This document shows, piece by piece, positions 1 through 64,000 of a stretch of 64,000 nucleotides of DNA. The DNA is taken from positions 781-64,780 of the forward strand of contig JAIRKA010000071.1 of the NCBI GenBank assembly GCA_031260345.1, in the 5' to 3' direction. Within the stretch, counting starts at the first letter, position 1. The number at the start of each line of letters is the position of its first letter. Under the pieces are notes generated by a model. It was not told where the DNA came from. It worked only from the letters and a program-made list of their open reading frames with translations, and did not search any database. This DNA comes from Methanosarcinales archaeon (GTDB lineage: Archaea; Halobacteriota; Methanosarcinia; Methanosarcinales; Methanosarcinaceae). Both the position numbers and the translations under genes were made by a program.

Positions 1-223
1 CGTAATCCGTTCCGGCTGCAAGCTCAAAGTCTGAAAAATTGCCGGCGTAAGCACGCGCGCTGAAGCGTGAAGCGCCCATGTACACAGCGTCCGCCCCGTT
101 TTGAACGGCTGCCAAAAGTGAAATCAGTGTTCCCGCAGGAGCCAATAATTCAGGCGTTAACCCTGAAGAAGAATCTGTTCGGGATTCGAGGGAGTCCGAA
201 GCGAAAATTTTTGAAACGGGCAT
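1..223 (-). CDS. U32 peptidase family protein, N-terminal part (runs off window start)
   Basis: Not in the ORF track. Manual translation from ATG at 223 gives MPVSKIF...TPELLAPAGTLISLLAAVQNGADAVYMGASRFSARAYAGNF, the U32 N-terminal signature (ELLAPAG, GADAVY.G). Confidence 0.85.
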   Translation of the reverse strand, partial: MPVSKIFASDSLESRTDSSSGLTPELLAPAGTLISLLAAVQNGADAVYMGASRFSARAYAGNFSDFELAAGTDY

Positions 224-519
224 AAAAACACCTTGGAGCAGAGATAAAGATGGATAACAATTTGAAAAACAGGATATACTTTAAAATAGCTTTGCTTTTT
301 CGAAAAAATGAAAAAAAGATAAAACCAATTTCCATCAAGATGTGCAAAAAAGGGTGTCTTCATTTTTAAAACATCTTTGAAAAATTCGTGCGGCTCGCGC
401 GTCGGCGGCAACCGAGCAAAGCAGTAAGGTGACAGTGCAGCCCAACTCAAAAAATAAATGAAGCGGATTGCCAAAATAAGGCAATCTGCCCTTTGCCTAA
501 TTAAACATCAGCCGGGAAA

Positions 520-1509
520 TTATCTTTGGCTGACATAAGCGTCGAAGAAGGACATGTCAAAGAGTTCCGCAGATGTCAGCGGTCTTGGAATCAAGCCCTG
601 TTCATACTGAATTCTTGCATACTCAACAACATACTCTTCAATGATGCGCGGGTCGGCAATCCATGCGCCGTCCCATTCACTGATTGATTGGAGGACAACG
701 GCTTCGGAAACTCCGGTCACGTTGGCGTAATACCTTGCAGCGTCTTCTGGGTTTGCATTTGTATATATGGTTGCATTGATATGGATTCTAAGGATTTCGG
801 CGACAATGTCGGGGTGTTCATCAATGAATCTCTGGCTGACGGCCAAGACACAGCAGGCGTGGTCGGATGACATATCACCGGATTCCATGACGACTTTTCC
901 GACACCGGAATTGACAATAATCGATGGTGCAGGGTGCGGCAAGAAAACGGCGTCAACTGCGCCCGCTCTCAATGCGGTTTGTGCTTCGCCTGAGTCCATT
1001 CCTCTAATATCGACTCTTGAAAGATTGACACCGTTGTCGATCAGCCATTGTCTCAGGAGAGTATCCTGAATGGAACCCGGCGGGAAAGTGGCAATTGTTT
1101 TACCTTCGAAGTATGACGGGCCTGTGTAGTCCGCGTCTGTCGGAACAATCAAGCTGGAACCGTTCACTTGGACAGCTGCGATTATCTTTAAATCAGCATT
1201 GTTCTGGGCAATGGCCGGAATCAGCGGCGCTGCGCCGATATAAGCGATGTGAATGGCACCGGATGCAAGAGCCGTTGCTTGGGAAGGACCGCTCGGGAAG
1301 GATCTGTCACTGACATTTCTGACTTCATCCATCTGCGTTAAATTGGAAGACCACCAACCGAGTTCTTTTGCGGTGGTGAAAGCCATGTGATGCGTGCTCG
1401 GCTGGTAACCGATGACGACGTTTGTTGTTCCGCTGTCACCGCCTAAACAGCCTGAAAACGAGGCGGCAATCAGAAGGACGGCGAAGCCGATAAACATTAT
1501 TTTTTTCAT
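520..1509 (-). CDS. ABC transporter substrate-binding lipoprotein, SsuA/TauA/NrtA-like
   Basis: Archaeal lipobox (FSGCLG); motifs GYQPSTHH, FPSGP, GSIQD, HACCVL. Confidence 0.85.
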   Translation of the reverse strand: MKKIMFIGFAVLLIAASFSGCLGGDSGTTNVVIGYQPSTHHMAFTTAKELGWWSSNLTQMDEVRNVSDRSFPSGPSQATALASGAIHIAYIGAAPLIPAIAQNNADLKIIAAVQVNGSSLIVPTDADYTGPSYFEGKTIATFPPGSIQDTLLRQWLIDNGVNLSRVDIRGMDSGEAQTALRAGAVDAVFLPHPAPSIIVNSGVGKVVMESGDMSSDHACCVLAVSQRFIDEHPDIVAEILRIHINATIYTNANPEDAARYYANVTGVSEAVVLQSISEWDGAWIADPRIIEEYVVEYARIQYEQGLIPRPLTSAELFDMSFFDAYVSQR

Positions 1510-2004
1510 AATAAACCTCTATAACTCCAAAGCAATTTCAATGCATTGATTTTAATTAAACTGATTGTAATGATTTGTAAATGGTTTGTAACTTGATTGA
1601 TGAAATTTTAAGCGAAATTCATGAAAAGATAAAATTTCAATCCAATAGAAAGTATTTCGAGAAAAAATCTGAAACGGTTAATACAGGGGATCAAAAGCGA
1701 CATACTTACGAGCTTTGGAAGTACGTCTGCGTTCGTTTTTCATTTTTCCTCGAAACACTTTTTCGAATTTATCAGCCGAATTCGAATACGGCAATGTTAA
1801 AAATACGGCTTAAATAAAACCGCAAATATTCATTTGGCTGAAATCCATATAAAAATCTATCCGAAATTGATCGATTTTTATCATTTTTGTGATAATTTTT
1901 TATACCAAGTTTCCTCTTATGGACAGTTACCTGCAATAAATCAGCACAGCAATAAAACCCGTAATAACACCATATCAAACAAATGATGAATAAAAAACGT
2001 AAAA

Positions 2005-2541
2005 ATGACAAGAGATGAGGAAATGAATATTTCAGACCGTTTAATTAAGGCTGCTTTTGAATCGGACGAAAACTTTCAAATCGTTCTTCAGCGCGCGATT
2101 AAGGAAGACTTGAATATGAACGCCGTAGACTTTTCAAAGGAAGCCGGCATTCCGCACAGCACGCTTTACAAGATATTATCAGGAAACCGCGCGCCGAACA
2201 TTAAAACGCTGCGGCAGATTGTCAGCACTGTCAGAAAGTATGAAACGCCGAAAGATGAATTTATCGCAATCATTGCTGCCCGTATGGTTTTGGATACAAT
2301 TACGGAAACGAAAAGAAAAATCAGCGGCCGTTTGATTACGGTGAAAGAATATTCGGCCACTTCAATTGAAGAAGCGATTATTGCCGCAACGCGCGCCGAG
2401 CGCGACGGCGCAAAAGCGCTTGTCTGCGCGCCGATTGTCAGCCACACGGTTGAAAAGATCGTTTCAATCCCCGTGACGACAATTATGCCCAAAGAAAGCA
2501 TTACGGAAGCGATTGAAATCGCGATGAGAAAAATCGGATAA
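2005..2541 (+). CDS. XRE-type helix-turn-helix transcriptional regulator
   Basis: HTH segment AVDFSKEAGIPHSTLYKILSGNRAPNIKTL plus a C-terminal alpha/beta domain; divergent from the binding-protein gene. Confidence 0.75.
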   Translation: MTRDEEMNISDRLIKAAFESDENFQIVLQRAIKEDLNMNAVDFSKEAGIPHSTLYKILSGNRAPNIKTLRQIVSTVRKYETPKDEFIAIIAARMVLDTITETKRKISGRLITVKEYSATSIEEAIIAATRAERDGAKALVCAPIVSHTVEKIVSIPVTTIMPKESITEAIEIAMRKIG

Positions 2542-2863
2542 AGGGACGATTTATTTCCTTTAAGTCCAATACCTTTTTTCTTTTTTGTAACAGTAAAACA
2601 AGTCTTGTTTCTTGAAACATTTTGGATTGAAAAATTGTGCGGTTCGCGCGCGGAGGCAGCGGCTGCCAAACGGTAAACGGAATCAGTAAGATAGCCGCAG
2701 CCACATTCGCGACAGCGTTCGGACGTGACAAAAAAGAGCAGATGCAAGTGGAAACGCGGATGGCGGCAGTAGCAGCACAGCAGCAATCTAGGGAAAAAAA
2801 GGAAAAAAAAGGTTTGGAAAAACCAAACCCGTTTATTTTAATTTTATTTTCAGATCAAATTCC

Positions 2864-5800
2864 TTATTTTCTTTGGAACTTTAATTTAATGTCGGCAACG
2901 ACTTCTTGTGCGACGTCTTTATAGTTATTTTTGTTTGCACCTTTCACACCGAAAAGGTAGGCAACAAATCCGATAACCGCAATGACAACGATTGCAAGAA
3001 TTGCGAGGACAGCATACAGAATGGTTGAGCCGAACGTTGCCGGGCCGACGGAAAGAGAAGACATGCTTGAAGGCAAGTTAATCGTTCTGTTGCCGCTGCT
3101 TATTTCAACCAATTCCAGAGTGTAATTGCCCTCTGCAGGTGCTGTAACAGACATTCTCACATTTCTGGTCTGGCCCATGTTCACCGAAACGGTAGAATTG
3201 GACTGATCAACAATGGTTCCGTTACTGTCCCTCAAAACCAAAGACAAGTCGTGCGAGCCGTTTCGGATACCGTTGTTGGTAATATCGAAATTGAGTCGAA
3301 TCGCGCTTCTTGCGGACGGGTTAGTCGAGCTGATTGTAAAGTTGGAGTATACAAAAGCAACTTCTTGAGACACGTTAACGGTGGTCGTTCCATTGTTGTA
3401 TCGTTCTCTAACGACATCGATCGTCACACTTCCGGTTCTGTTGAATGTGTGGTTGAGTTGGCCGGATGCGTTGGTCGTTCCGACGCGCTCACCGCTGACG
3501 AAAACGTCTGCGCCGGAAATGGCAGAGCCGTTTAAGGAGTCGGTGGCTGTGATTGTTCCGGCCGTTCCGAAGTAAATGACATCCGGAGAAACACGAACAG
3601 TCATGTTCATGAGTCTTTCGTTCACGGTCAAGCTGGCATTTCCTGCGGTGTAGCCTGATCTTTCAGCATTTACCCTAAACGTTCCGACCGCACTCGTTGT
3701 AAAGTTGACTTGGCCGGAAGAGTTGGTTGTTCCGACAGATGAGCCGTTGATTGAAACGGAGACACCTTCAATTGTTGTTCCGCGGTCAAGAACTGTGATT
3801 GTAACAGTGTCGCCTGAAATAACTGTCGAGTTGGACAAACGAACCGTCAGCGGGTCGGTAGAGCCGATTTCGCGCTGAACAACAGGCGCGAATCTTAAAG
3901 TGTTATTGTCGCCGACTTTGAAGAACATGGTTGTGTTGCCGACACTCATGAATTCAACATCGCTGCCGGAATCTAAGTTGATTGAATCGCGATTTACGAG
4001 TTCAATGCCGTTGCTGTTGACCCTATCAACTTCCATTCTGCCGTATCTTGTTCCTCTTTCGATCCTCGTCAAGTTCTCAGATGCCTGGAAAATGCCTGAA
4101 ATGGTCACAAGGCTGCTCTCGGTTCCCTGGAAAACAGAATCAACGTGAACTCTGATGAAAGTCGTGTTGTTTCCCCCGATTCTCTGTGAGTAGGTCATAG
4201 AACTACCTGCTGAAACAGGTTGGGTATGAATGGTCCTGCCGTTCCTTTCAACGACAAGCAAAACGCTGTTTCCGTTGACATTGATTTGATCGACTCTGAC
4301 AGAAACACCTTCCTCAAGGGTCAAAGACTGGCCGACACGCATTTGTCTGTTTTCATCGGTGTCAACCAAAACTTTGGACAAATTGCCGCCTTGTAAGAGG
4401 TTGCCGTTCGCTCCTGCATAATATTTTTCACCCATGAATCCGAGGACGGTATAGCTGTCCCAGTTGCTGCCTTGGAATGCATAATCAACGACTGTTGTGG
4501 TTGCCGTGTAAGTCAGGTTGTTTCTGTCAATTCTGCGTGAATCGTTGCCGATTTCCTGATTGATTCGAATACGTTCGGAATTCGTGAAATCATTGTTGAT
4601 GTCGTAGAAGAAGCCTTCAAAATTCAAGGGCGTCCATGTGTCAACAATGAAATCTTGGTTGCTGAAATCAGAAACCGTACCGCGGATTTCGTAAATTCCG
4701 GGGTCAACAAATTCAAGGACTGGTGCAAATCTTAAGGTGTCGCTGTCAGCAACAATAAATTTCATTCTGCCCATTAAAGTGACTTCAGAATCGCGATTCA
4801 AGTCGATTCTGTCACGGTTTGTCATTCTAATGGTGTCACCGGTGACGCTGGTGATTTCCATTCTGTCGATTCTCGTTCCTCTTTCGAGCCTGACCAAGTT
4901 ATCGGAAATTTGGAAAATACCGTCAATCGCCACAAGGCTGCTTTCTGTTCCCTGGAAAACGCTCCCGACATTGATGATGATGAATGGAATGGTCTGGCCG
5001 CTGATGTTTCTACTATAAACGAATGGCGTGTTTGCATTGACAGGCCTGCTGGTAACCTGCCTGCCATCTTTTTCAACGACAAGCAAAGCCTGATTGCCGT
5101 TGACATTGATCTGGTCGATTCTGACGGAATATCCTTCTTCAAGCGCAATGGACTGACCGATGCGGTAGTTTTGACTCTCAGATTCATCAATTAAAACTTT
5201 TGATAAATTACCTGTTCTCATCAAGCTTCCGAAATTATTATTGCCAACGGTTGCGCTGGTTGCACCTGCAAAGTATTTGTCTCCCATGAAACCGACAATT
5301 GAGTAATTGCCCCAGCTACTGTGATTAAACCTAACATCGGATGTTGTTGTTTCATATGTGATGCTGTTATTTTCAAGGGTGCGGCTAATGTTCGTAATTG
5401 ACATGAATTCGCTGCCTTGGCCGGTGTCGAAATCATAGAAGAAGCCGGAGAAACTGCGGGCGGTCCAGTTGTAAGTTGATCCGAGAGGTGTCTCAGTAGA
5501 TTCTTCCCAAATACGGTTGCCTGTTGTGCTGGGTGTGACTCTGAGGTTCCATGTGACTGTCTGACTGGGGTTTGTGCTAACAGTTAATTCCAAAGTATAA
5601 TTTCCTGCTGCACTCGGTCTCCATGAAAAAGTATCCGTGGTCGCACTTGTAACGTCATTTTTTGTTACGAGATTGTTTACTGTATTATCTGTGTCATTTA
5701 TCGCCCATGAAAAAGAAGAGGGAGAGATTGCAACAGCTGTCAAACTAAAGGTTGTACCTATTTCGAAACTACTCAATGTCTTTGGAGTGCCATCGGAATT

Positions 5801-6670
5801 CAGGTAGTCTGCCATTGCAGTGACATCAAATAAATTTAAAATGGTCGTTTTGCTGACATTTGTATTGAATAAACTGTAATTGGAACCTGAATTTCCTCTG
5901 ACTGTAAGGGTATAATCTTCATCACTGGTTAAATTGGAAGCAACAAGTGTGTTTCCTGTTAAAGAAAGATTTCCGCTGTCGACTGCGCCGCTGGTCGCTC
6001 CTGTAACAGTATAGTCTACATAAGTGTCCCAATTTGAAAGAGTCCAAGTAATTGAATTTGCTGTGATTAAACCTGGCGTGATACTAACGGGGCTGAAGGT
6101 TCCTGCAGTGAAATTGGAACCATTATTTGTGCCATCCGTAGTACGGAAAATAATATCAGTAGCTCCACTAGGATTTCCACTTACAGTTCCCGTTAAAGGT
6201 CCCGGTGTGGCATAATCAACCCAGCCGCTTCCGTTATAAAGTTGAAGAGTTTCCGTACCGCTCTGCACCCAGTTCCAAGACAAATCAAAATGAGTCGCAT
6301 TGGAGTTAACAGTAGATACTAATGAATTGATTGTCGGATTAGGCAATGCAGTAGTTGTAAATGACCCCTGTGCGGAATTTCCGTCATCATCGCTAACCGT
6401 CACCGTATAAGGTGTATTCGGAGTTAAAGCAATGCCCAAAAAAATACTGTTGTTATTAATGGCTTCATTTGAAAAAGGCGTTCCGACAATGGCAACCGTA
6501 AAATTACCACTGTTAACTAATGTTCCGTTCCAAGTAACAGTAACATCATATTCTCCCGGAGCGGAACTTTCAACTGCTGATGCCTGCACATCGCTGACAG
6601 TTGCACTCGCCATACCAACCATTGAAAACAAGATCAGCAGGATGATTGCATATTTTAATAGACTTTTCAT
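2864..6670 (-). CDS. S-layer protein with two Methanosarcina-type S-layer (DUF1608-like) domains, Ig/CARDB-like domains and C-terminal TM anchor
   Basis: Signal peptide MKSLLKYAIILLILFSMVGMASA; duplicated W...F.GFFYD / GFMG.KY.AG / LSKVL.D / FQGTESSLV blocks; C-terminal hydrophobic helix. Start placed at ATG 6670. Confidence 0.85.
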   Translation of the reverse strand: MKSLLKYAIILLILFSMVGMASATVSDVQASAVESSAPGEYDVTVTWNGTLVNSGNFTVAIVGTPFSNEAINNNSIFLGIALTPNTPYTVTVSDDDGNSAQGSFTTTALPNPTINSLVSTVNSNATHFDLSWNWVQSGTETLQLYNGSGWVDYATPGPLTGTVSGNPSGATDIIFRTTDGTNNGSNFTAGTFSPVSITPGLITANSITWTLSNWDTYVDYTVTGATSGAVDSGNLSLTGNTLVASNLTSDEDYTLTVRGNSGSNYSLFNTNVSKTTILNLFDVTAMADYLNSDGTPKTLSSFEIGTTFSLTAVAISPSSFSWAINDTDNTVNNLVTKNDVTSATTDTFSWRPSAAGNYTLELTVSTNPSQTVTWNLRVTPSTTGNRIWEESTETPLGSTYNWTARSFSGFFYDFDTGQGSEFMSITNISRTLENNSITYETTTSDVRFNHSSWGNYSIVGFMGDKYFAGATSATVGNNNFGSLMRTGNLSKVLIDESESQNYRIGQSIALEEGYSVRIDQINVNGNQALLVVEKDGRQVTSRPVNANTPFVYSRNISGQTIPFIIINVGSVFQGTESSLVAIDGIFQISDNLVRLERGTRIDRMEITSVTGDTIRMTNRDRIDLNRDSEVTLMGRMKFIVADSDTLRFAPVLEFVDPGIYEIRGTVSDFSNQDFIVDTWTPLNFEGFFYDINNDFTNSERIRINQEIGNDSRRIDRNNLTYTATTTVVDYAFQGSNWDSYTVLGFMGEKYYAGANGNLLQGGNLSKVLVDTDENRQMRVGQSLTLEEGVSVRVDQINVNGNSVLLVVERNGRTIHTQPVSAGSSMTYSQRIGGNNTTFIRVHVDSVFQGTESSLVTISGIFQASENLTRIERGTRYGRMEVDRVNSNGIELVNRDSINLDSGSDVEFMSVGNTTMFFKVGDNNTLRFAPVVQREIGSTDPLTVRLSNSTVISGDTVTITVLDRGTTIEGVSVSINGSSVGTTNSSGQVNFTTSAVGTFRVNAERSGYTAGNASLTVNERLMNMTVRVSPDVIYFGTAGTITATDSLNGSAISGADVFVSGERVGTTNASGQLNHTFNRTGSVTIDVVRERYNNGTTTVNVSQEVAFVYSNFTISSTNPSARSAIRLNFDITNNGIRNGSHDLSLVLRDSNGTIVDQSNSTVSVNMGQTRNVRMSVTAPAEGNYTLELVEISSGNRTINLPSSMSSLSVGPATFGSTILYAVLAILAIVVIAVIGFVAYLFGVKGANKNNYKDVAQEVVADIKLKFQRK

Positions 6671-6821
6671 GATTTTACCTTTTATTTCAATTAATTTTTC
6701 CAAATTCTATTTTCTAAAAATCTCTATTTTTTCAATTTATCGAATTCTTTCGTAATTTAAACCTATAACCCTTAATTTTTACTTAAAAGTAAAAACAGAT
6801 GAGCAATTTCACAATCTCATC

Positions 6822-8006
6822 TCATATATATTTTTTGAACGAATCATACCCAATTTTCAGCAAAGGTTGCCTTTGTGAATTTAAACCCGCATGTCTGATA
6901 ATGACGTTTTCTTTATCGGCAATTGCCTTCCCAATAACCGTGAATTGACAGGGAGATCTGCCGGTTTTGCCGGACGAGGGAAGACTTTCAAAACGCGATG
7001 CAGCGTTTTGATTGAATATTTCAAACAATTCTTCGACAAGAGAAAGCTTACCCGAAGGAATCGTAAACAGCAATTCGTAATCGCCGCCTGTGTAAAGCGC
7101 TTCATGAACAAGCAAAGCGTGTGCTTTGGCCGCAATTTGCTCATCAGTCACACTTTGGTTTTCGTTTTGATTTTTCAAGTGACATGAAAGGATGTCCAAA
7201 GCTTCGGAATCAAACGGAAGACTTTGTTCATCAATTTCAAAAAAGACGCCTGAAAGCGTCGATAATTCATAAACGGAGGAAGCCAGGCCGTCGCTTGTGT
7301 CAATCATAGAATGGACAGCGCCGCTTTTGGCAAGCATCAGTCCTTCAAAAATACGAGGGAAAGGCTCGGTTAAATTTTTCAAAAACGAATCGGAAACAGA
7401 CCCGACAGAACCGTTTGAAATGTTCGTTTGAATTTCATTTAATAAAACGGAAAGAGAAACGCCGGCAGAACCGGGGAATCCTGTGACACAAAGAAGGTCG
7501 CCGGGCTGCGCATTTTTCCGAAGAAGCAGAGTTTTGTTTTCGGAAAGACCGATCACGGTTCCCGTAATTGTCAGTTCATTATTGATTTCGGTGTCGCCGC
7601 CAATCACTTCGGCGCCGAAAAATGAAACGCAGTCCTGAATTCCGCGCGCGAATTCTTCCGTGTCTTTAAGCGTAAAGCCTTTCGGAAGGCCGGCCGAAAA
7701 AAGAAAAGCAATCGGTTTGGAGCCCATCGCCGCCAAATCACTCAGATTGACCGCAGCCGACATCCAGCCTTTCTGCCAAAGCGTCGTTCCGTTCGGAAAG
7801 TCGGTCGATTCACGAACCGTATCCGTGCTGAACGTCAGCGACTCGCCGGACAAATTTTTGGCAAATGAATCCAAACGTAAAGCGGCGCAGTCATCGAATT
7901 CCGAACCGGAAAGAAGCGGTTTATTTTTCAGCCGAAAAACATCTGAAAAAACGCGGATAAAATCTTTTTCTGTCGGAAGATCGCTCACAATGACACCTGA
8001 ATTCAT
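6822..8006 (-). CDS. thiL: Thiamine-monophosphate kinase
   Basis: DDCAAL, NLSDLAAMG, VIGGDT, MIDTSDGL and GGDYELLFT motifs; start uncertain. Confidence 0.9.
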   Translation of the reverse strand: MNSGVIVSDLPTEKDFIRVFSDVFRLKNKPLLSGSEFDDCAALRLDSFAKNLSGESLTFSTDTVRESTDFPNGTTLWQKGWMSAAVNLSDLAAMGSKPIAFLFSAGLPKGFTLKDTEEFARGIQDCVSFFGAEVIGGDTEINNELTITGTVIGLSENKTLLLRKNAQPGDLLCVTGFPGSAGVSLSVLLNEIQTNISNGSVGSVSDSFLKNLTEPFPRIFEGLMLAKSGAVHSMIDTSDGLASSVYELSTLSGVFFEIDEQSLPFDSEALDILSCHLKNQNENQSVTDEQIAAKAHALLVHEALYTGGDYELLFTIPSGKLSLVEELFEIFNQNAASRFESLPSSGKTGRSPCQFTVIGKAIADKENVIIRHAGLNSQRQPLLKIGYDSFKKYI

Positions 8007-8630
8007 TTTTAAATAATGATAAATGAACAAAACAGCCGATCAATTTAGACCGCTGTAGATTTACTAAAAAACCTTAATCAGATTACGTTAATTGTTATCT
8101 GAGACTTGATATTTAAAGTTGTTTAGAAATGTTTGAATGGAATTGCTTTGAACACTCACGATTATAGGAGTTGAATGAATAAAGGGGTCTCGAACGAAAA
8201 ACAGTCACTTCAAGCGGAATGGGGTTTGGTCGGAACGAGGGGGTTGTACCGTTTGGATAGGGGAAAATCGTTTTTAGTGAAGTGAATCAATTTTTTGTTC
8301 GAGAAACAATAAAGTAAAACCGCTGTTGTATTAAATCTCTTACTTTAACTTCAATTCAGATTGAAGTAAAAATTTGCTCCCTTCAGTCTCAAAATGCCAA
8401 ATGGGGGGAGGGCTGTATTTGCTGAAAAGTCGCTGCGCGATTTTTTGGCAGTTGCCACCGCGTGCGTGCTGCTCCGTTTTTAGTGATACCTGCTGCTTAT
8501 TTCATTAAGAAAAAATCAGATGCAAAAGACGAGGAAACCGAAGAATAAGAAAATAATAAAAAGGAAAACAACAGAACGGATTTTTCCGCTCTGTTATTGT
8601 TTTTATTTTAACTTTAAAATTCATCTTTCA

Positions 8631-10550
8631 TTAAATGGCTTTTCTGTCTTCCGGTTTAATGAAATCAACTGTTATGCCCATTGATCGAAGCGTTTCTGCG
8701 ATTTCTTTGAAAGCCAGATAAACTTCCACGCGGGCAAGATCTGTTTTTTCAAGACGCGGCTCTGCTGCAATCCAGACTTCCTGTTCATTGTTTCCACGTG
8801 AAATCACGGGGCATGAAAGCAAGTCGCCGTGGGTGAGGCGGTAAACCGTGTTTGTCCCCGAAGATGTGAACCAAGCGGTGTTCTTTGCTCTCAAGTCTGC
8901 AATGAAATTGTCCCAATCCAAAGATTTGGAGGCCTTCAAATCCAATTGCAAATGCTCGCGCTCGCCGTTGATCTCTGCATGAAGGACACTGTAATAGCTC
9001 GCGTAGTCTCCGGATGTTTGATCGACTTTTGAAACCTCATCCGTTTCAAGCGTTTTGGCTTCCTTTTCAAAGAAGGGGGCCAAATTGTAAACGGAAGATC
9101 TTTTGGTCATCAAAGAGACGATTACAAGCGCTGAGGCACTGAGGAACATGCTGACAATAACACCGTGCCCTGTTAAAATCGGAGAGATGAGTTCAAGATA
9201 GTAAAGGCCTGCCGCGTTTTTGCCCACGTACATATCAATTAAAGTGAAGCTGATCTGACAAACACCGCCGATAATCAATGAAGCAATAGCTCCTTCCTTT
9301 GTTGCGCGGCTCCAGAACAATCCGGCCATGAGCGGGAAGAAGTAAGCGGCACTTGCAAGGAAAGTTGCGATGTGGATGTATTCAATAATGTTGACGTCTG
9401 TGAAAGCAATCGCCGTTGAACCTGCAATGATGATCAGGACAGCGATTTTGTTGACAACCTTTAACTCTTTCATCGTTGCATCGGGTTTAACGTATCTTTG
9501 GTAGATGTCGCGGGAAAGCGTTGAACCGCCGGATGTCGCGAATGAGTCCATACAAGACATCGCGGCAGCCGTCAGACCGAGCGCAATCAAAACGATTCCG
9601 ATTTCTGAGAACTGGTTCAAAGAGAAGAGCAAAAGCGCGATTTCCGCGTCCCCGATGGTTGTAATGTCCGGATAAAGGTAGCGAAGACCAAGACCCAAGA
9701 GACAGCAGGCAACACCGAAAATAAGGAAGACCAAAAATGAGCCGAGGAAGAAACCTTTTCTGGCGCTTTTTTCATCTTTGGATGCCCAAACTTTCTGCCA
9801 CTGATCCTGTTCGGAAATCCATCCGGGAATGATTGCGACAAGGAAGATAAGAACCAAGGGAAGCCCGATTGAAAACGGATTCCACCATCCTGTTCCGGAT
9901 TGAGATGATGCGATAAAGCCGCTGACTGAAAGCGCGCTGGTATCGGCTGCCACGAATATAACGGCAATCGCCAGAAAAATCGTCACCGATGCTAAGAGGA
10001 GATATTGGAAAATGTCCGTCCAAACGACAGCGGACATACCGCCAAGCAAAACATATGCAGAAACGGAGAGTGAAATCAGAAGCGCGGCGTAAATCGGATC
10101 CAAGCCGAATAAGACACCGAAGATGAGCATCAGGCCGGAAACGTCAGCGGCGCCGAAAAGCATCATAATGATTGCCACAAGTATAGCAACAGGAAGACGG
10201 ATGGAGCTGGCATATCTCTGTTCCAGAAGTTCGGGCTGTGTAATTGCCGGCAAACTTTTGATTTTGGAAACCAATAAGCCGATAATGAAAAGAGCCATAA
10301 AGTTGGGGGCTGCGAAGGTCCAGACAGAACCGAGGCCGCCGACCAAATAAAAGGCCGTCACCGCTAAAATACCGCCGCCCGTAATCCAGGTCGCTCCTGC
10401 GGAAAAACCGATTGGGATGAAGCCGAGCTTTCTCCCGCCCAGCCAGAAATCAACAACCGATTTCTGTCTTTTGCTGAAGTACCAGCCGACAGCAAGCAAC
10501 ACAGCTGTGTAGATTGCCAGGCAGATACCAAACATAATAAACATATTCAT
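8631..10550 (-). CDS. Sodium:solute symporter family protein with C-terminal soluble extension
   Basis: About 13 hydrophobic segments; DFWLGGR, GGMSAVVWTD, AAAMS.MDS and GLFWSRATKEGA motifs. Confidence 0.88.
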   Translation of the reverse strand: MNMFIMFGICLAIYTAVLLAVGWYFSKRQKSVVDFWLGGRKLGFIPIGFSAGATWITGGGILAVTAFYLVGGLGSVWTFAAPNFMALFIIGLLVSKIKSLPAITQPELLEQRYASSIRLPVAILVAIIMMLFGAADVSGLMLIFGVLFGLDPIYAALLISLSVSAYVLLGGMSAVVWTDIFQYLLLASVTIFLAIAVIFVAADTSALSVSGFIASSQSGTGWWNPFSIGLPLVLIFLVAIIPGWISEQDQWQKVWASKDEKSARKGFFLGSFLVFLIFGVACCLLGLGLRYLYPDITTIGDAEIALLLFSLNQFSEIGIVLIALGLTAAAMSCMDSFATSGGSTLSRDIYQRYVKPDATMKELKVVNKIAVLIIIAGSTAIAFTDVNIIEYIHIATFLASAAYFFPLMAGLFWSRATKEGAIASLIIGGVCQISFTLIDMYVGKNAAGLYYLELISPILTGHGVIVSMFLSASALVIVSLMTKRSSVYNLAPFFEKEAKTLETDEVSKVDQTSGDYASYYSVLHAEINGEREHLQLDLKASKSLDWDNFIADLRAKNTAWFTSSGTNTVYRLTHGDLLSCPVISRGNNEQEVWIAAEPRLEKTDLARVEVYLAFKEIAETLRSMGITVDFIKPEDRKAI

Positions 10551-10883
10551 AAAAAAACCCCTATACTTTTTTACAACTCATTTGCAATTAAAATTAATGT
10601 GCCCGTTTTTGAAGTGTTTTTTGATTCAATTTCCTTCAGAAAAACAACATTTACCACAATTCCAAATAATTGAATGTGAATAAACCGGAAGATATGATTG
10701 AATTCATTTTAAAGTTTCGCCTGTTTTGGTTGAATTGAAGTCAATTTATGTTTGATTTTATTGAATCGACAGCTTGAAAACGAATTCCCTATTATTGATA
10801 TAATTGGCGGCAGAGGGTTTTTATGTCTGCGCTATCTATTCATTCAAAACAAATACAATGAGACAATTCAGTAAAATCGTAAA

Positions 10884-11549
10884 ATGAGGTTTGAAATGCC
10901 TGGAAATGCAGCTTCTCAAAATAAGTTCCGCAATGAAATCGCGCGCAAACTGCTGCATATGTGCTCATTTTTGATTGTTGTTTTTATTTATTTTGCTGAC
11001 AAAAAAACGGCCTGCATCGTTATCGGCGCGCTGTTGGCGCTGCTTTTCATCGGCAACACAATTCTTCTTTCGTCACGTTTTCGCATTATCAATGATTTCA
11101 AAGTCAAATACTTCTCTTTCCTGCTTCGCGATGATGAAAAATACGGCTATATCAGTTCCAACTGGTTTTTGCTCGGCTGTTTCCTTTCGGTTTTGCTTTT
11201 CCCGAAATATGTCGCGATGCTCGCAATCACAGTTCTGATTTTCGGCGACGCGTTTGCCGCTTTGATCGGCATTCGATTCGGGAAGCATAAATTTAAAAAC
11301 GGGAAGTCGCTGGAAGGAACACTCGGATTTATTGCCGTTTCTTGGCTGTTTTTGGCAGCTTTTGCTTTGCTGCTGCCGAATGCGGGGCTTTCTTTTGCCA
11401 CCGCTTCTTTTATTGCAATCCCGATTGTTGCCGCTGCTGAAGTTTACAGTAAGCAAATTAAAATTGATGACAATTTAGTCATTCCGATTGTTTTCGGCGT
11501 TCTGGCTGTTCTTTTGATGAAAATTTTTGAAAACTTCCATCTTTTTTGA
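10884..11549 (+). CDS. CTP-dependent polyprenol/phytol/dolichol kinase family membrane protein
   Basis: RKLLH, GDAFAALIG..FGKH, KSLEG and DDNL motifs of the SEC59/DGK1/VTE5 family. Confidence 0.85.
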   Translation: MRFEMPGNAASQNKFRNEIARKLLHMCSFLIVVFIYFADKKTACIVIGALLALLFIGNTILLSSRFRIINDFKVKYFSFLLRDDEKYGYISSNWFLLGCFLSVLLFPKYVAMLAITVLIFGDAFAALIGIRFGKHKFKNGKSLEGTLGFIAVSWLFLAAFALLLPNAGLSFATASFIAIPIVAAAEVYSKQIKIDDNLVIPIVFGVLAVLLMKIFENFHLF

Positions 11550-11730
11550 TTTCTAAAAAATAGCGAAATGAAGCGGCAATTTTTCGAACAATTGAATGAA
11601 AAATAGAGCGGTTCACGCGCGGCAGCATCCACAAAAAAATTGCGATAAAAAAAGGCCGAATGAACAAAACGTCCATCCGACCTTTGGGGGTTTTGGGTTA
11701 TTTGGTTTTGGCTAAAAAAACCAAACATAA

Positions 11731-12447
11731 TCATTTTTGTTTCTTTGTCATGAGGAACCAGGAATGGAGTGTCGTTCCTTCGGCCTTTGCCTGACAGCTT
11801 CTTTCTTGCGCGCCGGCGAATGTTTCGGGTGCGCCGATGATGACATCGTCTCCGGGCATCCAGTTGGCGGGCGTGGCAACGCCTTCCTTTTCGTTGAGCT
11901 GAAGCGCCTGAAGAAGTCTTTTGATTTCTGCCATGTTTCTACCTGCAGAAAGCGGGTAGTAGAGAATGGCTTTAACAATGCCGCTTGGGTTGATGATGAA
12001 TACTGCGCGGACTGCCTTCGTGTCGGAGGCGCCGGGCTGGAGCATGCCGTATTTTTTGGCAACATCCATTTTAATGTCAGCAATCACAGGGAATTTGACT
12101 TCAACATTTTCGTGGACTTTGCCTTCACGGTCTGTGTATCTGATGTTGTCGTGAATTTCTTTAAGCCATGCGACGTGGGCGAAGATACTGTCAATTGACA
12201 AGCCGATGAGTTCTGTGTTTAATTTTGTGAATTCATCCTGCATGGATGCGAACGCAATAAATTCGGTTGTACAAACAGGTGTAAAGTCAGCCGGGTGACT
12301 GAAAAGAATGACCCATTTTCCTTTGTAATCCGCCGGAAATTTAACATGTCCGTTGGTGGTTTGTGCTTCAAATTCGGGAGCTTCGTCGCCGATTAAAGGG
12401 AGGGATATGGGTTCTTCATATTCCCAGTCAGAGTATTCGTCTGTCAT
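11731..12447 (-). CDS. Peroxiredoxin (Prx6-type)
   Basis: FSHPADFTPVCTTE, GRNMAEI and TPANW motifs. Confidence 0.92.
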   Translation of the reverse strand: MTDEYSDWEYEEPISLPLIGDEAPEFEAQTTNGHVKFPADYKGKWVILFSHPADFTPVCTTEFIAFASMQDEFTKLNTELIGLSIDSIFAHVAWLKEIHDNIRYTDREGKVHENVEVKFPVIADIKMDVAKKYGMLQPGASDTKAVRAVFIINPSGIVKAILYYPLSAGRNMAEIKRLLQALQLNEKEGVATPANWMPGDDVIIGAPETFAGAQERSCQAKAEGTTLHSWFLMTKKQK

Positions 12448-12790
12448 GTGTATCACTTTATTATCTCTGCTTTTATTAATATTACTTCATAATTCTTCTG
12501 AAACGGGATTCAAATCATTTTTGCGAAATGATGCAAAACTCGGTTTTAATCAGACAACATGTTATTAGGATTTATTATTAATAAGGATTTCTGTCGAACC
12601 AGATATTTTGTATAATTATCATTTATTCAACCAGCCTTTTATTTAACAACCCTTGAATAGAATAAATATGTTTCTATAATTATATTTTTTTACAACCGCG
12701 AGATATAAAAACAAGTTCGGGATGTGTATTTGAAAGCTAGATGCGGGAATCCTTCCCGCCTTTATTTTTAGAAACTGTTTAGAAGCAGAA

Positions 12791-14143
12791 TTAAATTTTA
12801 TTTTCGTGTTTCGCTTTTAATTTTTTATTCAGATTGTCAACCTGCTCAACAGCCGTTCCGATGTATTTGTATGGGTTGACCAAGTTTTCAATCTCCTCAC
12901 CTGTTAAGACAGCGGCCAACTCTTTGTCCGCCAAAAGCGCGTCTCTAAAGTAAATATTTTCTTCAGTGGATTTCATCGCGGCCAAACGAACGATTTCATG
13001 CGCTTCCTGACGACCGACGCCGCGGATTGTGAGCTCTATCATAACGGCTTCGGCCATGTTCAAGCCGTTGAGAAGATGTAAGTTTCTGTCAATGTTGGCT
13101 TGATTGAATCTCAGATTTTCCAAAACATTGATTCCGAGATTCAGAATGTGATCCGTTAAAATACAGCTTTCGGGGAAAACAATTCTCTCCGAGGATGAAT
13201 TTGTCAAATCGCGCTCGTCCCATATGGTATTGTTCAAAAGTTCCGTTTCGATGAAGCCTCTGACGATGCGCGCAAGGCCGCAAATCTGTTCGGACTTGAT
13301 CGGATTTCTTTTATGCGGCATCGTGGAAGAGCCGACCTGCTTTTTGCCGATTCCCTCTTCAAGTTCGCCGATTTCGCTGCGCTGCAAGGTGCGGACCATC
13401 GTTCCGATTTTATCAAGTGTCGTTGCGACACCGCCCATCCACATGACGAATTCTGCGTGGCGGTCTCTTTGAATCAGTTGGTTGGAAACGTCAACGGAGC
13501 CGATTCCCAAGTATTCCATTGTTCGCTTTTGGATTTCAATGCCGTTTTTGCCGAAAGAGGCTTGCGTGCCGACAGCGCCGGTCATCTGCCCGACCAAAAG
13601 ACGCGGCTTGAGCTCATTTAAGCGGTCAATGTGGCGGTCCATTTCAGCTGCCCAGATAGCAAAGCGAAGCCCGTAAGTTGTCGGAACGCCGATTTGGCCG
13701 TGCGTTCTGCCGCAGCAAACCGTATTCTTATATTCATCAGAGAGTTTAACCAAAATAGAAAGCAAGCGGTAGAGTTTTTCTTCCATCAAGGTAACGGCGT
13801 CTCTGAATTGAAGTGTCGTCGCCGTGTCTAAAATGTCATTTGAAGCGGCGCCGAAGTGAACCCATTTGCCGGCATCGCCTTCACACTGCTCAGAAATTGC
13901 AAGAACGACTGCCATCATTTCATGATTGATTTCGCTTTCGATTTCATCCACACGTTCCCGGTTAACGCGCGGAAGCACTTTTTCAATTTCGATTGCCGCT
14001 CTTCTCGGAATCACGCCGATGTCGGCTTCGGCTTTGGCAAGCGCGATTTCGATTTCGACAAGACGTTTGAGTCTTCTCTCCTGAGACCAAACTTCTCTCA
14101 TCTCAGGGGTGCCGTAACGGAATTCAATCGGATGAATAGGCAT
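12791..14143 (-). CDS. purB: Adenylosuccinate lyase
   Basis: GRTHGQ and GSSTMPHKRNP signatures; archaeal-type MPIHPIEFRYG start. Confidence 0.96.
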   Translation of the reverse strand: MPIHPIEFRYGTPEMREVWSQERRLKRLVEIEIALAKAEADIGVIPRRAAIEIEKVLPRVNRERVDEIESEINHEMMAVVLAISEQCEGDAGKWVHFGAASNDILDTATTLQFRDAVTLMEEKLYRLLSILVKLSDEYKNTVCCGRTHGQIGVPTTYGLRFAIWAAEMDRHIDRLNELKPRLLVGQMTGAVGTQASFGKNGIEIQKRTMEYLGIGSVDVSNQLIQRDRHAEFVMWMGGVATTLDKIGTMVRTLQRSEIGELEEGIGKKQVGSSTMPHKRNPIKSEQICGLARIVRGFIETELLNNTIWDERDLTNSSSERIVFPESCILTDHILNLGINVLENLRFNQANIDRNLHLLNGLNMAEAVMIELTIRGVGRQEAHEIVRLAAMKSTEENIYFRDALLADKELAAVLTGEEIENLVNPYKYIGTAVEQVDNLNKKLKAKHENKI

Positions 14144-14635
14144 TTCTTTTGCTCCGCAATTTAAGATAAATATGAAGTTGTAATTTGAATTGATTTTATA
14201 GGTCTATCGGATTTTGATGTATAATATGTTATAGATTACTTTGGATTTCTGATAATTAATGAACAGAAAAGAAGTAGATGTACGCAGAAAAAGGGCTCCT
14301 CTTCGAACGAGCTTTTTGAAGCTGCCGCCGCGCGCGAGCCGTACAGTTTTTCAATTGATTTTTAGAAACAGACGGGCGTTTTCATTTATTTTTATTTTTG
14401 TTTCTGTCTCTGTTTAGGAAATTTAATCTTTGATTTCCGTCCATTGGTCGGAAATTTTTCGATTCTGATTTTCCTTTCTTCGAAAGGAAAAAAAAGGAAA
14501 ACTCTTATATCTATTAAGTGAGAGTTATCATTCCTTTGAAACAAGTTAATTGATATTTTATGAACACGTATAATCGGTTCAGTCTATGTTTTAACTTTTA
14601 TTCATAATTTTACAATTATTATAAGGTGAATTATT

Positions 14636-14785
14636 ATGGGAAAATTTCCGGAAGCTGACGAACGCTTATTAAAGAAGAAGATTTGTATGAAATGTAATGT
14701 GCGCAACTCTATTCGCGCAACCCGCTGCAGAAAATGCAACTACCCGCACCTCAGATTGAAGGCGAAGGACAAGAACGGAGGCTGA
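14636..14785 (+). CDS. rpl40e: 50S ribosomal protein eL40 (L40e)
   Basis: 49 aa, below the ORF-track cut-off: [49 protein letters not shown] (two CxxC); AAGGTGA ribosome-binding site upstream. Confidence 0.95.
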
Positions 14786-14792
14786 TTCCGTC

Positions 14793-15548
14793 ATGACGGT
14801 GGAAGAGTACCTCTCGGAAGTCATTCAAAAAGAAGGCGTCGCTCATATCACTTTAATCGACCCCGCCTCTCAGAAACCCGAGGAAGCGGTGCGCTTGGCA
14901 GTCGAAGCTGTTGCCGGCGGAACAAATGCGATTATGCTCGGCGGCTCAACCGATGCCGGCGGACAGATTTTGGATATCACCGCAAAAATGATCAAAGAGA
15001 AAGTCTCGGTCCCCATCATTCTTTTCCCGGGCAGCACGTCCGGATTCACAATGCAGGCAGATTGCGTTTTGTTCATGAGTCTTTTGAACTCCCGCGACCC
15101 GCACTACATCGTCGGCAATCAAATGCTCGGCGCTTTGACGCTTTACAAAACAGGAATGGAATCCATCCCGATGGCCTATTTGGTTTGCGAGCCCGGCGGA
15201 ACAGTCGGCTGGGTCGGAGACGCCAAGCTTCTTCCCCGCGCCAAACCCGAACTTGCAGCCGCCTACGCTTTGACCGGCAAATACTACGGCATGCGCTACA
15301 CTTACCTTGAAGCAGGCTCCGGCGCAGACTCACCGCTTCCGCCTGAAATGATCGGAACAGTTAAACATGTCTTAAAAGACAGCGTTTTAATTGTCGGCGG
15401 CGGTATCCGCGATGGGAAAGCAGCAGCAATCTGCGCCAAAGCAGGCGCCGATATTATCGTAACGGGAACGGCAATTGAAAAAGCCGATGACGTCAAAACA
15501 TTGACGGCTGAAATCGTTATGGGCGCAAAAATGGGCAAAAAAGCTTAA
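14793..15548 (+). CDS. Geranylgeranylglyceryl phosphate synthase
   Basis: HITLIDP, MLGGST, FMSLLNS, YLEAGSGA and VGGGIR motifs; follows rpl40e as in other archaea. Confidence 0.93.
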   Translation: MTVEEYLSEVIQKEGVAHITLIDPASQKPEEAVRLAVEAVAGGTNAIMLGGSTDAGGQILDITAKMIKEKVSVPIILFPGSTSGFTMQADCVLFMSLLNSRDPHYIVGNQMLGALTLYKTGMESIPMAYLVCEPGGTVGWVGDAKLLPRAKPELAAAYALTGKYYGMRYTYLEAGSGADSPLPPEMIGTVKHVLKDSVLIVGGGIRDGKAAAICAKAGADIIVTGTAIEKADDVKTLTAEIVMGAKMGKKA

Positions 15549-15682
15549 AATTTAAAGCTTATATTTTTAAAGCTTCATTTTCCCAAAAAATAAGAAATAT
15601 AATTTATCGCCGCAGGCCGCGGCTTTCTTTTTATTTAATTCCTTTTTCAAATTTGATTGTTCCTTTTTCGGAGGCTAAGAGT

Positions 15683-17485
15683 GTGCTGAAAGTTTCTCAT
15701 CTTGTTAAAGAATATACAACGGCTCACGGAAAAAAACGTGTTCTGGATGACTTGTCCTTTGAAATATCCAAAGCGGAGATCGTCGGCATTACCGGAAAAA
15801 GCGGTTCCGGAAAAACAACGCTTCTTAAAATTCTGCGCGGCGTCGAATCTTTTGACGCGGGCGAGATTGAAATCGACGGTGAAAAGATTCATCCCGACTC
15901 AGGCAAAGCCGGCGAAAAGATTCTCAGACAAGCAACCGCGATTCACCTTCAGCGCAATTTCGGCCTTTGGAGCGGCCCTGCTATTGAAAACATCATTCGT
16001 CGCCTGAATTTCCATTTGGTCGGAACTGAAAGCTTGCCGCTTCCCGATCATTACACTTATCAGGATCTTTATGATGAGGCGCTTGATATTTTAAAAATGG
16101 TTCATTTGGATAGTAAAGCGCTTCATTCCACCGATCAGCTCAGCGGCGGCGAGAAGCAGCGCCTTGTTTTAGCCCGCCAGATTGCGGCCCGCCCGAAATT
16201 TATGCTGCTGGATGAACCCGTGACGATGACCGGTCCCGACACAAAGCAGGAAATTTTGGATGTCATTTTGGAGCTGAAAGAGAAACTCGGCATTCCGATC
16301 CTGGTCGTCTCCCACCTCCCCGAAATTCACGCTTATATTGCCGACCGCGTCATGCTTCTTGAGAACGGCAAAATCGCAATGGAGGGCGATCCCGTTACCG
16401 TTCTCAAATCTTTCCTCAAAGAGATGAAACCGCAGGAATCTCTTCTTGAAGTTGCAGTACTTAAGCCCTGCATCCGCGCGAAAAACGTTTCCAGGCGCTA
16501 CAGCCTAATCCGCGTCGGTGAAGTCCTCAACATTCAGAATTTGAATTTTGACATTTATGAAAAACAAATCACGACTTTTATCGGAAGCTCCGGCGCAGGC
16601 AAAACAACCGTGATGAAACTGCTTGAAGGAATGGTTCCGCCGACTTCAGGCAATATTGAAATTTTATACCGTGCGCATGAGAGCGGCGCCAAAATCAATG
16701 AGGAAGCCAACGAAGAAGGCGATGAAAGAAGCGGCGAAGGAGACGCCGATGTCGGCAAATGGATTAACATCGGCGCTTACAATGAAAACCGCATTTACCT
16801 GCGCAGTGTCATGAGCATCATGAATCAGGAGTTTTCAATGTCCGTTAACTCTACCGTCCGCGACCAAATTCGTTTCCGCCTCAGCATGAAAACGAGATAC
16901 GCCGTTGATGTCGCAAAAGAACGCGCCGCAGAATTCGGAATTCCGCCGCAGGTGCTGGACATTATTTATCGTCTGCCGGACATGACAACAGACGAAAAAG
17001 ATACGGTTATGGGCGAACTCGGAATCCCCGATGACATTTTCTCTCAACTCTTCCCGATGTTTCCGTCTTCAGATGTCAATGAATACGCAGCGCCGATTTT
17101 CAAAGCACTTGATTTGCCGCTTGAAATTTTGGACCAAAAGCCCGATCAGATCAGCGGCGGCGAACACGTTCGCGCATTTATCGCGCTCAGCTTGGTCACA
17201 TCACCCGATTACTTATTCTTGGACGAGCCGTTCGGTGATTTGGATCCGGTAACGCTTCGAGATGTCACAAATGCGCTTAAGCGCATCAATAAGGAATTCG
17301 GAACCACGATTGTTATGGTCAGCCATCATATGGATTTTGTAAAAGAAGCGTCACACAGAGCGATTTGGATTGACAAAGGCGCGATTGTGATGGACGGTGA
17401 CCCAAAGACGGTTTGCGCCGATTTCGTTCAAAAGAGCAATGCCAAATATTTGGATTTTGATATTAAAAAATTGATGCAGGAATAA
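15683..17485 (+). CDS. Double-ABC ATPase, methyl-CoM reductase component A2 (AtwA)-like paralog
   Basis: Two Walker A (GKSGSGKT, GSSGAGKT) and two SGGE/DEP motifs, no TM segments; GTG start after GGAGG. Confidence 0.75.
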   Translation: MLKVSHLVKEYTTAHGKKRVLDDLSFEISKAEIVGITGKSGSGKTTLLKILRGVESFDAGEIEIDGEKIHPDSGKAGEKILRQATAIHLQRNFGLWSGPAIENIIRRLNFHLVGTESLPLPDHYTYQDLYDEALDILKMVHLDSKALHSTDQLSGGEKQRLVLARQIAARPKFMLLDEPVTMTGPDTKQEILDVILELKEKLGIPILVVSHLPEIHAYIADRVMLLENGKIAMEGDPVTVLKSFLKEMKPQESLLEVAVLKPCIRAKNVSRRYSLIRVGEVLNIQNLNFDIYEKQITTFIGSSGAGKTTVMKLLEGMVPPTSGNIEILYRAHESGAKINEEANEEGDERSGEGDADVGKWINIGAYNENRIYLRSVMSIMNQEFSMSVNSTVRDQIRFRLSMKTRYAVDVAKERAAEFGIPPQVLDIIYRLPDMTTDEKDTVMGELGIPDDIFSQLFPMFPSSDVNEYAAPIFKALDLPLEILDQKPDQISGGEHVRAFIALSLVTSPDYLFLDEPFGDLDPVTLRDVTNALKRINKEFGTTIVMVSHHMDFVKEASHRAIWIDKGAIVMDGDPKTVCADFVQKSNAKYLDFDIKKLMQE

Positions 17486-17608
17486 GTTTTCTGTTTCCGC
17501 ATTTTATACTTTTTTGAGTCATCGTTTTTTGAGTCATTGTTTTCATCTTTTGTTTTTTATATTAAATTATTTATATTAGAAGTGACATATAACTCCAGAG
17601 GTATGATT

Positions 17609-19750
17609 ATGTTTTCTCATAGAAAATGCACTTGGATTATGTTATTGACCCTATTACTTTTGGGTTTGTGCGGTACCGCCGCAGCGGCGGATCCGGTTTA
17701 CGTCAATGAAGAATTGTTTATTCATATCGGCCGTGGTTCCTTAGGTCTTCCTGATGCTTATGGAACGCCTGCGGATTGGACTCTCGGTGCAGAGTATGTA
17801 TTGATTGAAAATGTCAGCATGTCACAGCTGCATTTAGTCGGTTTTGCTCCAATCGGCGACAGTTTGACTCCTTTTACAGGAAAATTTAACGGTCAAAATC
17901 ACACGATTTCAAATTTGAATCTCGTTTCAGCAGCCGGTTATACAGGTTTGTTCGGCTGTACCGACAGCGCAGAAATCAAAAATGTCATTTTGGACAATGT
18001 GACGATTTCCACCTCGGACTCTTATGCCGGATCTTTAACCGGTCAAACCGATAATACAATTGTTGAAAACTGCCATGTTTATGGAAAGTTAACAGCTGTA
18101 ATAACGGGAGATGAATCTTACGAAGAGTTACGTTATATCGGCGGTTTTGTCGGTGAAGGTTTGAATTCAACATTTTCTGACTGTTCCGCTTCAATTGATA
18201 TAACGGGTACAACAGCAGGAGGGACGGGGCGTGTAGACTTTTACCGGTTCGGCGGCTTTTCCGGTGACAGCCGCGGGTCATCTTATATTGATTGCCATGC
18301 TTCAGGCAATATAACACTTACAGCAGCAGGCTTTGACATTTTCTCTCTTTCGAATGCCGGCGGCTTTTCCGGTTCCGTTTATGACTCAACCTTTTCTAAT
18401 TGCTCTTCTTCAGGTGACATAACAGGAGGGTTTGATGGAAGGGATGTGAGGTTCATCACATCCAGCGGTTTTACCGGTTACGCTTATGGCTCAACCTTTT
18501 CCAATTGTTCTTCTTTGGGAAATATAATTGTAGCAGGTGCAGAAGATTCAGTCACTTCTCTTTACTTCTCTATGAACGGCGGTTTTGCCGGTGAAAGCTC
18601 TAGGTCAACCTATATTGACTGTTTCGCTTTAGGGGATATGAAAAGTACAATTGCAGGAAGAGTAACTGTCGAGTCATCTGACAACGGTGGTTTTATCGGA
18701 GCTTCTATTGCAGACAATATTAACAAATGTTTTGCGGCAGGCGATATAGAAATTACGGACGGAGGGCAGAATCTGCCTTCCGGCAGACAGGCTAGCGGCG
18801 GCTTTATCGGCGCCCTTTTTAATTCCAATGTTTCTAATTGTTATGCTACGGGGAATGTAACAGGCGTAGCTGCAGCCGGAGGGTTTGCAGGCTTTATATC
18901 GTATACAAATGATTATGGGCTAATGACAGCTTCTATAACAAATTGTTATGCTGTCGGCAATGTTTCCGGCAGAGGGGCAAATGTCGGGGGGTTTGCAGGC
19001 AATATGTATACATTCAATTATGATAAGGAAGCTGCCATTTCTTATTCATTCTACAGGGAAGACAACGGCGGCGGCAACAACGGCTACGCTGTTCCCAAAT
19101 GTTCTGAAGATTTGATGAAGATTGAAACTTTCAAAAATGCTCCCAAAAATCAGAACGATCCAACGATATCCGCCTGGGATATTTTATCCGTACCGCCCGA
19201 AGAACCAAGCATTTGGTACATATTAGTCGGGCAAGAGTATCCGAGATTCAATTGGGACTCTTATTCGATTACCTATGACGGCAACGGGAATACGGTAGGA
19301 AGCGCCCCCGTTTCTCCCAGGTCTTATGCATTGAATGAAGAAGCTGTCATTCTTGGCCGCGGCAGTTTGGAGAAAACCGGTCATACTTTTATCGGTTGGA
19401 AGACGGATGGCGTGACTCCCGAAGAAGAATATCAACCGGGAGATGCTCGAACAATGATCTCCGATATCGTTTTGTTTGCTCAGTGGAAACTCAATGAAAC
19501 ATCACCAGGCAGTGGCGGCGGCAATAGAACAGGAAACGCAACAGTCGTTCCGCCCGGCGGCAATAATTCAATCGACAGAGGAAATGTAACAAACCAGCCC
19601 GATCCGGATGGTGGAGATGAAACAAGGCTGTCGCCGATTCCCGAATTTCTTGATTCGGAAAGCATAACCGTTATTCTCTTTTTCGCGATTGCAATTGCTG
19701 TTTTCTGCTACAGAAGGTATGAGGAAGCAAAAGAAGAAAAACATCAATGA
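17609..19750 (+). CDS. GLUG-motif surface protein with one InlB-B-like repeat and C-terminal TM anchor
   Basis: Signal peptide (LLGLCGTAAA), FTGKFNGQNHTISNL, many GGF.G/C.A.G repeats, ITYDGNG...FIGW...LFAQW domain, C-terminal FFAIAIAVFCYRR. Confidence 0.85.
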   Translation: MFSHRKCTWIMLLTLLLLGLCGTAAAADPVYVNEELFIHIGRGSLGLPDAYGTPADWTLGAEYVLIENVSMSQLHLVGFAPIGDSLTPFTGKFNGQNHTISNLNLVSAAGYTGLFGCTDSAEIKNVILDNVTISTSDSYAGSLTGQTDNTIVENCHVYGKLTAVITGDESYEELRYIGGFVGEGLNSTFSDCSASIDITGTTAGGTGRVDFYRFGGFSGDSRGSSYIDCHASGNITLTAAGFDIFSLSNAGGFSGSVYDSTFSNCSSSGDITGGFDGRDVRFITSSGFTGYAYGSTFSNCSSLGNIIVAGAEDSVTSLYFSMNGGFAGESSRSTYIDCFALGDMKSTIAGRVTVESSDNGGFIGASIADNINKCFAAGDIEITDGGQNLPSGRQASGGFIGALFNSNVSNCYATGNVTGVAAAGGFAGFISYTNDYGLMTASITNCYAVGNVSGRGANVGGFAGNMYTFNYDKEAAISYSFYREDNGGGNNGYAVPKCSEDLMKIETFKNAPKNQNDPTISAWDILSVPPEEPSIWYILVGQEYPRFNWDSYSITYDGNGNTVGSAPVSPRSYALNEEAVILGRGSLEKTGHTFIGWKTDGVTPEEEYQPGDARTMISDIVLFAQWKLNETSPGSGGGNRTGNATVVPPGGNNSIDRGNVTNQPDPDGGDETRLSPIPEFLDSESITVILFFAIAIAVFCYRRYEEAKEEKHQ

Positions 19751-20086
19751 AATAATCGCTGACGCCATCATGGCATAAATTGACAAATGGATGCAGAGTT
19801 TCTTTCCTGCATCTTTTTGTTTTTGTTTGTTTTGTTTTTATTTTTCAAAACCTACTTCTTTTGAAAAAATGTTTATCTCTTTTGAAAAATGGTTTTGAAT
19901 CATTTTAGATGTCATTGGATATTAATAATATCGTCACCAAGGGAAGGTTTAAAATTATTTTCAACTTTAAAATGCTTTTTTAAAACATAAATTATATAAA
20001 TTAATAATGTAATTATAACTTCATTTATATTTTATTTATATTCTATTAGTCTCTTTAAGTTTTATCTTATTGTGAGATGCTATATT

Positions 20087-23000
20087 ATGTCGAAAAATTA
20101 TTTCTTGATCTTACTTTCCATGGTTCTTCTTTTGGGACTGTGCGGCGCTGCGGCAGCAGATTCAGTAACAGAATCTGCATCAACAAATGTTTTCTTTGAT
20201 TTATATGATTCTATCAAAAAACGGTTATCTGATTTAGTTCCCGATCGTTTTACCCCTGAGCCCGCATTGTCTCGTTTTGCTCCTGTGTACGGTGATACGA
20301 TTTATGTCAATGGGGAATTGTTTGTTCATATCGGCGATGGAGGTCAAAGGGGAGATGCTTACGGGACACTTGTGACGTGGTCTTTAGATGCACAATATAT
20401 TCTTATCGAAGATGTTGATTTGGCTCTTTACGCTTTTGCTCCAATCGGCCAGCCCGATCGGTTTATTGGTCCGGGGGAGACAGATATAAATGGTGTTCAG
20501 AAAAAGCCCGATGGTGGGTTTACCGGAACTTTTGACGGTCAAAATCATACGATTTCAAATTTGACGATTAATTATAACATGCATTATCTGGGTTTATTCA
20601 GATATATTGACAATGCGACTATTCAAAATGTCATTTTGGAGGGTGTTTTAATTAATGCCCCCAGTTCCATGTATGTCGGCTCTTTAATCGGGTTGAGCGT
20701 CGGCGAATATACGCTTGTTGAAAATTGCCATGTTTCGGGTACAGTGGCCGGACGGTATTATCTTGGCGGTTTTGTCGGCTCTGTTTGGGATTTTGGCACA
20801 GTCCAATCATCAAGTTCTTCTGTTAATGTTTCCGGCCAAGAGCCCGGCGGTTTTGTCGGATATAGTTACGGAGGCTCTTTTGAGGATTGTTTTGCAACCG
20901 GAAATGCTATCGGCACTTCCAGTTTTTCTAATTCCGGCGGTTTTGCTGCAATTACGGATGGAATTATCGCTGTGAATTGCAGCGCCTCCGGAAATGTCAG
21001 AGGGCTCGATGCCGCAGGCGGTTTCATTGGTTACATATACAACACGGAAGGGTTTGAGATATCCTTTGTTGACTGCAGTGCAACGGGAAATGTTGAAGGA
21101 TCTGAATCAGTCGGCGGCTTTGTCGGATATTTTATACACTACGAAGGACTCGATGTTGTTATTACATCTTCTTCCGCTTCCGGAAATGTTAACGGGTCTC
21201 GATACATTGGCGGTTTCATTGGGGTTATTGAGAATATTAATGGATATAATGTTGTTTTTGAAGACTGCGTTGCAGAAGGCAATGTGAACGGATCGTCATA
21301 CGTCGGCGGCTTCATTGGGTATTACACAAACAATGGTGAAGACTCGGGAATTTCTTTTGACGCTTGTTCTGCGTCCGGTAATGTTAACGGCAGTGATAGT
21401 GTCGGCGGTTTTATCGGGCTTCTTTACGACCCGAGCATAAATTCGAGTATCTTTTTTAATGAATGCATTGCAGCAGGCACTGTGAACGGATCGCTTTATG
21501 TCGGCGGTTTCATTGGGCGTTACTTAAATGATGCCGAAGATTCTAATGTTTTCTTTAATACGTGTTCTGCCTCCGGAAATGTTACCGGATATAGGTCAGT
21601 CGGCGGTTTTTTGGGTTCTTTTGAAGGTCAAAACTCGGGTGAAAGCTGTACGATTGTTTTTGATTCCTGTTCCGCTTCAGGAATGATTCAAGGAGACCAA
21701 TACATCGGCGGTTTTGTCGGATACTTCGACAACCCCGGCGAAAATTTTAATATCATTTTTGAAAAGTGTGCCGCAACCGGTGGCGTGGATGGTACTTACG
21801 ATGTCGGCGGTTTTGCCGGCAACTCAACTTTTGGTATTTTCAGTACCTGTTCTGCAGCCGGCGCAGTGACCGGATTTGGACCGCTTGGCGGTTTTATAGG
21901 TTATTCATTCAGCAGCCAATTCTTTAATTGTTCTGCAATCGGCGATGTGACAGCAAGCGTTGACATCTATGAAGATATGACATTCAGCACCGGCGGTTTT
22001 GTTGGAATCAGCGGATACAGCGTTTTTGAGAAGTGTACGGCAGACGGCAATGTGATTGGATACAGCATGATCGGCGGTTTTGCGGGTCAATCAACCCATG
22101 ATGAAATGACAGTCTGTTTTGCTTCCGGAAATGTTGGTCTTAATAGCTTTATCATTGAATCGCAAGAATATATTTCACACAGCGGCGGTTTTGCCGGAAG
22201 TTTTTCCAATACAGTTGTTTCAATTTGCTCCGCAACGGGTGATGTGACCGGCGTTCTTAATGTCGGCGGTTTTGCCGGTTCAATCTATTCGGATGATTCC
22301 GGCATTTTTATCACAGAGGCTTGGATAACAAATTGCTATGCGACAGGCAATGTGACCGGCGTGGATTTTGTCGGCGGATTTGTCGGAAGTATTGAGGGCG
22401 ATGTGAGTGTCGGTCCTTTTGTAAAATATACTTATGCAGCAGGTGATGTGACCGGTACCGGCTCTGATGTCGGCTGTTTTGCCGGTGTCACAATGGCCGG
22501 AGCGGGAGATTCAATCATTGAATACAGTTTTTATAAAGAAGGAAACGGCGGCGTGAACAACGGCTATGCAATGCCGATGCCCAATGATGATTTAATGAAG
22601 GTTAATACATTTTTAAACGCTCCTAAAAATCAGACGAATGGAACAATTTCCGCTTGGGATATTACAAACAGCCCCAACAGCACTCATATTTGGTATGTTC
22701 ACGAAAATGAAGACTATCCCAGATTCGTTTTGACATATGGTTTCTTTTTTGTCACTTACGATGGCAATAATGCCGACAGCGGAACAGCTCCGATTGATTC
22801 CAATGAATACCTGTATGGCGATATTGCAACAGTGCTTGGCAACACTAACCTTGTAAAAAACGGCTTCACTTTCGACGGCTGGGAGTATAACGGCGATACC
22901 TACAGAGCCGGAAACGTCGTGATCATGTTTGAAAACGTTACAATGAGAGCGATTTGGGCACCACCCGGAGGCGGAGGAGGAGGAAACGGAACAGGCAACG

Positions 23001-23206
23001 GGACAGTCGTTCCACCCGGCGGCAACAATTCAACCGGTAACAACTCAACCGGTAATAACTCCACCGGCAACAATTCAACCGAGCCGCCGACAGATCCCGA
23101 CGAGCCGGGTCGGGAAGTTGCAACGATCATTCTCTTTTTCGTGATTGCAATTGCTGTTTTCTGTTACAGAAGATATGAAGAAGCAAAAGAAGAAAAGTCA
23201 TCATGA
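20087..23206 (+). CDS. GLUG-motif surface protein with InlB-B-like repeat, GNNST linker and C-terminal TM anchor
   Basis: Paralog of the neighbouring genes with an expanded VGGF.G / CSASGNV repeat region and a VTYDGN...FDGW domain. Confidence 0.85.
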   Translation: MSKNYFLILLSMVLLLGLCGAAAADSVTESASTNVFFDLYDSIKKRLSDLVPDRFTPEPALSRFAPVYGDTIYVNGELFVHIGDGGQRGDAYGTLVTWSLDAQYILIEDVDLALYAFAPIGQPDRFIGPGETDINGVQKKPDGGFTGTFDGQNHTISNLTINYNMHYLGLFRYIDNATIQNVILEGVLINAPSSMYVGSLIGLSVGEYTLVENCHVSGTVAGRYYLGGFVGSVWDFGTVQSSSSSVNVSGQEPGGFVGYSYGGSFEDCFATGNAIGTSSFSNSGGFAAITDGIIAVNCSASGNVRGLDAAGGFIGYIYNTEGFEISFVDCSATGNVEGSESVGGFVGYFIHYEGLDVVITSSSASGNVNGSRYIGGFIGVIENINGYNVVFEDCVAEGNVNGSSYVGGFIGYYTNNGEDSGISFDACSASGNVNGSDSVGGFIGLLYDPSINSSIFFNECIAAGTVNGSLYVGGFIGRYLNDAEDSNVFFNTCSASGNVTGYRSVGGFLGSFEGQNSGESCTIVFDSCSASGMIQGDQYIGGFVGYFDNPGENFNIIFEKCAATGGVDGTYDVGGFAGNSTFGIFSTCSAAGAVTGFGPLGGFIGYSFSSQFFNCSAIGDVTASVDIYEDMTFSTGGFVGISGYSVFEKCTADGNVIGYSMIGGFAGQSTHDEMTVCFASGNVGLNSFIIESQEYISHSGGFAGSFSNTVVSICSATGDVTGVLNVGGFAGSIYSDDSGIFITEAWITNCYATGNVTGVDFVGGFVGSIEGDVSVGPFVKYTYAAGDVTGTGSDVGCFAGVTMAGAGDSIIEYSFYKEGNGGVNNGYAMPMPNDDLMKVNTFLNAPKNQTNGTISAWDITNSPNSTHIWYVHENEDYPRFVLTYGFFFVTYDGNNADSGTAPIDSNEYLYGDIATVLGNTNLVKNGFTFDGWEYNGDTYRAGNVVIMFENVTMRAIWAPPGGGGGGNGTGNGTVVPPGGNNSTGNNSTGNNSTGNNSTEPPTDPDEPGREVATIILFFVIAIAVFCYRRYEEAKEEKSS

Positions 23207-23364
23207 GATAATCGTTGACGTAATCATGACATAAATTGACAAATGGATGCAGAGCTCCTTCTGCATCTCTTTTAATATTTTTAAAATTATTTTGTTTTCA
23301 ATTATTCGATTATATTCATTAACACTGCATTTATTTGATTGAAAGGACCCCATAGATGGTTTAT

Positions 23365-25452
23365 ATGACAGTTTCAAAAAAGTATCCGGCAATTTTACTC
23401 ATGATTGTTTTATTTTTGAGTCTGTGCGGTCCTGCTTCGGCGGCAGATCCTGCCGCAGGCACGTCGATGCAGTCTACGGCAGCGAATGTTTATTTTGGTT
23501 TACATGATTCCGCCAAAAAACTGTTTGATGATTATGTTTATGACAGCTTTATTTTCCGTCCTATGCGGTATCTCCTCAGTGTCATATACGATGATACAAT
23601 TTATGTCAACGAAGAACTGTTTGCGCATATCGGTGACGGTTCTGAAAGGGCTGATGCCGAAGGACGGTCTGTGACATGGTCTCTTGACGCTTCATATGTT
23701 CTTGTCGAAAATGTCAGCATGGAAAATGTTTCGGGCTTTGCTCCGATTGGTACGAGTGCAAACAGTTTTACGGGAACTTTTGACGGCCAAAATTACACAA
23801 TTTCTCATTTGAATCTTGCTTCAACATCTCCTTACGCAGGTTTATTCGGTTACACCAACAATGCGGCAATCAAAAATGTTATTTTGGAAAATGTGACGAT
23901 TTCTTCTGACAGCTATGCCGGTTCTTTAATCGGATACAGTACCGGCGAAAATACAATTGTTGACAATTGCCGCGCTGACGGAAATGTGACCGGAAATTAC
24001 AGCATCGGCGGATTAATCGGTTATGCCGGAGGAGGAAATTATTCCAACCTCAGTTTTTCAGGAAATGTAACGGGTTCTTCCGATTCTTACAGCATCGGCG
24101 GTTTGTTCGGCAGTTTTAACGGACACGGCTTAAACAGCGATTTCTCCGGCAATGTTCAAGGCCAGTCCTATGTCGGCGGTTTTGCCGGTTCAGCCTCAGG
24201 TACCGGTTTTACCATCTCGGGGATCAATATTTCCGGCAGCGTGACCGGAGCTTACAGCGTCGGCGGTTTTGCAGGTGACGCTCACGGCCATTATACGAAT
24301 ATCAACAACAGCCATTCTTCGGCCAATGTCATCGGCGCAGGAGACAATGTATACAATGTCGGCGGCTTTTTAGGATCTTCGTGGGGATTTAATTCTAATA
24401 TTTCAAATTGCAGTGCTTCAGGCGACGTTATCGGAAATAGTTACGTCGGCGGTTTTATCGGGCACGGCGGCATCAGCAATTTCACAAACAGCTTTGCGGC
24501 CGGTAATGTAAAAGGTACAGGAACAGGCGTCGGTGGTTTTGCCGGCAACGGCGGCACAGAGGGATCTTTTATAAATTGCAGTGCTTCGGGCGATGTTGAA
24601 GGACATACGAATGTCGGCGGATTTATCGGCGAATCTTCAAGCGGCGTCCTCGCTCTTTCTGTTTGCTACGCTTCTGGAAATGTCATCGGTACGGAAAATG
24701 TCGGCGGATTTGTCGGCAGCTTAACAGGCATGATGTATGACGATGGCGAACGGATTATTGAGCAGATTGCCAATTGTTATGCGACAGGCAATGTGGAAGG
24801 GAGTGAGTATGTCGGCGGTTTTATCGGCTATTTTGAAGTTTCCTTAAACACTTGGATTAATCCTGAAATAATTCAAATGCCGATTAAGAATTGCTACGCT
24901 GTCGGCAATATAACCGGCACCGGACTAAATGTCGGCGGTTTTGCAGGTGGTGAAGGTCCGACAGGCGGAACTTCAATCGGCTACAGTTTTTACAGAGAAG
25001 ACAACGGCGGCGGCAACAACGGTTTTGCAATTCCGAAATCCTCTGAAGATTTAATGAAAATTGAAACTTTCCTCAACGCCGGCAAAAATCAAAGCGCACT
25101 TGATACGATCTCCGCCTGGCCTATTTCATCCGTTCCGCCAACAGGTCCGAACATTTGGGATAGTTGCGAAGGAAAGGAATACCCGCGATTCAATTGGACA
25201 TATGTTCCGGACAACGGTGGCGGCGGCAATGGGGGAGGGGGAGGAAACGGCACGGGCAACGGGACAGTCGTTCCGCCCGGCGGCAACAATTCAACCGATA
25301 ATAACTCCACTGGCAACAACTCAACCGAGCCGCCGACAGATCCCGAAGAGCCGGGTCGGGAAGTTGCAACGATCGTTCTCTTTTTCGTGATTGCAATCGC
25401 TGTTTTCTGTTACAGAAGATATGAAGAAGCAAAAGAAGAAAAGTCATCATGA
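23365..25452 (+). CDS. GLUG-motif surface protein with C-terminal TM anchor (no InlB-B repeat)
   Basis: FTGTFDGQNYTISHL, GLFGYT, VGGF.G repeats; C-terminus nearly identical to the preceding gene. Confidence 0.85.
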   Translation: MTVSKKYPAILLMIVLFLSLCGPASAADPAAGTSMQSTAANVYFGLHDSAKKLFDDYVYDSFIFRPMRYLLSVIYDDTIYVNEELFAHIGDGSERADAEGRSVTWSLDASYVLVENVSMENVSGFAPIGTSANSFTGTFDGQNYTISHLNLASTSPYAGLFGYTNNAAIKNVILENVTISSDSYAGSLIGYSTGENTIVDNCRADGNVTGNYSIGGLIGYAGGGNYSNLSFSGNVTGSSDSYSIGGLFGSFNGHGLNSDFSGNVQGQSYVGGFAGSASGTGFTISGINISGSVTGAYSVGGFAGDAHGHYTNINNSHSSANVIGAGDNVYNVGGFLGSSWGFNSNISNCSASGDVIGNSYVGGFIGHGGISNFTNSFAAGNVKGTGTGVGGFAGNGGTEGSFINCSASGDVEGHTNVGGFIGESSSGVLALSVCYASGNVIGTENVGGFVGSLTGMMYDDGERIIEQIANCYATGNVEGSEYVGGFIGYFEVSLNTWINPEIIQMPIKNCYAVGNITGTGLNVGGFAGGEGPTGGTSIGYSFYREDNGGGNNGFAIPKSSEDLMKIETFLNAGKNQSALDTISAWPISSVPPTGPNIWDSCEGKEYPRFNWTYVPDNGGGGNGGGGGNGTGNGTVVPPGGNNSTDNNSTGNNSTEPPTDPEEPGREVATIVLFFVIAIAVFCYRRYEEAKEEKSS

Positions 25453-25636
25453 GATAATCGTTGACGTAACCTGACATAAATTGAAAAACAGATTCGGAAT
25501 TCAATTTCCGCATCCGTTTTTATTTTTTTAATGGCTTTATTTTTCAAAACGCTCTTTTCCAAGGTTTGAAGTTTTCAGGTTTTGGCAGAAACATTTTAAT
25601 GTTTTTATCTCCTCATGACTCAACAGGTGAATACTT

Positions 25637-25999
25637 ATGAGTACGGAATTTTCCCCTCAAGTTCAAAATCAAATTGCACAAATTCAACAAGTTCAGCAGC
25701 AGGCGCAAACGCTTGCAATGCAGAAATCTCAGATTGACGTCATGAACAAAGAAACCGGAATGGCTATCGAAGAATTGGAAAAATCAGCAGATGATGCCGT
25801 TGTTTACAAGTCCGTCGGTGAACTGATGATTAAATCCGACAAAGCTTCTCTTTTATCTTCTTTAAAAGACAGGCAGGAGTCTTTTTCTTTAAGAGTCCAA
25901 TCGATCGAACGCCAGGAAGAGCGTTTAAACTCCCGGTTTAAGCAGCTTCAAGAACAGCTTCAAAGCATGATCGGAAAGTCCGGCGGCGAAGAAGATTAA
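25637..25999 (+). CDS. pfdB: Prefoldin beta subunit
   Basis: Coiled coil with VYKSVGELMIK hairpin; 120 aa. Confidence 0.93.
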   Translation: MSTEFSPQVQNQIAQIQQVQQQAQTLAMQKSQIDVMNKETGMAIEELEKSADDAVVYKSVGELMIKSDKASLLSSLKDRQESFSLRVQSIERQEERLNSRFKQLQEQLQSMIGKSGGEED

Positions 26000-26007
26000 A
26001 CTCAGCC

Positions 26008-27033
26008 GTGACGTCTATGAGGGTTAACGATTTAGAATTCGTTGGTCGCCTCCTGGATTACCGGAACATACTCTACATCTGTCACAGAAATGCGGACCCT
26101 GATGCCATCGGCAGCGCTTATACGCTGGCGGAGGCGATCGGCGGAACGATCGGAATCGTTGATGACTGCAACCGTGTGGCTGCAAGCCTCATCGACAAGT
26201 TGAACATTCCTGTCGTTATGTGCCCAGATCCGAGTGACTATGACATGACGGTCGTTGTTGACACATCCACGCGCGGTCAGCTCAATGAAATAAAGCTTGA
26301 AAAGTTTTGCTTGATTGACCACCACGCGACAACGGCGCTTTTGGATGACGCGGAATTTTATATCCACGAAGAAACCACTTCCACCGTTGAGATTATTTTC
26401 AGAATTCTCAACGCGGCAGGCATTCATATTTCCCCGAAAATGGGTCTCGCCATGATTACGGGAATTATTACGGATACAGGTCATCTGAAACACGCCAACG
26501 CAAGCACATTCAAGACACTCTCGGAAATTATGGAAGTCAGCGGCGTTGATTATTTCGACGCTTTGGAACTGATGGCGGCAACGCCGCAGGATATTTCAAT
26601 CCGTATCGCAATGCTCAAAGCGGCGATGCGCTGCGAAGTTGAGCGTGTCGGTGACTGTCTGATTGCGACAACGAATGTCAGTTCGTACGGCGGCGCGGCA
26701 GCGTCCATGCTGACCAACATCGGCGCAGACATCGCCTTTGTCGGTTCCGTCAAGGATGACCGAAGCGTTCGCGTCAGTGGCCGTGCAAAAAGAGATATGA
26801 TCTTATCCGGCGTGAATCTCGGGAAGCTGATGGAAGATGTCGGCGACAAATACAACGGTACAGGCGGCGGACACAGCGGCGCTGCAGGCATTGACGCAGA
26901 ATGCTCGCTGGAAACCTTAATGGCCGATTGTAAAGAGTATGCGAGGAAACTTCTTGCAGGTGATTCAGATAAGCCGATTCAGTGCAAAGAAATTTCTGCC
27001 GAGTATTCCGATGAAGAACAGGAATATGTGTAA
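26008..27033 (+). CDS. DHH/DHHA1 phosphoesterase
   Basis: HRNADPDA, VVVDT, IDHH, GIITDTG and GGGH..AAG motifs. Confidence 0.92.
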   Translation: MTSMRVNDLEFVGRLLDYRNILYICHRNADPDAIGSAYTLAEAIGGTIGIVDDCNRVAASLIDKLNIPVVMCPDPSDYDMTVVVDTSTRGQLNEIKLEKFCLIDHHATTALLDDAEFYIHEETTSTVEIIFRILNAAGIHISPKMGLAMITGIITDTGHLKHANASTFKTLSEIMEVSGVDYFDALELMAATPQDISIRIAMLKAAMRCEVERVGDCLIATTNVSSYGGAAASMLTNIGADIAFVGSVKDDRSVRVSGRAKRDMILSGVNLGKLMEDVGDKYNGTGGGHSGAAGIDAECSLETLMADCKEYARKLLAGDSDKPIQCKEISAEYSDEEQEYV

Positions 27034-27066
27034 AAAATTTCTCGACGCGCTCAGAATTTTTCAGGT

Positions 27067-27091
27067 TTGGCCGGTCCGAAGGAGCGGCCAA
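27067..27091 (+). repeat. Family A palindromic repeat, first hairpin only
   Basis: TTGGCCG-GTCC-GAA-GGAG-CGGCCAA. Confidence 0.8.
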
Positions 27092-27490
27092 TCAGTGGGC
27101 AAGGGGAAGGCGATATTTGCTGAAAAGCCGCTTATGCGGCTTTTAGCGTCCGGACGGCGCGAAGCGGCGAACGGTCTTCGCTGCCGCCGCACGCGCGGAG
27201 CAGTTCCGTTTTCTTTCGGTTTTTATAAACCACTCGTCTTCTTCTCTTTATTTTTTTGAAAAATCCAAGTCCGGCTTTTACAAAGTAAAATTTGAATGCA
27301 ATGATTACTTTTTTAAATTTTGGAGTTTATAATACATTTAATCTTATAGGAATTATTAAATATTTCAGAAACTTATTGATTCCATTTATGATTTAATGAT
27401 TTGATTTCACTTATCATTTCATCTTTAACATTTCGGGTCGATAACGCCACGCGAGTCGGCTCCGTTTTTATACAACACAGAGGTTCACAC

Positions 27491-28612
27491 ATGAAATCCA
27501 TCGTAGAAGAAGCATTAGCCAGAAGCGCCCGCGAAGACCGCGGCGAAGCGCCCCGTTATTCTCCCAACGTCAATCTTCAGGGCGAAGAAGTGGATGAAGA
27601 ACTGCGCGCCTTTTTGGAAGGCTTAAAGACAAACATTAAAGTTATCGGCTGCGGCGGCGGCGGCTCCAACAGCATCCAGAGAATGCTTGAAGAAGGCATT
27701 TCCGGCGCGGAACTCTACGCCGTCAACACTGACGCCCAACACCTTTTAAAGATCGGCACCAACAAGAAGATCCTCATCGGCAAAAAGAAAACCCGCGGCC
27801 TCGGCGCAGGCAGTCTTCCGCAAGTCGGTGAAGATGCAGCTGTCGAAAACGTCGATGACATTCGCCGCGCAGTTGATGGCGCCGACATGGTTTTCATCAC
27901 AACAGGCCTCGGCGGCGGTACCGGTACAGGCTCTGCACCCGTTGTCGCAGAAGCTGCACGCGCGGCAGGCGCGCTTACAATTGCTGTCGTTACCTTGCCG
28001 TTTGGCGTTGAAGGTATCGTCAGACGAACAAACGCGGAAGCGGGTCTTGAAAGACTCCGCGATGTCGCTGACACCGTTATCGTTATTCCGAATGACAAAC
28101 TCATTGAAATGGTTCCGAAACTCCCGCTCCAAGCCGCTTTTAAGGTTTGTGACGAAGTTTTGATGCGCGCCGTTAAAGGCATCACTGAATCCATTACCGA
28201 AGACGGTCTCGTGAACGTGGACTTTGCCGATATCCGCACAATTATGCAGAACGGCGGCGTCGCTATGATCGGTCTCGGCGAAGCCTCCGGCGAAAACAAA
28301 GCTGTCGAATCCATTCAAAAAGCACTCAGAAGCCCGCTTTTGGATGTCGATATTTCCGACGCGACATCCGCGCTCGTTAACGTTATCGGCGGCCCGGACA
28401 TGACGATTGAAGAAGCGCAATCCGTTGTTCAGGAAGTCCACAACCGTATCGACTCAGGCGCCCGCCTCATTTGGGGTGCCCGCATTGACCCGAAACTTGA
28501 AAACAAGATTCGTACAATGATCATTGTGACCGGCGTTAAATCCTCACAGATTTACGGTCAGGGAAGCGGCACATTCATCACTGCGAAATACGGCATTGAC
28601 TTTGTCGAGTAA
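27491..28612 (+). CDS. ftsZ: Cell division protein FtsZ (FtsZ1-type)
   Basis: [24 protein letters not shown] and NVDFAD motifs; start at ATG 27491. Confidence 0.97.
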
Positions 28613-28621
28613 TCTCGGCAA

Positions 28622-28669
28622 TTTGACCGATACCGATCAAAGCGGTCAAACTCGGAGCACAGCTCCGAG
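28622..28669 (+). repeat. Family A palindromic repeat, diverged first loop
   Basis: TTTGACCG...CGGTCAAA followed by CTCGGAGC-ACA-GCTCCGAG, starting 10 nt after the ftsZ stop. Confidence 0.8.
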
Positions 28670-29024
28670 GGTTTTTCCTTTTTTTCTTTTCGCCTTCTTT
28701 CTTTTCATTCTGAGTTTGCCGTTGCGGCTGCCTTACAGTTCCCGTTTGCTGCTCTGCAGCAGCTTCCAGCGCGCAGTCGCTTTAATGTTTCAAAAATCAA
28801 AAAAATAAAACGAAAAGCGCATATTTATGAACTCTTTATTGGGGCAGACATCGTTTTTCGCTTTGTCTGAACGTTTTTTATTTTTCAAAAAGAGTAAAGT
28901 ATATTAAGAATGAATGTATAGAGTCGCTATCTTTTTTGAGTTTGTTATTTCGGCTATCCGCTAGATTCGAGAAATTTCAAATTCAAAATTCAGTTTATCA
29001 GCTTCTCTTGAAAGCTATTCGGAT

Positions 29025-29264
29025 GTGAAAAATTTGGCAGAAAACAACACGGCAGATAAAGTTAAGGACGGTATTTCAAACATCGGTCCGACACTTCGCT
29101 CTTATCTCAGAATTTTAAAATTGGCCCGCAAACCGTCACGCAAAGAATTCCTGACCATTGCAAAAGTTGCAGCACTCGGTATTATCGCAATCGGTATTTT
29201 GGGCTTTATCTTCTATGTCATGATGGACATTGTTCCGGAATACCTTATCCCGATCAGGTCATAA
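29025..29264 (+). CDS. secE: Protein translocase SecE/Sec61-gamma
   Basis: YLRILKLARKPSRKEF...LGIIAIGILGF; lies between ftsZ and spt5. Confidence 0.93.
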   Translation: MKNLAENNTADKVKDGISNIGPTLRSYLRILKLARKPSRKEFLTIAKVAALGIIAIGILGFIFYVMMDIVPEYLIPIRS

Positions 29265-29266
29265 AA

Positions 29267-29743
29267 ATGTTTGAAGCAGAAAAGAATGGTGACGTCAACA
29301 TCTTTATTGTAAAAACGACCGTCAACCAAGAAAAGTCCGTTGCCAAATCAATGGCATTGGTCGCTAAAAAAGAGCATTTGGACGTCAGGGCCGTTCTCGC
29401 TCCCGAAGAGCTGAAAGGTTACGTCTTTGTTGAAACGCCCGACTCCACGGCCATTGACGATTTGATTAAGGCTATTCCGCACGCCAAGACCATGCTGAAG
29501 AGTCCGGCCAAATTCGGCGAAATTGAACACTTCCTGAAACCCAAGCCCATCTCTGTCGGCGTTACCGAAGGCTCGATTATTGAAATCACATCCGGCCCGT
29601 TCAAGGGCGAAAAAGCAAAAGTCAAGCGCGTCGGTTCAGGTCAGCATGATGAAATTACGGTGGAATTATTCGATGCCGTCGTTCCTATCCCGATTACCAT
29701 TCGCGGCGATACTGTCCGCGTTTTGAAGAAGGAAGAAGAATAA
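29267..29743 (+). CDS. spt5: Transcription elongation factor Spt5/NusG
   Basis: NGN domain (LKGYVFVE) and KOW motif (GPFKGEKAKV). Confidence 0.95.
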   Translation: MFEAEKNGDVNIFIVKTTVNQEKSVAKSMALVAKKEHLDVRAVLAPEELKGYVFVETPDSTAIDDLIKAIPHAKTMLKSPAKFGEIEHFLKPKPISVGVTEGSIIEITSGPFKGEKAKVKRVGSGQHDEITVELFDAVVPIPITIRGDTVRVLKKEEE

Positions 29744-29983
29744 AAAAATGAAAATAAATTCATTTGCAGACAGTCTTAAAAAAGACTGTTTGCCGATTTA
29801 CTTTTTTCATTATTTCTTAAGGCGGCGTTGTTCTGCCGGCAAATTGAGCATTCCGAAATTTCATGAGAAAGCTTTAAATCAAAGAATCCGATTTATTAGA
29901 ATCTCTTTCAGAATAAACGATTAACCCATTTATCTGAATTACAATTATCAATTCAAATTAATATTATATCCACGGTGATTTTA

Positions 29984-30469
29984 ATGGCAAGCAGAGTAGA
30001 AGCATTGGTCCCCGGAGGAAAAGCCACCCCCGGTCCGCCGCTCGGTCCGGCGTTGGGTCCTCTCGGTATCAACATTAAAGAGGTTATTGAGCAAATCAAT
30101 GAGAAAACAAGAAGCTTTAACGGCATGCAGGTTCCGGTTATCGTGACCGTCGCCGATGACAAAAGCGTGACCGTCGAAGTCGGAACACCCCCGACCTCTT
30201 CCCTCCTTCTTCAGGAAGCAGGCGTTCAGAAAGGCTCCGGCAAAGCCGGTACCGAAAAAGTCGGAAATATTACCGTCCAGCAGGCCGCAAAAATCGCACG
30301 CATGAAGAAAGATGATATTCTTGCATACGACTTGAAGGCAGCCATTAAAGAAGTCACCGGTGTCGGTGTTTCCATGGGCGTCACCGTCGAAGGCATGGAT
30401 GTCAGAGACTTCCAAAAAGCAATTGATGCCGGTCAGTACGACGCCATCCTTAACAACGAAGAATGGTAA
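29984..30469 (+). CDS. rpl11: 50S ribosomal protein uL11
   Basis: GGKATPGPPLGPALGPLG motif. Confidence 0.97.
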   Translation: MASRVEALVPGGKATPGPPLGPALGPLGINIKEVIEQINEKTRSFNGMQVPVIVTVADDKSVTVEVGTPPTSSLLLQEAGVQKGSGKAGTEKVGNITVQQAAKIARMKKDDILAYDLKAAIKEVTGVGVSMGVTVEGMDVRDFQKAIDAGQYDAILNNEEW

Positions 30470-30578
30470 TTTTGCCGTTCTTTTTATCACATTTATCAAA
30501 AGCGCCTTTTCGAATCTTGTCGGCTTTATGCAGGTAATTTTCTGAAAAACAGCTTTTACATTTAAAACATCCAATTAA

Positions 30579-30681
30579 CCGTAGAAAGTCAAAATGACTG
30601 ACGCACATTAAAATGCCGCGCGGCTGAAATTAAACAGCTGCTTCTTTTCTCGGCTTTTTAATTGGCGGGACTACGGGGAGG
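30579..30681 (+). promoter_or_regulatory. Candidate structured leader of rpl1-rpl10-rpl12
   Basis: CCGTAG (30579) can pair with CTACGG (30671), which overlaps the GGGGAGG ribosome-binding site; two internal hairpins lie between. Confidence 0.5.
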
Positions 30682-30689
30682 CCAAAAAA

Positions 30690-31331
30690 ATGGCAGATGT
30701 ATCTATCGAAGAACTCGTAAAGAAATTATTAGAGGAATCGCCCCAGCGCAAGTTTTCAGAAAGCGTTGACCTTGCGATCAACCTTAAAGGCCTCGACCTC
30801 AATCAGCCCAAAAACAGGGTTGACGAAGAAATCGTTCTCCCGAACGGTCTCGGAAAAGAATTGAAGGTCGGCGTTTTTGCAAAAGGTGAAGTCGCTTTAC
30901 AGGCCAAGCAAGCAGGGGCAGCGTACGTTTTTGACGACGCGGATATCCAGGAAATGAAGGACGACAAGGCACGCGCAAAATCCGTTGCCGAAGATTGTGA
31001 CTTCTTCATTGCGGAAACCCAGTTCATGGCAACAATCGGTAAGACGCTCGGTACCGTTCTCGGTCCGAGAGGCAAAATGCCGGTTCCGCTCCTTCCGGGA
31101 AAAACCATCGGCGAAATGATCCAGTCAAAACAGAGTGCTGTTCGTGTCAGGTCCAAAGACAGGATGACGTTCCACGTCACAGTCGGCCGCCGCAACATGC
31201 CGCCTGAAAAGTTGGCTCAGAACATTGAAACTGTCATTTCCCGTGTTGAACGCGCACTTGTCAAAGGAAAGCACAACATTAAATCCATTTATGTCACGAC
31301 GACAATGGGGAAATCCGAGAGGGTGATGTGA
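30690..31331 (+). CDS. rpl1: 50S ribosomal protein uL1
   Basis: RKFSESVDLAINL, LGPRGKMP and TTTMG motifs. Confidence 0.97.
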   Translation: MADVSIEELVKKLLEESPQRKFSESVDLAINLKGLDLNQPKNRVDEEIVLPNGLGKELKVGVFAKGEVALQAKQAGAAYVFDDADIQEMKDDKARAKSVAEDCDFFIAETQFMATIGKTLGTVLGPRGKMPVPLLPGKTIGEMIQSKQSAVRVRSKDRMTFHVTVGRRNMPPEKLAQNIETVISRVERALVKGKHNIKSIYVTTTMGKSERVM

Positions 31332-31332
31332 T

Positions 31333-32196
31333 ATGGCAGAAGCTCGAGGCGCAGAAACCATCCCGCAGTGGAAAATGGATGAAGTTGCAGAACTCAAAGA
31401 ACTCGTCAAAGATTACAAAATTTTCGGCGTTGTCAGCTTTGAGGGTATCACTGCTGACCTGATTCAAAAAATGAGACGCAACTTAAGAGAAACAGCCGTT
31501 TTGAAAGTCACAAGAAACACTTTGAACGAAAAAGCGCTCAGAGAAAGCGACGGCAATGTTCCCGACATGGTTCAATACATTGAAGGGCAGACCGCTTTGA
31601 TTTTCACAAACGACAACCCGTTCAAATTATACAAGATGCTGGCTCAAACGAAGACTCCGGCACCCATTAAAGCAGGCGCGATCGCACCTTTTGACATCTC
31701 TGTCACCAAGGGTCCGACAGGCTTCCCGCCGGGTCCGTTGCTCAGTGAGTTCCAGGGCGCAGGTATCCCGACAGGTGTTGAAGCCGGTAAAATCGCAATT
31801 AAAGAAACGAAAGTCGTCTGTAAAGCCGGCGAAAAAGTTTCCCAGAAATTGGCAACCGCATTAGCGAAGTTGGAAATTTTTCCGATGGAAGTCGGTTTAA
31901 TTTTGAGAGCCGCTTACGAAGACGGGACCATTTACCTCCCGGATGTCTTGCATGTTGATGAAACAGAATTGTTCAACCAATTCGTCACGGCAGCGCAGGA
32001 AGCATTCAACTTGTCCGTGAACGCAGCCATCCCGACCAAAGAAAACATTGAAGTCCTCCTCCAAAAGGCACACACAGAAGCTGTGAATTTGGGTGTTGAA
32101 GCTGTTATCTTTGAACCCGAAGTAATGGACAAATTAATCGGCAAAGCCAATGCACAGGCAACATCCGTTGCAAAAGCAAGTAAATTCGAATTATAA
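31333..32196 (+). CDS. rpl10: 50S ribosomal protein uL10 (P0)
   Basis: IPQWK, NPFKLY and GPTGFPPGP motifs; position in the operon. Confidence 0.96.
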   Translation: MAEARGAETIPQWKMDEVAELKELVKDYKIFGVVSFEGITADLIQKMRRNLRETAVLKVTRNTLNEKALRESDGNVPDMVQYIEGQTALIFTNDNPFKLYKMLAQTKTPAPIKAGAIAPFDISVTKGPTGFPPGPLLSEFQGAGIPTGVEAGKIAIKETKVVCKAGEKVSQKLATALAKLEIFPMEVGLILRAAYEDGTIYLPDVLHVDETELFNQFVTAAQEAFNLSVNAAIPTKENIEVLLQKAHTEAVNLGVEAVIFEPEVMDKLIGKANAQATSVAKASKFEL

Positions 32197-32246
32197 ATTA
32201 ATTTAAACGAATAAGTAATACAACTAAAATCAAAAGGTGAAATAAT

Positions 32247-32549
32247 ATGCAGTACGTTTACGCAGCACTCTTAATCTACAAGAGCGGAAAAGAAATTACA
32301 GAAGAATCAGTCACAGCAGTCCTCAAAGCAGCAGGCGCAGATGTTGAAGAAGCACGCGTCAAAGCACTTGTCTCTGCACTTGAAGGCGTTGACATCGAAG
32401 AAGCAATCGCAAAAGCAGCATTCGCAGCACCCGCCGCAGCAGCACCCGCCGCAGCAGCAGAAGCAGCACCCGCCGCAGCAGCACCCGAGCCCGAGGAAGA
32501 CCACTCCGAAGAAGAAGGTATGGCCGGTCTCGGTGCACTCTTCGGTTAA
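32247..32549 (+). CDS. rpl12: 50S ribosomal stalk protein aL12/P1
   Basis: MQYVYAALL start, Ala-rich hinge, [13 protein letters not shown] end. Confidence 0.97.
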
Positions 32550-32575
32550 TTTCAAAATCGAAGTTTGTACGCTCC

Positions 32576-32610
32576 AAGCCCGAGGGGATTTTTCCCTTCG
32601 GGCTTTTTTT
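32576..32610 (+). terminator. Hairpin plus T-tract ending the rpl1-10-12 transcript
   Basis: AAGCCCGAGGGGA-tttt-TCCCTTCGGGCTT followed by a T run. Confidence 0.7.
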
Positions 32611-32785
32611 ATTAAAAATTACTCGCTTCGCTCACATTTTTTCGGGAGCGAAGGGAGGTCTATTTTTGCTGCCGCCGCGCGCGAGTTGCTCCATTTTTCA
32701 TTTTATTTGCCTGAAAACTGAATTCACGATTTTATTCATTTTTGAAATCGTTAAGTATAAGTCTTTTTAATTTCTTTTTATCCGC

Positions 32786-33823
32786 GTGTCAAAATTCGAT
32801 CCCGTTTTTATGGCGAAAAGCGCTTGGCAGATGAAAGTTCGAAGACGCCCCGTGACAATTTCCCATTCCGTCAATTCCGGGTGCAACTTGCGCTGCGCTT
32901 TTTGTGATGAATGGAAAAAAGATTCGAAAGATCCTTCTTTTGAAGATATTTGCAAAATCATTGATTTGGCGGCTGATTTCGGAATCGGTTCCTACAATGC
33001 TTGGTCTACCGAGCCGCTTTTGAGAAAGGATTTGCCGGAAATTATGAAATATGCCAAATCCAAAGGGATGAAGACATTCATGATTACAAACGGTTTGCTG
33101 CTCAAGAAAAGAATTCATGAGCTCAAAGATGTCGATTACATTTCCGTTTCCGTTGACGGGCCGACATCGACGCGTGAAATTCGCGGCGCTGATTATGAGA
33201 CAATTATTGAAGGCATTCGCTGCGCTTCCGAAGGCGGATTTTTGAATCAGCCGCTTTTGATGAACTGCGTTATCAGCGGCAAAAATCTAAATGAAGTGGC
33301 TGATCTTCTGCGTTTTGCCAAAGAACTCGGAAACGTCAAAATGGCGGTTGAACCGCTTTATACTTTTAAGCGGATGGGGGATACCGACTGGAATGATTTA
33401 ATCATCACCGATGAGCAGAAACCGGAGTTCATTTCGCTTATGAATGAGTTGATCGAGCTCAAAAAACAAGGCTATCCTTTGATTAATTCCAAAACGTATC
33501 TGAAACAAATCCGAGACGGTAAGCTGATTCGAAATTGCCGCGTTGATCGCGGAATTTTAGCGGTGGATCATCACAATGATTTATACAATTGCCGTATTCA
33601 CAACAAGCCGCTTGGAAATGTGATTGAAGAATCTGTTTTTGATGTTTCTCAAGAAGACGGGGAAATTAAGAAAAACGGAATCACGAAAATTTGGAATCGA
33701 ACAAAAAAAGAAAGAAAAGAAATAATTCAAAATTGCGAAGGCTGCCAGTTTTTCGGCTACGCTGAACTGACGCTCATGAATAATTATAATATTGAATCAT
33801 TTTACGGATATGAATGGCTGTGA
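32786..33823 (+). CDS. Radical SAM protein with C-terminal SPASM/twitch-like cysteines
   Basis: CNLRCAFC motif, TEPLLRKD, SVDG, C-terminal C...C...CEGC. Confidence 0.88.
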   Translation: MSKFDPVFMAKSAWQMKVRRRPVTISHSVNSGCNLRCAFCDEWKKDSKDPSFEDICKIIDLAADFGIGSYNAWSTEPLLRKDLPEIMKYAKSKGMKTFMITNGLLLKKRIHELKDVDYISVSVDGPTSTREIRGADYETIIEGIRCASEGGFLNQPLLMNCVISGKNLNEVADLLRFAKELGNVKMAVEPLYTFKRMGDTDWNDLIITDEQKPEFISLMNELIELKKQGYPLINSKTYLKQIRDGKLIRNCRVDRGILAVDHHNDLYNCRIHNKPLGNVIEESVFDVSQEDGEIKKNGITKIWNRTKKERKEIIQNCEGCQFFGYAELTLMNNYNIESFYGYEWL

Positions 33824-34127
33824 CGCCTATCCGGCGACGCTTATTCTGTGCCGTCTGTATATATTTTCGAATCGGGTTCTTTTTCGAAGAACAAAATTTA
33901 TAAACCCTGAATGTATTAGGGGGTTACAAATCGGGCTTATAGTCTGTACGTTAATCCGCGCCTCAAGGGGCTAACCATCATACATAGGATGTTTTTTCGG
34001 AGTGGCTGAAAAAGCAATGGTGTAATTAAGCGGATTTTTTGATGAATTACAGCGGTTGGTTGCCGTTTTTGTTTTTCATCGTTATCAAGATTTAATTCAA
34101 ATAATTCATTCACTTGGAGATATTATC

Positions 34128-34649
34128 ATGGTTAGAAAACCGGCATGTATGTACAGAAACATCAGATCACGCTCCTTCACCAGAAGAGAGTACATGGGTG
34201 GCGTTCCCGGCATTCAGATTATCCACTACGACATGGGTAACTTAACAAGACAGGACTACCCCGTCAAGTTATCACTGCTCGTTACAGAAAAATGCGCAAT
34301 CAGACACACGGCTCTTGAAGCGGCTCGTATTACTGCAAACAGACACATGGTCAACACGGCAGGCAGAGGCAACTTCCACATCAAGTTGAGACTTTACCCG
34401 CACGAAGTCCTCAGAGAAAACAAACAGGCTACCGGTGCCGGTGCTGACCGTATTTCAAGCGGTATGAGAGGCGCTTTCGGTAAGAACGTCGGAACCGCAG
34501 CGCGTGTTGTCCCGCTCCAGAAAGTCTTTACCATTTCATGCGACAAGGAACACTTCCTCGCCGCAAAGAAAGCACTCAAGAATGCCGGACAGAAACTCCC
34601 GACGCCCACAAGAATCATCATTGACAAGGGCGCCGAATTGGTTTTATAA
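34128..34649 (+). CDS. rpl10e: 50S ribosomal protein uL16 (L10e)
   Basis: [42 protein letters not shown]; start at ATG 34128. Confidence 0.97.
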
Positions 34650-34650
34650 A

Positions 34651-34729
34651 TTTGGTCGGCCCGAAGGGGCGGCCAAACTTGGAGCTTTGGTCGGCCCGAA
34701 GGGGCGGCCAATCATCAAAAAGCTCCAAG
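34651..34729 (+). repeat. Family A repeat, nested double copy
   Basis: TTGGTCGGCCCGAAGGGGCGGCCAA occurs twice; the second copy sits inside the CTTGGAGCT...AGCTCCAAG hairpin. Confidence 0.85.
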
Positions 34730-35065
34730 GCGTTTTCTTTTTTTCATTTCTTTGTCTTCTATTTCGTTTAGCAGTTGCGTTTGTCGCTTTCTACTGTCTG
34801 CGATCGCGCGCGAGTTGCATAAGTTTTTTGCAAAAAGCAAAATCCGAAGCCGTTTTTTCAAGAATCATAATTCACAAAAAAGGTCTGCATTTTTATAAAT
34901 GACTTCACAATTAGGTTTGTTGTAAAGCCTTTTATAATATCTCAGTCTTCTGAAAAGACAAACATATTAATACGGTACTTTTTCAATACTCATTAATATC
35001 ATTTCAATTGATTATTCAATTTTCAATTTTTTAAAATTATCATCAAAAACAAGAGGGATTAGATT

Positions 35066-35674
35066 ATGGACGATTATGAAAAACTTTTAAGCCGGGCGAT
35101 TGAACACCTTCCTGAGGAGGAGAAAACGGATGAGCGTTTCACCGTCCCCGAAGCAAAACTCTTTTCGGAAGGCAAAACAACGGTTTTGGACAACTTTGCA
35201 AACATTGCAAGCATTCTTCGCCGTGATCAGGATCACGTGATGAAATATCTCACGCGCGAGCTCGGCACCGCCGGTAAAATTGAAGGCGGGCGTGCTGTTT
35301 TTCAGGGCAGGTATACAAGAGATCAAATGGATGCCAACATTCAGAACTATGTTGATGAATACGTCATGTGCTCCGAATGCAACCGCCCGGATACGGCGCT
35401 TGGAAAACGCGAACGCGTTTTGATTCTGCAGTGCGCCGCCTGCGGTGCTCACCGCCCCGTTAAAAAGAGGCAGACAACAGCAAGCAAAGTCGTCGCCACG
35501 CTTGAAGAAGGCAGCACTTATGAAATCAACATTGAAGCAGTCGGCTCCAAAGGCGACGGTATTGCTAAATTCGATAAATTTACAATTTTCGTTCCGGGCG
35601 CGGCCAAAGGTCAGACTTTGAATGTGAAAATCAAGAAAATTTCAGGATATTTGGCTTTTGCCGAGAAAGCTTAA
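35066..35674 (+). CDS. Translation initiation factor aIF2-beta with C-terminal TRAM domain
   Basis: [16 protein letters not shown]...CAACGA zinc ribbon, [13 protein letters not shown] motif. Confidence 0.95.
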
Positions 35675-35799
35675 AACCCGAAAAATCAGGAAACCGAAAA
35701 ATGCCGTTTATTAAAACGGCCCGGTTTCTTTTTATCATTTTTTTGAATCATTTTAATGGAATCATTGAATGAATCTTTTATAATACGGGTGTCACTAAA

Positions 35800-37011
35800 A
35801 TGAAACAGTCTGTCAATGTTTTCAAGATGCGCGGTCTTTCCGTTAACGCAAGCCGAACAGAGGACGGGAAAATAGAATTGTCCGCCGCCGGCATTCTTGA
35901 ATTCGCAGCCCGTCCTTTTTTGTCGGTTGCCAACAAACATCTGAAGGCTGAAAAACCAGCTCTTGTGACAGCGTCTGCGGTTTATCCTTCTGCCTGGCTT
36001 CCGCCGATTCCGAGCCCCGCTTTCAAGCGGCTCGTCAAAGACGAAATCGGCATCAGTTTTGGAAAGTATGTTCCGGAAACGGTTTCAATTGAGGTGACGC
36101 GCAAGTTTAATCCAAACGCCGAGAGTTATGCGAAAAAGAATCCGATGAGAAATGCCGGTCACGTTGATTTTGACAATCCTTATCTTTCAGTTGACCCGCC
36201 TGCCGATTTAATCTGTAAAGCTATTGATGAAGCGTTGGATATGGGTGCCGTCGTCATCACTTTTACGGAAGGTGATCCGCTTTTGAATGAAAATATTGTC
36301 GAGTATGTTCGATATGTTGACAAATCCAAAGCGGTTGTCATGGCTTATACTTGGGGACTTGATTTTGATTTGGAAAAAGCGAAGCAGTTGCAAAAGGCCG
36401 GTCTCCAGACGCTTCTTGTCAGCATTTATTCAACGAATCCTGCCGTTCATGACCAAAAACGCGGCATTCCCGGCGCTTACGACAAAGCGATTGCAGCGAT
36501 CCGATTCGGTTTGGAAGCCGGGCTGTTGGTGACGATGGCAACGCATTTGGACGGCGCGAAGGTCGGCGAAATGGAAGGTTTGTGGAAACTTGCAGGCGAA
36601 CTCGGCGTTCATGAGTTTTCAATTTGGGAATCCGTTCCGACGCTGGATGGCGAAAGCCGAATGAATGATTCTCAGCGCAAAGTGATTAATGATTTTTATC
36701 GAAAAGTCAATGCGGTTGATGACGGCACGCCGCGTATCTTTTCGAATACAATTTTTGAAGGCGAAATGTTCGGCGCGATGGCCGGGCGGCGCTGGCTGCA
36801 CGTGACAACGGAAGGAGATATGCAGCCCGATCCGTATATTCCGCTTTCTTACGGCAATATCAATGAAGTGCCGATGAAAACGGCTTGGAAGCGGATGCGA
36901 AAGGAGCCTGAACTTCGGGAGAAGCGGGACGCGCACGTTCTTTACGATCCGAATTATCTTCAAAAGGTTCGAAAAGCAAATGATTGGGATTTCAGGATAC
37001 CGAAAAAATAA
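35800..37011 (+). CDS. Radical SAM/SPASM-like protein lacking Fe-S cysteines
   Basis: Fold motifs present (SIEVTR, FTEGDPLL, VSIYS...HD..RG..GAYDKA, AGRRWLHV..EGD..P.PY.P...GNI) but only one Cys in 403 aa. Confidence 0.75.
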   Translation: MKQSVNVFKMRGLSVNASRTEDGKIELSAAGILEFAARPFLSVANKHLKAEKPALVTASAVYPSAWLPPIPSPAFKRLVKDEIGISFGKYVPETVSIEVTRKFNPNAESYAKKNPMRNAGHVDFDNPYLSVDPPADLICKAIDEALDMGAVVITFTEGDPLLNENIVEYVRYVDKSKAVVMAYTWGLDFDLEKAKQLQKAGLQTLLVSIYSTNPAVHDQKRGIPGAYDKAIAAIRFGLEAGLLVTMATHLDGAKVGEMEGLWKLAGELGVHEFSIWESVPTLDGESRMNDSQRKVINDFYRKVNAVDDGTPRIFSNTIFEGEMFGAMAGRRWLHVTTEGDMQPDPYIPLSYGNINEVPMKTAWKRMRKEPELREKRDAHVLYDPNYLQKVRKANDWDFRIPKK

Positions 37012-37111
37012 AAACGGTGATGAACCTAATTCCCTCTTGAGTTTGTTTAATTTCCAATTTGTAAGTTTTATAATTTCATAATTTTTTATATTATACCTGG
37101 AGGCAAAATTT

Positions 37112-37396
37112 ATGGCAAAAAAAGAAATGGAAGAAGTTGTCGTGGATATTGATGATGACACGCCGACCGCATATTCTGAAATTAAAATGGGCGGCGGCTG
37201 GTACATGGCGATTTCTTTGGAGAGAAGCGAACGCTTTGACAAAGAATACGTTGAAATTTCAAAAGAGCGCGCCGGCAAAAAGAAATCCCGCTTCAACTTG
37301 AGTCCCAAGCACACGCGCATTTTGGGTGAAGCGCTCATCAAGTTCGCTGACGAAAATGATTTGGACAATTTCGACAGCAAAGGCGATGAAGAATAA
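37112..37396 (+). CDS. Small hypothetical protein
   Basis: GGAGG ribosome-binding site; 94 aa with protein-like composition. Confidence 0.75.
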   Translation: MAKKEMEEVVVDIDDDTPTAYSEIKMGGGWYMAISLERSERFDKEYVEISKERAGKKKSRFNLSPKHTRILGEALIKFADENDLDNFDSKGDEE

Positions 37397-37407
37397 TTTT
37401 TCGGATT

Positions 37408-37452
37408 TTGGCCGCTCCGCAGGAACGGCCAAGCTTGGAGCGCAGCTTCAAG
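37408..37452 (+). repeat. Family A palindromic repeat
   Basis: TTGGCCG-CTCC-GCA-GGAA-CGGCCAA then CTTGGAGC-GCA-GCTTCAAG. Confidence 0.85.
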
Positions 37453-37838
37453 TGATTTCAATTCCGGAATTTCAACTATTTTTTAGGAACTTCCGCTCGT
37501 ATTCCCTCTTTTTCCTTTTACTCGCCTCGGGCCGAAGAAGTAAGATTCATCGGCCTTTCAGCTTCTCTTTGAATCGGTGATTTTTTAGATTCACATAATT
37601 TCGGTAATCTGTTTGACGGTTTGCTGTCAAATACTTGTTGTTTTTTGACGTTTGTTCCGTTTTTCAAATTATTTTCTTTTAATCAATTTTATTACCAGAA
37701 AACTATTTTCAACATCGGGCGACATTTTTATATATTTTACAAAGCATATGTGATTAATTTAAACATTTGTTTATTTACAGATGCATTTGTCTATTTGTAT
37801 ATACATTTGTTTATTTTGATTTATGAGGATTGTTTACT

Positions 37839-40800
37839 ATGGGTATTTCAAAAAAATATTTATTAATTTCTTTTATCACGATTGCTCTGTTTTTGGGTTT
37901 GTGCGGCACTGCTGCTGCAGCAGACACAATTCATGTTAACGAAAGCTTGTTTATACATATCGGCAGCGGCGATACAATGACTGATGCCTTGGGGTTGGGG
38001 CCTTTCACATGGTCTCTTAACGCAAATTACATTCTTGTCGAAGATATTGACCTGTCATCGGGTTTTACTCCGATCGGCAATTGGACAGATCCCTTTACAG
38101 GAACTTTTGACGGTCAAGATTAGACAATTTCTAATCTGTCTTTTGTTGGAAGCGGCATGATGGGTTTATTTGGATAGACCGATGGTGCGAGAATCAAAAA
38201 CGTTACTTTGGATAATGTTCATACAAATTCGATTAATAATGTCGGTTCTTTAATCGGCTGCGGTCTAAATACAACTGTTGAAAATTGTCACACTACGAAT
38301 GGCCGTCTCGTGCAAGGCGGCGGCGTCGGTGTCGGCGGTTTAATCGGATATTTGGAGAACAGTACTGTTTCAAACAGTTCATTTTCCGGAGAAATCAGCG
38401 GAAGTTTTAATGTCGGCGGTTTTGTCGGTCATCTCGTGAACAGCACTGTCACGGATTCCAACAGCGCTGTCGTTGTTCGCGGCGGTAATTGGTCAATCGG
38501 CGGTTTTGTCGGCCGTCTTGATTCGGACAGCGTTATCATGAGGTCACACAGTTCCGGAAGTTTCCAAACCGGCGGTCCGGTAGGGGTAGGAACTCCCAGT
38601 CGTTCCGGCGGCTTTGTCGGGATATCACAGGGTACCATCTCCGACAGCAGTTCTTCGGTTGATATCTTTGCATACGCAGGGAGGGATGAGCTTGGCGGCT
38701 TTGTCGGCCGTCTTGAGTCGGACGGTATCATCAAAAACTCAAGCAGCTCGGGCAATGTCAGCGGAGAACATGTTATTGGCGGGTTTGTCGGGTATTCTGA
38801 AGGTGAGATCCGTTACAGCTATTCTACAGGCGATGTAACAGTTCGTTCGCAATGGTCCATTGATTGGAACAGCTGTTTTGGAGGTTTTGTCGGGGCGGTT
38901 GACAGCGGTGCTTTGATTTCCAACAGTTTTGCATCCGGTGATGTCTCAGGGCATAACAATGTCGGCGGCTTTGTCGGGTCTTTTAATGCGGATTATTTTT
39001 TAATTGAATACTGCTACGCTGTCGGCAGTGTTTCCGGAAATGATAATGTCGGCGGTTTTACGGGCGGAGCCGGTCAGGGGAGTGACGCAGAGCTTAATTC
39101 CGGTTTAATCCGATCCAGTTTCTTCAGATTAAATAACGGCGGCGGTATAAGCTGTTATGCCATTCCCGAATACAGCGTCAATTTAATGAAAATGACTACT
39201 TTCTCAGCCGAAGGCTGGTCTATTTCATCTGCGCCGAACGCTGATTATATTTGGTATATCGAAGAAGACGCTGCATATCCGAAATTCTACTGGCAATATA
39301 CATATGTGCCCACGATCACGATTACAGCCAACAGCGGCACGTTTGACTTTGACGGCACTGAGAAGAGTGTCAGCGGCCTCGCTTCTACTGTCTGGGCAGG
39401 CGGTCAGCCCGTCGGCGCTACCCTCGGCGGTTTGAGTGCGAGCGCAGCACGTACTGTTCCCGGCACGACCGAAGTGCTTGTGACGGGCACCGCTCAGGTA
39501 ATGCTTGGCGGCACAGACGTGACGGCAAATTACAATATCGTCAGGACTTCCGGCGAGTTGGTAATCAACAGCCGGACTGACGGCACCGGCGGTACCGATG
39601 ACACCAGAATCACGATCACAGTGACAGCCAACAGCGGCACGTTTGATTTTGACGGCACTGAGAAGAGTGTCAGCGGCTTCGCCTCTACTGTCTGGTCTGA
39701 CGGCAACCCCGGAGGCGCAGCCCTCAGCGGTCTGAGTGCGAACGCAGCACGTGCCATTCCTGGTACGGCCGAAGTGCTTGTGACGGGCACCGCTCAGGTA
39801 ATGCTTGGCGGCGCAGACGTGACGGCGAATTATAATATCGTCAGGCTTCCCGGCACATTGACGGTCAACGAACCGGACGAAGGGAGCAGGATCACGATTA
39901 CAGTTACGGCCGACAGCGACACGTTTGACTTCGACGGCACCGAAAAAGTTGTCAGCGGCTTTACCGCTGTTTGGGCGGGCGGTCAGCCTGAAGGCGCAGC
40001 CCTCAGCGGCCTGAGCGCGAGCGCGTCACGTACTCTTCCGGGAACGACCGATGTGTTTGTTACGGGAACTGCCCTGATAATGCTTGACGGCACAGATGTG
40101 ACGGCAAATTACAATATCGTCAGGACTTCCGGTGAGTTGGTAATCAACAGCCGAACCGACGGCACCGGCGGCACCGATGACAACAGGATTACGATCACGG
40201 CGACAGCCGACAGCGGCATGTTTGATTTTGACGGCACTGAAAAAGATGTCAGCGGCTTTACCGCTGTCTGGACAGGCGGTCAGCCCGTCGGCGCAGTCCT
40301 CAGCGGTCTGAGCGCGAACGCGGCACGTACCCTTCCGGGAACGACTGATGTGTTTGTTACGGGAACTGCCCAGGTAATGCTTGACGGCGCAGATGTGACG
40401 GCGAATTACGATATCATCAAGCTGCCCGGTACTCTGACAGTAAACGCGTTGACAGACGGCACCGGCGGCACTGATGATAACAGGATCATGATCACGGTGA
40501 CAGCCGACAGCGGCACGTTTGACTTCGACGGCACTGAGAAGAGTGTCAGCAGCTTTACCGTTGACTGGTCTGACGGCAACCCCGGAGGCGCTGTCCTCAG
40601 CGGTCTGGACGCGAGCGCATCGCGTATCGCTCCCGGTACGACCGATGTGCTTGTGACGGGAACCGCACAGGTAATGCTTGACGGCGCAGATGTGACGGCG
40701 AATTACGATATCGTCAAGCTGCCCGGCACTCTGACAGTAAACGCATTGATAGACGGCACCGGCGGTACCGATGATAACAGAATCGTGATCACGGTTACAG

Positions 40801-41330
40801 CCAACAGCGGCACGTTTGACTTTGACGGCACCGAGAAGAGTGTCAGCGGCTTTACCGTCGAATGGTCTGACGGGCAACCCGAAGACGCAGTCCTCAGCGG
40901 TCTGGACGCGAGCGCGTCACGCACCGTTCCCGGTACGACTGAAGTGCTTGTGACGGGAACCGCCGAGATAATACTTGACGACGCAGACGTGACGGCGAAT
41001 TACAATATCATCAAGCTGCCCGGCGAATTGATAATCAACGAGCCGGCCGCCGGTACCGGTGGTGGCGGCAGCGGCACGGGCAATGCAACTATTGTTCCGC
41101 CTGCCGGCGATACAGGTTACGAAATTGACGTTCTGTCACAAGACGAATCGGGAGAAAACGGCAGCGGCGTTAACGGAAGCGACAGTAATGTGCGCGGTTT
41201 CGGAGGAGAAACGGAGTCTTCTTGGAGTGGGTGGCATTTCGCGCTTCTTTTACTTGGAGCTGCAATCGGCCTGCTCCTCTTGCTCTTTTTCTACAGAAAG
41301 AGAAAAAATAATAAAGAAAAAGCGAATTGA
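37839..41330 (+). CDS. GLUG plus six MBG-like repeat adhesin with two in-frame TAG codons (38121-38123, 38175-38177); probable pyrrolysine readthrough, alternatively a young pseudogene
   Basis: ORFs 37830-38123 and 38208-41330 share a frame. The bridge reads FDGQD*TISNLSFVGSGMMGLFG*TDGARIKNVTLDNV and is colinear with the three GLUG paralogs. Signal peptide at the N-terminus, TM plus RKRK at the C-terminus. Confidence 0.75.
39310..41040 (+). repeat. Six tandem coding repeats of about 280-300 bp (MBG-like stalk domains)
   Basis: Six copies of ITxTA(N/D)SxxFDFDGTEK...DVTANY(N/D)I...G(T/E)L with high DNA similarity. Confidence 0.9.
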
Positions 41331-41459
41331 AAAAGGGTAAATCTCTTTTTTAATTTTTATTTTTGAAAAATGCGCTTTCGTTTTTTGAAATATATTTCAA
41401 AAAATTAAACGGTCTAAGCCAATAAACGAAATTTAAATCAAGAATTGAATCAAATGAAA

Positions 41460-42083
41460 TTAAACCAATTTCTTGATCTTCTCAAGAATGATTTTTTCAT
41501 TTTCTTCCGGCGGCTTTTCAGCGTCAATGATCACAAACCGCTCTGGTTCGTCTTCTGCCAGTTTTCTGAAATTCGCCGTCACTTCTTTTAAGAAGTCAAC
41601 GCGTTCGAATTTGGTCTGCGCGCCGCGGTCTTTGCATCTTTCACAGGAAACTTCGGGACGAATGTCAAAAAAGAAAGTTAAATCCGGTTTGATTGTCCAT
41701 GGTTCATGCAGGCGGCGGACAAAATTGAACGCGTCGGGAATCGTATTTTTCAGTGTCGCGCCTTGATACGCGCAGCGGCTGTCGGAGTAGCGGTCGGAAA
41801 TGACCAAATTGCCGGCGTCAAGCGCTGGCCGGACCGTTTCCGCCAAATGCGCGGCGTGGTCCGCTAAAAAGAGGAAAAGTTCAGCCAAAGGATCGACATG
41901 GTTTTCAATTGCTGCATAAACGGCATTTCCCGTGAGCGTCTCTTTCGTCGGCTCGCGCGTAAAAACGGTTCCCGTCTCCCAAAGCGGGGCGGATTCATTC
42001 AACTTTTGAAGGCGGGAGAGCATTGTGCTTTTCCCGGATCCGTCGATTCCTTCAAATGTGACCAATTTTCCTTTTCCTGTCAT
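41460..42083 (-). CDS. tmk: Thymidylate kinase
   Basis: FEGIDGSGKST, TREP and SDRYSDS..AYQG motifs. Confidence 0.95.
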   Translation of the reverse strand: MTGKGKLVTFEGIDGSGKSTMLSRLQKLNESAPLWETGTVFTREPTKETLTGNAVYAAIENHVDPLAELFLFLADHAAHLAETVRPALDAGNLVISDRYSDSRCAYQGATLKNTIPDAFNFVRRLHEPWTIKPDLTFFFDIRPEVSCERCKDRGAQTKFERVDFLKEVTANFRKLAEDEPERFVIIDAEKPPEENEKIILEKIKKLV

Positions 42084-42126
42084 CAGACATTTTTAGCGTT
42101 TGAAATGATATTATCCTTTTCATTCT

Positions 42127-42190
42127 TTGACCGGTCCGAAGGAACGGTCAATCAACTTTTGGCTGGTCCGAAGGAGCGGTCAATCAACTT
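42127..42190 (+). repeat. Family A repeat, tandem 32-bp dimer
   Basis: TTGACCGGTCCGAAGGAACGGTCAATCAACTT followed by TTGGCTGGTCCGAAGGAGCGGTCAATCAACTT. Confidence 0.85.
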
Positions 42191-42440
42191 TAAGCATTTG
42201 AATAAGTATTTAAAACGAAATTATCCTTTCACCCAATTCATTCATTTATCCACAAAGTTTAAGAGTAATGCCTTTCATTCAACAAGCAATTACAACCGTG
42301 TCAAATATATTTCGTTTTTTGCTATTATTTCAAAAGGCGACGGCACAGCGTCTGAATATGTCAAAAACTTGCCGCGTTGTGCGGTCATATTTTCTGTTTG
42401 GACGGCAATAAATTTCATAAAGCAGACAGGTTATGATTCT

Positions 42441-43130
42441 GTGAACTTTTCTCATTTCAGCAAAAAACCGGTAAATCATTCGTTTAAACTCTTCGTGTTT
42501 GATATGGACAGTACTCTGATTGACGCAGAGGTCATTGACGAACTTGCAAAAGCTGCCGGGACGGAAGAAGAGGTTTCGCAGATTACCGAAGCCGCAATGA
42601 ACGGCGAAATGGATTATACTGAATCCTTTCAGATGCGTGTTAACTCTTTAAAAGGGCTGTCTTATGAAAAAGCGCTGGAGCAAACCGGCAAAATTCAATT
42701 GATGTCGGGCGCAGCTGACTTAGTGAAATACATCCGTGAAAACGGCAGCCAAATCGCGATGCTGACCGGCGGGTTCAGTATAGTGGCCGACAAAGTGAAA
42801 GAGCAATTGAATCTGGATTACGCTTATTCAAATGAATTGGTTGTCATAGACGGTATTTTGACAGGTGAAGCAACAGGGCCTTTAATGGTCACGAACGCCA
42901 AAGCCATCGTTTTAGATGAATTGGTTCAAAAAACAGGCGTTCCGTATGAAGAATGTTTGGTTATCGGCGACGGTGCCAATGACATTTGCCTGTTTGAAAA
43001 GGCAGGTTTCTCAATTGCGTTTAATGCAAAACCGCATGTTCAGGAACGAGCCCGCGCGGTTGTTTCCGGAAAAAATTTGCGCGACGTGATTCCCGTTCTG
43101 GAATCAATAATGGCGCCACCGGAGCCTTAA
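42441..43130 (+). CDS. serB: Phosphoserine phosphatase
   Basis: FDMDSTLI, ITEAAMNGE, TGGF and GDGAND motifs; GTG start after ACAGGT. Confidence 0.93.
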   Translation: MNFSHFSKKPVNHSFKLFVFDMDSTLIDAEVIDELAKAAGTEEEVSQITEAAMNGEMDYTESFQMRVNSLKGLSYEKALEQTGKIQLMSGAADLVKYIRENGSQIAMLTGGFSIVADKVKEQLNLDYAYSNELVVIDGILTGEATGPLMVTNAKAIVLDELVQKTGVPYEECLVIGDGANDICLFEKAGFSIAFNAKPHVQERARAVVSGKNLRDVIPVLESIMAPPEP

Positions 43131-43329
43131 AACAGAAAAAACAGAAATAGATTTGAGCCGATGCGGCGGCAAAACCGTAAGTAATTATTTCAGCTTATGC
43201 AATCCGATTTTTCGGGCCTGATTTATCAGAACTGATTATCAGGTTCGACATCGGATTCATAATTTAAGCCGTTTGGCTTACGTACAGTAACCGGCCCGAG
43301 AATTCTTTTTCGGGAAGGGGGACCAAAAT

Positions 43330-44184
43330 ATGACGAATGAACTGCAAATCAGAAAAGCAGAATTGAAGGACACCTCTGAAGAGGCAAAGGAAAAAAGAAA
43401 TCAATTGAATGCTGAAGCAAGCAAATTTGCTGCTGAAAGAAATGAATTAAACAACAAGACAAAAGAATTAATCACAGTCGCCCAAGACTTAAAAGTAAAG
43501 CGTGACGAAGTGAATGTCAACGTCAGCAAATACAAGACACTGCGCGACGATACAAACGCGAAGGCCAATGACCTCTTCGCAAAAGCGGACGAACTCAGAA
43601 AAGAAGGCGGTCTTGCCGGCCCGTCCATTAAAGAAATCCGCAAACAGATTGACGATCTTGAATTCAAGCAGCAGACTTCCGTGATGAAGCCGACGAAGGA
43701 AAAGGAACTCGTTACCAAGATCAAAGAGCTTGAACTTGAATACACCGAAAAGAAAAAGCAATTGGAAGAAAACAGTGATTTGAAAGCTGTTTTGGACGAA
43801 GCGCAAGTCATCCGCGATGAAGCTTCCAAATACCACGAACAATTGGCTGTTTACGCTTCTCAGGCGCAGGAATTCCACGAGCAGATGATTGCAACATTTA
43901 AGGAAGCCGACAGAATTCGCGCAGAGTCCGATGCTGCTCACAAGAACTTCATCCGCGCGCAGGAAGCCGCTGACGATCAGCACAAAGTCTTCATTGAAGC
44001 CCAAAAAGAAATCCGCGACATCGACAAAGAAAGCGGAAAGGCGAAGAAGAAGGACAAAGACGCAAAGGTCAAAGTCGATAAAGACGAACAGGACAAGGAT
44101 GCGCAGGGCATCTTCGACAAGTTCAAAGACGGCGGTAAATTGACAATGGAAGACCTGATGGCTCTCCAGCGTTCCAAATACTAA
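43330..44184 (+). CDS. Archaeal long coiled-coil protein (COG1340-like)
   Basis: K/E-rich heptads; LEFKQQT and FKDGGKLTMEDLM motifs. Confidence 0.8.
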   Translation: MTNELQIRKAELKDTSEEAKEKRNQLNAEASKFAAERNELNNKTKELITVAQDLKVKRDEVNVNVSKYKTLRDDTNAKANDLFAKADELRKEGGLAGPSIKEIRKQIDDLEFKQQTSVMKPTKEKELVTKIKELELEYTEKKKQLEENSDLKAVLDEAQVIRDEASKYHEQLAVYASQAQEFHEQMIATFKEADRIRAESDAAHKNFIRAQEAADDQHKVFIEAQKEIRDIDKESGKAKKKDKDAKVKVDKDEQDKDAQGIFDKFKDGGKLTMEDLMALQRSKY

Positions 44185-44238
44185 CTTCGCGTCAACTAAA
44201 GATAACAAAATCAAAAACGAAATAAAATACAAAAATCC

Positions 44239-44282
44239 CTCAGAGCTGCGCTCTGAGTTGACCGCTCCTTCGGACCGGTCAA
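44239..44282 (-). repeat. Family A palindromic repeat, inverted orientation
   Basis: Reverse complement reads TTGACCGGTCCGAAGGAGCGGTCAA-CTCAGAGCGCAGCTCTGAG. Confidence 0.88.
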
Positions 44283-44570
44283 AAACGAAAAATATTGAAA
44301 GTTCAGCCGATGGGAGACTTAGATTTAAGTTTTCGGTTTTTCTCCCTCGGCTTTAAAAAATCGGTCCCCTGAAAAAGCAGAGGCGGCAAAGTTCCGTCTC
44401 TCTTTTTCAAAAATCCCTTTTTTTAAGATTTCAATCCTTGTTTTTTATTGCGAGCGAAAGCTTTTCAGCTTTAGATGTCTTTTTTTAAATTTGAAACGAT
44501 AAGCGCTTTTTTTGTTTTTCGTTTTATTTCGTTTTTAAACCTGTGGTTGCTTTTCCTTCTCTTTTTAAAA

Positions 44571-44725
44571 GCGGTGCGGCTCGCGCGTGCCTGCGGCTGC
44601 TCGGCAGAATCGACAAGAGCGGCGGCAACGCAAACGGCAAAGTAACAGCGCTCACGTTCGCGATAGCGAACGGATGTGATAAAAAAGAGCAGATACAAGC
44701 AGCAATGCAAACCTGATTGCAAGAA
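44571..44725 (+). repeat. Family B modular intergenic element
   Basis: GCGGCTCGCGCG end motif plus CACGTTCGCGATAGCGAACGGATGTGATAAAAAAGAGCAGATACAAGC module, shared with 62037-62084 (-) and 2702-2750 (+). Confidence 0.8.
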
Positions 44726-45060
44726 GCAAGCAAAAAAATCGGCAGAAGAAAAGAAGATACGAGGGCAGCAAGTTGCATTTATTTTATTTCATGGGTAAGA
44801 ATCCGCAAATTTCCGATTTTTCGCTTTGCTCAAAATCGTAAATTAGCGGTCGTATGTGAAGTTTCATACAATTTTTGGGTTTTACCGAAACATCTTTTTT
44901 TCATTTTATTTTATTGAAATGTTGGAACGCCTTCTTTTCATTTTAATCTAAAAAATTTTTAAGATTTGTGGTTTTATCGGGCGTTCGTTTTCCATTTTTT
45001 TGGACATTGGATGTTTTCGTTTACTTCAACTATTCAAAAAACTTTTTCGATTTCCCGATT

Positions 45061-45798
45061 TCAATCGGCACCCGCTTTCTTAAGCGCTTCAACCGTTTTC
45101 ATCGCTCCCTCAGCCGTTTTATTTTCGGCGATCAAAATCGCTTTTTCCCTTTTTGCTTTCTGAACAATCTGTTTCAGCGCCGGAAATCCGATGACACCGT
45201 CGCCGAAACCGAGATGAGAATCGAAATCGCCGCAATTGTCGTGGATATGGTAATGGGCAATTTCTTTTTGCAGGAATTCATTCAAATTGTTTGCCGTTTG
45301 CGCATGGCCGATGTCTAAAACAAATTCCAGATCTTTCAAATCAATATCTTCCGGACTTTTGAAAAGATAAATCTCGGCGTTCGGCATATTTTCAATACAA
45401 ATCCGAACGCCCGTTTCTTCTTTGATTCTTTGAAGGTCAGATATGGACTTCTCAAGCGATTTGTAGGCCGGCGGAAGCATTTCAATGCCTGCGGTATATC
45501 CGGGATGGACCACCAATATCTCAATATCACGATTCATACAAAACGCGGCGCTTTCTGAAATGACTTCAACGCCCGCTTTTCGAATCGTCTCCCGCACCGC
45601 AGCCAAATTGACATCCTGAGTCGGCGCATGAATCGAGTACGAAAGCGAAAAAGAAGACAGGATTCCATCTTTTCCGGAATGAATGACATCATGCGTTCCT
45701 TCCGAAAAAATCTCCGCGTGAGAGACACGTTTTTCAATTTCGGATAAAGCTTCCGTTAAATTTTTACCCGAATAAGCAAGCGTTGAAATTCCGATCAT
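45061..45798 (-). CDS. Sugar phosphate isomerase/epimerase (AP endonuclease 2 TIM barrel)
   Basis: SIHAP..DVNL, VVHPG, IENMP, LDIGHA and HIHDN...D.HL motifs. Confidence 0.88.
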   Translation of the reverse strand: MIGISTLAYSGKNLTEALSEIEKRVSHAEIFSEGTHDVIHSGKDGILSSFSLSYSIHAPTQDVNLAAVRETIRKAGVEVISESAAFCMNRDIEILVVHPGYTAGIEMLPPAYKSLEKSISDLQRIKEETGVRICIENMPNAEIYLFKSPEDIDLKDLEFVLDIGHAQTANNLNEFLQKEIAHYHIHDNCGDFDSHLGFGDGVIGFPALKQIVQKAKREKAILIAENKTAEGAMKTVEALKKAGAD

Positions 45799-46047
45799 AT
45801 TCAATTATCAGAGGCTGAAAATAAATAGGTAATCCTGATGACGGTTGATTTTGATTTCCTATTCTTTAAATCTTATGAATCGAATTTTAAATATTTTGGA
45901 GCAGGTCGAGTTTTAACTGTTTTTAACTTATTGTTAATCAATTATTTCTACTCTATTCGAAAACACCAATCATTTTATATAATTACGCCATTAATAAAAA
46001 CATAGACAGTATAATGAACACGGTATCCCGATAAAAATGGCTAAATT

Positions 46048-48225
46048 ATGAATCCCGATCCGCTTCTCTCATCCGAAAAAAAGGTAAACGCTTCCGACAT
46101 TCCTGACCCTGCTGACCTTATTAATTCGTCCGATCCCGATCTTTATATTGATCGGGATTTCAGCTGGCTTTATTTCAATAACCGCGTCATGGAAGAAGCG
46201 ATGGACGAAAGCAATCCGCTTCTTGAGCGTATTCGATTCTTATCGATTTTTGCGAGCAATTTAGACGAATACTTTATGGTGCGCATCCCCGCCGTCAACA
46301 GAAGCATTTTAGAAGACAGTATGAATCCGGGTCCCGAAAACCGCACTTATCTGGAGATGCAGAAAATTTATGCCGAACTCCCGATCATGCTTGAGCAGGC
46401 GGAAAACTGCTGGAGCCATATCCTGATGCCGGAGTTAAAGAAGCAGAACATTCACATCTTAGAGTATTCCGAATTGGAAGAGTTTCAAATTGAGTATCTC
46501 AACAAATATTTCAAGAAAAATATTTTTCCACAGTTAACGCCGCTGGCTTATGATTCCAGCCACCCTTTCCCGTACATTACAAATCAAAGCGTCAATTTGG
46601 CGGTCATCCTTTCCGATACCGCTTACGGCCGCATTTTTGTCCGCATCAAAATTCCTTCCGGCATCAAACGCTTGGTCCCGGTGCCGTCCAAAGAGGATTT
46701 AAAGTCCGGAAAAGTTGAAGAAAACATGGCGGCGGGCAAATCCGGAGAATTTAATTTCGTTTGGGTTGATGATGTTATCATTGCCAATTTGGATTTGGTT
46801 TTTCCGGGGCAGGTGATTCAGGAAGCGCACGCCTTTAGAATCACGCGCGACGGCGATCTGGGGCTTGACGATGACGGTGACTTCAATCTGATGAAATCCA
46901 TTGAAAAGAAATCGGGCGCCAAGTATTTCGGAAGCCCGCTCCGTTTGGAAATTAATGACGGCATGTCCGATTACGTTTTAAAAATCTTGATGGAGAATTT
47001 AAAGTTGCGTTCAACACAAGTCGAAGCGCTGGAATCTCCCGTCGGTTTGGTTTCGATCTCCGAGCTTTGCGATATTGATCGGGCGGATTTAAAATACGTG
47101 CCGTTTTCACCGAAGAAAAAGGAATATTTGGATTTGAAACCCGCCAAGAAGGGTAATATTTTTTCAAAAATCAAAAAGAAGGATGTTTTGATTTACCGTC
47201 CCTATGACAGTTTTGAAAGCCTTATTGATTTTGTTCAAGCAGCTTCGATTGATCCCGATGTCATCGCCATCAAAATGACGCTTTACCGCGTTGACAAAAA
47301 ATCCAAACTCATTCAATATTTAAAAGAAGCGGCCGACAATGGAAAACAAGTTGTCGTTCTGATTGAACTCAAGGCGCGCTTTGATGAAGAAAATAATGTC
47401 GCCAAAGCAAAAGAGCTGGAGCATTCAAACATTCATGTCGTTTACGGCGTTCCGAATCTGAAGACGCATGCCAAAATCTGCATGGTTCTGCGCAGAGAGG
47501 ACGAGGAGCTTATTCCGTACGTTCATATGAGCACCGGCAATTACAATGCGGCGACAGCCAGAGTTTACACCGATTTTGAATATTTTACTGCCGATCCCGA
47601 AATCGGTCAGGATGTTGTTGATCTCTTTAATGCGCTGACAGGATATTCGCGCAAATTAAATTACGGCAAGCTTCTCGTTGCACCGAGAACGATGAGAAAT
47701 GAATTGATTTCCAAAATCCGCCGCGAAGTGGAAAGCCATAAATTAAACGGCAACGGTTACATGCTGTTTAAATTGAATTCGCTCGTTGATCCGGAATGCA
47801 TTGCGGAATTATACAAAGCGTCCGTTGAAGGCGTTAAAATTGATCTTCAAATCCGCGGCATCAGCTGCATCCGTCCGCAGATTCCGGGTTACAGTGACAA
47901 CATTCATGTGACTTCAATCGTCGGCCGTTTTTTGGAACATACGCGTGCTTATTACTTCTACAACAACGGCAATGAAGAGCTCTATCTCGGAAGCGCTGAC
48001 TTAATGCAGCGCAATTTGGACCGGCGCGTTGAGATTTTGTTCCCCGTCAATGCCGATTATTTAAGAAAAATCAAAGATATTATTTTGGATACGCATCTCC
48101 GTGATAATGTCAAGCTCAGGATCGGCCTTCCTGACGGCTCATTTAAGAAAGCCGTTCGTCCGGAACAGGAGGAACCGCTGGATTCTCAAATTTGGATGAC
48201 GGAAAATCAAGATAAATGGGATTAA
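46048..48225 (+). CDS. ppk1: Polyphosphate kinase 1
   Basis: RDFSWL.FN.RV, NLDEYFMVR, ELKARFDEENN, KTHAK, TGNYN and GSADLM.RNL.RRVE motifs. Confidence 0.97.
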   Translation: MNPDPLLSSEKKVNASDIPDPADLINSSDPDLYIDRDFSWLYFNNRVMEEAMDESNPLLERIRFLSIFASNLDEYFMVRIPAVNRSILEDSMNPGPENRTYLEMQKIYAELPIMLEQAENCWSHILMPELKKQNIHILEYSELEEFQIEYLNKYFKKNIFPQLTPLAYDSSHPFPYITNQSVNLAVILSDTAYGRIFVRIKIPSGIKRLVPVPSKEDLKSGKVEENMAAGKSGEFNFVWVDDVIIANLDLVFPGQVIQEAHAFRITRDGDLGLDDDGDFNLMKSIEKKSGAKYFGSPLRLEINDGMSDYVLKILMENLKLRSTQVEALESPVGLVSISELCDIDRADLKYVPFSPKKKEYLDLKPAKKGNIFSKIKKKDVLIYRPYDSFESLIDFVQAASIDPDVIAIKMTLYRVDKKSKLIQYLKEAADNGKQVVVLIELKARFDEENNVAKAKELEHSNIHVVYGVPNLKTHAKICMVLRREDEELIPYVHMSTGNYNAATARVYTDFEYFTADPEIGQDVVDLFNALTGYSRKLNYGKLLVAPRTMRNELISKIRREVESHKLNGNGYMLFKLNSLVDPECIAELYKASVEGVKIDLQIRGISCIRPQIPGYSDNIHVTSIVGRFLEHTRAYYFYNNGNEELYLGSADLMQRNLDRRVEILFPVNADYLRKIKDIILDTHLRDNVKLRIGLPDGSFKKAVRPEQEEPLDSQIWMTENQDKWD

Positions 48226-48241
48226 ATGTTGTTTTTTATTT

Positions 48242-48285
48242 TTGACCGGTCCGCAGGAACGGTCAACTCGGAGCGCAGCTCCGAG
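48242..48285 (+). repeat. Family A palindromic repeat
   Basis: TTGACCGGTCC-GCA-GGAACGGTCAA-CTCGGAGC-GCA-GCTCCGAG. Confidence 0.88.
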
Positions 48286-48827
48286 GGGCTCCCCTTTTCA
48301 TTTTCCCATTTTTTTCATTTCTCGTGTTATGCCATTTCTCATGTCATTTCCCATGTTCAATTTTCGATTCATCACGATTTTCATATTGTTCAAATACTTT
48401 ATCCGGCCCTTTAAACCCATTTTCGAATCTATATATTTTCTGTCGAAAAATATGATAAATATTTAATATATAGACAATTATAAATATCTTAAAACCAGTT
48501 TTTAATACTGAGGAAGCTGAATTAATTGAGTCTTCTCAGTTAAAAAACGGTCAACCGTTTTCTCATCTCTGCAATCATAGCCGATTTTCCAACTCCGGTT
48601 TTGAAAGCGAAAAAACTGTAAAAACTAAAGCCCAATAAACCAAAAAATAAGTCTCTTAAACACTCAGAAAGCATACCCTAAAACACAAAAACGAACTCCA
48701 CAAGCTCAGAAAATACGGATGCTCAACCCAAACCCCTCATCCGTATCTTTCTAATTTTTACTTTTTTAACGGCTTCATCTCGAAAAGAAGATTTAGTTTT
48801 ATCTAAAAATAATTGAAAAAAGAGCGC

Positions 48828-49361
48828 TTACTTCCAAAACGCATACCATTTTTTCTTTTTCTTTTCGTTTTTTGTTTCGTCTCGACAGTGTTTGATTTCC
48901 TCTGATTTCGGCTTTACTTCTTCTTCCGATTCCATTTCTCCTTCCCGCCTCGCTTCTTCTTTCGACTCGGTTTTATTTTCCGGCGGTTTCAGTTCTGCCG
49001 CTTTCTGAAGCCGTGCCGTTTCAATCAGAGGCTGCACTTGAAACATATACGCTTGATACGTTTTCATTAATTCTTCGTAATTCTTATTGGAGACTTCCAG
49101 CTGATTCTTCAAATCCGATATGTGTCGGCGCTGGATTTCAATAATGTTATTGTCAATTTCTTTTTGAAGCGCATTTTCGTAACGGTGCTTCTGTTCGCCG
49201 TAGTAATTTTCCAAGGCTTCCGCCATCACAGCATCCGGATTTTTTTCCGAGCTTATTCTTTTTTTCAGGTCTTTTGGAAGGTTGATTTTTCCGAATGCGT
49301 TTTTATCTGTTTTGATTTTCTTCTCAGATAACTTCTTTTCCGATTTCTTTGTTTTGGACAT
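48828..49361 (-). CDS. Hypothetical coiled-coil protein with basic/aromatic C-terminus
   Basis: GGTGA ribosome-binding site before MSKTKK; central coiled coil; ends KKKKKWYAFWK. Confidence 0.7.
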   Translation of the reverse strand: MSKTKKSEKKLSEKKIKTDKNAFGKINLPKDLKKRISSEKNPDAVMAEALENYYGEQKHRYENALQKEIDNNIIEIQRRHISDLKNQLEVSNKNYEELMKTYQAYMFQVQPLIETARLQKAAELKPPENKTESKEEARREGEMESEEEVKPKSEEIKHCRDETKNEKKKKKWYAFWK

Positions 49362-49449
49362 TTTTTCACCGTATTTATTCATCAGCAGCAATCATTGGTC
49401 AGTCGCTTAATCCGTCTTTTTACGAATCGTTTCATCAATCCTTTTTATT

Positions 49450-52107
49450 TTAAAAATCCGCTTCCGCAATTATTTTCGCGATTCTTTCATTAAAGAAACG
49501 GCGATCCATTTTTTCCCATTTTGTGTGGAAGGCCGCAAGCAGTTTTTCCATTTCTTCTTCACGGTCATTTTTATACAGGTCAAGTGTTTCAAGCGTGTTT
49601 TCAATTTCATCCGCTCTTGCTTTTCCGTTTGATTTTCTGCTTTCTTCTTTTTCGTTTTCTTCCTTTTCGCTTTCTTCTTTGATTCTTTCAATATAATCGC
49701 CGATGACTTCAATCGCAACCACCGCATCATGGAAGTCACCGAGAATTTCCTGCAATTCTTTGAATTCTTTAATTAATTGTCCTGCAGCTTCTCCCAGACA
49801 ATCCTTAAAGAAGTCCAGCGTGTAACGGAAGTTTTTGGCGGCGATGCGCAGTCTGTGAAGCTTGTCAACGTAAATATACGGTCCGTCCATCCACTCATGA
49901 TAAGCTGTAATGTCCGCTGCTTTTTCGTACAGAATCGCGGGAAGCACATCGTTGATGCGGACCGGTGCCACATCTCCTTTTCTATTGATATTGGGAATGC
50001 CGAGATAGGTCTTGTCCCCAAAAGTCTTTTTCAAATCCGCGATGAAATCCGTATATTCCTTGGATGTCAAATAATCGGCAACTTCAGCATGCGCTTTTTT
50101 TCTGTCGCTTGAAACAAAATCATAAAAGACGGTCATCTTCTCCTGATTGACCTTTTCTTTTTTCAGCCATCCGTCCGTCTTTTCCAAAATAACATCCAAA
50201 TCTCTCAGTTCGCCGAGCCCGGAAAGCGTTTTCCTGATTCCGGCCTCCATTTCCGCCAGCCTGTCATGGTCTAAAAAGTCCTTGAAAATCAGATTTGCCG
50301 AACGCATTTTTCTGAGCGCGACGCGCATGTCGTGAACATCTTTAATATCCCTCTCCGCCAGGACGCCCGGCTCGGCTTCTTCAACCTCATAGAGCCTGCC
50401 GAGGAGTATTTTTTCGGCGGCGACAGCCATCATATCCGTTGACTCGATTCTCAAATCCGGTTTTGAAACATTTTCAAAATCAATTTTGATACCGCCCTTG
50501 GAATCAATTGCGGAATCGCTGTTTTCATGTTCAGTTTCAATGTCAAAACCGAATGTCATTTCTGAAAATACTTCCTTTTCCAAAAGCGCGGCTGCAACCA
50601 ATGCTTTTCTTTGGTATGAAAGCGGCACATAAAAGCCGGCTTTAAGAATCGCTTTTCTGATTCTGTCCGGAGACGGGTTTTTGATTTTTCTTAAAATAAA
50701 TATCAATGCCAGTGTTTTGATTTCATTCAGCGTTAAGTTTTCAATCGGGTGCGTTAAAATGATGTCGGCGCCGATGTTTACGTTCCTTTCCAATGAGGTG
50801 CCTTTTCCGATTCCCGAAAAGCGCGCCGCCGCTTTCAATATCATTCTGTCCTTTTCAGAAAGGTTGTTTGCAGCCTGTACGCTGTCAAACAATTCGCTCG
50901 CGATTTCGGCTTTCAATTCCGATTGCGCCGCATCAAGCCCGTAATATTTTACCAGCTCTTCAGCCGTCCAAGTTTTTCCGTCGTCAATCGGCTTTTGATA
51001 ATAGTAACGTTCGTTTTCACCGATTTCAAAAGCGAACGGAAACATATCCGTACGACTTTGTTTGAATTTTTCCAAAATTTCATTTATTTCATATTCCGGC
51101 AAATCAAATGCTTGCGCCGCAAAATTTGAAGACATGCCGCTGTCAAGGGAAAGCAGGATCGAAGCGTTTTTGGAAAACAAATCACCGTTTTTTTCATTTT
51201 TCTTTAAAAATCCGGTGTCTCCAAAGTAATCCGTCGGGTCGGCAGTGTAAATTTTACCGCAAAGCTGCATCAGCGCCGCCTTTTCCTGCGGGAGCAAAAA
51301 TCCGAAATCGGTTGAATCATATTCAAAAGTTCTTTTTTCTTCGCCGTTTTCGGAAATCTCATTTCCGTCCAAATCTGTAAAATAAGATTTCTTTTCAAAA
51401 TCAGGAATTACGTTTCCTTCAATTTTGTCGCGGCTGAAATACAAAATCAAACCGCGCTCAAGTTTTGAAAGGCGGCTGCTTTCAATTTTATTTTGAAGTT
51501 CAGGCATGTCTTTGAGCGTGTCAATGAATTCCTGAAGTTCGTTTTCAGTTCCTTTCGCGAGTTCAATTTCAAGTTCGGTAAACGTGTGTTTTTGTTCGGA
51601 AAATTTCAGGCTGACAGAATCGACCGATAAATCCGCCAAACGGTTTTCGGATGTGTTATCAGTGTCTTCAGAGGTTCCTTTTTTGTAAACGGTTTTAAAA
51701 ATTCGGTCCTGTTCAAGCGTTAGAATAGGAACAAGTTCCAAATCCCCGAGAATACCCGTCAACATCTTTTCAAATGCGGGATTTGAAATGTCTTTGACGG
51801 CTGAAGCCTGCGGCAATACTTGAATAATTTCCCGACGCCTGCAGACTTCTTCATCAAAGCCGCCGCCTGCCTGCTTCAATGTCCAAACCGCATCAGATCT
51901 CCCTTCTTCAAGCCTTTTTCTCAAATAAATGCCGAGTGAGAAAAGCAGCAAATCAGGAGTGTCATAAAAAATATCCGTAAAGAGCGGGTGAGATTTATCT
52001 TTGATCGGGTAATCTTTCACGCGGAAAAGAGCTGTTAAGAAGTCGAACGTTTCAGCGCATCTGATGCTGAATTTATATTCGATCTCCGTTTTATTGCTGC
52101 CTGACAT
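49450..52107 (-). CDS. CYTH / Ppx-C-like / CHAD multidomain protein
   Basis: N-terminal EIEYKF...YDTPD..L..LR.R...ELEIEL (CYTH); C-terminal VHDMRVALRKMRS, LGELRDLDV, LHRLRIAAK..RY, LQEILGDFHD (CHAD). Confidence 0.85.
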   Translation of the reverse strand: MSGSNKTEIEYKFSIRCAETFDFLTALFRVKDYPIKDKSHPLFTDIFYDTPDLLLFSLGIYLRKRLEEGRSDAVWTLKQAGGGFDEEVCRRREIIQVLPQASAVKDISNPAFEKMLTGILGDLELVPILTLEQDRIFKTVYKKGTSEDTDNTSENRLADLSVDSVSLKFSEQKHTFTELEIELAKGTENELQEFIDTLKDMPELQNKIESSRLSKLERGLILYFSRDKIEGNVIPDFEKKSYFTDLDGNEISENGEEKRTFEYDSTDFGFLLPQEKAALMQLCGKIYTADPTDYFGDTGFLKKNEKNGDLFSKNASILLSLDSGMSSNFAAQAFDLPEYEINEILEKFKQSRTDMFPFAFEIGENERYYYQKPIDDGKTWTAEELVKYYGLDAAQSELKAEIASELFDSVQAANNLSEKDRMILKAAARFSGIGKGTSLERNVNIGADIILTHPIENLTLNEIKTLALIFILRKIKNPSPDRIRKAILKAGFYVPLSYQRKALVAAALLEKEVFSEMTFGFDIETEHENSDSAIDSKGGIKIDFENVSKPDLRIESTDMMAVAAEKILLGRLYEVEEAEPGVLAERDIKDVHDMRVALRKMRSANLIFKDFLDHDRLAEMEAGIRKTLSGLGELRDLDVILEKTDGWLKKEKVNQEKMTVFYDFVSSDRKKAHAEVADYLTSKEYTDFIADLKKTFGDKTYLGIPNINRKGDVAPVRINDVLPAILYEKAADITAYHEWMDGPYIYVDKLHRLRIAAKNFRYTLDFFKDCLGEAAGQLIKEFKELQEILGDFHDAVVAIEVIGDYIERIKEESEKEENEKEESRKSNGKARADEIENTLETLDLYKNDREEEMEKLLAAFHTKWEKMDRRFFNERIAKIIAEADF

Positions 52108-52310
52108 TTTTGAATCAACCGTCTTCGTTTTAAATTTTTGAGTTTGCTTTTTGATTTGAATTTATTGTATGAATTGCTCTGTCAATCAAATTATATTCGA
52201 TGTTATATAATACGGTGGTTTGGCGATCGGAATATTTTGAAGTTTACATCAAATTTCATTTTTCAAAAATAAAATTGTGGTGCGATTTCAAAGAACCAAA
52301 AATAAAAAAT

Positions 52311-52460
52311 GAAGCGGCTCACGCGAACGGCGGAAACCGGTTCGCCGCTTCGCGCCGCCCGGAAGCCAAAATTGTGAGGCGGAGCCGAACAATTTTTTAA
52401 CGCAGACCGCATTCCCCCTGCCTATGAAATTTTGTGAGCGAAGCGAGCAAAATTTGTGAA
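52311..52460 (+). repeat. Family B modular intergenic element
   Basis: GCGGCTCACGCG end motif; GTTCGCCGCTTCGCGCCG module also found inverted near 27150-27175; CGCAGACCGC..CCCTGCC module also at about 57400; GAGCGAAGCGAG module also at about 32625 (-). Confidence 0.75.
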
Positions 52461-53010
52461 CACAATTTGCGGCGACAGACGGCTATATAAATTTTATGCC
52501 TTAACAGCCGCCTTAAAAATTTCAAACTTCAGATAAAAATATTAATTTTTCAGAAAAAATCGAATTATTTCGTTTTCAAAAAATTGATTTTTTTCAAAGT
52601 TCAGGCATATTTTGAGCATTTTTCTTTTTCAAATTCACTTTATTTTTTTGCCGATTGCGTTTTTTAATTTATTTTCTTTGTTTTTTTACCGCCCCTAATC
52701 TATTTTTCATCGGATTGTAAATTTACTAATATTTTATTATTTTATAAACATCTTGTTAATTTCATAACTCTATTGATAATTTGTTCAGGATTTAAGTTAT
52801 ATAGGTTTTTTACCCATAAGAGAAAGTGGATTACTCTCGTAATTCATTCAAAAGCAGATTGAAATGGGGATTTTAGTCTGTCAAAGTTTTGTGTGTTTCG
52901 CGTAACAACGATGTAACCGGATAACTTAGCAGTGTATTTTGTTATACAATGATTATGCGGAACCCGTGTAATGACTTAGAACGTATATGTTTTGTACGGA
53001 GGTAAAATAT

Positions 53011-53655
53011 ATGTCAGATATTTTTAAAGATTTAGCAAACGCCGTTATGACCCAGAATGTCAACGGCACCATTGAGAAAACCAAAGAAGCACTCGCAAAA
53101 GGAACAGCTCCTCTTGACATCGTTCAGAAGGGTCTTGCCGAAGGTATGAAAGTCGTCGGTGACAAATTCGAAGCCGGAGAACTCTTCTTGCCCCAGATTA
53201 TGATGTCTGCAAAAGCAATGAACAGCGCAATGGAAATCCTCGGTCCCGAACTCGCAAAAAGCGGCGGCGGCGTAAACGCAGGCTTTGCGCTCTCTTTCGT
53301 TCAGGAAGGCGACATCCACGACATCGGCAACAGACTTGTTTCTACGATGCTCGGCGCAAACGGTTTCACAGTGAAAGTTCTCGGTGTTGACGTTGCAAAC
53401 ACGCTCATCATCGAAGAAGTCAAGAAATCCGGCGCAGACAAAGTTCTCCTTGTCGGTTCCGCATTGATGACCACATCCATGCTCGGTCAGAAAGACTTGA
53501 TGGCTTTGATCGAAGAAGAAGGCATCCGCTCAAAAGTTAAATGTATGTTCGGCGGCGCACCCGTTTCTCAGGCATGGATTAAAGAAATCGGCGCTGACGG
53601 AACAGCTGAAAACGCAGCGGCCGCAGTTCTTGTTGCAAAGAAAATTATGTCCTAA
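53011..53655 (+). CDS. mtmC: Monomethylamine corrinoid protein
   Basis: B12-binding cap (GMKVVGDKFEAGELFLPQIMM) and EGDIHDIG, GSALMTT, FGGAP motifs; directly upstream of mtmB. Confidence 0.93.
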   Translation: MSDIFKDLANAVMTQNVNGTIEKTKEALAKGTAPLDIVQKGLAEGMKVVGDKFEAGELFLPQIMMSAKAMNSAMEILGPELAKSGGGVNAGFALSFVQEGDIHDIGNRLVSTMLGANGFTVKVLGVDVANTLIIEEVKKSGADKVLLVGSALMTTSMLGQKDLMALIEEEGIRSKVKCMFGGAPVSQAWIKEIGADGTAENAAAAVLVAKKIMS

Positions 53656-53666
53656 GGTGATTATAA

Positions 53667-55043
53667 ATGACATACAAAAGATCAATTGATGCGTACGAGT
53701 TCTACAACCGTGCAAAAATCGGTGAAAAGTGCTCACAGGATGACTGGGACTTGATGCATGTTCCGATGAAAGCAATGGAATTGAAACAAAAATACGGTCT
53801 TGACTTCAAAGGCGAAATCGTTCCGACCGATGCCGACATGATCGAAAAGCTCTTCCAAGCCGGTTTTGACATGCTTATGGCAGGTATCTTTGTTACAGAC
53901 ACCAACAGAATCGTCAAATACACAGAAGATGAAATCTGGGATGCAATCAACAACCCCATGCCCGAATTCCAACTCGGCTGGGGCAGAGACGCTGTTACAA
54001 TGAAAAGAAGAGAAATGGGCGACAAGAGAGGACCCTTGATTCAGGGCGGTCCGACCGGTTCACCTGTCTCCGAAAACGTCTTCTACGAAGTTCACATGTC
54101 CTATGCTCTTGAAAGAGAAGTTGACACCCTCGTTAACGGTGTTATGACAACCGTCCGCGGCTACCCGCCGACACCGAAAACACCCTTCGAAATCCTTGCC
54201 GCAAAGACTGAATCAAGAATTATCAAACAGTCCGCAGCAACCGCCGGTCGCCCGGGAATGGGTATATAGGGCCCCGAAACCTCCCTCTCTGCACAGGGCA
54301 ACATCGCTGCAGACTGTCCGGGCGGTCTTACAAACTATGACAGCCACGAAGTTTCTCAACTCAACGAAATGAAGATCGACCTTGACGCGATTTCCGTTAT
54401 TGCCCACTACCACGGCAACAACGACATCATCATGGACGAACAGATGCCGATTTACGGCGGCTACGCCGGCGGTCTTGAAGAGACAGCAATCGTTGACGTT
54501 GCATCAGCCATCAACGCATTCGTCATGTCCGGCGCAAGCTGGCACCTTGACGGTCCGGTCCACATCAGATGGGGATCCACCAACACCAGAGAAACCCTCG
54601 CCATTGCAGGCTGGTCCTCTGCTGCAATCACCAACCACACCGGATTCATGACAGGTAACCAGTACTACCCGTGTGCCGGTCCGTGTACTGAAATGGTTTT
54701 CCTTGAAGTTGCCGCACAGGCAATGACCGACTCCGCATCCGGCAGAGAAATTCTCTCCGGTGTCGCAGCCGCGAAAGGTGTCATTACAGACAAAACAACC
54801 GGTATGGAAGCCCGCATGATGGGAGAAGTCGCAAGAGCAGCAGCAGGCGTTGACATTGCTGAAATCAACAAGATTTTGAGCAAACTCGTCCCGAGCTACG
54901 AAAAGAACTTCGCCAACGCACCGCAGGGTAAAACCTTCCAGGAATGTTACGACGTTAAAACCATTACACCCACTGACGAACACGTCAAAGTCTACGAAGC
55001 AGCAAAGAAGAAGATCGAAGGCTTCGGTCTTGTCTTTAAATGA
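53667..55043 (+). CDS. mtmB: Monomethylamine:corrinoid methyltransferase with pyrrolysine at in-frame TAG 54267-54269
   Basis: AGRPGMGI*GPETSLSAQG context is the canonical MtmB Pyl site; readthrough gives 458 aa ending at TGA. Confidence 0.97.
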
Positions 55044-55083
55044 TTCGGCTATTTCGGCATAACAGTTAATCAAAAAAAATCAA

Positions 55084-55116
55084 GGCCGATTCCGGTTTTA
55101 AATTGGAGTCGGCTTT
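55084..55116 (+). terminator. Stem-loop after mtmB
   Basis: GGCCGATTCCGG-ttttaaa-TTGGAGTCGGCT inverted repeat with G-T pairs. Confidence 0.5.
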
Positions 55117-55324
55117 GTAAATTTTGAAAATACGAATTGTATTTGAATATTTATTGCGGTGAGCTTTGGCCGCTGAGTTTTCAATTCGAAGTTTGTGCCG
55201 ATTAAGCAGCATAATCAGCGTTTTAATCTTTGTAAAATGTGAATTATGTTCTTTTTATACAATTGTGTTTATGTGTTACATTATAGAATAATAGAATTAA
55301 AACAATTGACAATGGGGGTCAACA

Positions 55325-56527
55325 ATGAATTCTAAAACAAGAATGATCGTGTTTGCGGTCTTAGGTCTTATTTTATTCGCAGGCGCGATTTATGGTGTTG
55401 CAATGACAGCTCCTGCTTCTTCAGCACTTGCGAGCGATACGACTGTTTATGATAATAACAGCATTGATGAGAACTTCAAGTTTCTCAAAAATATCGGCAT
55501 TTGGTTTATGCTGATGTTGGTTGCTTTTTTAATGATGTTTATTCGTAAATTTGAGTGGAGTGTCCTACTCGCAACGCTTTTGTCGGCTGCGACAAGTTTT
55601 GTCGGTTATTTGGCAATTCAGCAATTCATATTCGGCGAAGCATGGAATCAAACATTAATGATTGCCGGAGTCGTCTGTGCGATTACGCTTGTCATCGCAA
55701 TCGGTGTCTTCCTGGGCACCATAAAGATGTGGCAATATCCGATTCTCGGTTTATTATTCGCGCCGGTTTATGTGCTTATGGAACTTTTCATGGGCGGAAG
55801 TATATTCGGCCTCGGTTATGCAACAGACCCGGGAGGATCTATTCTCGTTCACATGGGGGCCGCTTACTTCGGTTTGGGCGTTGCATTAGCCATCCGTGAA
55901 AAGAAAGCGTTTGGTGAGCCGATGTATACCACCACACACAGCGTCGGTTTCGTTTGGCTCGCAGCAATGCTTCTTTGGATGCTTTGGCCGACATTCGTTA
56001 CAGCATTCTTGCCGCCGGAACAAGTCTTCTGGGGTATCATGACATGTTACATGGCCGGTGTCGGTTCGATCATTGCGGCTTATGTTGTTTGTCAAGTCGT
56101 TGAAAAGAAAGTCAATCCGCTCGTTTACGCGTATGCGATGCTGGCAGGTCCCGTGGCAATCGGAGCACCTTTGCTCATCGTCGGCGCCTGGGGAGCTCTT
56201 GTGGTTGGTATTCTCGCAGGTGCACTTTCTGCGCTGAGTTTCCTCTTCATTCACCCGTGGCTTTGCAAGAAGCTGGGTGTTTTGGATGTCATGGGCGTTC
56301 ATAACCTTCACGGTATTCCGGGATGGCTTGGCGGTATCATTGCGGCAGTCGTCGTCGGCAGTTTTGTGAATATCGTTGCAGCATTTGTCATTATGTTCGG
56401 AACGATAATCGCAGGTCTCATTATCGGCACAATACTCAAACTCTCTCGCGGCGTCATGCCCGAAGGTGAAGCATTTATGAATGACGATAACGATTTCATC
56501 AAGAGTGAAAAGCCGGCAGATGCATAA
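55325..56527 (+). CDS. Ammonium transporter, Rh50-like
   Basis: About 11-12 TM segments; DPGGSILVH...YFG, LWMLWP.F and GVHNLHG.PG match Rh-family twin-His motifs. Confidence 0.85.
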   Translation: MNSKTRMIVFAVLGLILFAGAIYGVAMTAPASSALASDTTVYDNNSIDENFKFLKNIGIWFMLMLVAFLMMFIRKFEWSVLLATLLSAATSFVGYLAIQQFIFGEAWNQTLMIAGVVCAITLVIAIGVFLGTIKMWQYPILGLLFAPVYVLMELFMGGSIFGLGYATDPGGSILVHMGAAYFGLGVALAIREKKAFGEPMYTTTHSVGFVWLAAMLLWMLWPTFVTAFLPPEQVFWGIMTCYMAGVGSIIAAYVVCQVVEKKVNPLVYAYAMLAGPVAIGAPLLIVGAWGALVVGILAGALSALSFLFIHPWLCKKLGVLDVMGVHNLHGIPGWLGGIIAAVVVGSFVNIVAAFVIMFGTIIAGLIIGTILKLSRGVMPEGEAFMNDDNDFIKSEKPADA

Positions 56528-56637
56528 GTGTAAGAAATAAATGCAGCTAAAAATGTCTTAAGAATCTGAAAAGATTCAGAAAAAAGGCTTGACGGATTTG
56601 TCGAAAAAAAATCGGCAAGTTCGTCTTTTTTTTGGTT

Positions 56638-56681
56638 TTGACCGGTCCGAAGGAGCGGTCAACTTGGAGCGTAGCCCTAAG
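56638..56681 (+). repeat. Family A palindromic repeat
   Basis: TTGACCGGTCCGAAGGAGCGGTCAA-CTTGGAGC-GTA-GCCCTAAG. Confidence 0.85.
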
Positions 56682-56813
56682 AGGTTTTTTTCCACGTTTC
56701 ATTTTATCAACCCTACATTCTATCATTACCGTTTTTTGTTTTTCATTTTTTTTCATCATCACTGTTTTATTGAATCAGCTCATTGAACTTTAAAAAAGTA
56801 AAAAGGTTAAATT

Positions 56814-57248
56814 ATGATTTTTTCGGAATTGACTCAAGATCGAATTTCAGATGTTACCGATCTGTTCATTGCAGCGTTTAACGCGCCGCCGTGGAATGAT
56901 ACTTGGACAAGGGAAACTGCGGAACTCCGATTGAAGCAGCAATTGAGCTCGCCTTATGATTACGGATTAATCTGCGAAATCGACGGTGATATTGTCGGTA
57001 TGGTTATCGGACACGAAGAACAATATTGTGATGAAATTCATTTTACGATTAGGGAATTTTGTACACGTGTTGATCTTCGCGGACAGGGAATCGGCAAAAA
57101 AATAATTCGGGAGCTTGATTACCTTCTCAAAGAACGCGGCGTTCATAAGGTGTTTTTGGCAACGATTCCCAGTGAAGGAACTGTCGGCGTTTATCAAAAA
57201 TTAGGTTTTGAAATAAATGACATGGTTATGATGGAAAAAAGGCTTTAA
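56814..57248 (+). CDS. GNAT family N-acetyltransferase
   Basis: FNAPPWND.W, RGQGIG and YQKLGF motifs. Confidence 0.88.
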   Translation: MIFSELTQDRISDVTDLFIAAFNAPPWNDTWTRETAELRLKQQLSSPYDYGLICEIDGDIVGMVIGHEEQYCDEIHFTIREFCTRVDLRGQGIGKKIIRELDYLLKERGVHKVFLATIPSEGTVGVYQKLGFEINDMVMMEKRL

Positions 57249-57439
57249 TTTTGACCAAATTTATTTTCTTATCTTTCATTCAATTGAAGAGATAACTAAA
57301 AATGCATTTCCCTTTTTCATAAATTTTTGGAAAACTTGTGCGGCTCGCACGAGGCGACAGCTGCCAAAATTAAGAGGCGAAGCCGGGCAATTTTTACCGC
57401 AGACCGCTCTCTCCCTGCCATTTGAAATTTTACCTGGCT

Positions 57440-58501
57440 TCACTCACAAGATTTTTCCTTATCAAAATTCGCAATCAAATTTTCAAGCTGAATTCTTTCA
57501 TTCGACGCTTGGGCCAACCGGCCGTCACATTCCGCGATTTGAATCAGCCGCTTCGCCGTTTTCATTTCATCGCCGCTCTTTTTCTCATCAGCGATTGCGG
57601 CAATTTCAAACCCTTCCAAAATTTCACTGCCGGTCAAACCGTCATCAATCAAAAGCGCGTCCAATTTATTTCGCGCTTCCATGAAGTTCTTGTCACGCGC
57701 AGCTGCTTTGTAGAGTTCTGTTATGCCGTTTTCTTCATCCAATCGAAATTGCATCTGAATCATAGAAACAGTGAGATCTGTTCCGGCTTCCTGCGCATCT
57801 GTCAGGGCGGTTTGAAGGATTTCTAAAGAATTTCCGACATTGCCGTTTGTTTGGTACGCGATTTCAAAAAGAACCTCATCACCAACGCCGAACCCCTCTT
57901 TTTCAGCGATTTCCTTCATGAAAGGAACAAGCTCATCGGGCGATACGGGGCTGAAGAAAAGCGTCACACCTCTTGAGCGCAGCGGCGGAATAATTTTGGA
58001 AACGCTTTTAGAAGACAAAATGAAGCGGCAGGTTTTGGAATACTTTTCCATAATTCTGCGAAGCGCCTGCTGCGCTTCCATTGTGAGCGCTTCGGCCGAG
58101 TCAATGCATATGATTTTGTAATCCGCGTTCATCGGCGCAATGGCAGCGTATTCATTAATGATATCCTTAAAAATGCTGATGACGCTTTTTTGAATCTTTT
58201 TCGGGTCATCCGTTCCGAGAAGCCGATAAAAGCGCGGGTCTCTGACAAGATAGTTTTTGCCCTGTTCGAAAAAGTCAGACGCGTTGAAATAAGTGAAATT
58301 TAATTCGCTTTCATCGTCGTAAAGACGCTTGGCAAGCGCAAGCGCCGCAGTCATTTTGCCGGCGTTTTCGGGGCCGAAGAGAATCAGATGAGGCAAAGAG
58401 CCCGAAGCTGTCAGACTTGTCAATGTCTCAACGGTTTGGCGGTTTCCGAGAATGCCGTCAAACGTGTCGGGGCGATATTTTAGAGTCCAAACATCTTTCA
58501 T
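57440..58501 (-). CDS. rfcS: Replication factor C small subunit, second (divergent) type
   Basis: WTLKYRP, LPHLILFGP..AGK, NASD, AQQALRRIMEKYS and PLRSR motifs; start at MKDVW. Confidence 0.88.
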   Translation of the reverse strand: MKDVWTLKYRPDTFDGILGNRQTVETLTSLTASGSLPHLILFGPENAGKMTAALALAKRLYDDESELNFTYFNASDFFEQGKNYLVRDPRFYRLLGTDDPKKIQKSVISIFKDIINEYAAIAPMNADYKIICIDSAEALTMEAQQALRRIMEKYSKTCRFILSSKSVSKIIPPLRSRGVTLFFSPVSPDELVPFMKEIAEKEGFGVGDEVLFEIAYQTNGNVGNSLEILQTALTDAQEAGTDLTVSMIQMQFRLDEENGITELYKAAARDKNFMEARNKLDALLIDDGLTGSEILEGFEIAAIADEKKSGDEMKTAKRLIQIAECDGRLAQASNERIQLENLIANFDKEKSCE

Positions 58502-58710
58502 TTTATTCCGTCCGCAAGTGCAAGAAAATTCAAAGTCAATAAGATCCAAAATCAAATACAATTCAAAGTCAGATAAAGCATAAAATCAATTATAATACAT
58601 AAAATAACACAATGGAATCAATTAAAAATCAGATAAACGAATGATTTGATTCATTTTGAACCTTTTCATTCGTTTAATTATTTGTTATTGTTTGTATTCA
58701 TTTTTTCTGT

Positions 58711-60426
58711 TTATTCATCGCGCGCTTTTTCGTCAATCATTCCGCGTTTTATGAGAATGTATCTCAAAATTGAGGAGTAAGCCGGACGTGCGATCAAAGC
58801 GCCGATTAAAACACCGGCAATCGTCACAATTGCGAAGCCTCTGAGCGCTCCGAATCCGAGAGACGAAACAAGCGGAAGCATGGCAACCACCGTCGTCGCC
58901 GCGGTAGCGAAAATAATCATAAAGGCTTTCCCGATACGTTTCGTGTAAACAATATCCGACGGCATTTTACCTTCATGAGCCACTTCTTCCGTGATAATGA
59001 TCAAGTGATCTATTCCGGTACCGATGACGGCAATAATACCGGCAATGGCGGCCAAATTCAAATCCTGCATAATCAAGACGGAAAAGCCGATCAGCAGAAC
59101 GATTTCACAAAAAGAGGTTGCGATCATCGGCACTGCGATTTCCGGACGCTTGTAGCGGCGGTAAACGAGGACTGCAACTGCAAAAAGCGCTAAGATGCCC
59201 GCTAAAATCGCGCCTCTTAAGAAACCTTGACCGAGTGAGGCATCAACTTGCCCCGCGCTTACGATTTCAACATTGACCGGCAATGCGCCTGCACGCAAGT
59301 GAATCTGAAGATTTCTGGCCTCTTCCTCCGAGCCCGTTCCGGCCTGCCAGGAAAAGATCGGCTGCGAATTCAGCTGGTTCGCTGCGCTGTGACTGAGCGG
59401 CGCGCTGTAAACAACTTCGTCATCCAGCAGCATGATCAAATGATGCGCATTCGGATTGACTGTTGCTCCCGTACTGATTGCCGCCTGCTGAAGTGCTCTT
59501 GCGCCCGCTTCACTTAATGTGAACGGCACGAAGAAGGTACCGGTTGACGGATCGTTTCCGACGATGCCGACACTTTCGATTGCGTCTCCGTAAAGCACGT
59601 GAATGCTTTCGTTTCCGGTAGTTTGAATTCTGATTTCGAATTTACCGGGCGTTGAAACCAACTCTCTCGCGTCCGCCAAACTGACGCCGGCGAAATCAAT
59701 TTGAATGAATCCGTCTCCGATTGCGCGGATCGGGATGTCCCTGACGCCCAGACCGTTGCCGAGCTTGTTGTTAAGAACGGCAATCATCAGCTGCATTGTT
59801 TCTCTTGTCGTTCCGTCTCTGTAAAGCAAATTGCCCGCAGCGTCCGTTAAAATTCTGCCGTTCACAGCTGCCATATAGCCGGAAAGCTCTTCCGGAGTCG
59901 TTGCCGTTCGAATTTCATATTCAACGCCTCCCATTATCGAGAACGGAACAACTTCCGCGCCGTACACGTGAGAAAGATAAGAGACGATGAAGCCGACCGA
60001 ACTGGATGAAATATTAACTTGTGAAATATTATTTGAAGTGCTGACATGGATGCTGTTCGTATTGAACATATGCTCCAATCTTGTTTGATTGACAGGATCA
60101 GCTGTTCTGAACGTCACAAAGGCGGATCCGTTCTCCGCAACGCTTGTGCCGACGATTTCAATGCCGTTTGGGAATTCCTGAGCGGTCATGACGGTGACAA
60201 TGTCACGCGGCGCGGCTCCGACTTGAGCGACAGCACCGCTGAGCTGCAAGTAAATGGTTGAGCCGCCTCTGATATCAAGACCAAAGTGAACGTTTGTCAA
60301 ACCATCGTTTTCTACGAAATATCCGACCGGACTGAAAATCGCAAATACGGAAACGAGAAGCGCGACGACTAAAAGGATGACTCTGTAATCCTTGTATAGA
60401 GGCTGTTCTTTCTTTTCTTCTCTCAT
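58711..60426 (-). CDS. secD: Protein translocase subunit SecD
   Basis: FGLDIRGGS, LRAGALP, IAVIGTGID and LRGFA motifs. Confidence 0.93.
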   Translation of the reverse strand: MREEKKEQPLYKDYRVILLVVALLVSVFAIFSPVGYFVENDGLTNVHFGLDIRGGSTIYLQLSGAVAQVGAAPRDIVTVMTAQEFPNGIEIVGTSVAENGSAFVTFRTADPVNQTRLEHMFNTNSIHVSTSNNISQVNISSSSVGFIVSYLSHVYGAEVVPFSIMGGVEYEIRTATTPEELSGYMAAVNGRILTDAAGNLLYRDGTTRETMQLMIAVLNNKLGNGLGVRDIPIRAIGDGFIQIDFAGVSLADARELVSTPGKFEIRIQTTGNESIHVLYGDAIESVGIVGNDPSTGTFFVPFTLSEAGARALQQAAISTGATVNPNAHHLIMLLDDEVVYSAPLSHSAANQLNSQPIFSWQAGTGSEEEARNLQIHLRAGALPVNVEIVSAGQVDASLGQGFLRGAILAGILALFAVAVLVYRRYKRPEIAVPMIATSFCEIVLLIGFSVLIMQDLNLAAIAGIIAVIGTGIDHLIIITEEVAHEGKMPSDIVYTKRIGKAFMIIFATAATTVVAMLPLVSSLGFGALRGFAIVTIAGVLIGALIARPAYSSILRYILIKRGMIDEKARDE

Positions 60427-61343
60427 GCGCGTCTGCCTCCTTTTTTAGATCTGCCTTTCGGGCGTGTCAAATACATTCGAAGAACGCCGACATTAAAGAA
60501 CCAAGTATTCCAAATGTCCGCGACAAGACCGATTAAAACGATCAATGAGATTTGAGACATGATCGGAATCGGCGGAATTCCCGGAATGATGTAATGCGCA
60601 AACGTGGAGACAACAAACATAACAAAAAATGCGGCAGCCGTTGTCGTTGTCATAAACATTCCCGTGCGCATGGCAGCCGAAATTTTATCATCCAAATTGC
60701 CGCTTCGCTTGAGTACTTTATTTGCCAGCAAAATATCACTGTCAACGGAAAACGCGATAATCATTAAAAGCGCCGCAATCGTTCCGAGCGTTAATTCAAT
60801 TCCGAGGATGTTCATCACCGCGAGCGGAATGATGATGTTTGCAATAGTTTTAAAAACAAGCGAGAGCGATGGAACAATCTGCCTGAATATGATAAAAACG
60901 ACAAACGCCATGCCGATTAAGGATAAGACGACCGCGATTAAGGCCGATCTCTGCAATTCCTGGCCGTATATCGGCGATATTTGCAGCTGCTCAATATCTC
61001 GGAATGCCGGATTATTGTATATCAGATTTTCAAGCGTCTGCAGTTCATCAGATCCCATCATGCTGAATTGGAGGACGGCGCGATTGCCTGATATTCTGAT
61101 GTCGTTGAGCGGATAGCCTGAAAACATTTCCTGAAGCTGATTTTCCGTCAGAGTAGTCGTTGCCGAAAACTGCGTTCCGCCGACGAAGTCCATGCCCAAG
61201 GCAACAGGACTGCCGGTTTGTATTATCATAAAAGCGATAATTAAAAGCGCAGCGGCAAGAATCGCTAACGGGATCGCAATCAGTTTCTTATTGTCCGTTT
61301 TTTGAACAAACGGATAAAGATAATGATAAAGATCCAATTTCAT
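60423..61343 (-). CDS. secF: Protein translocase subunit SecF
   Basis: LGMDFVGGT and AALLMII.FSVDSDILL motifs; stop overlaps the secD start. Confidence 0.92.
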   Translation of the reverse strand: MKLDLYHYLYPFVQKTDNKKLIAIPLAILAAALLIIAFMIIQTGSPVALGMDFVGGTQFSATTTLTENQLQEMFSGYPLNDIRISGNRAVLQFSMMGSDELQTLENLIYNNPAFRDIEQLQISPIYGQELQRSALIAVVLSLIGMAFVVFIIFRQIVPSLSLVFKTIANIIIPLAVMNILGIELTLGTIAALLMIIAFSVDSDILLANKVLKRSGNLDDKISAAMRTGMFMTTTTAAAFFVMFVVSTFAHYIIPGIPPIPIMSQISLIVLIGLVADIWNTWFFNVGVLRMYLTRPKGRSKKGGRRA

Positions 61344-61491
61344 AGTCAATCCCATTTTATTTTTGTATGAATTAAGTGTAAGCGAACTAAAAGATAACAA
61401 AAAGATAACAAGTAATAACAGAATAACAAGTTAAAGAACATTCCGATTCATTCAACAATTTATATATCTTCATCTTCCTTTTATAATTATT

Positions 61492-61965
61492 ATGTCTGAA
61501 GAGAATCCGAATGCTGAAAGGTTAACGGTCGATGAGTATTTCGTTGAAATTGCGGCAACTGTCGCCAAAAGGGCAACCTGTCTTCGAAATAAAGTCGGCG
61601 CTGTGATTGTCCGCGATAATCGTATTTTAACAACCGGTTACAACGGCGCTCCAAGAGGAATTGAGCACTGTTTGGATATCGGCTGTATTCGTCAGCAGCA
61701 AAATATCCCGTCCGGAACGATGCATGAGAAATGCCGCGCCGTTCACGCCGAGCAAAACGCCATCATTCAGGCGGCCGTTCACGGCGTTCAGACATCGGGC
61801 GCAACGCTTTACTGCACGCACCAGCCCTGTATTCTCTGCACGAAAATGATTATTAACGCGGGCATTAAGCATGTCGTTTATGTCAGCGCGTATCCTGATC
61901 CCGATTCATTGGGCTTTTTTGAAGAAGCCGGCGTGACGATTGAGCAATATAAACCGAAGAACTGA
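61492..61965 (+). CDS. dCMP deaminase family protein
   Basis: TGYNG, HAEQNA and PCILC zinc motifs. Confidence 0.92.
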
Positions 61966-62004
61966 ATCTTGGTTTTATTTTTTCATTACCGTTGCTTGCA
62001 GGCT

Positions 62005-62175
62005 GTCATTACTCCCAATCAGGTATGCATTCTTCCGCTTGTACCTGCTCATTTTAATCACATCCGTTCGCTATCGCGAACGTGCCGCCGCTACCTACAG
62101 GTTTGCGTTCACTGCTGTTACCTTACTGCTTCCGCCAGCAACAGCCGCTCGCGTGCGAACCGCTCCGCTTTTCAT
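62005..62175 (-). repeat. Family B modular intergenic element
   Basis: Reverse complement carries the GCGGTTCGCACGCG end motif and CACGTTCGCGATAGCGAACGGATGTGATTAAAATGAGCAGGTACAAGC, a near match to 44653-44700. Confidence 0.8.
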
Positions 62176-62258
62176 CCTATTTTCAATCCGCCCAACGTCT
62201 TTCATGACACGATAGTTAATTTATGATACGTGGATTTGAGTATTTCTTTGAATATCGT

Positions 62259-62885
62259 TCAGCGAATAAAATTCATCATGACTCTTTGTTCTTCTTCCGG
62301 AAACGGAACAGAACACTTTCCGGCATCAACAACTTTCAAAAGCCAGGCCATCGCGCGCGCGTTTTTGCGGAGTGTTTGAATGCCTTCGTCATCCTTTAAA
62401 ACTTCTCCTTTTGCCGCACCGTAGCCGACCATCCAATACTGGGAAGGCGGTGTGATTGTTTCAGCAAGAGTTAAAAAATTGTTGAGCTGGTGCGTCACAT
62501 CAACGCCGCCCGCGCGGCGGACAACGGCTGCGGATGTCGCAACTTTATATTTGAAATATCTTGAACTGCTGTAAAACACCCGGTCTAAAAAGCATTTCAT
62601 CGTTCCCGAAATGCCCGCGTAATAAGTGGGAGAAGCGAGAATAAATCCGTCAGCTTCACGCATTTTGAGCGCAATTTCATTGACTGAATCGTCTTTAATG
62701 ACGCATTGGTTGTTTTCTGACGTTCGGCAATAAGAACAAGCTTTGCAGCCGTGAATCTGTTCGCTGCCGACATGAATGATTTCAACATCAATGCCCGCTT
62801 TTTCCAACTCATCGCTCATCACTTTGAGCGCAGCTGCCGTATTTCCATCCGCTCTGGGGCTTCCGTTAATTGCAATCACTTTCAT
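62259..62885 (-). CDS. Flavodoxin-fold iron-sulfur flavoprotein (Isf-like)
   Basis: INGSPR..GNT, CKACSYC.......C and ASPTYY motifs. Confidence 0.88.
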   Translation of the reverse strand: MKVIAINGSPRADGNTAAALKVMSDELEKAGIDVEIIHVGSEQIHGCKACSYCRTSENNQCVIKDDSVNEIALKMREADGFILASPTYYAGISGTMKCFLDRVFYSSSRYFKYKVATSAAVVRRAGGVDVTHQLNNFLTLAETITPPSQYWMVGYGAAKGEVLKDDEGIQTLRKNARAMAWLLKVVDAGKCSVPFPEEEQRVMMNFIR

Positions 62886-62974
62886 ATTTTGTTTTCTCCT
62901 TGAGAATTTCAGTTGAATTAAATTTTCTTGGTTTAAGGCTTAATCGTTTTTATTAAATCAGTTACCATTTCTTT

Positions 62975-63382
62975 TTAATTTATGCTTCCTTCACTTTGTA
63001 TCACTTTTTGATAAGGCGGCAAAATCAAAGGAGTCGCGTTGGATAATCTCGTTATTGCTTTAATGTTGTCCGACATTTTTTTGTAAGCAATCGGGCTGCC
63101 GTTTTCAAAAACATATTTTCGAAGTTCTTCAATATCATATTCATTGCTTGTTCCCTCGACATCAAAATAAGACAAAGCGATGCATTTTAAATTTAAAGCA
63201 TTGTCTCCCGATGACATTTCAATCATCTGCTCAACGATGCAGGGTTTCTTCAGGTCGTTGATCGGAACTTTGACGCTGAAACCATTTTTAATCTGAACGT
63301 TTAAAGCGCCTGCAACAGGATTATATTCATATTCCAATCGAGCGACTGTGTGACTTGCCAATTTACATTTTTTAAAATTCAT
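62975..63382 (-). CDS. Hypothetical protein
   Basis: 135-aa ORF with GAGG upstream; no recognisable motif. Confidence 0.6.
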   Translation of the reverse strand: MNFKKCKLASHTVARLEYEYNPVAGALNVQIKNGFSVKVPINDLKKPCIVEQMIEMSSGDNALNLKCIALSYFDVEGTSNEYDIEELRKYVFENGSPIAYKKMSDNIKAITRLSNATPLILPPYQKVIQSEGSIN

Positions 63383-63798
63383 TTGAATGCCTCATCGTTT
63401 CTTTATCTGACTTTTATATTTTTTTACTTTATAATATCTTTCAATTTATGTCTTGAAATATTCATTAAATAATATTAATATTAGCTTATAATAAATATAT
63501 ATCTATTGATTTTTTTGAAAATTATATAAAACTCGATGTGAAATAACTAAAGGTTTTATCTGATCATATTTGGTTTATGATGTCGTTTTTGTTCCGTTTA
63601 AGAACCGTTTCCATTAAAAACGGGGTGCGAAGACATTTTACACTTATTGTAAACTCGACGAAAATATATTTATAGTTTACATTCTTTATTGTTCCAATTC
63701 CAGAACCGAATCTGTTTTTGCCGGCCAAAATGCCAACCGACAGCCGAACAGACACGAATGAATTATCTCTTATCCAAGTTTTAGGAGGACTATAATAA

Positions 63799-64000
63799 AT
63801 GGCCGTAAAAATTACAGAAACCGCACTTCGTGACGCGCACCAGTGCTTAATTGCAACACGTATGAGAACACGTGATATGTTGGATATTGTTGAAAAGTTA
63901 GATGACGTTGGATACTACTCCCTTGAAATGTGGGGCGGCGCAACTTTTGACACTTGCATCCGTTATTTAAACGAAGACCCGTGGGAAAGACTCAGGGAAA
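63799..64000 (+). CDS. pycB: Pyruvate carboxylase subunit B / oxaloacetate decarboxylase alpha, N-terminal part
   Basis: Not in the ORF track. [22 protein letters not shown]...[24 protein letters not shown]; AGGAGG ribosome-binding site. Confidence 0.9.

What the first reader, a model, noticed from the sequence alone, without database searches (positions are those of the whole stretch)
37839..41330. Surface adhesin with two in-frame amber codons: candidate pyrrolysine-containing, possibly Pyl-gated adhesin
Seen: one frame from ATG 37839 to TGA 41330 is interrupted only by TAG at codons 95 and 113, 54 nt apart. The signal peptide lies before the TAGs and the GLUG body, six stalk repeats and membrane anchor lie after them, so neither piece is complete alone. 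The TAGs align with H/H/Y and C/Y/Y in the three paralogs (TAC at both sites in the 23365 gene). About 1050 downstream codons have no stop or frameshift. Established: mtmB here needs TAG decoded as pyrrolysine. Inference: two lesions that are both TAG, with no TAA, TGA or indel, fit Pyl substitution better than decay. If readthrough depends on Pyl supply, two early ambers could tie adhesin display to methylamine availability.
Basis: partly seen in the sequence, partly recalled or inferred. Interest (0 to 1): 0.9.

Follow-up and report, generated by a model that had tools for sequence, protein, structure and literature searches.

The report
Adhesin with two pyrrolysine codons
A termite-gut methanogen carries a surface-protein gene with two in-frame TAG codons, and because TAG also sits inside housekeeping genes across this genome and genus, they are likely ordinary pyrrolysine substitutions in an organism that has largely recoded TAG, not a gene-specific methylamine switch.

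Summary
Observation confirmed: one frame 37839-41330, broken only by TAG at codons 95 and 113; a contig of the likely source run shows the same letters. The organism is a Methanimicrococcus with pyl genes and tRNA-Pyl. TAG is recoded genome-wide: 30 of 1240 complete genes end in TAG, 22 of these are internal; against a relative, internal stops are 15 TAG, 1 TAA, 0 TGA; hisG keeps its TAG in 7 of 11 genus genomes under strong selection; purK has three. This fits the published 'Code 34', whose preprint names this genus. So read-through as pyrrolysine is likely, but the two sites are variable positions, TAG in none of 66 homologous heads, without a PYLIS, and adhesins are not clearly richer in TAG than other fast-evolving genes. 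Gene-specific gating is weakly supported. An amber-bearing adhesin-like gene was already reported in a rumen methanogen. Two leads remain: ambers in surface proteins cluster near the 5' end (7 genes, post hoc), and a winged-helix regulator keeps a TAG at one codon across two genera, a far better candidate for a selected pyrrolysine sensor.

The parts
37839..41330 (+). GLUG-family adhesin-like gene, 1163 codons when both TAG are read through
37839..37919 (+). predicted Sec signal peptide (residues 1-27; cleavage after the Ala run inferred from paralog alignment)
   Evidence: no signal-peptide predictor was run
38121..38123 (+). TAG, codon 95; homologs mostly Tyr, His, Phe, Lys; in a predicted beta-strand of the N-terminal cap
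38175..38177 (+). TAG, codon 113; homologs Tyr, Cys, Phe, Val, Ser, Ala, Asn; first rung of the variable position that follows G-x-x-G in each helix turn
37920..39308 (+). GLUG beta-helix head (residues 28-490), predicted right-handed beta-helix like the non-catalytic beta-helix of IgA1 proteases and BACOVA_03286
39312..41039 (+). six ~99-residue stalk repeats, no Pfam match at E 0.05; one more copy in G000:C51
41232..41294 (+). predicted C-terminal membrane anchor followed by a basic tail
53667..55043 (+). mtmB with TAG at 54267-54269 and the window's only Rfam hit, PYLIS_1 (54267-54366)
17537..25452 (+). three GLUG paralogs (17537-19750, 20072-23206, 23356-25452) without internal TAG

Best explanation
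The gene has two in-frame TAG codons and likely encodes a full-length, membrane-anchored GLUG beta-helix adhesin in which both are read as pyrrolysine, because this Methanimicrococcus lineage likely uses TAG mainly as a sense codon; the two Pyl residues are likely near-neutral replacements (probably of Tyr) at variable, likely exposed sites. Steps: (shown) pylT, pylS and pylB are in the genome, TAG almost never ends genes and sits inside conserved housekeeping genes; (inferred) Pyl-tRNA is supplied on all substrates and decodes UAG without a PYLIS; (inferred) the signal peptide exports the chain, the head projects on a six-repeat stalk and the C-terminal helix holds it in the membrane; (inferred) release factor still wins at some UAGs, so output is about r-squared with short 94- or 112-residue by-products, a cost small enough to drift when the amber is early but larger when it is late, which would explain why ambers in surface proteins lie 5'.
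For: tRNA-Pyl, pylS and pylB on G000:C20, two further ORFs of pylC/pylD size next to them (not family-scanned). 30 of 1240 complete genes end in TAG; 22 are internal, 4 have extensions of 5 codons or fewer, 4 unclear, none overlaps another gene out of frame by more than 4 nt. Internal stops against G001: 15 TAG, 1 TAA, 0 TGA in 340,398 aligned codons. hisG TAG at codon 230 in 7 of 11 genus genomes, Glu or Gln in 4; dN/dS 3' of it 0.03-0.11 in the 4 of 6 pairs not saturated, as 5'. purK, whose purE partner is the only full purE found in G000, has 3 TAG where its nearest homolog has Lys, Tyr, Gln. An orthologous GLUG adhesin in G009 and G010 keeps one TAG at 61% identity, dS about 1.2, dN/dS 3' 0.20, so TAG-bearing adhesins are translated and kept. 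Sites 95 and 113 carry TAG in 0 of 66 other head alignments. TAG density rises with divergence: 1.7, 11.3, 9.9 and 23.7 per 100,000 codons in conserved, divergent, accessory and adhesin genes; adhesin vs divergent plus accessory P 0.08-0.12. Stalk repeats dN/dS 0.19-0.60 in 15 of 15 pairs, 45 of 86 columns invariant, head folds at pLDDT about 90.
Against: No expression or proteomic data. Adhesins are richer in TAG than all non-methyltransferase genes together (P 0.006), and two TAG in one 1163-codon gene has P 0.007-0.03 for this gene, 0.12-0.5 expected among 26. The 5' clustering shows the ambers are not placed at random; the cost explanation for it is untested. The test for recent loss of selection (singleton changes in repeats) was inconclusive: pN/pS 0.61, P 0.15. 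No ortholog exists to date the TAGs (best relatives 30-45% identical; no adhesin at the syntenic place in G001). PurK may be dispensable at high CO2 (recalled).
Confidence: 0.68

Rival explanations
1. Adaptive attenuation: early ambers are kept because they tie the amount of displayed adhesin to the Pyl supply/demand ratio (yield about r-squared), linking attachment to substrate; early position makes the off state cheap.
For: In 7 complete surface genes from 5 genomes the 9 TAG events have mean opportunity-weighted position 0.20 vs 0.61 in 23 other genes (Mann-Whitney P 2e-4; vs uniform P 0.006). A 3374-residue adhesin in G001 also has two early TAG (200, 252). G000 has two mtaB, so a low-Pyl-demand state exists. 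In M. acetivorans tRNA-Pyl is about 58% charged on TMA vs 21% on methanol and UAG is read both ways (PMC13663744, PMC12626013).
Against: Housekeeping genes share the same dependence. 22 of 26 adhesin genes in G000 have no TAG, so gating one would barely change total adhesion. Sites are unconserved. Against the 4 long non-surface genes alone the positional difference is P 0.07. Selection against late ambers or repeat homogenisation explains the bias without regulation. One paper predicts higher read-through on methanol, the other on TMA.
Confidence: 0.12
2. Recent pseudogene or silent copy: the TAGs are nonsense lesions in one of 26 redundant adhesins.
For: Both being TAG by chance is 0.13-0.16; lineage-specific gene; singleton test inconclusive; no RNA run was listed to test expression.
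Against: TAG is tolerated as sense genome-wide, so it is not a lesion here; 1050 codons without TAA, TGA or frameshift; signal peptide, anchor and fold intact.
Confidence: 0.1
3. Pyl is selected as a chemical residue on the binding face of the head (bulky, imine-bearing side chain contacting gut cuticle, glycans or partner cells).
For: Site 113 and the TAG of G000:C47 fall on the same variable rung position; the G009/G010 adhesin keeps its TAG at dS about 1.2. All surface-protein TAGs with known start lie in N-terminal heads.
Against: No site is shared between adhesin subfamilies; exposure was inferred from residue variability, not computed; no ligand is known.
Confidence: 0.08
4. Assembly or sequencing error.
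For: Depth is only about 9 and no raw reads were seen.
Against: A separately assembled contig shows the same letters; errors would not favour TAG 15:1:0 nor recur in complete genomes.
Confidence: 0.02

Closest known systems
Archaeal Genetic Code 34, genome-wide TAG = Pyl (Kivenson et al., bioRxiv 10.1101/2024.09.30.615893)
   Same: Pyl machinery, TAG use under 5%, many internal TAG in unrelated proteins, mostly singletons thought neutral; the text names Methanimicrococcus among eight genera with numerous internal-TAG genes.
   Different: Proteomics there covered Methanococcoides burtonii and Methanomethylophilus alvi, not this genus; the main text never mentions adhesin, GLUG or surface. Its supplementary list of 1903 proteins could not be seen and may hold such genes.
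Amber-containing adhesin-like gene of rumen methanogen ISO4-H5 (PMC5011839)
   Same: A gut methanogen with 46 in-frame-amber genes, one of them an adhesin-like protein gene.
   Different: Other order; no analysis of position, conservation or function.
GLUG and Flg_new adhesin-like proteins of Methanimicrococcus blatticola (PMC9723798)
   Same: Membrane-bound GLUG proteins (15 there) proposed to hold the non-motile cells on the insect gut wall.
   Different: Adhesion is untested for the family; no amber codons noted (0 hits for amber or TAG); this member has an unnamed ~99-residue stalk repeat instead of Flg_new.
Beta-helix region of M26 IgA1 proteases (6XJA, 7UVK) and BACOVA_03286 (3N6Z)
   Same: Same predicted fold: Z 26-28, rmsd 2.5-3.0 over 249-267 residues; sequence E 1e-11.
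   Different: Only the non-catalytic beta-helix matches; scores are far below the ZmpA cut-off (50 vs 3000 bits).
Ambiguous UAG decoding in Methanosarcina acetivorans (PMC12626013, PMC13663744)
   Same: Pyl-tRNA competes with release factor; supply and demand vary with substrate.
   Different: That organism uses about 5% TAG and keeps true TAG stops; here 2.4% with none clearly terminal and with TAG in biosynthetic genes.

Membership tests
Genetic Code 34 organism (Group C) | Pyl machinery pylTS, pylBCD | tested here: met
   tRNA-Pyl, pylS and pylB over cut-off; pylC and pylD only as adjacent ORFs of fitting size
Genetic Code 34 organism (Group C) | Low TAG frequency (5% or less) | tested here: met
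   30 of 1240 complete genes, 2.4%, own gene caller; G001 24 of 1493
Genetic Code 34 organism (Group C) | Most TAG internal with homology on both sides; few or no large out-of-frame overlaps on read-through | tested here: met
   22 of 30 internal, 0 of 30 with overlap above 4 nt out of frame
Genetic Code 34 organism (Group C) | Pyl detected in proteins; TAG never terminates | not testable with these tools
   needs proteomics or ribosome profiling; a release factor gene is present (motif match)
GLUG-motif adhesin-like protein | GLUG repeats (PF07581) forming a beta-helix | tested here: met
GLUG-motif adhesin-like protein | Signal peptide and membrane anchor | tested here: met
   hydropathy only and paralog alignment
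GLUG-motif adhesin-like protein | Binds host surface or partner cells | not testable with these tools
   function is proposed, not shown, for the family
M26 IgA1 / Zmp metalloprotease | C-terminal zinc protease domain and full-length family score | tested here: not met
   only residues 88-242 match ZmpA, 50 bits vs cut-off 3000; the C-terminal half is repeats and anchor
PYLIS-assisted Pyl gene (mtmB type) | PYLIS_1 element 3' of UAG | tested here: not met
   Rfam finds PYLIS_1 only at mtmB; folding 100 nt 3' of the two TAG gave z -0.85 and -2.49, the true PYLIS 0.04, so folding energy is uninformative
Selected (functional) Pyl site | TAG conserved at the same codon across relatives | tested here: not met
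   0 of 66 other heads, against 11 of 11 loci for the C53 regulator; no true ortholog was found, so the test is on paralogs and distant homologs

The most novel reading that the evidence does not exclude
In Methanimicrococcus, amber codons are used systematically in the N-terminal heads of surface proteins, either as a translational dial that ties adhesin display to pyrrolysine supply or as a 22nd residue on the binding face, while a genus-wide Pyl-containing winged-helix regulator reads the same supply; this gene, with two early ambers, would be the steepest such dial.
Probability: 0.15. Interest if true: 0.82.

Novelty: new member of a known kind. Interest (0 to 1): 0.38.

Why it matters
As read here it is one more Pyl protein in a recoded genus, and a reminder that code-11 annotation cuts such genes (the database holds this protein as a 1040-residue form without signal peptide). 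It adds sequence evidence that Methanimicrococcus needs Pyl for histidine and purine genes. It makes an open question testable in cultured relatives: is UAG in Code 34 archaea fully sense, or leaky? Long secreted proteins with early ambers and a fixed-Pyl regulator are good reporters. If gating were real it would be the first case of an expanded genetic code regulating host attachment.

Tried and rejected
No RNA holder listed for the stretch; runs X2 and X3 gave only short paralog-like pieces. A pattern scan for relatives of the head in genome contigs found none; search of 31 relatives found no ortholog. First fold without alignment was poor, pLDDT 45; the second left the stalk repeat unresolved, pLDDT under 55, so its fold is untested; the Atlas look-up for the stalk did not complete. 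Pfam gave nothing for the stalk at E 0.05. Head vs paralog dN/dS is near saturation (pS 0.6-0.76) and cannot date the TAGs. A family-wide search for more orthologs of the G009/G010 adhesin drew only 5 genus genomes and found G009 alone. An internal restart at TTG 38208 was considered and rejected: it would lack the signal peptide. TAG as Gln or another standard residue was rejected: homologs show Glu, Gln, Trp, Ser, Lys and Tyr at TAG sites, nearly all one base from TAG. Contamination was rejected for purK, the GmrSD gene and the C47 and C68 adhesins: their contigs carry genus orthologs at 80-98%. Two look-ups of earlier scan findings returned nothing. Five paper searches listed no paper on Pyl-gated adhesins, on 5' bias of ambers or on the regulator; closed supplements may bear on this.

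Full report
Observation. The frame from ATG 37839 to TGA 41330 holds 1163 codons, broken only by TAG at 38121 (codon 95) and 38175 (codon 113). Hydropathy shows one N-terminal and one C-terminal hydrophobic segment. Pfam finds GLUG motifs; six ~99-residue repeats run from residue 492 to 1067. The three window paralogs have H/H/Y and C/Y/Y at the two sites. One contig of run X1, perhaps the source sample, covers 37700-39300 at depth 8.7 with no other letter. Taken alone, 'both lesions are TAG' is weak: P 0.13-0.16 from the gene's own mutational paths.

Organism. The window lies in a 1.59-Mb assembly held by a termite gut metagenome run. Its hisG is 84-91% identical to the ten best records, nine titled Methanimicrococcus, and 78% to Methanolapillus. 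It has tRNA-Pyl, pylS, pylB and two adjacent ORFs of pylC/pylD size, five methylamine methyltransferase genes with TAG and two mtaB.

TAG is a sense codon genome-wide. Of 534 long ORFs with a stop, 11 end in TAG. With my own dicodon gene caller (it misses some AT-rich genes), 30 of 1240 complete genes end in TAG; 22 continue in frame into the same protein, 4 extend by 5 codons or fewer, 4 are unclear, none runs into a large out-of-frame overlap. In a symmetric test, the 12 TAG flanked by coding-like sequence all lay inside one protein, whereas the 36 TAA/TGA cases were, on reading, gene junctions or spurious frames bar one. Aligning all called proteins of the complete relative G001 to this genome gave 15 TAG, 1 TAA, 0 TGA and 2 frameshift-like cases in 340,398 codons; the reverse gave 12 TAG and 3 TAA (two of them upstream of a likely true start). 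hisG has TAG at codon 230 in 7 of 11 genus genomes with dN/dS 0.03-0.11 beyond it. purK passes its NCBIfam cut-off only as a read-through product and has three TAG where the nearest homolog has Lys, Tyr, Gln. pepN, a hydantoinase-family gene and two radical SAM genes carry one each; G001 has one in a gene that reads as pyrF (name from sequence, recalled). This is the pattern of Genetic Code 34; the preprint names Methanimicrococcus among eight genera with many internal-TAG genes and argues that TAG in essential genes forces constitutive Pyl supply.

The two sites. Among 67 alignments of the head's N-terminal part from this genome, G001 and fetched loci, only the gene itself has TAG. Site 95 is Tyr in 18, His in 17, Phe in 12, Lys in 7; site 113 is Tyr in 15 and otherwise widely mixed. 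TAC/TAT to TAG is one step. A model built on 29 sequences gives a confident beta-helix for the head (mean pLDDT 83, about 90 in the head, under 55 in the stalk) with both sites in strands; its nearest solved folds are the beta-helix of IgA1 proteases and BACOVA_03286 (Z 26-28). Site 113 is the first rung of a position that reads C, Y, H, R, I, R, Y, A, S, G along the helix, which suggests an outward-facing side chain (inference; no coordinates were available). PYLIS_1 occurs only at mtmB. No ortholog was found among 30 relatives, and G001 has no adhesin between the same flanking genes.

Is the gene alive? Stalk repeats show dN/dS 0.19-0.60 in all 15 pairs and 45 of 86 invariant columns, but changes unique to one repeat give pN/pS 0.61, P 0.15, which cannot exclude recent relaxation. 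That TAG-bearing adhesins can be functional is shown by an orthologous pair in G009 and G010: same TAG, 61% identity, dS about 1.2, dN/dS 0.20 beyond it.

Are adhesins special? In G000, 4 of 26 GLUG or Flg_new genes carry 5 TAG: 23.7 per 100,000 codons against 1.7 in well-conserved genes, 11.3 in divergent orthologs and 9.9 in accessory genes (an underestimate, as three accessory genes with 6 TAG were missed by the caller). Against all other genes P is 0.006; against divergent plus accessory genes 0.08-0.12. In G001 the figures are 9.1 vs 1.8-4.1. So TAG mostly tracks divergence. Position is the surprise: in 79 5'-complete surface genes from 8 genus genomes (G000 and G001 nearly whole, the rest sampled), all 11 TAG (10 independent events) lie at codon 372 or earlier. 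In 7 complete genes the mean opportunity-weighted position is 0.20, against 0.61 in 23 other genes (P 2e-4), but only P 0.07 against the 4 long non-surface genes. Rows left out of that test: contig-edge genes C47, C68 and C38, C117 (start unsure), TAG within 30 codons of a start or 16 of an end, and orthologs counted once. The pattern was seen first and tested afterwards, and a wider sample of G008 and G009 adhesins was not obtained.

Mechanism. Most likely (0.68) the protein is made full length with two Pyl residues that drifted in at tolerant sites; leaky termination gives small exported fragments, and selection against late ambers in long exported proteins yields the 5' bias. Gating (0.12) needs substrate-dependent read-through. 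In M. acetivorans tRNA-Pyl charging is higher on trimethylamine (PMC13663744) while a transcript model predicts higher read-through on methanol (PMC12626013), so even the direction is open, and here hisG and purK would be gated too. Silent copy 0.10, Pyl as binding residue 0.08, error 0.02. What a selected Pyl site looks like is shown by a winged-helix regulator: TAG in 11 of 11 genus genomes, at the same codon in 11 of 11 loci from two genera, replacing a conserved Tyr. The adhesin sites look nothing like that.

Known and new. Code 34 and GLUG adhesin-like proteins of this genus are described, and an amber-bearing adhesin-like gene was reported in ISO4-H5; constitutive Pyl with stable amber mutations in gut methanogens was argued in PMC4153887. 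Five searches listed nothing on gated adhesins, 5' bias or the regulator. What I saw: 10.1101/2024.09.30.615893 parts 1-4 of 8 and a term search, no supplements (its tables S5 and S9 may list these genes and give the genus's group); PMC12626013 part 1 of 8 and passages; PMC13663744 part 1 of 7 and passages; PMC9723798, PMC11362671, PMC5011839, PMC4153887 and 10.1101/2025.05.05.652248 passages only.

Verdict. A real feature, a new member of a known kind; interest 0.38.

Noticed in passing
G000:C53:602-1408 (-), L037, L292-L302: Winged-helix plus PF08350 (FilR1_middle) regulator with an internal TAG in 11 of 11 genus genomes; same codon (163) in all 8 genus and 3 sister-genus loci checked, Tyr in 13 and Phe in 1 of 14 more distant homologs; its paralogs have none. 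Best candidate here for a selected Pyl site or the Pyl-sensing regulator proposed in PMC12626013. Likeness to Msr regulators is recalled, not tested.
   Followed up: partly
G000:C61:1953-3625 (-), L031: purK-purE pair, apparently acquired, at the place where G001 has a shorter purE (45% identical); purK has gained three TAG.
   Followed up: partly
G000:C76:1331-2203 (-), L051-L061: hisG with TAG at codon 230 in 7 of 11 genus genomes, downstream part under strong purifying selection.
   Followed up: yes
L261 and L262 (G010:C15, G009:C2): Orthologous GLUG adhesin beside mutS that keeps one TAG at 61% identity.
   Followed up: partly
surface genes of G000, G001, G005, G009, G010: All 11 TAG found in 79 5'-complete surface genes lie at codon 372 or earlier, though codons 31-400 hold 24% of TAG-neighbour codons; post hoc, partial sampling, giant repeat genes inflate the late share.
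   Followed up: partly
window 37406-37452: About 47-bp intergenic repeat upstream of the adhesin with 17 further matches in G000 and none in G001; unexplained.
   Followed up: no
window 37112-37396 (+): 94-codon gene, 89% identical at DNA level in G001, no Pfam match.
   Followed up: no
G000:C8:17049: The one non-TAG internal stop (TAA) in a gene 96% identical to its G001 ortholog: a true lesion or an error.
   Followed up: no
G000:C116:4926-5657 (+), L047: Gene matching the ADP-ribosyltransferase family PF03496 with an internal TAG shared with G001.
   Followed up: no
G000:C76:3632-7384, C87:1989-4016, C9:35748-36689: Accessory genes with internal TAG: a beta-propeller protein (3), a GmrSD-type nuclease (1), a DUF5677 protein (2).
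   Followed up: no
G000:C47 end and C68 end: Two contig-edge adhesin fragments, each with one TAG, that might be halves of one gene; no overlap seen.
   Followed up: partly
G005 (L277-L278, L282-L283), G001:1614165-1637348: Giant surface proteins of 9644, 9534 and 7727 residues without any TAG.
   Followed up: no
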